A stretch of 64,000 nt of DNA from positions 48,174,001 to 48,238,000 of the forward strand of contig OZ241829.1 in the NCBI GenBank assembly GCA_965202585.1. Direction: 5' to 3'. Below the pieces are notes generated by a model. It saw only the letters and a program-made list of their open reading frames with translations, was not told the DNA's origin and searched no databases. Shown one piece after another: positions 1-64,000 of the stretch (the first letter of the stretch is position 1; each line of letters starts with the position of its first letter). This DNA comes from Thalia democratica (Eukaryota). A program made the translations under genes and the position numbers.

Positions 1-653
1 ATAAGCTAAAATATAAAGATGAATATTAACAATTTATGTGGGTTAGTTTTCAAACTTACTTACTTGACGACAACCATTGGTGTTTAAATTAGCTAAATAA
101 GACCTTAAGCTTTTTAATAATTTTTATTTTGAAAAAGTTTTACTAAAATGAAAAAAAAAACAAGTTTATTAAATAAAGTAATTAATTTTTAAGAGTTCTT
201 AGACGTATGTTGAACTAACAATATTTCAATATAAAACTAGCGCCGTAAAGATATTTTGAGCTTTTAACCCAAAATAGTTAAACTAAAATAAATTTTCAAA
301 ATAGTATTTAGTTTAACTTTTAGCTAGATAAATAAAAATGTTACTTATTTTAAAATTAGTTTACAAGTTGAATTTTTTTTAGTTTATCATTACAACTAGG
401 GTGCTGGACAGTAGTTGTATTTATTTCTTATTTTCATAAATTTTTATTTATGTATATTCTATTCTATGCGATTGTTCTGTGTAGAGTTCATGTTAAAAAA
501 AAAACTCTGGAACAATTTTTTAGTTTGTAATAGTTTAAAGTTCTATGATGAACTTAAAGTTTAATGTGTACTATTTTAAACAAAAGTTTGCTATAAGTTA
601 AAAGAGACAAATAAAAACTGGCTGTCCTATAATATAAATCAATTAAAACAGGC

Positions 654-775
654 TGTCCTGGACAAGACGTTAAAAGGTATCCAAGTGGTGTGCGACTCGA
701 TAACCGAAAGGTTTTTTCGTTCATCAGGTCTTAGGACCAAATATTTTGAGTGATTTTATTTTTGTCGTTTAATAA
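654..775 (+). repeat. Structured ~120-bp repeat family, copy 1 (full length)
   Basis: TGTCCTGGACAAGAC...GGTGTGCGA-CTCGAT-AACC-GAAA-GGTT-TTT-TCGTTCATC-AGGTCTTAGGACC-AAATATTTTGAG-T-rich-GTCGTTTAATAA; aligns by eye with six other copies. Confidence 0.9.
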
Positions 776-3075
776 ACAATATACTTACTATTATAGAAAA
801 TAACTATAACAAAATAAATACTTTTTTGAAAAATTTAAGTTCATTTACTTTTTGATATCTTCTATGACAATTCTGCCATGAATTATTTATTAAATATGTT
901 GATTTAACTAGGATGATATACGCATGATAAGAACTCCTAAAAAAATACACAATAACTGTAACCTCTCATTGAAGATGCAAACTAATGACTTAAAAAAGTA
1001 TATTGTGAAAATAAACCACGTCATTATACAATAAGTTTAACTGATAAAAGTAAATTTGATTTTAAGTAGCAGATTTTTAAATAATTGACAAAAGTAGAGT
1101 AATAGTTCTGATCAAAATTTTTTTTGTTTAAATCAAAGCTTTAAACCAGCGACTCTTAACAAAGGTAAATTCCTTTGTTTTAGGGGTAAATTTTCTTAAT
1201 TACAAGTTATGTAAATTAATGTTTATTAATTGTCTTTTTAATTTACAAGTCAATATTTGACTTTAATTTTTCTAAAGTTAAATAAAAACTTTAAATTTTA
1301 CGAATTTTTATGTTTGATAAGCTTAAAGTCTAAGAAATCTAGTTTTTTCCTCAAAAAAAAAACACTCTTTTGTATACTGGGAGTAAATTTGGTAACAACC
1401 TTCCAAAAAGGGGTAAAACATGAAAAAAAGGTTAAGAACGGTTGCTTTAAACGAAAAAAGATAATGGTTGCATAATGTTTTAAAACCATCAACAATTAGT
1501 AAACATAAATAAACTATTTGACCCAATGTTTGCAAATACTTTTGTTGACTAAACAAAAAACATTAATTATTATAGTTTAAGTCAACCAGTGCGACATAAG
1601 TCTATAGTTTTAAATGAGTTCATGGTCATTACAAAAATATTTTATGTTAATTCATTATCATCAAATCTCCTGAGTATTAAACTGTTTTTAAATTTATAGG
1701 CCTATTTAAAGATGCATTGTGAATTAAGTCAAAGATTTCACATAAATAATAGTGAAAAAGTTTATTTTTTTTATGGCACGAGTAAAGTGTTGCAATATAT
1801 TTTCTGCATAAAATTAAATAAATAAGTATTAAACATTAGTTAAAACTAAATCTTGTTGATTAATAACAATGTAAGGTTGTGATAAAATTAATTTTAAAGT
1901 TTAGATTTTCTAAACAAAAAATAAAATGATTATAGTAAAAAAAATGTTTAGTTTTTACTTTTTGTATCTTTTAACCAAACTAAACGTATACTTTATTTAA
2001 TGCAGTTTGATTGGCATATACAAACAATATCAATATGAAAACTTTAACACCATATGGTTTTGTATATAAGAAATATACTAAAATATAAGATTGGTATACA
2101 TATGTTTTAATTATAACAAAATCTTCAAAGTTCTCTAGTTTACTTTCACTATCAATTGTAACTATTTTCATCCTGAAACTTCAACAGCATCTTACAAGAC
2201 CGAATTTTTTTAAAATTTGCAAGTAAAAAGTTACAACCTAAAAGAAACGAGAGATAACTGTAAAAAGTTTTATTTACTTTTACTTATCATGTCACTAAAT
2301 GTTAATAAATAACTTACTGTGACGTTATCTAACTTTTAAATGTTTCTCAATTCAAAGTAAACCTTTTACAAATCAGATGTACACAAACAATTATTACAAG
2401 CTATTAAATGAACAAGAAATGTGAAGCGTTTTGTCTTTATTAAAGCTTTACTTTTCAAAACAGTTTAAATACTTTCTTTAATAACAGCAATAATTTATTG
2501 ATGACAAACGAAAGCACAAACAGTTTAGGCTTTTTTACAACTCTTCAGAATAGTGAGTTTTGTTTGTTTTATTTAATAATTTGTTCTTAACTAATATTGT
2601 TGTAACTTAATTTTAAAATACCCTAGTATAAACTTATATTGATAAAGACTATATTTTAAGTAAGTATAAGCTCTTTAGTATAATACTAAATATTTTTATA
2701 GTCATTTTATGGCAATCTGTTTAAGATATAGTAACTTTTAAAAGTAGTTTTGTTATATTCAAATGATGTATTTAATGATGTTCTTTTTCAAAATTAACTT
2801 TATTTTATTAATAATTCATGAATTTATTCTCTCAAGAAATTATTTTACAAACTAAGTTTCAGTCAAAGACCTCGTCAGTGCTTAAATAATTCTTATCCAA
2901 GTAGTTGAGATCTCTTTATTTGTTTTCTTAAAACCAAAACATATAATATTAATAATTTATTGATAATATTTAATTCAAGAACATTTTTAAGTAAAACTAT
3001 TGGTCAAGATAAAAGTGTTATTGGAGTGTATTTTGATAGTTTATTATGATAATATTCTGTTCAGATGCATTTTCT

Positions 3076-3190
3076 TGTCCTGGACAAGACGTAAAAAGGT
3101 ATCCGTGGTGTGCGACTCGATAACTAAAAGTTTCTTCGTTCACCAGGTCCTAGGACCAAATATTTTGAGCGTTTTTTTTTTGTTTAATAA
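3076..3190 (+). repeat. Structured repeat family, copy 2
   Basis: Same 5' boundary TGTCCTGGAC, central hairpin, GGTCCTAGGACC palindrome, ATTTTGAGCG then T-run. Confidence 0.9.
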
Positions 3191-4274
3191 ATTATGGTAA
3201 CCATGTGATCCAAATTTAAAAGCCTACTTTCAAGCTAATTTTAGAAATCAAATATTTTGTTATAAGTATTATACTTTCGTTTATGTTGAAAATTTTTTGT
3301 TCTTATTTTTAAATATACTGTAAGATATTTTTGAACAAGCTACAAACTTTTATAGACAATGAAAATGTAAGTTTAATTGAGAAAAACAACGATGTTAGAA
3401 TATTTCTGTACACATACGGATTTGTTTTAAAAATTTGTTCTATGTATTTACTTACTGCAATGGCTTACTTTCAATATATTACAAACAAAAATGAAACCAA
3501 ATCACAAAGAAAAATATCAAAGAAAAGCGACTCTAGATTTAAAAAAGGTAACGTTTATAAATCAATATCAACTATATGAAAATTAAAGCTTCACTTAAGC
3601 GAAACTTTATATCTGCAATAAAATGTTTATCAAAAGTCAATCATACCAAAATAAACTATATACTAGATAAAATATTTACAATTAAAATCTAATTTATCAT
3701 TGAACAGTTCACATTGTTACAAAAACTTTATTTTTATTTTTATTTTTATTTTTTAGTGAAACTTATTTAGATCTTTTGTTTTTTATTTTAATTTTTTCTA
3801 AAAAACAAGTTGATTACACTATGATGTTCTTATAAATTCACTATTTGTTAAATCTATGTTGTAACTTTCGTTTTTATATTTTTGTTTTTAACTTTTTAAT
3901 TGACTTACTTCCATAAAATTTATACCATAGATTTTTGAAATTAACTTAACTATGTTAAATTTGAAAGTTATTACTTATATAGTCAAGTAACAGGTAATCA
4001 AAGTTTACAATTTTTTACAAAATATAACATTAAGTGTCAAAAATAAAAATAAAAGATTAGAGTCACCTTGTACTTAGTTTTAAAAAAATATTGTAAAGTG
4101 CGTAGTTACGCGACAATATATTGTTGTTAGCACTTATAATAAAATCGTGCTGCCCTTTATACTTGATTGAGGTATAGATTAAAAAACTTTAAACAAAGTT
4201 TAATCATGGCACACACAAAAAACTAGTAATAGTTGCTTAAAAAAGGTTAATTATGTAAAAATAAAAGCTATAAT

Positions 4275-4394
4275 TGTCCTGGACAAGACATTGAAAGGTA
4301 TCCATTGTGTATGAATCGATAAACGAAAGGTTCTTCGTGCACCAGGTCCTAGGACCAAACATTTTGAGCGTTTTTTTTTTTTGTCGTTTAATAA
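4275..4394 (+). repeat. Structured repeat family, copy 3
   Basis: Same 5' boundary, hairpin, palindrome and T-run. Confidence 0.9.
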
Positions 4395-4592
4395 TTTAAT
4401 AGCTATAATGATATCAATTAAAGTTAAAGATCAAGTAAAAACTAATAATAGCATAAAATTAGACTCCAAAAATAACTCGACCTATATATCAAAAAAACAA
4501 CAAGTCAAACAAAATAAGTTTTAATATAAAACCACAATACCAACTGAGTTCAGTCACGGAATATTTCTCAGTGTAACTAACAAATCACTACT

Positions 4593-5213
4593 GTCGAATT
4601 TGCACTAGCGCACAAAATTGCACGAAGCACAAGCAAACAATTTTGCACGGAGATATTTTTACACGGGTTAATTTTTTTTAATATATACATAGTTTTTTTT
4701 CCAATATTTTTTTTTCTTTTTTTTTTATCACTGTTACTCCTTACCATAGATCAATAATTTTTTTTTTAAATTAAATTTTCTATTTTTATTACTATTTTTT
4801 TTACTATAACTGTTACCCCTAACCCTTATCCTCGGTCGGTAGCCTTTTTTTTATTAAATTTGTTAATTTAATTTAACTTTTATTTTTACTATCATTATTA
4901 CCTCTAACCCTTACCCTCGGTCAAGGTCTAACTTTTTTTTTTTAGTTTATCTTATAGTTATTTTTTTCTGTTTATATTACTTTTTATTTCTGTTTTTTTT
5001 ACTCTCGTGCAAAAATGTAACACGTGCAAAATTGACCTTTGGTCCAAAATTGTCTTCGTGCAATTTTGTGCTTCGTGCAAATTTGTCTTCGTGCAAAGGT
5101 ATCTTCGTGCAATTTTGTGCAATCGTACAATTTTGTTTTCGTGCAATTTAGTCCTAATGTGCAACTTAATAACCTCGTGCAGTTTTGTCTTCGTGCAATT
5201 TTGACCCGTTTCC
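4593..5213. mobile_element. Non-autonomous TIR element with inverted arrays of a ~15-bp unit (CTTCGTGCAATTTTG); Mutator-like MITE
   Basis: CAAAATTGCACGAAG units at ~4595-4660 face CTTCGTGCAATTTTG units at ~5005-5203; right end GACCCGTTTCC; left end degraded, no TSD found. Confidence 0.6.
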
Positions 5214-5457
5214 ATTTTACTATTTAAATATTATTAACTTTTTTTATACATTGTTTGCCGTAGTATTTACCTATTAGAATAGTACTTTTTCAACTTTTTG
5301 CTCATTAAGCTACTTTAAAAATTAATATTTATACAACGAGTATTATAAACTTTCACCCAACTTTTTACTTTAATATTCTATTTTTTCTGTATCACTTGTC
5401 AGAGTTCTTCAATTTGATAATTTGTCTGTTAATAACAATGACCTATCTACTTATACG

Positions 5458-5545
5458 GTGGTGTATCACTCGATGACTGAGAGGTTTTTTCGTACACCCA
5501 GGTCTTTGGACTAAAAATTTTTTGAGCATCTTCGTTTTTTGTTAG
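5458..5545 (+). repeat. Structured repeat family, copy 4 (5'-truncated)
   Basis: GGTGTATCA-CTCGAT-GACT-GAGA-GGTT-TTT-TCGTACACC hairpin followed by GGTCTTTGGAC and TTTTGAGC. Confidence 0.8.
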
Positions 5546-7317
5546 TTTTAAATAAATATATATAAAAGTTTATAATTAAAAACACCTACTTGCCTACACA
5601 AAGTCTTAAAATATTATTAATTATTTAATGTACAAAAGTTTTATACTTAAAAAAAAGTTTTCAGTTCTAACAAGTTTTTTTCATTATTAAAACTTTGTAA
5701 ATTTTTATTCGTGTACGTGTATGCGAATAAATTTTACTTACACTAGTTACAATGATCGATACTAAAAAATTGGCAGAAAATAAAATTCAAGCGGAAAGTT
5801 AAATTTAGTCTACATAGAAAGTATCACAACAGAATTTTCAGTGAAATAACTGTTACTAACTAAGCAGGATTTGTTTGTTATGTTGAAAATTCTAACTTGT
5901 TCTACTTTTGGATTTATATGAGTCTTATGTTTGTACACTTGCATTTGGATAAGAAAGTTGCTTCCACCGCGCTTAAAATTTTACTAATTTTTAAGACATG
6001 TTGTATGTAAAAGTAGTACTACTCTAAAAACTTGACATTACGAGTAGTTTAGTGATTACAAAAACACTTTTTTGAGCTATATAATAGAATATTTCTAATT
6101 CTTAAAATAGTTAAAGTCAAAAAAAACGAAATTAAATTTTATAAAAAAAACAATGAAATATAAACATATATTTAACAATTTAAATCAAATATTTAAAATA
6201 TGCTTTAAAGAATTAAAATATGACATATTAAGTTTTTATAATTGTAAAATTTGAATTTGAAATAAACAAAATTAGAAAAAAACAGTACAAATTAGTTTAA
6301 GCTTATACAAACCAGTGTTTATGATTTTTTATAAAGTTTATCGCTAATCGATTTTTTTAAACTGCAAAAACTCTACAAAGAGTAACCTTTTTAAACTAGT
6401 GCATATTAGTCTGTACAAACTCTTAATGACACTAACGTTGTTTTATCCCACTGTCTATCAATACAGTCTTTACATTTTTCATATAAAGAGTTTTTCTGAA
6501 ACAATTTAATCACTACTATTTTTTTCACAATCGGTGTAGCTCAGATACATGTAACCTTAGTTTTCTCTCAAACCATGACCGAAACTATGTTTAGCAAGTA
6601 CCTATTAGTGTCGTTGATTTTTGACCGCATTTCTTATTGTAGAATTTCCACGAAGGCCTGATGGATCAATTTTTTCAAGAATTATTTTTGTTTAATTTTT
6701 TACAGTCCTACAAAGAACAGCTTTTGCAGCTTTCAAACTTTCCCTCTTTAAATGACCAATATTACTAAATTTTGATAAACACTGATATTTTCTAACCTCG
6801 AGTTTAAAACGTGTCGATCTCAAGACATAAAAAATTGCTTACAAAAACCTCAAAACACTTTTTTTTTCATCCAAAGAAACTTATTTAAGTATGTTATTAG
6901 TAGTTTACTGTATGTGTTCTAGCCTGGGAAAAAAAGTGAGATTTTGGTTTAGTTTTTTAATTACTCTAATGTCAATACACACTTGAATTGTCTTAAAAGC
7001 ACTCTAGCTAGATCTAATAAACAAAAATTACACAAGTTGAAAATAAAAATATTTCAGTTCTAGTGTTCTCATACTAATTTTCTGACTTTTCAGTAGCTCT
7101 CTACCATTAAAAAAGGCAATAAACTATTTATTTTCTGTAAGGTAGTTTACCTAATTTTGTGTAGTTTTAAATCACATGCTAATTTTAATGTTAAAAAATG
7201 CAACATTTTTGGACAACTTTTGACTTTAAAAAAATCAAAAATTTGCTGCTTTTGAACTTACCTAACTAATGTGTGTTTTATTATTACAACTTGAATTATA
7301 AACATGAAACAAAACAG

Positions 7318-9680
7318 CTCTAAAATGGAAACTGAATGAGTTTTGTCTATTGACATGTTTTTTCGGATTTCTTACGAGTATGATGGATTCACCGATTGCC
7401 TCTTTAAATAAAACATCAAATTTGGCTTGCAAAATTTTACAAGTTAGTTAAAAGATTATGTTGTAAAACACGTGATTACTAACTAAAAACAAATTAGTAA
7501 TAATAATGGCATGCTTAACTTTTTTTTGATTAAATATAAGAATTGATATTTTTAGAAATATAGTACTTTACAATTCTATTCTTGATATATTTTTTTTTTG
7601 CTAAGAAAATGGCTCGTTAATAATTTTAAATACTTTTTTATTTTAAAAGTTTTATCGAATCAAAAACGTATGTGTTGTAACTTTTTGTTATCTTGATTAT
7701 TAAAATAAAAAATGAAGCATCAATTTAAATTATACCGCAAAGTATTTTTTCTATAACTAACTTTAAGTTGCGTTTTTGTTTTTCACACGACGACATGCAC
7801 AATAACTTTTTTAAGGTTATAACACAAACGCTTTATAAATATTACCAATCGTTTTTTCTCAAAATGTACGAACTTTTTTTTTGTAAAGTATTAAATTAAA
7901 AAAATATTTAAATTACATATATATAGTACATGATATTATAGCATATGCAGTTATCTTTATAAACAATTTTAAATCGATAAATTATGAGAAAAGATAAAAC
8001 GATTGAAACTAAAATGCACTAAAGCATTTTTATTTTATAAGCTTAGAAATTATTCAAAAACTGCATAGGGAGCATCAACATTTTTGTATTCTTTGGGAAC
8101 TCTTTCTTTGTACATATTTTTGTGGTTGAGGCAGCGAGCTTGTTATAGAAACAGATCACTACGTGTTTTGCAAAGTCGTCTTACCAACTTACTAAGCAAA
8201 TTTGTATTACCTATCTACATTGCCCTAAAAACTGTAGGTAGTATCATACTGGTTTAACTTGTAGTAATTTCTATTAAAATATATAAAGTACATATTTACA
8301 AAAATCTAGTAGGCTTCTTTTAATTTTATTTACAGCTACTTAATTCCATTTCTATGTTTCTATATATTAGTACAAACGTCAACAAAACTTTATAGAACTT
8401 TTGTCTGAAAAAATAAAAACTATTTAATTAACTAGTTTTAGTCCGGATCAAGGGTGTCGCGTGAAGTGGAGCATTGGAGTAGATGCTCTACCTAAAAGAT
8501 ACTTAAAAATTATCACAATGTTTTAAAATTGAAAAATATTTTATGCTTTAAATAAAATTTTGTATACAAACGATTTGTTATAGTACTTTTATCTTGCTAA
8601 ACTAGTTTTACAAAATATCAAACTAGGTTTTTTTTTAATACTTGTGAATTTTTGGCACCCCTAACAAAAACTTCACGCGTTCCCATTGGTCCGGATCGGG
8701 ACTCATTGTTTAAAAAAAATATTTAATTTTGAATTGCTTATTGATAAACAAAAATAAACACTAAAAATAATTCAGATATATAAATTAACTTTTATTAAGG
8801 GTTAATTATTGTATATAGTTAGTTTAAATATTTTGTTTTATTCAAAGTTTTTACTCATTTAAAAACTTAGCTCATCTAAGTTGTTAACATATAATCATTA
8901 TCAGGGATTATTTTGACTTGTACAGTCTGGGATTTTGAAACAAGTCTAGAAGGATGCTTGGAAACTTCTCACTCTCAAACGCCTATAATTGTTATGTACG
9001 TGGCATCGGTAGTAATGCACTCTGTTCTTTTAACTTTATTTCTCAAACCTCTCAAACACCATATTTCTTTCGCACCAAAAAATTTAAATATTTCCGATGG
9101 AATGTGAGTTTTATCATATTGTACTTTAAACCGGCATTTCATTTTTGTACTGTATATATTTTACAGCTTACTTAGTAATTTTTAATGTAATTTTTTTTTA
9201 ATGTATATTTAAAATACTCAGTCAAATATATATTTAAAAGTATAACTTATGCATCAAAAAAATAAAAATAAAGTTTTGTTATGCAGTAAAGGTAAAGATA
9301 ACCGGTTAAAGAAATTAGTACGAAGATGTGTTATATCTACAGCTTTATGTGTGGCAACTGATACATTATCTTTCATAGTATCTATGGTGATACCATCAGA
9401 TTTGATAACAAAATCAATTGTTATCAATTACATTTATGATACTGACTTGATCTTAAACATAGTTTTTATTAACGGATCGTTTGCTAATTGGAACAAGAGA
9501 CTGTGGCCTTGGAAACTAAATTCAACTATTGATGAAATAGACAACAATGTTGACTACGTTTCAACTATGACACGTTCGTCAACACCTGCAGCTTCGGCTC
9601 CTATTGCTTACAAACCAATTAAAAAAGTTAACAAAGATGAAAGTATCGAAAATAACCAGGAAATAATTTTTGTTAACTAA
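7318..9680 (+). CDS. Orphan seven-transmembrane GPCR-like protein (TM2-TM7 and C-tail; 5' exons unresolved)
   Basis: Phase-consistent GT-AG exons 7318-7442, 8069-8237, 8905-9103, 9287-9680 read ...LTCFFGFLTSMMDSP..NLACKILQ|GASTFLYSLGTLSLYIFLWLRQRACY...IALKTV|GIILTCTVWDFETSLEGC...|...RRCVISTALCVATD...YDTDLILNIVFINGSFANWNKRLWPW. Cys at the top of TM3 and in ECL2, and hydrophobic helices at 7TM spacing. Confidence 0.75.
8441..8696. mobile_element. Small MITE in GPCR intron
   Basis: Imperfect inverted ends GTCCGGATCAAGGGTGTCGCGTGAAG / CTTCACGCGTTCCCATTGGTCCGGAT. Confidence 0.55.
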
Positions 9681-11294
9681 AAAAACTAAATCTATTTACT
9701 ATTCTGAACTATTACTAAACTGAATGAAGGCTGAGATAAAAACATTATAAATTTTAGCGACGAGTTGTACTTATGAATTTATTTTAGACTTGCATATATA
9801 GTAATTCTACAAGAACCATACTTTAAATGTCTATCTAGGTGAGATGAAACCAAAAAAGCATCTTCAATTATTTTCTAAAAAAATTGTTACAACGGATTTG
9901 AATTTTAATGAAATTAGTAATAAAATTAGTAGTGCACAGATATTGCAAGAATGTTTAATAAATCTATTTTTGAAAGAATTGAAATTAACTCATTTAAAAT
10001 TTTGATAAAGTTAATACAAAAACTTTATATCAATTTTGAAACACTAAATGTAATGAGATTATTATAATGTTATCAACAGTTTGAGAATATTTTTAAGATA
10101 TATATATAAAACTGGATAGCATAAAGTTTTCCTTTATCTATTTATAAAATTATCATTGTTAATTTCATTACGTTTATGTACTTATGTGGTTCACTAAATT
10201 TTTACTTTTTTTTTGGTCATAGAAACACGTTTGAATATTGTTTTTAATTTTTTTTTAGAACTTTTTAGTTTAACTTCAAACTAACTGTAGTTATAACTAC
10301 TGGTGCTTCATTTTGTTTATTTTGATATAAAAGCTGTTCGCAGTGAATTTTTTCAAAAATAATAGCATTTACACTTTTCAAGTAGTTAAATGTAATTGAA
10401 AAGTACGAAAAATCTTACTTTACGATAACTTGCTTAAAACATATATTTTCATATGAATGAATTAAAACATATATTTATAAACAATTATCTGTATATATGA
10501 AATTGTTTAAAAATAGTACGCATGAATTTTTAAAACATTTTAAAAAATAAATTAAAAAAGTAAGTAAGTATAACTTGAGTTAAAAAATATAAAAAAACCT
10601 TTATTTATACAATACACAAGTATTTTCTTAAGCAGTATTACGTATATAAATAAATATTTTTATGTAGATTCATAGTTTGATTCATTCAAGTTTGATTGGA
10701 TGACTATTGTATGTAACTAAATTATATCATTTGTTAACTATTTACAAATTTTATTTTTTGATAACAAACGCAGATTTATCTACAACTAACAAAACAAAAC
10801 TACTTCTTCAAAAGCTTATCTGTCGAAAAATTGTATATTTAAGTTCATTAAAATTTATAAACTCAGTAATTTATTTTTAAAAGTTATTAAACAACTCTAT
10901 ATAGTTTTTTGATTTAACATTTACCAATATAGAGAAAAAGCTATTTCAGTTATTTTTTTAAAGTTTCAATAAAAATATTTAATACAAACTATGTTATAAA
11001 CCAGTTCGGTTTGTTTTTTTGCTCTAAAAAAAAACCTTTAAGAAATAACATTTTATTTACAATTTTTTTAAGAATGATATTTTGTCATTTAAACTAGTCT
11101 TAAATGTTAATTTGAGCTTGTCTCACGGTATATGTAATACCACGCGTTGACTCTGTTAGACTCTCATTGATGTTTTCTTTAATTGTAAATAATACAATAA
11201 TAATAATCTAACAACAACAATAAAATTAAAACAACTAGTAAATGCATCTAAAATAGCACAGACTTACTACTAGACACTTTTTTGTATTACTTCA

Positions 11295-13112
11295 GGGTTC
11301 GTGCGCATCAGGCTAAATCAGTTTTTTTGGTAAAAGTTGAAAAACATCAGGCTAAGTCAGTTTTTTTAGTTAAAAATTTAAGAATCTAAGTTTTTCTCAG
11401 TACAAATGCTAGAAAACTATTGATTAAAATAATTGAGAAATTTTTTTAAAGAAAAAGAAAAAGTTATTTCTAAATATAAATTTAATTATATAAAAAAAAC
11501 AGTCAGTATCTATTAAAACAAAAGTTCTATTTTCTATTTCTGAGTTTCTAATAGAAATTTAAGTATCTTTTTTACCTTGATTTGAGTAGATTATTTACGT
11601 CATGATTATGAAAGTTTATTAAGAATTATACGATTTAAACATTACATTCAAATTCAGACAATTCAAATTCCGACTATTTAAATTCTGATTTATAAATCAA
11701 AACTCAATTGTTGATTTATTTTGATTTTTTTTTTACCATCATTATTATAATAATCAGACCTATGTGTGCATTTTTCTTTTTTTGAAATTCAAACTTTTTG
11801 TCAAGATATAACTTGAAACTTTAATTTTTTTTTTACTATTCTCTTAATAAAGTTTTTATTACAAGAATAATTTATATTTTATTTATTTATTATCATATTT
11901 TTTTTAATCAAATCTATGTACCTGTTTTTATTACTCTCAACTTCAGTTTATGTTTAGAAATCTAGCTAATTTAAACAAATCTTTAGAATTTGAGTTGTAA
12001 GAATTTCAATTGACCTAATTTGAATAGTCATGTAACCTAACAGCTAAATTACATCAACTTAGCTGTTGGTTTGAATTTGTTTACATCAGCTATGTTTTTC
12101 AAAGCTTAGCTAGTTTAATTGTTATATTTCCTAAAATAGAAACTCAATACCAAGTACACTTTAGACTAAAACTCATAGCAGTTTATTAATAATATGTTTT
12201 ACTGTTTGTTTATTAAAAATTATTAACAAGACTAACACATTCTGAACACAGCAGCTACTTACTAGAGTTTGTAACTAAGAATTTTTAGTCTTAATAAAAA
12301 GTATACTGACAGACTTTTTTTTAACTTGGTTCAAAATTTTGTAACTAATAAAAGATTCGTACAAAATTAGGGGAATTACTTAAAGATAAAAATGAGGGAA
12401 TTCTAGTTCAAATGATGTATATTTTACTAAAACTAGCATAGGTTTTCATTAGTTAAATAAAAAAAAACTACCGGTAGTTTAATAATAAAAATTATGGTTT
12501 AATTTAAAAAACTTTATTAAATATAATTGTTTTTTTTAGCCACAAATAAGAAATAAATTCTACAAATATTGGGAGTTCTGTAACAAGGCCAAATAGTATG
12601 AAATATTAACAGTTGGCCAAAAAATATTACAGGGCATTTATTCACATATTAATATGAATATTTAAAAAACAATTAATTTTTCAAATTCGAAATAATTCAA
12701 AATTGATAACAAATCTCTTTTTTTTCTAAGGGGCCCCACACTAAAAGTCAAACACCAACCCAATGGATTTTTTTTAGTTAAAAGCAAAGGACCGTTCTCT
12801 AGAATACAAAAAAAAATTAAATAGCTAACAAGATAAGGAAAACAATTGGGTCCAAAGTTTGGACATTTTAAAGATTCTTGAAAAACGTTATCAAGCCAAC
12901 TTCACACTTGTACTAAAATGTGTACTTAATGAAAGTGCGTAACATAAATGCGTACTTTTCAAAACATGCATATTAGAAATGCGCGCTCAAAATTCGTATT
13001 TAATGAAAAGTGAGTACTAAAAACAAGTATATAAGATGGAGGTAAACATCAGGCTAAATCGGTCAAATTTGTGAAATATCAGGCTAAATTTTTTTAATTT
13101 GCGCACGAACCC
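11295..13112. mobile_element. ~1.8-kb non-autonomous TIR element
   Basis: Perfect 13-bp TIR GGGTTCGTGCGCA / TGCGCACGAACCC; subterminal (C/T)ATCAGGCTAA repeats at both ends in the same orientation; both flanks share TTACTTC (degraded TSD). Confidence 0.75.
11641..12037. mobile_element. Mutator-like MITE (CAATTCAAATT family) nested in the 1.8-kb element
   Basis: Left ATTCAAATTCAGACAATTCAAATTCCGAC repeats; right end AATTTGAATAGTCATGTAACC matches the element at 35253-35684. Confidence 0.6.
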
Positions 13113-13132
13113 AGTTACTTCTACTACAAAAA

Positions 13133-13182
13133 CAGGTCCTACGACCAAACATTTTTAGCGTATTTTTTTGTCGTTCAATGAA
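13133..13182 (+). repeat. Structured repeat family, copy 5 (3' part only)
   Basis: CAGGTCCTACGACCAAACATTTTTAGCG-T-run-GTCGTTCAATGAA. Confidence 0.7.
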
Positions 13183-14065
13183 CTATACACATATATCACA
13201 AGTAATAAGGTATAGTCGTCTTCCATAAATTAAAAAAGAATTTAATGTGGTCACTGGTTTTTTAATTTCTTTTACGTTTTTATTTTATGCCAGATTTTGA
13301 AAGTTGCTTTTTTTTTTGACGATGTAGCCTATTTATACGGTAGTTTATTTACTTTCAAATTTGAATTGTCGAAACTTAAACTGTCATGCTACCGCAAAAC
13401 ATATCTGATATTCTACTTTCAGAGTGTTAACTCACTCAATCTTGAACTTTTGAAATAACAAAATCCACAGACTTTTTTAAATTTAAAATAATAATTTCAT
13501 TTAATGTAAAAAACCGCAAAACAAAACTAATTCAAAAAGTTACTACGTTAAGTCTGATAACTTTTGTTCTGAAAGGAGTTTAATTTTTTTTTTTTTTAAA
13601 TTCCCATATTTTGTATTCAATCTCATAAATTTAAAAGAATTCGTACTGACATTATTGCCTTAATTTTATTAAAATTACTCTTTACTATAAAAAACAATAC
13701 TTTATTTAGAAAGTAATTTACATGTTCATAATCTACTCAATGAAAAAAATTAGAATTAAGAAATTTAAAAGTTTACAGGCATTTGAACTTACAAAAATTG
13801 ACATTTTTACAAAAAACTGACTTATCCTGACGTGTACAAATCCTGCATACAGCATTTTTTTTAAATTTCTTAACCTTTCCTCCAAATAATTTTTTATTCC
13901 ATTATATCATTTATTAAAAACAAGCAAGTAACTGAGAAGGGATCCTGCTATTAAATAACTTGTACGTTTAAGTTTTCTATCAACATTTTAAGAAATGTAG
14001 CTTCACATTAAATATACGTATTACTATCATTTTTAAAAGAACAAAAAGTATAAAAAAATTTAGAC

Positions 14066-14295
14066 CAGGAGTCAGCAAACTTACACAAATAACGGACCTA
14101 ATTAAGAAAATACACTTTTAGTTCATTTGTAAAATAGAAAAAAAATGGTATAATTGCAAATGATTAATAAAGTAGTAATTAAATTAGTACCCTTATTTTT
14201 TCAATTTAATTTACTAAATAAGTAAATAACTTTTTTCGCATAAGATAAATCGCGACCCGGATATTTCCGCATAACTTATAGTTCGACGACTATTG
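14066..14295. mobile_element. Degraded hAT-like MITE
   Basis: CAGGAGTCAGCAAACT / AGTTCGACGACTATTG imperfect ends; flanks ATTTAGAC / CTTTAGGT (weak 8-bp TSD). Confidence 0.35.
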
Positions 14296-15460
14296 CTTTA
14301 GGTGAGCATATTTTATTTTGCTTTGGTCGAACAATACATAAACTATTTATGAATTATTAATACTTTGAGGTAGTCATATAGCTTTATGGTTTTTAATTCA
14401 ACCACCTTTTAGTTATTTATTGAGTGAAAATGATTCAGTTTCACAGTTAATTAAGTAAAAAACTAATGTTTTGCAAAATACTAACCAAAAAGTAAGTTAG
14501 AGCGGAAAACTTATTCATGTGTGTTTCTTATTTTTTGAAATTTTGAAAATTTTAAGACTTACGATCAATTTAAATTGACATTAAATATTAGCTTTTTTAC
14601 GTTTGTTGTTATCAATAGTTTTTTAAAATATGATTTGCAAAACTTATCACTTACTATAATTTACTTATATTTATACAACTTATCTAATCGAGTAGTACTA
14701 CCAACAAGATTTTATGAAAAAAAGTAAACGTTATTTAATTAAATTTTAAGTATGAATTTAAAAAATTTGAATAAAAACTTCTACTCATTTAAACTTTATT
14801 AGATATATAAACAGAAACATAGAACATTTTGATGTAAATAAAACTATAAGATGATCTTTAATCCAAAAACACATTTAAAACTTATTTTTTTAAATAATAT
14901 TATCAAAAAAAAGTAAATGGTAAATATTGTTAACAAATTGTAAAACTAATGAATTTTAAATATACTTTGAACGTCTACTATTTTCAATAAAGCTAATTCT
15001 TCCAGAAGAGTTTTTGTCATTTTCACAGCCCCAACATGTCTCCTAAAAATACAGACTAAGCTTTAGTTAAAAAATTAAATTCGAACAAAATATTTACAAC
15101 ATAACTGTTAATTTATTACAACTTATAATACTTTATCTTTTTTAGGTAGACTTAACTAAGCATATTTTAAACACCCCATAGTCTAATTTTAGTACAAGTA
15201 GGAAAAAGTTAAAAAAAAAATTACAGAATATTATTTTCCTTAATAATTACAATTCTAAAGTCATTTAAAATTTGCTCTAAGACAAAACTATCAATATTTC
15301 ATAGGCAGTGATATTTATTTTGATATAAAGTATTCAAAAAAATTGAGAGCTAAAATGATTTTGCTATTAGTTGTTGAATGTTTATAAGTTGATTTTTATT
15401 AGAAACTATAAGACTACCGTTAAATTTTCTATCTAAATTTAGTTTTAGCTTTGATAGTAC

Positions 15461-18400
15461 TTAATAATACTCGTCAACAAATAAACAAAAACACTTTACA
15501 TTAATTTCAGTCCAACAAACAGAGCAGTAAGGAATACCACAGTTATCTTTTTCACAATATATTAGAGGAGCTTTGTCTTCATCTGGTTCACCACAAACTA
15601 TGCATATTTCTCTTCCGATATTAAACCAACCGCAAACTGTTTTCACGCATTTATATTTTGAACACATGTCTCGTAAAAAGGAATATTTTCGCTGCAAAAA
15701 TTAATATTAACATATCGCTTTATTTTTTATGTATTAAGATACACTTAACACTACTACTTGTTGTATATATTTTAATTCTCTAAAAAACTACTTTGAGGTG
15801 AAACGACACAGCAAGTCTTTCAACAACTTTCTGAGTCTCCTCAACAAAGTTCTTCCTTCTGCCAAGCATTCTGTTATACAAATAAACAACTCTACGCTTT
15901 TCTTGCCTTCTGAATGAAAATCCCGCAATTTTGTGGCGGATTCTTGAAAAATATGTATCTAGAACCAAGCTTAACAGCAATACTGAATAACCGAGCGATA
16001 TTTGTATTACTAAGCTAGGATCTAACTTTTTAGGAGTTGGTAGACAACCTAATAAATACAGTATACTTGAATTATTATTACATTGTAATACTTATCAAAA
16101 ATTTCTGTTTTTTATAAACTTAATGAAAAACTAAGAATCAATAACTAAACTGTTTATAACTGTTTATAACTATTTAAATATTAAAAAACCCTTTTAAACT
16201 GCCAACTAAAAAAGTTTATTTCTACTTAAAAAAAAACTTCTTTTTTTGTTTGCATTTATTTAAAATTATTGCATTTTAAACACAAACCTTTATGTTTGTT
16301 TTTTGATTAATATTATTTCATGTTACTATAGGTTACTTAAGCTTTAGTTGTTAACATAATATAGAAAATGACTTACCAAGATTTGTTGTTGTGGAATTTA
16401 GGTAATGTTCATTTTCTTTAAAAGGTTTGAACAACTGTTTTAGAGTTTTAGCAATAGAACCATTTCCCTTTACGTTGACTGTGTTAATAGTTTAAATATT
16501 ATTAAGTTAAAATTTACAGAATTATTTTGTTAATAAGTTTATTATATACGAGCAACATTTTAATTCATTTAAATCAAAAAATGTTCTTGCCCTGGACAAA
16601 ACATTAAACTGTATCCGTGGTGTGTGACTCGATAACTAAAAGGTTTTTTCGTATACCAGGTCGTTGGCCCAAACATTTTGAGCGCTTTTTATTTTTGTAG
16701 TTTCATAAACAAGTATTTTATACATTCATACGTACGTAACAAATTTCAAAACTAGTTTACTCTATCATATATTTTAAAATAACACGGAAACATTCTTTTT
16801 AAAGCATGTAAACTACACTAAGCTTATTCAAGATAAATAATAATAATAAATAACAGGCCTGCTATCAGCTTAAAATAACTATGTGAGTTCTGCTCAAAAG
16901 TAAAAGTTTTACTAACAAAATTTATTATCTGTGTTACAAAATTTGTCTAAGTTTATTGTTTGGTAAGGATTGATAGGATTAGCTATAAAAATTGAACCGA
17001 AACTTCAAAAGCTTTAATATAACTTTTTACAAGCCGTAACACTTAATACTGCGTGAGAACGGTAAGATTTTATTTTAAATTTATAATTTAAATCTATTTA
17101 TAATGAATGTTAAACAAGGTGACGGATGCAAATATAAGTCGCTTCTGATTGGCTAATATTTTACTTTTTTTATTTTAAGTTTTTCCTCCTAAAACTTTTT
17201 CTCACGACTCTTTATTTTGGTTAGGTGGGCTAGAGATAAGGGTATAGATATTCTTAATATACTGCTGTATTATTACTTTACCTCATTTGCATAATGTTAT
17301 GAATGAAAATTTTCCGAAACCTTACAACTGCAGCCGACCCTTATACAAGCGGCTAAAAACTACTTTTAACACCTTAACTTAGAGATGTTCTTTTAAAACA
17401 ATATGAAAACTTGCTTTAAACGAGTAGAGTAAAAAAGCGTTAATGGTCTAAATTAAAGGATAAAAATAAGAAATCTAATTCAAAACTAATTAGTAAAAAA
17501 TAGTGAATGAAACAAAATTTGTACTTTTATAAAGATTTTAAATCAGAGATGAAGGATTATAGCAACCAAAGATTATTTTATTTTATAAATAAAATTACCT
17601 AGACGTGATATTTTTATTTTCTTTTTTCAAATCCTACCAAACAATCAGATGAAGGGTTATAAAAGGTAAAAGAAACAAAATAAAAGTCATCATGATAATT
17701 TTATTATAGTTTAAATCATTCAAAAACTTTAGTCTAAAACCTTTTAGTTTACTTTCTTAATTAGATATACATTATGGACCAACATAAAAACATATTCTAT
17801 CAGTTAGCTTCACTAAGCTTAACATGGTTTTTTTTTTTTTTTTGCTTTTTAAACCTTAAACAAAACTATCATACAATAAATTGTTTATTGAACGAAAAAA
17901 AAAAGCGCACAAATATTTGGTCCTAGGACCTAGTGTACGAAAAAACCTTTCGGTTATCGAGTCATACACCAGGATACAGTTTAAAGTCATGTCCAGTACA
18001 GGAATTTACCAAATGGGCGTAAATATTGATTAAACTACCTAACAAGAGGTACCATAGTATATTCAATCTTATTACATCAAACACTTTTAACAGTGTACAT
18101 AACCGAATGCTTTGAGAGTAGTTAAATTTGATTACAAACATTTTTGTAATTTATGAGTCGTTAGCGTCAACAACGTTGAGAAATTTTAACTTGATTTGAA
18201 TTTTATGCGCTTGTGATCTAATTTTTTAAATAAACTTAATATTTTATATAAAATACCTTTGTTTATTAACTTTCGATTAAAAACTATTTCAGCTATCAAT
18301 AGAAAAACGTAAATTTAAAGTTGATTTTTTTTTTAAAGAACATGTCAAACTTTTTTTTTTTTTTTTAAGAGGTAAAGGTTTAGAAGCACAGTCATCAAAA

Positions 18401-21400
18401 AAAATAAAGACACAGTTTTTATTTAGCCAATTCGGTTTTAAATTAGTTAAACAAACTCAATATATGTTTAGCCATAGTGTTGAAGCAAAATTATAATTTT
18501 TGTAAAATAACAATTGTTTGAAAAAAAATTATAAAACTCTAGGCAGATAAAATGACTATAAATACTTTTCGGTTATTCATCAGACTGATTAAAAGACAAA
18601 AAATAAATAACCTGATTAAATATCAAATGTATTTTAAACAAATTTAATTACTACTTTAAGAACTTTTAGCTAACCATCTAAACGATGAACTCCTTTGATA
18701 CTTTGTTCAGTTACAGCATACTTGGCTACCAGTTGAAAAATTAAATTGATCACATAATCTAAAGAGAAAACTAAACTGACGAAAAATATTTCTGTCATGA
18801 ATTGTAGAAACCTGAAAAACTGCAACATATTTAAAAAAAGATTTTATAATTAAAATCCTAATTTTGAAAATATGTTATTCACTTGTGCACGGGTGACAAA
18901 ATACAACATTTTCGTTAACTTTCAGATACTTATATTTAAAATGAAAAATTAGTTTCTAAAACCACTTCTAATATTTAATCAATGTTTTCTAAACAATTAT
19001 TAATGACAACATTAACTATAATTATAACAACTAACACCAACAATACGATAAGAGAACAACAATGACGTTGTATTATTATTATTAATTTAGTTATAATGAT
19101 TTCAATATATTTATAAAATTATTGTAAAAGGGTGCTAATCTAAAATAACTAAAGGTTTTGCAAACTTATTTCAAATATAAAAGTGTATATTAAATTTAAA
19201 AAAAACAGCTGAAGCTTTTCGTAATAAAACTAAAATTGCCACTTATTGAAAAAATAAATATTCAACTTAGTTTAAGGGCATTTATTAATAATATTTGCAG
19301 TTACCTTGAAGTATTATTATATTATGTTTTACTAATTAAACAAAGGTTTAAAAAACATATAACAAACCTAAATAAAGACACTTGATTTCATTTAGTACAA
19401 AATTGGCTTAACAATATTAGAATTTTTTTTAATATCAAAGAATAGCAAACATGTAAAATAAATGTTATAAAAATTAAAATGTTACAGCAAATTAAAGGTT
19501 TTCACAAGGTAAATTAATAACACGTAAATTCAAAATACTAGATTTTATCTTTGTAATATGTTATTAAAACGGCAACATCCGCGTAAACAAACTCAAAATT
19601 TTCACAGCTAAAAATTATCGTTAAGAACAAATGGTTTAAACAAAAACAAAACCAGAAGTCTATGAGCCAAACAATTGGTGAACAGTTTTTTGGCTTATTG
19701 CACCAACTTCTAACCTAAATCTTATATTTTTTAAAAACATACCAACTTTTTTAACTATGTTTTATCCTAAAAACCCTACATATTTTAATTATTTAACCAT
19801 TTTTAAACTTATTAATAATCATAAGTAGTCGGTTTTTTTTTTATTCAGGGGTTATCACTCTTTTAAGCAACAAAACTAGTCTGAATTTAAAGGTATAAAG
19901 AAGAAAATACTATATTTAGTAGTGGTAGCTAAGGTTTAAAATTGCAAAATGAACAAGTCTAAACAACGGGATTTTAATTGATCTAAAACACAAAACACAA
20001 AACACAAATGTTTTAACAGGTTTACATAAGTCAGTGTGAATTTATAAAAGTTATTGTAAAAAATAACCTTAGTAGTACAAAAACTCTAATTTAGCTTCAG
20101 TCACCCTAAGTTTTGCATTAAAGTTCATACCAGAGTGATAAAGTGGCAACTCAATACAATAAAACTACTATGAAATATACATACTATATTTGTTTATATG
20201 TTGTAGATTACATTTTAACTTAGTAAACTTGCTTAGAAATACTTTTCTACTCCATTTATATTTTTCATTTTTATAACAATCGAGTTTTTCAAAAAGCATT
20301 TTAAATGGTGCTCTTATTTTAATTTTCAGTAAACAGTAGTGAAAATTTCATCATAGGCACAAGTGATAATCTCGTGATCTATTTTTTAAAACAACTCGCT
20401 CTATATTTCTTTACTTGTTTAAAATTTAAGTTTATTTAGTTTATGTCTTATTTAGTATAAAAATGACAAACCAAAGCTCTTTTTTCCAAAGCTGTCATTT
20501 TAAACTGCAGTGTAGTGACAAGATCTCTTTTTTCAAGCTTTTTTAATGGTATTAGATGACGTTTGTTCTAGAGATATTCAAATAGTTAACACTAAGTTTA
20601 TAAATACTTCATAACTTATTTATATACTTTTATAAAAAAGTATACGTTTACCATTAGCAATAAATAATTAGTTCCCAAAGAACATGATTTCGCTCTCTTA
20701 TTTGGGAACTATTAAAGACTTAAAACTACGGTATTAAAATTTATTACTACAAGAGAAAACATTTTAAGTTATTTAAGTTAAAGTTTAGCTCTATTTTTCT
20801 TAAATTACTTAATAATTCAATCTTGATCAACTCATAAGTGTAATGTAATAAGGGTTTACTAATTTTTGATAAATTTAACTGTCTGCATTATATTTTGTTT
20901 ATATTCCACAACTTATCACCTGTATGTGTTCAAACCAAAACATAACTGTTTGTATTCGGCCATGTTTGGATTGTAATCACCTTGTTAAATGAAAAATGGA
21001 ATGCTGCATAGCAGACAATCAATTTATACATGTCAATAAAGAGAAACACACTTATTAAATAAACGTTCTAGTTATTTCTTAATATTTGCCTAAAAATTTG
21101 TTAAAGTCCTAAAAAATCAAAAACACTAGTATAAAAAACATGTACTCGGAAGGACTGTCAAATGAGTTATTACATTTTTTATACCATAGTATAATTTACA
21201 TTTAATTATATAAATTCAACTAGAGTAATATTAAGTACAACTACATCTACAAACGTTGTTATTTATTTTTTTAATCATAATGTTTTTGTTTCAAACTAAC
21301 TTAAAAACAGTTTTACGAACAAGTCTAACGATAAATAATATTAAGTATGTTTGCATTTATAAAACTTTGCTTAGCTATAATCAAAGAAAGTTTTGTGGCT

Positions 21401-24400
21401 TAAAATATCTTACGCTATCAAATAATATTTCAAAAAATATATCAACTAATCAATAAAAGAAAAATTACATTAGTCATATAGTAACCCTTTCCAAGAATTG
21501 AATTATATGTAAATATATAATTATTTCATTATCTGAACCACATATGACTTTAGTCAGGGTTGCCACTTTTTTTTTTTTTTTTTTTTTTCTAGGGTTTCCA
21601 AATTTTAACCAGGTTTTTAAAAGTATACATTTTTGGGTCTATTTTTAGTTTAAAATTAAGTTTAAGGTAAGAAACTGTGTTAAATAGTTTAAAAATATTG
21701 AAAAGATACTGTAAAGCCACTACTGTAAATATTTTTATTAATAAAAAAAAATTTGATAATGACAAAAAAATTTTATTTATATGATAGATATTTTGAGTAA
21801 AATCGAAATTTTCACTGAACACGTGAAAATTGTTAAAATCCCAGGTTTTTTTTTGCCTAAATTGTCAAATTCCAGGTTTTTCCAGGATTAAAGTGTATAA
21901 ATTTCTAGGTAAAGTGGCAACCCTTTTAAGTCTATCAAATTTGACAACATTTTACTTTCTTAACTAATAGTTGACAAATTATAAACATGCATTAAACAAA
22001 TTTCAAACTCTATAATATTTTTTTTGGAACCAGTTTATTAATTATTTCATTACTTTACTTTTACAAATTTAATTGAAAATTTAAACAAATTTGTAGTTTG
22101 ATAAACTTATAATAAAACTTTTATTCTAAATAAAAAGTTAAAAAAAATATCACAACTTACTTCATACTTTCGTTCATCGTCTTTTTTTCGAAAATAGCTT
22201 GTTATGTAATAATTGTCGTAGTCTAATCTTAACCGGTAAAGTTTCAAATACCTTGCTGCTCTAAAAAACAGTATTTAAATATTCTTAAAAAAAATTTATT
22301 ACAACACCTTTTACTATTAAAAATAGCAGTTGTTAAGGTTTACTTTTTGTAATTTCAAACATAACTAATATTTACTTTGATAAATTCTAAAATAAATTGT
22401 ATTACCAACATTAATATTTATTAATACTTTAAAAATTTATAAGTTTTTATACACATGAGAATTTTCGTGAAAACTCAACTACTCGTTTAGCATAAAAAGT
22501 ATACATTTTTACAACTTCAGTCTAACTTAGTTTTTTTTTTAAGAACTTATTTCTACAGGTTTATAAACAAAATAACTGATTTGTTTTAGTTTTAACTATT
22601 TTTTCGTTATCCAATGTTAATGTTGTATTTATAGAACAAATATCAATTAAACTCTATAACAGTAATACACTTTACAAGATGGTTCTCATAAAAATTCAGT
22701 TTTTTGGTGTTTTAGCATGAATTTTTAAGTTTTAGTTATTAGTTAATAATATATTTTAAAATAATAAAATTGTAATTTAAAAAGGTCACAACGTTTCGAA
22801 ACTTAAAAATTCAAAACTCTAATTAATAAAACTTTTAAATTGTCTCTGTTTTCCAGTAATCAAAAAAATAAAAGCATATGACTATAAATTTGAAATAATA
22901 TAAAATCACTCTAAAATTCTGTCTGAAATTTAATCTAAAGTATAGAGTTAAGAATACCAAAAGTGTTAAAAATTTAAAGTAATAAACTAAAATATCTTTT
23001 TTTTATTACACTAAACTGATGACAGTTTTTAAAGTTAAACCTGCATAAAATGAAGAAAACTTAGACAGACTTACATATGTGAGCTTCTTTAAAATTTGAT
23101 TTTGAAGCTTAAAAAATACTTTAAATTGTTTGTTTATGTTCTTAAATCATCTATTTCTTAAGACTTATAACTTTAGAAACAAGAACAGTTAAGTTGTAAA
23201 AAGTATCGGATATAAAATTATGTAAATCAGAGTTTCCCTAACTTTTTTTCATAAGACCCGTTCCAACAAGATTATTCAAAAAACTACACTTTAATACGGC
23301 TAAGAATTTTTTATTTTTCTTCATAATCAACTCCAGAATATCTAGTGCAAGTTTAAAGTTATTGCTTTGTGGCCCCCCTATGACGCCCACTTTGGCCCCT
23401 TAGCAGCTTATGGCCCCCTAAAGTTCTGAGATGGCTTCAAAAGGGGCTATATGACCCATTTTGAAAAACCCCGATGTAAATATAAAAGATACAAAGTAAT
23501 TAAAGTGGCCTTTTTAATAAAAACTTTAGCACTTTAATATGTAAAATATAATAATTTTAATTTCTATATGTTAACTATTATAAGTTTTATTTTAATTTCT
23601 TATTAAGGCCATAGGGGGGGGGGGGAAACACTTTTTTTACAAAAATTGACTTTGGCTTTTATACGAAAGCTTTAAATACAAACTACAAGCCAGTTTTTAT
23701 AGAATTCAAAAATATCATTTAACTTTTGAGATATTTTATTTTTTGTAAAAAGTTTCCGATACAAACGTATGGACCGCAAATTTTTCGGGGTCAATTTTCT
23801 CGAAAATTTCAAAAATCACTAAAAATCTATCTCCTTCATTTTTCAAGCAATCTTCTTCAAATTTTCAGGAAATGTTCCTTATATTAAAAGAAAAAAGCGT
23901 TACTTATGAATTTTATTTATTTAATAATTTAAAAAATTTATCACAAAAATTTAAAAAAAAAAGTGATTTTTTTTAAATATTTTTTTAACTCCAAAATAAC
24001 GTTTTTTTTAATTGTATAAAAATTAGATTGTGAAAGTTTGAAGAAGATTGCTGGAAAAATGAGGAGGAGATAGATTTTAAATAAAATAGTCTTTTTTTGC
24101 TGTTTTAGTTTTCCCTTCCCATAGGGAACCTATTATGCGGCCCAACTTTGACTGGTCATATCTCAAAAAATAACTCGAATTTTTTCAAACGATAAAAAGC
24201 ATCTTGAAGCTTAGAAAAAACTCTATATAATAAAATCAACTTGTAAAAATTATGGCTTATACCCTCTATGGCCTTAAACAAACGAAAAAAGTTTTGGATT
24301 ACATAAGAATTAAAACTATAAATAGATTTTCAGAAAATTCAAAAAACAATTTGAAACTGGAAAAAAGGTACCAATCGTCCAATCAATAAAGATTATAATG

Positions 24401-27400
24401 GTAACAATTTTTTTTTTTTTTATTTAATCATAACACAATTTACAATCACCCAGAACTATCAGTACATGAAATTTATGAATTTATATTGTCAGAATTTAAA
24501 TTTCAAGCATCCAAAATGTTTAAGCTTTAAATAAAACTCGGTGAGGACGAAAGATAGTGTGAAAGAATTTAGTATTTTATATGGAAATTATTGCTAATAC
24601 ATAAACACAAAAAATTGACCAAGTAAAGACTGAGAGGTTTGTAAAAAAATAAGAGGCCATGAACAAGGAGATAAAAAGTGTAACTAAAAGTGGTTTATTG
24701 TAACTATTTAAAAATGAATAAAAATATATGTTAAAAGCTAAACTACTAACAGGGTTGCCAAATGTTCTTTGAAATTTTCTTGGGTTTTCATAATTTCTTC
24801 CAGGTTTTTTTGGTCCAAATTTAGTATGAATAAATAAAGGTAAAAACTGTCTTAAATAGTATAACAATATTGAATACATATTCAAAGCTACTTTAAAAGT
24901 GTTTTGAAAAATAAAATTTTAGTGATAAACATTTTTGTTGTTCTATAATCTATACAATAGAATTTTCAAATCCAATCGAAATTCCATTACTTTACAAGTA
25001 AACAAACATTCTTTAAAATGCCAGGTTTTTTCAGTATTTTTAGCGATTTTGTTCGTAATTTCAAATTTTTTCAGATTTTAGCCTTTTAAAACTAAAATAA
25101 CATAATGCTTTGTTTGAAAAACGGCGTTTCTCTTAGCGTTTTATCTACTTAACAGGAATAAGCCTAAGAAATTCAGTATTCGCTAAACAAGACTAAGTAG
25201 AGTTGTTTATTTTCAATGGACAGAGAAACGCCCCTAGTTAGATGAAGTATTCACGTACTGAAACAGTTGTTTTGTTTGTAGAAATAAGTAAAAAAATAGC
25301 TTTAATAAAAATATAGTTGACTTATAATAGATACAACTTAATAACACTTAGTTTTTTTATTAATTCATTTTACACTAGATGTTAGGTTACCTTTAAAAAA
25401 AGCATGATAAAAATAAAGCAAATATTTTTTCGAATGGATATAGTTTAAACTAATTATATAAAGAGAACTCACTTGTAAACAATTAAAACTATTAACAACC
25501 CAACAAGTCTATAAAAAATATCTAGAGCCAGTTCATATCCAGCTCTAATGTTTTCAGATACTCTACTTAAACGCCTATCTACTTCTTTCAATGAAGTAAG
25601 AGTTTCTTCCTCATTGACTTCTTGAACCTTTATATCACAATTTTTTTATTTAAATAATGAAAATTAAACTCTTGTAAATCTAAAAGTAAGCTATAATTAC
25701 TTATAGTTTTTAAGCTTATCTTATATTGTGATCTTTTTATCTAGGCTACTACATCCTTTTTATTAATAAAAATAGTTTAAATTTCTGTTAAATTTAAAAA
25801 TTTTAATAAACACAAGAACTGAGTATAACAATTAACGTAATATAAGTTTTAAATTAACGTAGTAATTTAGTTTTAAAAATAATTTAAGTGTAGAGATTCA
25901 AACAAGTAGTGCTCATTAGAAAATCAAAATAACTGTTTTTGTGCGCAAATGTTTTGTTTATTTATGGCGTTTCCGTGCTAATAATATATGAAAAGCAGTT
26001 AAAATTAATTTTTAATTTTGAACTCCGTTTCACGGTTCATATAATAAGTGCAATGAAAATCTAAAAGTCAATAATTTTTCTTTCAATTAAGTCAATAAAC
26101 CACAAAAGTGTTACTATTAAGAACTGAGTATAGAAAATTTATTCTTACAGAAAAAATATAAGTTTTGAATAATACTTAAACTTTAGAAAAAAATATGATA
26201 TAGCATAAATAATTTTTATCAATCATAAAGCTTAAATTTAAAAAATTTTTACAAGTGTATTTTCTGAAAACTATGGTTCTTATTTTGTATTTCTTATTAA
26301 GCTAAATTTTCTGTATAGTGAAAATATTTTACACACTTCACTATTTTATTTCGAACTAAACATAAATGTTATCTTTAATTTCAATGTATTTGAATTTTGT
26401 TTAAACTTAATATAGTTATAATCAAATTTGCTTTTAACCTTTTGGGCATAGGGATATAAACTAATTTTTACAACTTGATTATACTTTTTAGATTTCTAAC
26501 TAAGCTAAACGTTTCTTTTTACACCTTTTTATTATTCAAATTAATTTTTGAGATATAGCAGATTAAAGTCGGAGAGTACAATAGGTTTCTTATGGAAGAG
26601 GAAAGCTAAAAATGTGTGTAAATAACAATTACCTAAAATCTATCTCATCCTACGTTTTTTGAGATAAATACGTTAATTTTTTTTTAAATTTTCCTTGCAG
26701 TATTCAGAAAAACGTTTCAGGAGGTAACTTTTAACTAAAAGTTTTTTACATTTTTTTTCAAAAATTTATATTTTGAATTTTAACTTGTTTTTCAAGATTT
26801 TCTAAATATAATTCTCGGATGCTGTTGTTGTTGATCTTGCGGTAAAGTTCATTGTTTATTATCGATTGCATAAAACATCTCAACTTCGTTGATGATGGCC
26901 GAAATAAATACTGGCTAAAACTGATCAAACGAGCGCAGACTACAATCTCACAACAAGCTGACAATGTCTGAGACGTTGGGCTGTGAATGATTTAGCTGTG
27001 TCATTTTTTCAACTTTACCCACAAACGATCGCTTCAGTACTTCGTACTTAAGCCCGCTTGTTTAAGATCACAATAGCGGTTTCTCGCGACTATTCCTGCC
27101 TGATGAGTCCTAATAAGGACGAAACCGGTCGTAGGATTGTCTCGGATGCTGTTGTTGTTGATCTTGCGGTAAAGTTCATTGTTTATTATCGATTGCATAA
27201 AACATCTCAACTTCGTTGATGATGGCCGAAATAAATACTGGCTAAAACTGATCAAACGAGCGCAGACTACAATCTCACAACAAGCTGACAATGTCTGAGA
27301 CGTTGGACTGTGAATGATTTAGCTGTGTCATTTTTTCAACTTTACCCACAAACGATCGCTTCAGTACTTCGTACTTAAGCCCGCTTGTTTAAGATCACAA

Positions 27401-30400
27401 TAGCGGTTTCTCGCGACTATTCCTGCCTGATGAGTCCTAATAAGGACGAAACCGGTCGTAGGATTGTCTCGGATGCTGTTGTTGTTGATCTTGCGGTAAA
27501 GTTCATTGTTTATTTACTAAATATTACAAGAAATATTTCTTAAAAATTTTAAAGTATTTAACTCAAAAAACAAAGAAGATAGATTTATGGTGATTCTTAT
27601 TTATTCACGGTTTTAGTTTTCTCCTTCTATAAGAAACTTTTTGTACTCTCCAACTTTAACTGGATATATCGCAAAAATTTAAAAATAATTTAAATTTAAA
27701 AAGCTGTAAAAAGCAACTTGTATCTAAATTATATAAAATAATATTAAGTATAAAAAATTGAATTACCCTTTCCCCTTATGCCGTCAATTTAGTTTTTATT
27801 TTATTCTAATAATTTTTAATGTAACCTTAAATGAATTTTAATTTAGTTTTAGTTTCTAATCTACTTTCAACATGATTTCAATTTTTATAATTTTATTTTA
27901 ATATTCATCTATTTTTAAATTACTTCAACTTTAATCTATTTTAAAAATAATTGTAGTATATTTAAACTTTATTTTAATTCAGTTTTGAGTAAACTTTAAT
28001 ATAATTTTAATTCAATTTTAATTTGCAACTTAAACTTGATTTATTTTGATGCTTTTTAGATTAAATTTCGCCCTAAATAATCAGGTTTTAAGTAAAAAGT
28101 TATACATAAGAGTCAGAAACATACCAAGTTATAAAAATCGAGTTCAAGAGTTTAGCTTTTAGCTTAAGTAAAATTGAATCAAGTAAGGTACATACCTGCC
28201 AACTAGTTTCAACTTCAAAGCCTCTATCAATATTTTCACGTTCACTTTGCATCTCTTTGAATGCAGTGTTAACCTCTTCATTGTTAATTTTCGGGATATT
28301 ATTGCAAAGTGGATTAAAGACTTAAATTAGTTACTAATTAATTATTGAAGATTTGGTCAGTTCAATCTTAATAAATTTATATACAAAACTTTTAACCAAC
28401 ACTTTGCATGGCTGTTAGAAATAATTTTAGAGCACATCCCACCCTACCTAACCAGTAAAGCATTTGGGCAATCAATGATAAAAATTAAGTAAAATATAAC
28501 TAAAAACATTTTTATATAAGTCATCAAAGTGACGTAATAATAACATAAGTTTTGTTTGTACATATTGAGTTTTAAAATTTATTTTAACAAAGAAGTTATT
28601 TAGTATTACTGATAATTTTTCGAAGTATACTAAACCAAACTATGAAACTATAAGCAAAAACACAACAAAGCAAAAATAACCTTTTAAAGTACATATGAAA
28701 GCAATTATTACAAAAAAATTTTATATAGTTACTTAAAAAGTTTAGTCTGGTAATAGAACAGTTTCTATTTACACATAATAATTTAAGAATTTTATAATTA
28801 AAGCTTCTAGATAGTGTAACTGAAAATAGTTTTCAGCTCGCAGCAAAATTATTTATAACTCCTAATCTTTAAAATTACTGACACACTCGTGATGGGGGCC
28901 GATCATTTCTAACTTGCTATCATTTCTAACCCGATCATTTTAAACCCGACTATTTGTAACCCGATCACTTCTAACTCGATCATTTCTAACCCGATCACTT
29001 CTAACCCGATCATTACTAACTTGATCATATCTAACCCGATCGAGTTCGATCATTTATAAGTTAATCAGTAAATTTATTTTGATTTTTAGATTTCTTTAAT
29101 CAAAATTTATTTTTTAAACAAACTAAATTTTACAAAATGTATTTTTATTCAAATTTAACTTTTCTGTCTTAAACAAAACTTAGTGTTTCTTATGTTCTAC
29201 TTAAAATATACTACTTTTAGTATTAATTTCATTTCAATTTATTATACTTACAATTTTATTTTTTTCTTTATTTTGACTTTTTTTATTATCTATATCCTCA
29301 TATCGAACTTATGTTTTTTAATATACAAGATTTATTACACGAAAATCTTTCTAAAATAAGGAAAAATCAGGGTCTTCTTGCTTAACAATTTTTATCTTAT
29401 CTAGATTTACTGACAAATAAAAATAGCTGTTAAAGATTAAAAAACTGTAGAACTATGTTTTTTTATATGATACGCAAACTATGAACCATAAAGGAATCTA
29501 TAAATATTCTTGTAGTTTCCGTAACATTAAAATAAACATTTTAAGCTTTTTTTATTAACTTTTTAACAAAAAAATCGTTATTTGTCAGTGAAATTAGATT
29601 TTTTTTTGAAAAATTAAGAAGACCCCTAAATAAAGACAAAAAGAAAAAAACCAAAACTTGCCAACATCCCAACAAATATTGAATTTATATAAAAACACTG
29701 ACATTGTAGTTAGTTCACTGAAAAATACTACAAGAAAACTATATTTTTTGAGATATGCTACGCAGACTAAAAAAAGCCAAAATGTCTTACTTATTCTATG
29801 GGTTCATTACCGATGCAATAAACCCGAAATCGAAAAAAAAACAGGTAATTTGTTTTAGCTGTATCATTTTGCTGTTAAGTTCTATAAAATAAAAACTTTA
29901 AGAACAAAGAAAGTGTTGTTGCTAAAATTTTTAAGTCAAGAAAATAAATATAATATTTATCTACCTTAACCTATAGCAAAAAAAAAAATCAATGACACTT
30001 AAACAGACTTGTTTTTAAATACAACAAGTACGAGGATGATCAAATCTCGTTTAATTAATCTTCTTTAAAGTTTTCAGTTAAGTTAATTTAATAAATGAAA
30101 AGTATTATTATTTGATTTACTTTAATTGTTTTAAGTACAACTAAACTAAAACTTATGTTGAAATATTTATAATCTTTTATTTACTTTATTTAAAAAAATT
30201 AAATAAACGTAATCACAAACAAAATAACAACAAAAAAAGCATTTTATATAAATAAAAATACTTATAGTTACAATAATTTTAAATACGAGAAAAAAATCAT
30301 AAAAACTCTTTTTATAAAGTAAATATAATTGTAAAAAACTAAATATATCAAATTAAGTACTGATTCAAGTCGTAATTAAAATATTTTGGATATAACATAA

Positions 30401-33400
30401 ACTTAAGTAAAAGTTTTTAAGAAGATTAACTAAACGAAATTCGATAACTCTCGGACTTGTTACATTTAAATCTGTTTAAGTGGTTATATCTAAAAAATAT
30501 GATTTTCCACTAAAAAAACAAAAGTGTTCTAAATCGTTTATTGTTTGTTTTAATTACATTATCTACACAGGTCTTCGCAAGTTGTGGAACAGTTTTTGCA
30601 AGTTTTTAAGCTTAAAGTGGAAATTTACAGACTATAAAGTGGTAATAGATTAGTCAACTACTATACAACGCTTGCGCTAGACTTACAACAAAACTTATAG
30701 ACTGTAATATGAAAGTCTTTGTATCTGAATACTACATTTGTAACAGTTTTTTTTTTTTTTACTTGTGTTAAAATAAAATTCAAGTTTACTAAATGACAAG
30801 AATATATAACTTAAGTATAGTAAAAACAACTTACTTTAAGAATTCAACAAAGCATAATTTTAAAAAAGAAAACAATCTAGTAAATCTTATTTAATCTGAA
30901 AAAATAAAGTTCGATTTAAGCAGAATGATATGAAAAAAATTTCAAAGTAAGGAAAACATTTTCAAATTAAAATAAGTTAAAATAAAACGATTATTAAAAT
31001 TTTATTCTAATTAAAGCTATATAAACATTAAGTTTATGTTAAGACAAATTTAACTATTTTTTTATATAATAACAATTTTGTTAACATTAGTTTAGATTCA
31101 AAATAAACACTGATTGAAATAAATCTAAAAAATATTTTTTTTTACTGATTGGGTTATAAACGATTGGGTTATAAACGATTGGGTTATAAACGATCGGGTT
31201 AAAAATGATCGGGTTAAAAATGAACGGGTTAAAAATGATCGAGATAGAAATTATCGGGTTAGAAATGATCAGGTTAAAAATAATCGGGTTAGATATCATC
31301 GGGTTAGAGATGATTGGGTTAGAAATGATCTAGTTAGAAAAGATCGAGTTAGAAATGATCGGATCAGAAATGAATGGGTTATAAATAAACGGGTTAGAAA
31401 TGACCGCGGGCTAGAAATGATAGTAAACCACCCGTGATATTGTTAAAGAGTTGTCCGATTTAATAAGAGTAATTTTCTCATGAGTTTCAGATAAACCCTT
31501 GTTCCAGCTTTTGAGAAGTTTAGGCAATTTTAAGTTTATGCTAATCCTTAAAAGTTGGATTAGAATTTATATATAAAATCTTTGAAAAATTACTAACAAC
31601 TAATAAAATTAGCAAAACACTAATTGAATTTACTTACTTCAATTAAAAACACTATAAGTAAAAATACATATATAGATAAAGAAAATCTCATAATAAAAAT
31701 AATTTTTCAAACAAGTGTAGAATATTGTTTTTTTTTCAAGATGGTTTAAAAAACTTTTTTTAAATAAGAAGCATACTATAGTATGTGTAATTAACTATAG
31801 AATATAGAAAAGCAGCACAGTCATACTATTTTCAAAGTTAGTTTTTATATATTATTATATTTATACTGATCTGTTAAACAAAATTTTTACCGTGCCATTG
31901 CAAAATGCTAAAAATAATTTTGTTTTAAAGAAGTATAGCACATTAGTTATCATTAGAAAGATAAAACTATATTTAGTAATACCAATAGTTTAAATTAGGT
32001 TAAATGGAATTAAATGATAAAATCTAAATAACAAAAGAAATCTTTCATTCGCGCAGAATATTTATTAAACTTACAATTAATTGCAGGACAAGCATATTCA
32101 GTCAGTTTTAAAATGAAACAAAGAACATCCGCAATAAAATATATATTAATAGTTTTTATACATTTTTCATGTGTCTTTTCCAACGTTTTTACACATTCTT
32201 GTTCTCCAAGACGAAATATCTCTGAATTGTTGTTGTTGTTATTAAGTTTATTGTTAATACTGGTAAAGCATACCTCAACAGCTTGAAAAATCCAAAAAAT
32301 TTTCTTTAAAAATAAAATACATAATTACATTTCTGTACACAAACACAACAGTTCATGACGTTACAAACCATTTAAAAAAAGTATTGAATAACTAATTCAA
32401 TATAATCACAAAGGTAATGTGAGTAGAAACGAATTGTTATATAAAAAATTTTAGTTTTTAATAAAAGAAAACATTTTGTACCTATTATTTAAAAAATACT
32501 TATTTACTCTTCAACTAATTATTATTTAATATGTGAACCTGTTGTAAACTAAAGTTTTTTAAATACATTACCAAATATATTTCATTTTTAAACACTGTTT
32601 TCTAACATTTCAAACAAATTCAAACATTATTAGTTTAAAATAACTTCAATGTCAACTTACCTTTACATTCTTCATCTGCCTTGTTTTGTAGCTTAGTACC
32701 TATATCCACTTTTTTGCTTTTGTCTTGCATTTTATACCCAGCATCTTCTAAAATTCTATTTTCTGTTTCATCTAAAAGCTTTTCAAACTCATTTTTTATT
32801 CCATCAACTCTTATTGACTCGTCCTAATAAAAGTTACTTTTAATAAATTTAAAAACGAATTTGTTATTGTACTAAAATTTCGTTTTGTATTCAAATACCA
32901 TTTGTAACCTAAGATAACTAAAATTAAATTACAATTTATTTTTACAAAAAAGCTTTCTTAACAATCATGAACTTATAAAAGCCTTATCATGTGAGAAAAT
33001 GAAGCTAAAAATACAGTTTAATGTTTTTTAATATGCTTAAGGTGTTAAATAGTAATCTATAAAAAAGATTTAATTGAAAATCATAACTTTGCGTGTTTAA
33101 TGTAAGAAAAAGCTAAGTAGGAATGTGTCAGTTAATAAATAGATAAAGATTTTGTGTTTTCATCTGATGCAAACTGAGTGTTTCATTTTAGCTTATATTC
33201 TTTTGTAGCAACTCAAAGCTGTAAGGTTTACTCTGCTTGCATTGTTTTAAAACTCAAAAACTTCTTAGAATATTTGTGTGTTCAATTAAAGAGTTGATTG
33301 AATATTGTGCTGTTTTTATCAGTTTTGTTATGCTATATAAATTCTCAGCATACTTGACATAATATTTTATATTAAAAAAATAACTTAAACTGTATCTTTT

Positions 33401-36400
33401 AACTTCATTATCAGTATAAATAAAAACATCTATCAGAGTCCATTAAAGTAAGTAACTTTCAATTAGATAAATTATTCTTTGATGATTCAATAAAGAATTT
33501 TGTAGATAAAATACAACTTAAATTTAATTTAAACAATGTATATTCTGTTTAAGTGCTCTTTATCAATTAAATATTTTTATATGGCAAATTGTTGATCTTA
33601 GACTCAATCTTTCTATTAATAAAGTTTTTTCTACAATACTATACAAACACGTTTCATTACAATCTGGAGCAAAAAAAAAACTAACTACTGCATTTGTGTA
33701 GGCAGATAATACTGGAGCATTAATCAAATAGACAACATCTTTGAGTTGTTGTGACTGCAAGGTTGAAAGACAGGCAATACTTTGAATTGCTTGATCTCCA
33801 TGCTCGATTAAGTTTAAAACTGGACCTTAAAACTTATTCAATTAAAAGAATTTCGAATGATCAAGAAAACAATTTTCAAAAAATTTTAAGTTGATAATTA
33901 TGTGCTGAATAATAGTCTCTACAATGAAAACGTTTATGATTAAAATAATTTTGTGATAACAACAACATAGAGAACTCAATTAAAGGTCATTACGGTAAAA
34001 TATATTTTAGTCTTATTTTTATTTGATAGTGTAATTAACTTTAAATTTAACAATTAAAACAGTGTTGCCAAAGGTTTTAGTAAATTTCTTCTTAGTTTTC
34101 TGGATTTTTTCCAGGTTTTTAAAAACAAGTTTTTTGGTCCATTTTAGTACAAAATAAGATTTTAGTTTTGGGCATTGGGAGTAAAACACTTTTTTTCAAA
34201 TTAGGTCTTTTTTACATAATTACATGAAATTTCATGCTTCTTGTTACTTCTACCCTTTTTTGCTTTTAAAAACTAAAAGTAACTTTTGAAATATAAGCAA
34301 TCAAAATTGGAGCGTTCAATAGGTTTTTTATGGGAGGCACAAACCAAAAGGGCAAAAATAGACTATTTCACTAAAAATCTATCTTCTCCTTCAGTTTTAG
34401 AGCAATTGTTGTAAAACTTTCTCAGAGTAATCTTTAATAAACTTTTAAAAACTTGTAAGAAACAGACTTTTGAATAAAAAAAAAATTAACAAACAAAAAT
34501 GTTTTTTTTAACTATGGTCATAATTTTTTTTATAGCTTTTTTTTTTGAAAATCTGCTTTCTACAAGTTGTTTATAATATTAAAAAGTTTATTTTCTGAAA
34601 ATTTCCTGATAATTATTAAAAAGTACAATTTTTCACTACTATAGTAATCTATAAAAGATTATTACTTATCTAAAAAATTTGAAAAAAGTTCTAATAAACA
34701 AGTGGAAGGTATTGTAAATCAAAATTAATAAATACAAGAATAAACAAAACAAATGTATAAAAATTTAGAATATACAAAAAGCTTGAAATCTTATGTTATA
34801 AAATCTAATGTTTAAAATTTCTTAAAAACTAATACTTGGGTGTAATTTAAATTTTTTTAAATACTGAAAAATGGTTACTATTGCTGTGTTGATGGTTACT
34901 ATAAAATATAAAGTTTTAATTTAAACAAGCAATTAAAAAAACTTAACTTTATATAACTAAATTTATATAAGAATAAAGTAAAAAAAGCAGTATAATTGTG
35001 TCTTAGTTGTAATTAAATTAGCTGGTTAAAATTTTTTACATGTATATGTGTTATAGTTATAAAAAAATGTTAATAAACTAAACGTTACATAAAGGACTCT
35101 TGTAAAAATAAAGCTTGTATCTAATAAAGGTTTTTATTAATGTATTGAAAATTAAAAATCAGAAAGTTACAACTAAGCTTTATAACGTAACTATGTAACT
35201 ATCTTTATCTTAAATCTAAACTAGTAATATAGAGTAGTAGGATATTTTAGTTGGTTACATGGCAATTCAAATTGGGACAACTCAAATTCCAACAACTCAA
35301 ATTCTTAAAAAATATTTGAAAGACTATAATATATGACTATATATCTATAAGTAATTAAAATTTGAAAATATATATATATGTAGATCTTATTATTAGCTAC
35401 AAGCTACTTTTTTATTTTTTGCAAAACTTTAAATATTTTTGAAATTATTTTAAAACTACTAAAATTAACTATATTTTTTAATTTATTTAAGCTTTACCTC
35501 AAAAAGTATTTTTTTTTTTTTCAAAAAGAAAAAAAATAACTTGTAGATATTAATTTGACCTACATATGCATTTTTTATGTTTGACAAATATACATTACTT
35601 TTTAGTTGTGGCCGTTTCAATTTTATTTAAAAGAATTTGAATTGTCAAAATTTGAATTGTCCGAATTTGAATAGTCATGCACCCATTTTAGTTATAGTTT
35701 GTCTTTGTTTTAAACTTTAAGATTTTGGCTCATTTTATTATTAGAGAAGGTTTTTATATTCAAAATTCTTTTTTTCTTGAGATTGAAGTAATTAAATATT
35801 TCTTTAAAAATTACCTCCTAAAACCCATGATATAAGAACTGCTTTATATATTTTTCTTCCTGTACCAGTAAGCAATGTTGGAACACATAGCATGACTATG
35901 CAGCGGACTCTTACAGACACAGCACAGCTTGCAGCACAAACAAAGAGAAGAATCCAAAATAAAGTATTCAGCAATGAAAGTCCATCATCAAATTCAAAAG
36001 CCGGTTTTAACACAAGTTCATAGTAGACTGTATTAGTATAAAAATTAACTCTACTAAAATTAAAAAAACTAAATTTCAAATACTGTACAAAAATAAAATA
36101 TAATACTACACATTTATAGATATATTAAACTTATAAAATCTACTTACAATTTACTGTAACTTTTTCATATACTCATTGTCTTTATATAGTCTTAAATAGG
36201 AGTGGGCAACATCTTTAGTTAATAACATTTTCAGTTTTAATATGTAAAAATGTTTTTTTAATTTTTAAAGTTTTTCACAAAGTAGAAATAAAAATATTTA
36301 CTATTTAAAACTAATATAGTTGAGTGATAGTAAACACTCATTTATTTTTTTTTAATACAAATATATACATAACTTATGATAAAGCTCAATTATTATTTAA

Positions 36401-37113
36401 ACAATCGTAAAAAAGAGACCCTACACAACATGCAGTAAATTCTGGATAATATTAAATATACAATCATAAAAACTCAAAACTTACTTTAAATCATTTTACA
36501 AAACATATATTTAAGTAGTTTTAGACATTTTACTAGGTAGATATGGTCAAATATAAGTATAAAAAAACACTTAATAAAAACAATTAATTAGAAAAACTTG
36601 CCTGAGATTTAAGAAAAATATCCAACTTAGCCTAAAATTTGTAAAAAATAAAATTTCAAAGCCCGAGTTATCTTTCAAATTATCCTGAGTTATTCTGAGT
36701 AATCTAAATGCATTTAGCAACCAATGGTATGGTATAATTTCAATTTTAAGGTTTATATAACCAAAAATTTAACAAAAACATGTGTATTTTTCAAGATAAA
36801 ATAATATAAATATTTACATTACAAACTCACTGTAACCCATAGCCACTCCTAGTGCTGCTCCTCCAATTGCTTTAAGAGCAAAGTATTCATAGTATGTACT
36901 TTTACTTATATTTTCAAAAAGTTTATAAAATTTCTTTCTAAAAGAAGCTGCTTCATCCAATTTTTTGTCACTATTACTAATATATTTATTACTTGATTTT
37001 GTTCTGCATAGAAAACAATTTAGGAATTTATAGTTTTCACTGTGAGCTGTTTTAACAAACTCAGCTTCTTTATCCATATTCTCAATAAAATCTGTATATG
37101 CCAATTTTTCTGT
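15461..37113 (-). CDS. DC-STAMP domain-containing protein (DCST1/DCST2, SPE-42/Sneaky family) with C-terminal Cys-rich RING-like finger; start exon not resolved
   Basis: Fourteen phase-consistent minus-strand exons: 37113-36831, 36212-36155, 36053-35815, 33825-33686, 32823-32661, 32221-32075, 28320-28196, 25627-25473, 22260-22161, 20567-20472, 18819-18675, 16478-16377, 16048-15792, 15691-15461 (2241 nt, ends in TAA). Family motifs: SVRVRCIVMLCVPTLLTGTGR, GPVLNL..IACL, DYDNYYITSYFRKKD, HLIPLKKLE, VKGNG, CLPTP, RIRHKIAGFSFRRQEKRRVVYLYN, CIVCGE..C...C...YCSVCW. Confidence 0.9.
16588..16708 (+). repeat. Structured repeat family, copy 6 (in DCST intron)
   Basis: TGCCCTGGACAAAAC...GGTGTGTGA..AACT-AAAA-GGTT..TCGTATACC-AGGTC..ATTTTGAGCG-T-rich. 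Confidence 0.85.
17885..18000 (-). repeat. Structured repeat family, copy 7 (inverted, same DCST intron)
   Basis: Reverse complement reads TGTACTGGACATGAC...GGTGTATGA-CTCGAT-AACC-GAAA-GGTT-TTT-TCGTACACT-AGGTCCTAGGACC...GCGC-T-run. Confidence 0.85.
21555..21925. mobile_element. CAGGGTTGCCAC-TIR MITE (hAT-like, 6-bp TSD family)
   Basis: TIR CAGGGTTGCCAC / GTGGCAACCCT; flanks TTTAGT / TTAAGT; internal CCAGGTTT motifs. Confidence 0.8.
23228..23473. mobile_element. hAT-type MITE
   Basis: Ends CAGAGTTTCC / GAAAAACCCCG; perfect 8-bp TSD ATGTAAAT. Confidence 0.8.
23607..24273. mobile_element. Kolobok-like non-autonomous element with long inverted arms
   Basis: TTAA|GGCCATAGGGG ... CCCTCTATGGCC|TTAA; RR/YY termini with TTAA TSD; inner arms inverted. 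Confidence 0.85.
24750..25050. mobile_element. CAGGGTTGCCA-family MITE, one end degraded
   Basis: CAGGGTTGCCA at 24750, internal CCAGGTTTT motifs like 21555-21925. Confidence 0.55.
27088..27141 (+). ncRNA. Type I hammerhead ribozyme, minimal palindromic helix III; predicted cleavage after C27130 (GUC)
   Basis: Stem I GACUAUUCCUGC/GUAGGAUUGUC; core CUGAUGA 27100-27106; stem II GUCC-UAAUAA-GGAC; GAAA; helix III ACCGGU; GUC triplet. Confidence 0.92.
27415..27468 (+). ncRNA. Second identical type I hammerhead ribozyme; predicted cleavage after C27457
   Basis: Identical to 27088-27141, 327 nt downstream. Confidence 0.92.
28894..31429. mobile_element. 2.5-kb Mutator-like non-autonomous element with 15-bp minisatellite inverted termini
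   Basis: CATTTCTAACCCGAT arrays at ~28902-29041 (+) and ~31148-31422 (-); 9-bp TSD ACTCGTGAT / ACCCGTGAT; GG/CC termini. Confidence 0.8.
34060..34470. mobile_element. Composite: CAGTGTTGCCA MITE end followed by a Kolobok-like arm from 34170
   Basis: CAGTGTTGCCA at 34060; GGGCATTGGG at 34170, then ATGGGAGGCACAAAC...GACTATTTCACTAAAAATCTATCTTCTCCT. Confidence 0.6.
35253..35684. mobile_element. Mutator-like MITE
   Basis: TIR GGTTACATGGCAATTCAAATT / AATTTGAATAGTCATGCACCC; perfect 9-bp TSD ATTTTAGTT. Confidence 0.85.
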
Positions 37114-38029
37114 CTGTAAATGTTACTAGTGTTACATTTAATTAATTAAAACAGATTACTATGTAATTAACAAAAAAAAATTAGAGCTTACAACAATGAA
37201 TTTAGTTAAAAATTCAAAAACTAGGTACATATTTAAAAAACTTAAACTAATAAAAAAAAACTACCTTTAAAAAAAATGTATACAAATAGCTTTAAGTATT
37301 AAAAACTAAATATTTCACAATTTTTAATTGAGATAAATATTCCTTTTCTACTACTGTAATAACAAATAGTCTAGACCTTCTTTTTTTTGTTGCTTCTGCA
37401 AGAAGAATCAAGTCAGGAAGATCTGTTTTGGATTTCAAATAACTAGTGTTATTGGAATTATAGCTTTGTTAACAATGATAATAATAAATAATATAAAAGT
37501 TTCAAACTGTATTTTTAAATACTAGCTAGGATGTATGATTCTAGTTCAAGTATGCTAAGCCACGTGCCAATATGTATGTAATCACTAAATCAACAAATTA
37601 TTTTGATTTTAAGTACAATAGTTTTATATTTTTGCTATAATAACTCTTTCTTCACCAGTTTTTGTAAAAAATTATAATGTTTTTATTGTACATACAAACA
37701 TTATTTACGTGCTTTTATTTTTAAAAATAAATTTTTCAAACAAAAAAAAGCTACTTAATGTGTAATTTTATCTGTCCTGATTAATTTACGAAACCGTAAA
37801 TAGTTTAAAGGCTTAATATTAATATTTGGCTAAATTCCGAAAAGTTTAAGTATTTTTTTTTATTATTCTACAAGCACTAGATTGCACCACTCGACCATTC
37901 GATACAATTTACGACCTATTTTCGTTTTTTATTAAAACTTATTAGGTAGACATCGCGACTCGCGAGAAACTACTGTTTCAATCTAGGTAAATGGGATTTA
38001 GTACTACCGTTGTAAGCTTATACGTCTCT

Positions 38030-38132
38030 CACGATTGTATTTTCCTGAGACGTTCTGAAAAGAACAAAACCGGTCATAGATTGTCTTCGATACTGGTGCA
38101 AACAGTCGTGCGTTCCAGACTGGTTCATTTGT
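38030..38132 (+). pseudogene. Decayed hammerhead/retrozyme relic of a related family
   Basis: CCTGAGAC-GTTC-TGAAAA-GAAC-AAAA-CCGGTC-ATAGATTGTCTTCGATACTG aligns with the 27-kb ribozyme; catalytic core mutated. Confidence 0.7.
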
Positions 38133-40559
38133 AAAAAAAATGTTTAGTTTTTAACAATTTTTTTTTAATCTTAAATCTTTATTTTTTATTAACTTTTGTT
38201 TTTGTTTTGTTTTTTTTTTTTAATTAAAAAAACAGGGATTGAATACCTATAAAAATTGAACGATTTTTTTCACTTTCTGCATGAGTTATGCAATTACTGT
38301 ATAACTCTTAAGTTATCTCGCTAATGAATGTTTAAAATTAATTCCACCTTTTATTATATGTTAAATTTGTTTTTATTAAACTTAATAACATAAATTATTA
38401 TTTTATTTTAATGTTACGTAACGTATGCGTATCATTAAAACCACGCAGGCTTTATGATACAGCCTAGATGGAATATAAATAATGTTATGGATTATTTTAA
38501 TTTTTTGATTTTTACATATTTAAGAATTTGTTTTTCTCAACCTTGATGAAATAGACAAAACTGATGGTTTCTGGCTAAACATCTTTTTTCAAATTTACTT
38601 TTATTTTCATTATATATTAAATTGTTTTAACTTCTGAAAAAAAATATAAAATTTGAATTTATCACTTGTTTTAAGTTTTTCAAAAATAATTTCTTTAAGA
38701 AATACAATGACAATAAATTCACTTTTTACAACTTAATACTTTTATTTACAACCTTTAAACTGTAATTTATTTAGATGAATTATTATTAATTTTATTAACA
38801 ATTTTTTATTAATCATGACTCAAGACAATCTAATTTTAGGAAACTGTAGATGTAGTATTTATATACGCTAGTTTAACGTTAAACTCAATCTATGGTAAAC
38901 AAATAAAACGAAACTAAAACTATAAAATCGATAGTTCTACTTATTAAAAATTTCAATGTTGTAATAAGTAAATTTTATTTTGCTATCATATTTAACTCCT
39001 AAACAACTTTTATTGATTAAAAGTTTTTTGCTCGCTAAAGATTTTGTCTATATAGTATTTTTTATTAATATTATCTTTTGCAAGCTATAAGAACTGTTAA
39101 TAATATATCCACTCAAGCTTTAAAAAAATAAAATCAACAGTTATACTTTGGTCCAGGCATGTCATTTTTCAGTTTAATAATTTTATAAATACTAACCTAA
39201 AATATTCGAACCGAGTATTTTAAGTTAAAACTTAAAATCTTAATATGTTTATGTTATTTAGTTGGCATAAAAAACATAAATATTCTGTATTTTATACGGA
39301 AATTAATATTTTGTTTAGTACAATATTTCATTACTACCTTAAACACTTAGAATACTGTTTATGATATTAACAGTATGTTATTTTAATAAGAAAACTTGTA
39401 ATTTTGTTAAATTTAATCGATATTAAATATTAGTTTTAATAAACTTTTTCATCTTTACAAATAATATTGATTTATCAAAATTTTCGTTTACTTAAAAAAT
39501 GTTTCTACGTTTAATAGGTTAAAAATTCCGATAAACAAAAGATGTAATTAATTAGTTTTGAAAAACATGTTCGTCCTTTCTATGTTTCGAGAGATTTAAG
39601 AAATCCATTTTAGTCAAAACCTGGATAAAAATAAGAAACTAAATGCAATTTTTCAAACATTACAGAAAACTTTTAATAAAACAAACCTTAAAAAATGTAT
39701 GGATAATAATATTATTAGTTTACTTACATTATCAATTTTGAGAATATAGGGGAAAACAAACCATTGTCATTCAGTAGAAAAATCAAAGATTTTACTAAGA
39801 TTTTACTGAAAATTTACACAAAAATCTTGAAATATTTTTTTTTAACATATTGACCCCTCGGATTTAAGTCTTGAACAAGAAATTAAACTGTATTAGTGGT
39901 GTATGACTCAATAAATAAAAGGGGTTTTTGTACATTAAATCCCAAAAAAATGTTTCAGCACCTATTTTTATATTGTTTAATAAATTATATACTAATCTTG
40001 CAAACTTCAACTCAGAAAGTTTTTAAAGCTGTAATATGGATCCCTACCTACATCACCAGGATCATTGAATTTTTAGTTTTATATAGACAATGTTGTAAAA
40101 TTGTTTTTATTTTGTATATTATGTGTCAGCCCAGGATTCCAATCTTTCAACGTTTTGGAGAGTTAAACTGTTGAGTTGTTAAACTGATAAGTTAAATAAT
40201 TTAGATTGTTTAGTTAAAATGTTTATTTTTTTTTATATGTAGTTTATATATTGTTTACTGCAAGATCAAAACCTAGTAGTAAACACTAACAAAATAAATA
40301 TCAACTTAGTACTAACTAAAATAAAATGAATCTTCTTTTTTAGCATACAAGTTATAATTGTATTATAGATTTTTAGTCAATAATCTAGGATGATGTTGGA
40401 CCAATATCAAGCTGAATTTAATAATATTCAATTTTTTTTAAACCAACATAAGCTATATTTATATTTTATTAATACATATATTGTCTTAAAATATAAGGAT
40501 AAAAAATTATGACAAAAAAAATATGTAAAAACAATTTTTTTTTAAATTTTTTTATAAAA

Positions 40560-41160
40560 CTTTATTTTTAGAAATTTTGCTCCTATAGAATTTTTGAAAT
40601 AATCCAAGTAACATTTTCTTAAAGTTTGAGGTAATTGTCTCAAAAAAAGGCAAGAGGAAAACATTTTAAACAGGGTTGCCTTGTTTACCTGGAAACCTGG
40701 AATTTGACAATTTAGGCTAAAATAACCTGGAAAAACCTGGAATTTTTAATAATTTTAACATTTTCAGTTTTAAAATTTTGATTTGACACAAAAAATCTAT
40801 CATATAATTAATATTTTTTGTCATCACCAAAAAAAAAAAACTCATTTAAAGTAACTTTACAGTAATTTTTCAATATTTTTATACTATTTAACACAGTTTC
40901 TTAAATAAAAATTAACTTAAAACTTTTTTTTGATATTTGATCTTATTTTATATAGTTTTTACTGAATTACAACATACTTTTTACAGATTTTAATAGTTCA
41001 AAATAATTTTTGAGTTTTAGCTGGTCATAGTCGGAGGCAACAATAGGTTCCTTATGGGAGGCAAAAACTAAAATGGAAAAAAAACAAATTATTTCACTAA
41101 AAATCTATCTTTTCCTACATTTTTTGAGATAACTACCTCAAACTTTCTCATAATGTTCCT
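40560..41160. mobile_element. Mosaic of Kolobok-like arms and a CAGGGTTGCC MITE half (from 40671)
   Basis: CAGGGTTGCC..ACCTGGAAACCTGG at 40671; AGTCGGAGGCAACAATAGGTTCC arm at ~41028-41160. Confidence 0.65.
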
Positions 41161-43354
41161 TATAATATTAAGAAAATGCTGTCAAAACAAAAATAAAAAT
41201 TATATACAAAATAAACAAAAAAAGTTTTTTATTATTTTCGGGTTTTAAAATAAATTAATAATAAACAAATAATAATTTAAGTAATATCTTTTTACTTTAG
41301 TTGTTTCAGTTTCAATATTTTGGTATTTTATAACCAATTCTGTTCAAAAACTTTATTTTAATTAGTTCTACAAACTTAGTTTAATTTTAAAATATATCTA
41401 TTTTTTAAAGAATTTCAAAAACTAAAGATGAATCAGTCAGGACAGATTTTTGTCACTCAAAATATTTTTTTTTGACTCAAAGAGTGACAAACCTGTAATA
41501 TGTTATAATTTGAGTTAGATACGTGTTCTAAAAATTTTTAAGTATTAGAAACTATACTTAAGTAAACAGTCTTAGAATATTTATAACATAAATGTTTTTA
41601 TTTGGAATATCTTGATAAAATATTGTTCAACCATATATACTTTGTCCTTACTGTAAAAAAGTTAACTTTAACCCTTATTTGTAAATTCAAATTATTTAAT
41701 ACAAAATATTTATTATAGAATATAAAAATTTTAGATAAGTTTTGAAATACATTCAGTTAATTTATTGATACAAAAGTATGGAAAAAATTTGTTGCTGTTT
41801 TTCTCAGATTTTTATAACAATCACAGGATTGCCACACACTTAAGGAAAATTTGAAATTTTGGAAAATTAATCATCACTATTAAGCAATTAACTTCAAATT
41901 TACAGAAAGTAGTTATTCCATTATTATAATGCATATATAATTTGCAAGAAAAATTTTAGTGTAATATTTAAAAAAGATAAAATAAACATTTTAGTACCAT
42001 AAGAAAACATATAATTATATATGAAATTTTATTATTAAGAAATGATTTTACTCAAAACTAAAATTTTTTACAATTAGTTGTTTATATTTATACAGAGAAA
42101 GTTTGTGAATGATTGCTTAAAAACTATAGAAGATAATTTTGTAATATAAAGTAGTTTTATTTTGTCTTTTCAATTTGGCCCTTAATAAGGAATTTTTTTG
42201 AATTCTTAATACTTTGTTTTTCTCAAAAACTAGTTTAAATTAAAAAAAGCTATGAAAAGCGAAAGCTGGCTAAGCAAATGATCTTTGTAATCAGATAATT
42301 TGTAAAAAAATGCATTATTCCCTATGACCTTGACACTTAAGTTTTTAAATCTTTTCTTTTTCATACTTTTGTTACAAAAAATTAGACTAAATATTATGTA
42401 AATGTTTCAATAAAAACACTTGAACACTATTGTACATATAAAACATATTAATAAACAAATTCTATATTATAAAAAAAAGAAAAATCAAGAATGGTCCATA
42501 ATATTGTTAAAAATGTTGAGCAAAAGAGTAGGAGAATTTTAGGCTATAAATAAATTCTTAAGTATAATTAAATTTGAAATTATAAGAAAAACCTTAAAAT
42601 TGTATTACAATAAAAATAGTGTACTTGAGAAATTGAAACAATTTAAATTTTTTTAGAATAGATATGTTTTAACTAAAGCTTTTATAAAATTAGCATATTG
42701 GTAGCACTTTCTGTAATTTATTATTTGAAATATAGCTATAAAAATTTTTGTACCTAAGTTAATTAATGCTTTTTACAACCTAAGCTTAAAGCAAATTTTT
42801 AGGCTAAAAATTTATGTTCATGCTGCAATTTTGTTTTTCAGTTATACTATTTGAGTGATTAAGGTTTTTATTAGTAATACAAGTTCACACTTTGTAATCT
42901 TGTTAAAATAAATATTATATATCTCAAAAGTATGCTCAACTATGGTTATACGGGAGTCCGCCTTGTTTTTTGCAAGTTTCTCATATCTTACAGACTTTTA
43001 TCTTACCTATCAGACATTAACAACTAAAAAATGAAATTAAAAGTAACTAAAAAATATTTTACTAAAAATAGATTTTTACCTTCATATTTTAACCAACCTT
43101 CTTTAAGTTTTCACAGTTAGTCCATCACTAATATTTTAAGCTTGCAGTGAACAATTTTTGTATAATTTTAAAAGTAATTTAAAAAATAAAACTATCCTGT
43201 TTTTGTTTTTCTATTTATATATCCTTAGGTGAATCTGTAAAAGTAGTAACCCAGTAAGTAAAAAGCAAGTAAAAATTACATAAGATTGTTTTGGTATATC
43301 AAAGAAATCCTATATAAGTTTAATATTGGATTAGTAAACTGAAGATAATATTAA

Positions 43355-43700
43355 GGGCATAGGGGGGTAAATACCCCTTTTTTGGTTTTTGATCTTATTT
43401 TATATAGTTTTTACTAAGCTACAAGATGCTTTTTACAGATTTAAAAAATTCAAAATAATTTTTGAGATACAGCCGGTCAAAGTCGGAGGCAACAATAGGT
43501 TCCCTATGGGAGGCACAAACTAAAACGGCAAAAATAGACTATTTCACTAAAAATCTATCTTCTCCTACGTTTTTTGAGATAATTACCTCAAACTTTCAGG
43601 AAATGTTACTTGATATATTTAGAAAATTCTGTCAGAAAGAATTTTTGAAAAATTTAAAAATAAAAATTTTACATAAAAAATAAACAAAAAAACAGTTTGT
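43355..43700. mobile_element. Kolobok-like left arm
   Basis: TTAA|GGGCATAGGGGGG followed by the family arm sequence. Confidence 0.75.
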
Positions 43701-43874
43701 GCTAAAAAATATGTGTTAAGGTTAAATAATGAAATTGAAAAAAAAAATATGCCTAAACTTTAAAAGACTAAAACTGTAAAACAATTTATTCTATATCTAT
43801 TAGTAAATAGGTTGTGAGTTGGTTCAATGGTTGTTTGGAAAGTAAAATTATTAAGCAAGTGTTATCTGAAAAAA

Positions 43875-44205
43875 CAGGCTTGCCATAAAGCCTGGAATCC
43901 TGATTAAACTAGGAATTTGATAGTTAAGGCTAAAAAACATGGAAAAACCTGGAATTTTGGAATTTTTAATTATTTTTACATGCCAAGTAGTTAACTTTTG
44001 ACTTGACAGGAAACATTTATTATGTAGATAGAAAACACATTTAAACTAGCTTTACAGTATCTAATTAATTTTATTATACTACTTAACACAGTTTTTTACC
44101 TTTAACTTTTAAATTAATAATAGACCCAAAAACCTTTACTTTCAAAAACCTGTAAGAAATTCAGAAAACCTAGAATAAATTTCTCAAAAACCAGTAGCAA
44201 CCCTG
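43875..44205. mobile_element. CAGGGTTGCCA-family MITE
   Basis: CAGGCTTGCCA / TAGCAACCCTG; both flanks AAAAAA. Confidence 0.75.
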
Positions 44206-44849
44206 AAAAAAATAACTTATTAACTAATTAAGTGGTTCCAATTCCACTACATATTTCTGGATTTACTAGAGTAAATGCATAAAAAAAAAAAATTAAATTT
44301 TAAAAAACACCGAATTTTACTAGGCCAGTTTTTAATAGCACTTACATTGTTTTATTGTTGAAAAGTTTTTGTTGTAAATAAATACCATTTACAACTAAAA
44401 AGTAAAATAGTTTATTCATCGTTAATTTGAAGCTTTTTGTCTTACTTCCATAAAACTTGATTAAAAACAAAATATGAATTAATAATTTAATTTTAATATA
44501 TATTTATTAAACTGTTTTCTGTTATAACTTTGTTTTAAATTTTGTTTAGCAACCATATTTATTATCTATGGTTATTAACATTTTAAATTTAAAATATCTG
44601 TAGTTTATTTCATAATATTACAAGTTACAAACTTATTGCAAAATTAACTACTAATTCATCTTTCATTCTTTATAATGTTCTATGAAGTAAGACAAAAAGC
44701 TTCGAATTAAGAATGAATAAAACTATTTTACTTTTTAGTTGCAAATGGTGTTTATTTACATTGTAAATATGTAATAAAGTATCCTAATTTTAAGTTTATG
44801 ATAAATAAAAACTGTTAAAAATTATTAAAATTATAGATTTATAAATAAA

Positions 44850-63570
<18,721 letters not shown>

Positions 63571-64000
63571 GTAGGTATTTAAAGAATTTCTGTGATATGC
63601 TACCATAACAAATTAGTTGTAATTGTTAGTTATCTAATAGATCCACTATCCGGATCTGGCTGGATAAAAAATAAATATGGTTCTGGCCGGATCTTTATTT
63701 CTAAAATATACCCGGATCCTATAATTTTGTGCATCTGGTAGATCACTAGTTTTTGCATATGTTAATTGAAATAGATCAATAACAATTTTCAAAGCAGCAA
63801 TACTAAATTTTTGATTGATAAAATGTCTTGAAATATCGAAAAAGCACTCTAAATTTATAGCAAAACGTTTTCTTTAAAGATACAAGTAAACTATCGAGCA
63901 TTACAAAATTCACAGTATCAGTATAAAAAAATACTTGATGTATACTGTAGGTTTACAACTAAATGTTCGTGTTGTCTTGTTGTTATAGAAAGTACAAAAA

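Follow-up and report, generated by a model that had tools for sequence, protein, structure and literature searches.

A very abundant short non-coding repeat in the genome of Thalia democratica, most likely propagated via a folded RNA and reverse transcription

Copies of the repeat in the window and in the genome

The stretch of DNA analyzed, here referred to as the window, comprises 64,000 nucleotides of contig OZ241829.1 (positions 48,174,001 to 48,238,000) and contains copies of a 129-nt repeat, which represents one old family of short, non-coding mobile elements in this AT-rich marine animal genome. The copies and the parts of the youngest one are listed in Table 1. All seven copies described in the initial annotation were recovered, and the 5' end shared by five of them, TG(T/C)(C/A)CTGGACA, held up as well: contigs containing other copies cease to match exactly at position 654 or 655 (312 and 156 loose ends, respectively), in agreement with this boundary. 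No other place in the genome shares the flanks of copy 654, and the copy itself displays 90 to 94% identity to the best 40 copies of 4,101 candidates. The remaining 46 kb of the window had been described as free of the repeat, but a profile search detected a diverged copy there, at position 39868; a ninth copy is located just left of the window.

Table 1. Positions of the repeat copies in the window and of the segments of copy 654
Feature	Position	Strand	Remarks
Full-length copy, youngest subfamily	654..782	+	129 nt, TGTCCTGGAC...AATAAACAATAT
5' subterminal palindrome GTCCTGGAC, able to pair with the second palindrome	655..663	+	Read from sequence
Central hairpin: 9-bp lower stem with tandem U-G/G-U, internal loop CUCGAU/UUU, apical AACC-GAAA-GGUU	687..725	+	
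Second palindrome GGTC(C/T)TAGGACC	727..738	+	
AUUUUGAG (candidate Sm-like motif), then weak 3' stem GAGYGA/UCGUUY around T-rich loop	743..770	+	
3' tail AATAAAC(AAT)(AT)n, end point variable	771..782	+	
Full-length copy, older subfamily	3076..3197	+	10.7% from young consensus
Full-length copy 4275-4400 within perfect 9-bp target-site duplication AGCTATAAT	4266..4409	+	Repeats at 4266-4274 and 4401-4409
Short form: hairpin and tail, 5' part unrelated	5457..5556	+	
5'-truncated copy, begins at consensus nt 71	13132..13190	+	3' 58 nt only
Full-length copy	16588..16715	+	16.7% diverged
Full-length copy, reverse orientation	17878..18000	-	
Old copy, missed in the initial annotation	39868..39990	+	32.5% diverged, profile search E 4.6e-10

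The first-look similarity search of the whole genome produced the 4,101 candidates, which are dispersed; the best 40 of them are distributed over nine large and two small contigs. A random 200-kb sample (20 pieces of 10 kb) contained 14 copies, i.e., approximately 1 per 14 kb, corresponding to ~50,000 copies, and the counts per piece were near Poisson. The clustering reported previously is therefore weak: seven copies in 18 kb represent ~5 times the average density, and such local enrichment is expected among many windows scanned. The DNA depth of the element was ~578,000 compared to ~73 for single-copy DNA, a ~7,900-fold difference, and divergence among copies is graded, ranging from 4 to 35%. 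The repeat thus occurs on every large contig, numbers tens of thousands of copies genome-wide, and is not a local gene cluster; ~50,000 copies of ~129 nt amount to roughly 0.8% of the 802-Mb genome, and the element is unclassified.

The fold of the element and the small-RNA gene readings

As described initially, the sequence contains the central hairpin, the palindromes GTCCTGGAC and GGTCCTAGGACC, the motif AUUUUGAG, and the T runs; in an alignment of 52 copies these are the columns kept best, with the loop and apex of the central hairpin as the most conserved block of the family. The hairpin reads GGUGUGCGA/CUCGAU/AACC-GAAA-GGUU/UUU/UCGUGCACC; a T6 run lies within it, and T4 to T5 runs are located downstream. 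Outside the hairpin, 79.6% of the cells are paired in the 3' stem and 88.8% when GTCCTGGAC is set against columns 81 to 90, the latter without covariation. Fold energies of single copies were not unusual (z of -0.5 to -2.1), and RNAalifold predicted no consensus structure from the 52-copy alignment.

The hairpin had been suggested to survive substitutions through G-U wobbles and covariation, and folding of this strand had been deduced. Covariation was not significant for either structure: double-sided changes occurred in 18 cells versus 10.9 in shuffles, with 87.9% of the cells paired versus 86.9%, and inclusion of the outer stem gave no signal. Dispersed, decaying copies and non-significant covariation are two of the three features that the initial annotation had named as speaking against its proposal. 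Its observation on wobbles was confirmed. One-sided changes go strongly toward G-U rather than A-C, specifically 58 versus 12 in the central hairpin stems, 25 versus 7 in the 3' stem, and 91 versus 29 in all stems together; mismatches of the second palindrome show no strand bias (G-U 8, A-C 10), and unpaired columns lack an excess of C>T or A>G. Since G-U strongly exceeds A-C among one-sided changes, the deduction that the + strand folds is supported. A single-stranded DNA intermediate would fit the wobble tolerance, too, which counts against retroposition.

Neither a Pol III RNA gene nor an Sm-class or spliced-leader RNA gene, both considered in the initial annotation, is supported by these data. 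Rfam contained no match to the element, including tRNA, 5S, and 7SL, at gathering score for the window or at E ≤ 1 for three loci; the sole hit, MIR6140, proved to be an artefact of two head-to-head copies. Among the 30 best copies no conserved upstream sequence was found, the flanks being at background conservation, and as the flanks are unrelated, the copies are without a shared upstream promoter. In addition, the T6 run in the hairpin makes Pol III unlikely, as this run and the T4 to T5 runs further downstream would terminate its transcription. Pol III boxes on the reverse strand were rejected because the wobble bias puts the fold on the other strand, GGTTATCGAGTC being only loosely B-box-like. 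A hammerhead ribozyme was likewise dismissed; the CUGAUGA on the reverse strand of copy 654 is a private change absent from the consensus.

A related explanation, which we regard as very unlikely, is that the copies descend, as retro-pseudogenes or SINEs, from a functional small RNA of Sm-class or spliced-leader-like type, of which a few master genes are still active; the leader exon would be the 5' 23 nt ending in AAAAG, followed by GUAUCC, and AUUUUGAG the putative Sm site. The element shows an SL RNA-like order of a single-stranded 5' part with GU, stem-loops, AUUUUGAG, and 3' stem, with AUUUUGAG and its flanks well conserved. The occurrence of trans-splicing in tunicates (PMC5174732) also counts in favor of this explanation. 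Against it stand, besides the negative Rfam result and the absence of conserved upstream sequence in the 30 best copies, the short form, which lacks the supposed leader and spread equally well, and a search with a 20-nt leader probe, in which a single complete element turned up, in a marine metagenome contig, but no junction of leader and mRNA.

Insertion signatures and DNA-mediated readings

All 16 partial copies of an unselected set reach the 3' end of the element. Their starts fall at consensus nt 25 to 44 in 13 cases and at nt 64 to 79 in the other three; the 13 may constitute a separate short form rather than random truncations. Both ends of the element are sharp, with slight fraying. Direct repeats of at least 5 bp abutting the 5' end and beginning at the 3' end were present in 6 of 30 young copies versus 1.17 expected (permutation p 0.001, for an offset window picked after inspection of the data), and the excess is absent at other offsets. 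These repeats have lengths of 5 to 12 bp, further candidates of 9 and 11 to 12 bp contain one change each, and the 3' junction of copies with flanking repeats lies 7 to 13 nt (once 21 nt) past the AATAAAC start. About 24 of the 30 young copies have no detectable flanking repeat, which counts against retroposition. Duplications of fixed length, including a hAT-like 8 bp, were excluded by fixed-offset tests, which gave no signal. One paralogous site without the element showed microhomology at both junctions; in two DNA runs the contigs are interrupted at the repeat, and a related-species metagenome contig tested as an empty site matched other repeats only. Immediately 5' of the element a single T is enriched, the unbiased figure being 67%. 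In the position profile, this T and the last 3' positions are inflated because the best 40 copies were chosen by similarity to a query that contained three bases of flank as well as the T at 654. An impression by eye that the 5' flank resembles the element's own 3' end was not confirmed by the position profile.

In a Helentron/HINE-type element, also proposed initially, a HUH Rep/helicase would nick the ends and the + strand would move as single-stranded DNA, with the palindromes and the 3' hairpin serving as recognition and stop signals. We consider such an origin unlikely. A conserved 3' end combined with variable 5' parts is typical of Helitron families and is found here, too. HINEs possess palindromic subterminal inverted repeats of 12 to 15 bp situated 2 to 4 nt from the 5' end and 38 to 60 bp from the 3' end, and a small palindrome 8 to 35 nt from the 3' end (PMC4067079). 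In the element, GTCCTGGAC is located at nt 2 to 10, i.e., starts 1 to 2 nt from the 5' end, whereas GGTCCTAGGACC and a small palindrome end 45 nt and 12 nt from the 3' end, respectively, both within the published ranges. The strand-specific G-T/G-U bias, the T enriched just 5' of the element, and the lack of detectable duplications in most copies are consistent with this origin as well. However, the subterminal repeats measure 9 to 12 bp with one indel instead of 12 to 15 bp, the second palindrome shows no strand bias, and variable flanking repeats are significantly enriched, a perfect 9-bp one among them. Published HINEs have TT(T)G at the start and T runs at the end and occupy T tracts, with TT insertion and no duplication, whereas the element ends with ...AATAAACAAT(AT)n and only a single T is enriched. 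An autonomous Rep/helicase partner was not detected in the first-look search of the 802-Mb genome, which gave 0 matches for Helitron_like_N (PF14214) and 1 for PIF1 (PF05970), a 618-aa frame that is likely a host gene. The subterminal-palindrome layout of the initial proposal thus stands, whereas its target-site, T-run, and Rep/helicase components do not.

It is improbable, too, that the repeat belongs to an undescribed or unrecognized kind of DNA-mediated element, e.g., a MITE-like one with subterminal palindromes that is mobilized by an unfamiliar transposase or recombinase. GTCCTGGAC and GGTCCTAGGACC resemble protein-binding sites and are candidates for this role, clustering is modest (10 extra copies in 81 kb around seed copies), and the 5' 24 nt equal a motif that borders conserved blocks of bacterial contigs. 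However, TGTCCTGGAC and ...AATAAACAAT at the two ends do not form inverted repeats, fixed-length duplications are absent, partial copies always retain the 3' end, and double-stranded cut-and-paste would not yield a strand-specific wobble bias. The bacterial motif is identical to the 5' terminal 24 nt, GTCCTGGACAAGACGTTAAAAGGT, occurs in bacterial and phage-like contigs of 37 to 67% GC, and in one contig pair coincides exactly with the left border of a conserved block of 282 nt, for which phage and plasmid collections contained no match. If the identity were not due to chance, the head of the element could be a site for nicking or recognition that is common to different kingdoms, and the animal element would then be a new kind of non-autonomous mobile element, or one with a horizontally acquired end, rather than an ordinary retroposon; we regard this as exceedingly improbable.

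Probable retroposition and comparison with known systems

The repeat is probably a very abundant (~50,000 copies), old, non-coding, and non-autonomous retroposon for which a LINE supplies the reverse transcriptase acting on a folded + strand RNA. Since partial copies are missing 5' sequence but always retain the 3' end, and duplications of variable length occur at variable 3' ends, the element behaves as a LINE-dependent retroposon. LINE-dependent SINEs carry a 3' stem-loop tail recognized by the partner reverse transcriptase, examples being eel UnaSINE1/UnaL2 and the CR1- or RTE-mobilized SINEs. In the model we propose, a + strand RNA would be made, Pol III being an unlikely polymerase. Its 3' 100 nt would adopt three structures (the GAAA-capped hairpin, another short hairpin, and a weak stem at the terminus) ahead of AAUAAAC(AU)n, and this module might be recognized by the reverse transcriptase of one of the many LINEs of the genome. 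Target-primed reverse transcription would then copy the RNA into nicked chromosomal DNA. Insertions of this kind would vary at the 3' end, would occasionally be truncated at the 5' end, and would leave short target-site duplications of differing length or small deletions of the target. Reverse transcriptase genes are abundant (4,142 candidates, with many intact 992-aa frames), and RTE and CR1 are the dominant LINEs in the salp genome (PMC10686999). A shared 3' tail was found neither in the 992-aa LINE nor in the further LINE pieces and unclassified long open frames compared, which counts against retroposition.

Because spread via reverse transcription of a folded RNA is most likely, the repeat is best viewed as an ordinary selfish repeat and not as a small-RNA gene family, with no evident bearing on host small-RNA biology. 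It is high-copy, dispersed, non-coding, and below 500 bp, as required of a SINE in the strict sense, but a head derived from tRNA, 5S, or 7SL with an internal Pol III promoter was not found; lacking such a head and containing internal T runs, it is not a textbook SINE. Of the possibilities offered initially, the SINE is nevertheless the closest, given the behavior of the element as a LINE-dependent retroposon, whereas the Pol III half of that suggestion finds no recognizable counterpart. The family provides a clean case of a transposition signal preserved as a fold of one strand, in which wobbles are tolerated, the internal loop is almost invariant, and the apex is GAAA, and the conserved fold offers a usable handle on the way to the partner reverse transcriptase.

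With spliced-leader and Sm-class snRNA genes, the element has in common the GU past a short 5' segment, the stem-loops, and the U-rich AUUUUG between stems; it differs from them in its tens of thousands of decaying copies, the missing promoter conservation and Rfam match, and the dispensability of its 5' segment for spread. Like HINE/DINE-1 elements (PMC4067079), it is non-coding, reaches high copy number, and shows subterminal palindromes at the published distances and a small palindrome near the 3' end; unlike these, it has no T-run termini, does not target TT tracts, and shows flanking duplications, and neither a Helitron Rep nor an amplified PIF1 helicase was found in the genome. Furthermore, its 129 nt compare with several hundred nt or more, including central repeats, in published HINEs. 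From LINE-dependent SINEs it is set apart by the absence of a tRNA-, 5S-, or 7SL-type Pol III head, the internal T4 to T6 runs, the lack of a homologous tail in the LINE pieces compared, and duplications that are detectable in a minority of copies only. What it shares with them is a short, non-coding, and very abundant sequence, a conserved 3' stem-loop module followed by a short, microsatellite-like tail that is not poly(A), differing 5' parts on one 3' module, 5' truncation, target-site duplications of variable length, and stems that tolerate wobble pairs as in RNA.

Structure, abundance, and distribution of the repeat

Alignment of 34 further copies including their flanks defined a unit of 129 nt, whose segments are listed in the table together with the positions of a motif matching its 5′ end. 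In the central hairpin, a 9-bp lower stem that includes tandem U-G/G-U pairs is followed by the internal loop CUCGAU/UUU and capped by AACC-GAAA-GGUU at the apex. A canonical AAUAAA plus a few bases closes the element, and poly(A) is absent from the copies. The element has a sharp 5′ edge, as in DNA contigs from two samples the sequences of other copies diverge at position 654 (312 contigs) or 655 (156 contigs) of the window. The first T is absent in a third of the copies, i.e., the 5′ end is slightly frayed.

Segments of the 129-nt element and occurrences of the motif corresponding to its 5′ end
Feature	Position	Strand	Basis or length
(T)GTCCTGGAC	5′ end	+	consensus of 129-nt unit
Central hairpin	3′ of 5′ end segment	+	consensus of 129-nt unit
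GGTCCTAGGACC then AAAUAUUUUGAGCG	3′ of central hairpin	+	consensus of 129-nt unit
T-rich stretch, then GUCGUUC	3′ of AAAUAUUUUGAGCG	+	consensus of 129-nt unit
Tail AAUAAACAAU(AU)	3′ end	+	consensus of 129-nt unit
Motif	window 655-678; L052:597-620, 1078-1101, 1782-1806; L053:3471-3497		22-27 nt
Motif	L055:602-632; L056:2674-2700; L057:3-28; L058:1805-1830		22-27 nt
Motif	L059:6268-6290; L060:2064-2085; L061:1286-1307; L062:149-170		22-27 nt

A first look at the 802-Mb assembly produced 4,101 candidates, the best 40 of which are 90 to 94% identical and spread over nine large and two small contigs. Twenty arbitrarily chosen 10-kb pieces contained 14 copies, with counts per piece near Poisson; this corresponds to about 1 copy per 14 kb and a genome total of roughly 50,000. 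Summed contig depth at the copy at position 654 was approximately 578,000, compared with approximately 73 for single-copy DNA nearby. Copies diverge from the young consensus by 4% to 35%, so the activity of the family extends over a long time; no very recent copies were seen. Two other repeat families adjoin copies of the element, at window positions 2801-2900 and 4600-5200, and their contig depths of about 20,000 and 26,000 times single copy, respectively, lie above that of the element; the second (family D4) contains many CGTGCAAAATTG-like short units. Recent large duplications are common in the assembly, as the 30 best loci include three pairs of segmental duplicates (L007/L012, L011/L025, and L014/L021) with 94.6 to 99.1% identity over 3 kb.

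All seven copies that the initial annotation had listed in the window were confirmed by repeat detection and alignment. These do lie in the first 18 kb, but copies are not exclusive to that part, since a profile search revealed a diverged copy at 39868-39987, as well as a further one immediately left of the window. The seven copies are independent insertions, because their flanks are unrelated and they belong to different subfamilies. Seven copies per 18 kb correspond to about five times the mean density, and the proposed cluster is thus a local enrichment of a genome-wide family rather than a gene cluster. The right part of the window is gene-bearing and of higher GC content, and is marked by a long open frame (49519-51690) encoding the PRO8NT and PROCN domains of the spliceosomal protein PRP8.

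Strand-specific folding and the RNA-gene readings

The structure was tested on a 52-copy alignment by shuffling pairing partners among the sequences. The named helices were 88% paired, versus 87% in the shuffles, and two-sided changes were only marginally more frequent (18 versus 10.9 cells); addition of a possible outer stem, formed by the 5′ palindrome with the second palindrome, gave no covariation signal. The covariation suggested for the stems is therefore unsupported. The wobble pairs, from which folding of the plus strand had likewise been deduced, bear that deduction out: among one-sided changes at Watson-Crick positions, G-U outnumbered A-C in the central hairpin (58 to 12) and in the weak 3′ stem (25 to 7), but not in the second palindrome (8 to 10). 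The youngest copies already exhibit the bias (17 to 3), and neither C>T nor A>G is in excess in unpaired columns. Variants able to spread must therefore have retained a folded plus strand. The internal loop and apex, ACUCGAUAACCGAAAGG, vary the least across the family, in all subfamilies, as would be expected of a signal recognised by a protein.

The suggestion of a Pol III transcript or a known small RNA found no support. Rfam yielded no match at the gathering score in the window and, with the exception of one spurious microRNA, none at E ≤ 1 in three loci. The exception, a sub-threshold match to the plant microRNA precursor MIR6140 in L002:1501-1833, is an artefact of two inverted copies, whose head-to-head arrangement at a spacing of 88 nt produces a long inverted repeat; such arrangements are a trap for hairpin screens. 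Pol III would not be expected to read through the plus strand, because a T6 run lies within the central hairpin and more T4 to T5 runs follow downstream. Apart from a T immediately before the element the flanks are not conserved, and the copies therefore have no common upstream promoter.

As a test of the spliced-leader idea, public metagenome contigs were scanned with the 20-nt putative leader. The scan returned L054, a contig from a marine metagenome with a GC content of 24%, and six unrelated contigs of 37 to 67% GC that are prokaryote- or phage-like. The former contains a full element copy (L054:3153-3277), adjoining a 406-bp repeat that is present many times in the genome of the window at 90 to 92% identity, and its other repeats match this genome at 85 to 92%; the contig probably originates from a related species that has the family too. 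The six other contigs have in common the motif (C)GTCCTGG(A/G)CAAGACGTTAAAAGG(T/C)C, identical to nucleotides 2 to 25 of the element, which is also found in one IMG/VR contig and three bacterial metagenome-assembled genomes (Desulforudis, a Clostridia bacterium, and Chamaesiphon). The motif is intergenic and directly follows small open reading frames; L052 contains three instances, and the left boundary of a 282-nt block in L053 and L061, conserved at 87%, coincides exactly with the motif. Rfam and the phage and plasmid collections provided no name for it. By a rough estimate, the chance of a 24-nt identity in a database of this size is about one in a hundred.

Mode of insertion

Three lines of evidence point to target-primed reverse transcription as the probable route of insertion. 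In the unselected set, the 3′ end is kept in every partial copy; half of the copies are full length, 13 represent a short form of 100 nt that starts near the hairpin start with unrelated sequence upstream, and 3 start further in. Slight fraying affects the 3′ end as well as the 5′ end: the 3′ junction falls 7 to 13 nt past the start of AAUAAAC, in one case after an (AT)8 run. Flanking direct repeats are of variable length. When they had to touch the 5′ end and start at the 3′ end of the element, exact repeats of 5 to 8 bp were present in 6 of 30 independent young copies versus 1.17 expected (permutation p 0.001, weakened by the choice of this offset range after viewing the data), while fixed boundaries gave no signal and other offsets no excess. 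Copy 4275-4400 of the window is flanked on both sides by a perfect 9-bp AGCTATAAT (4266-4274 and 4401-4409), and two more copies have flanking repeats of 9 bp and 11 to 12 bp, respectively, with one change each. No duplication is detectable in most copies, perhaps because duplications were short or absent, because they have decayed, or because small deletions occurred at the target. At one locus with an old paralogous site lacking the element, the element takes the place of 85 nt, with microhomology at both junctions (5′, TGTC; 3′, TATATAT); this would fit repair-type joining, though not decisively.

A rolling-circle origin as a Helentron/HINE element, as proposed in the initial annotation, is improbable. 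HINE elements are defined by palindromic subterminal repeats 2 to 4 nt from the 5′ end and 38 to 60 bp from the 3′ end, and by a small palindrome 8 to 35 bp from the 3′ end (PMC4067079), a layout that the element matches with corresponding distances of 1 to 2, 45, and 12 nt. However, published HINE elements start with TT(T)G, finish in T runs, and lie in T tracts without duplication, whereas here the terminus is AATAAACAAT(AT)n and duplications are present. In addition, the Helitron Rep domain had no match in the genome, and PIF1 helicase had a single one (C9:25279563-25280111), which lies in an uninterrupted 618-aa frame and is probably a host gene. A cut-and-paste MITE was ruled out, as there are neither terminal inverted repeats nor a fixed duplication.

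With respect to retroposition, reverse transcriptase genes are abundant, with 4,142 candidates and many intact 992-aa frames; the tail of the element is not common to the LINE pieces compared, which represent a subset of the reverse transcriptase families of the genome. One LINE with a single 992-aa frame, the size of an endonuclease plus reverse transcriptase (e.g., C7:60984472-60985107; L051:3-2810), may still be active because many copies are intact; at its 3′ end it has no relationship to the present element. In published salp genomes, repeats make up more than 80% and the main LINEs are RTE and CR1 (PMC10686999), which would suit a LINE-dependent element. Overall, the repeat is real, ordinary, and very abundant; it is a non-autonomous, retroposon-like element whose folded signal is strand-specific, and it is of a known kind although unclassified.
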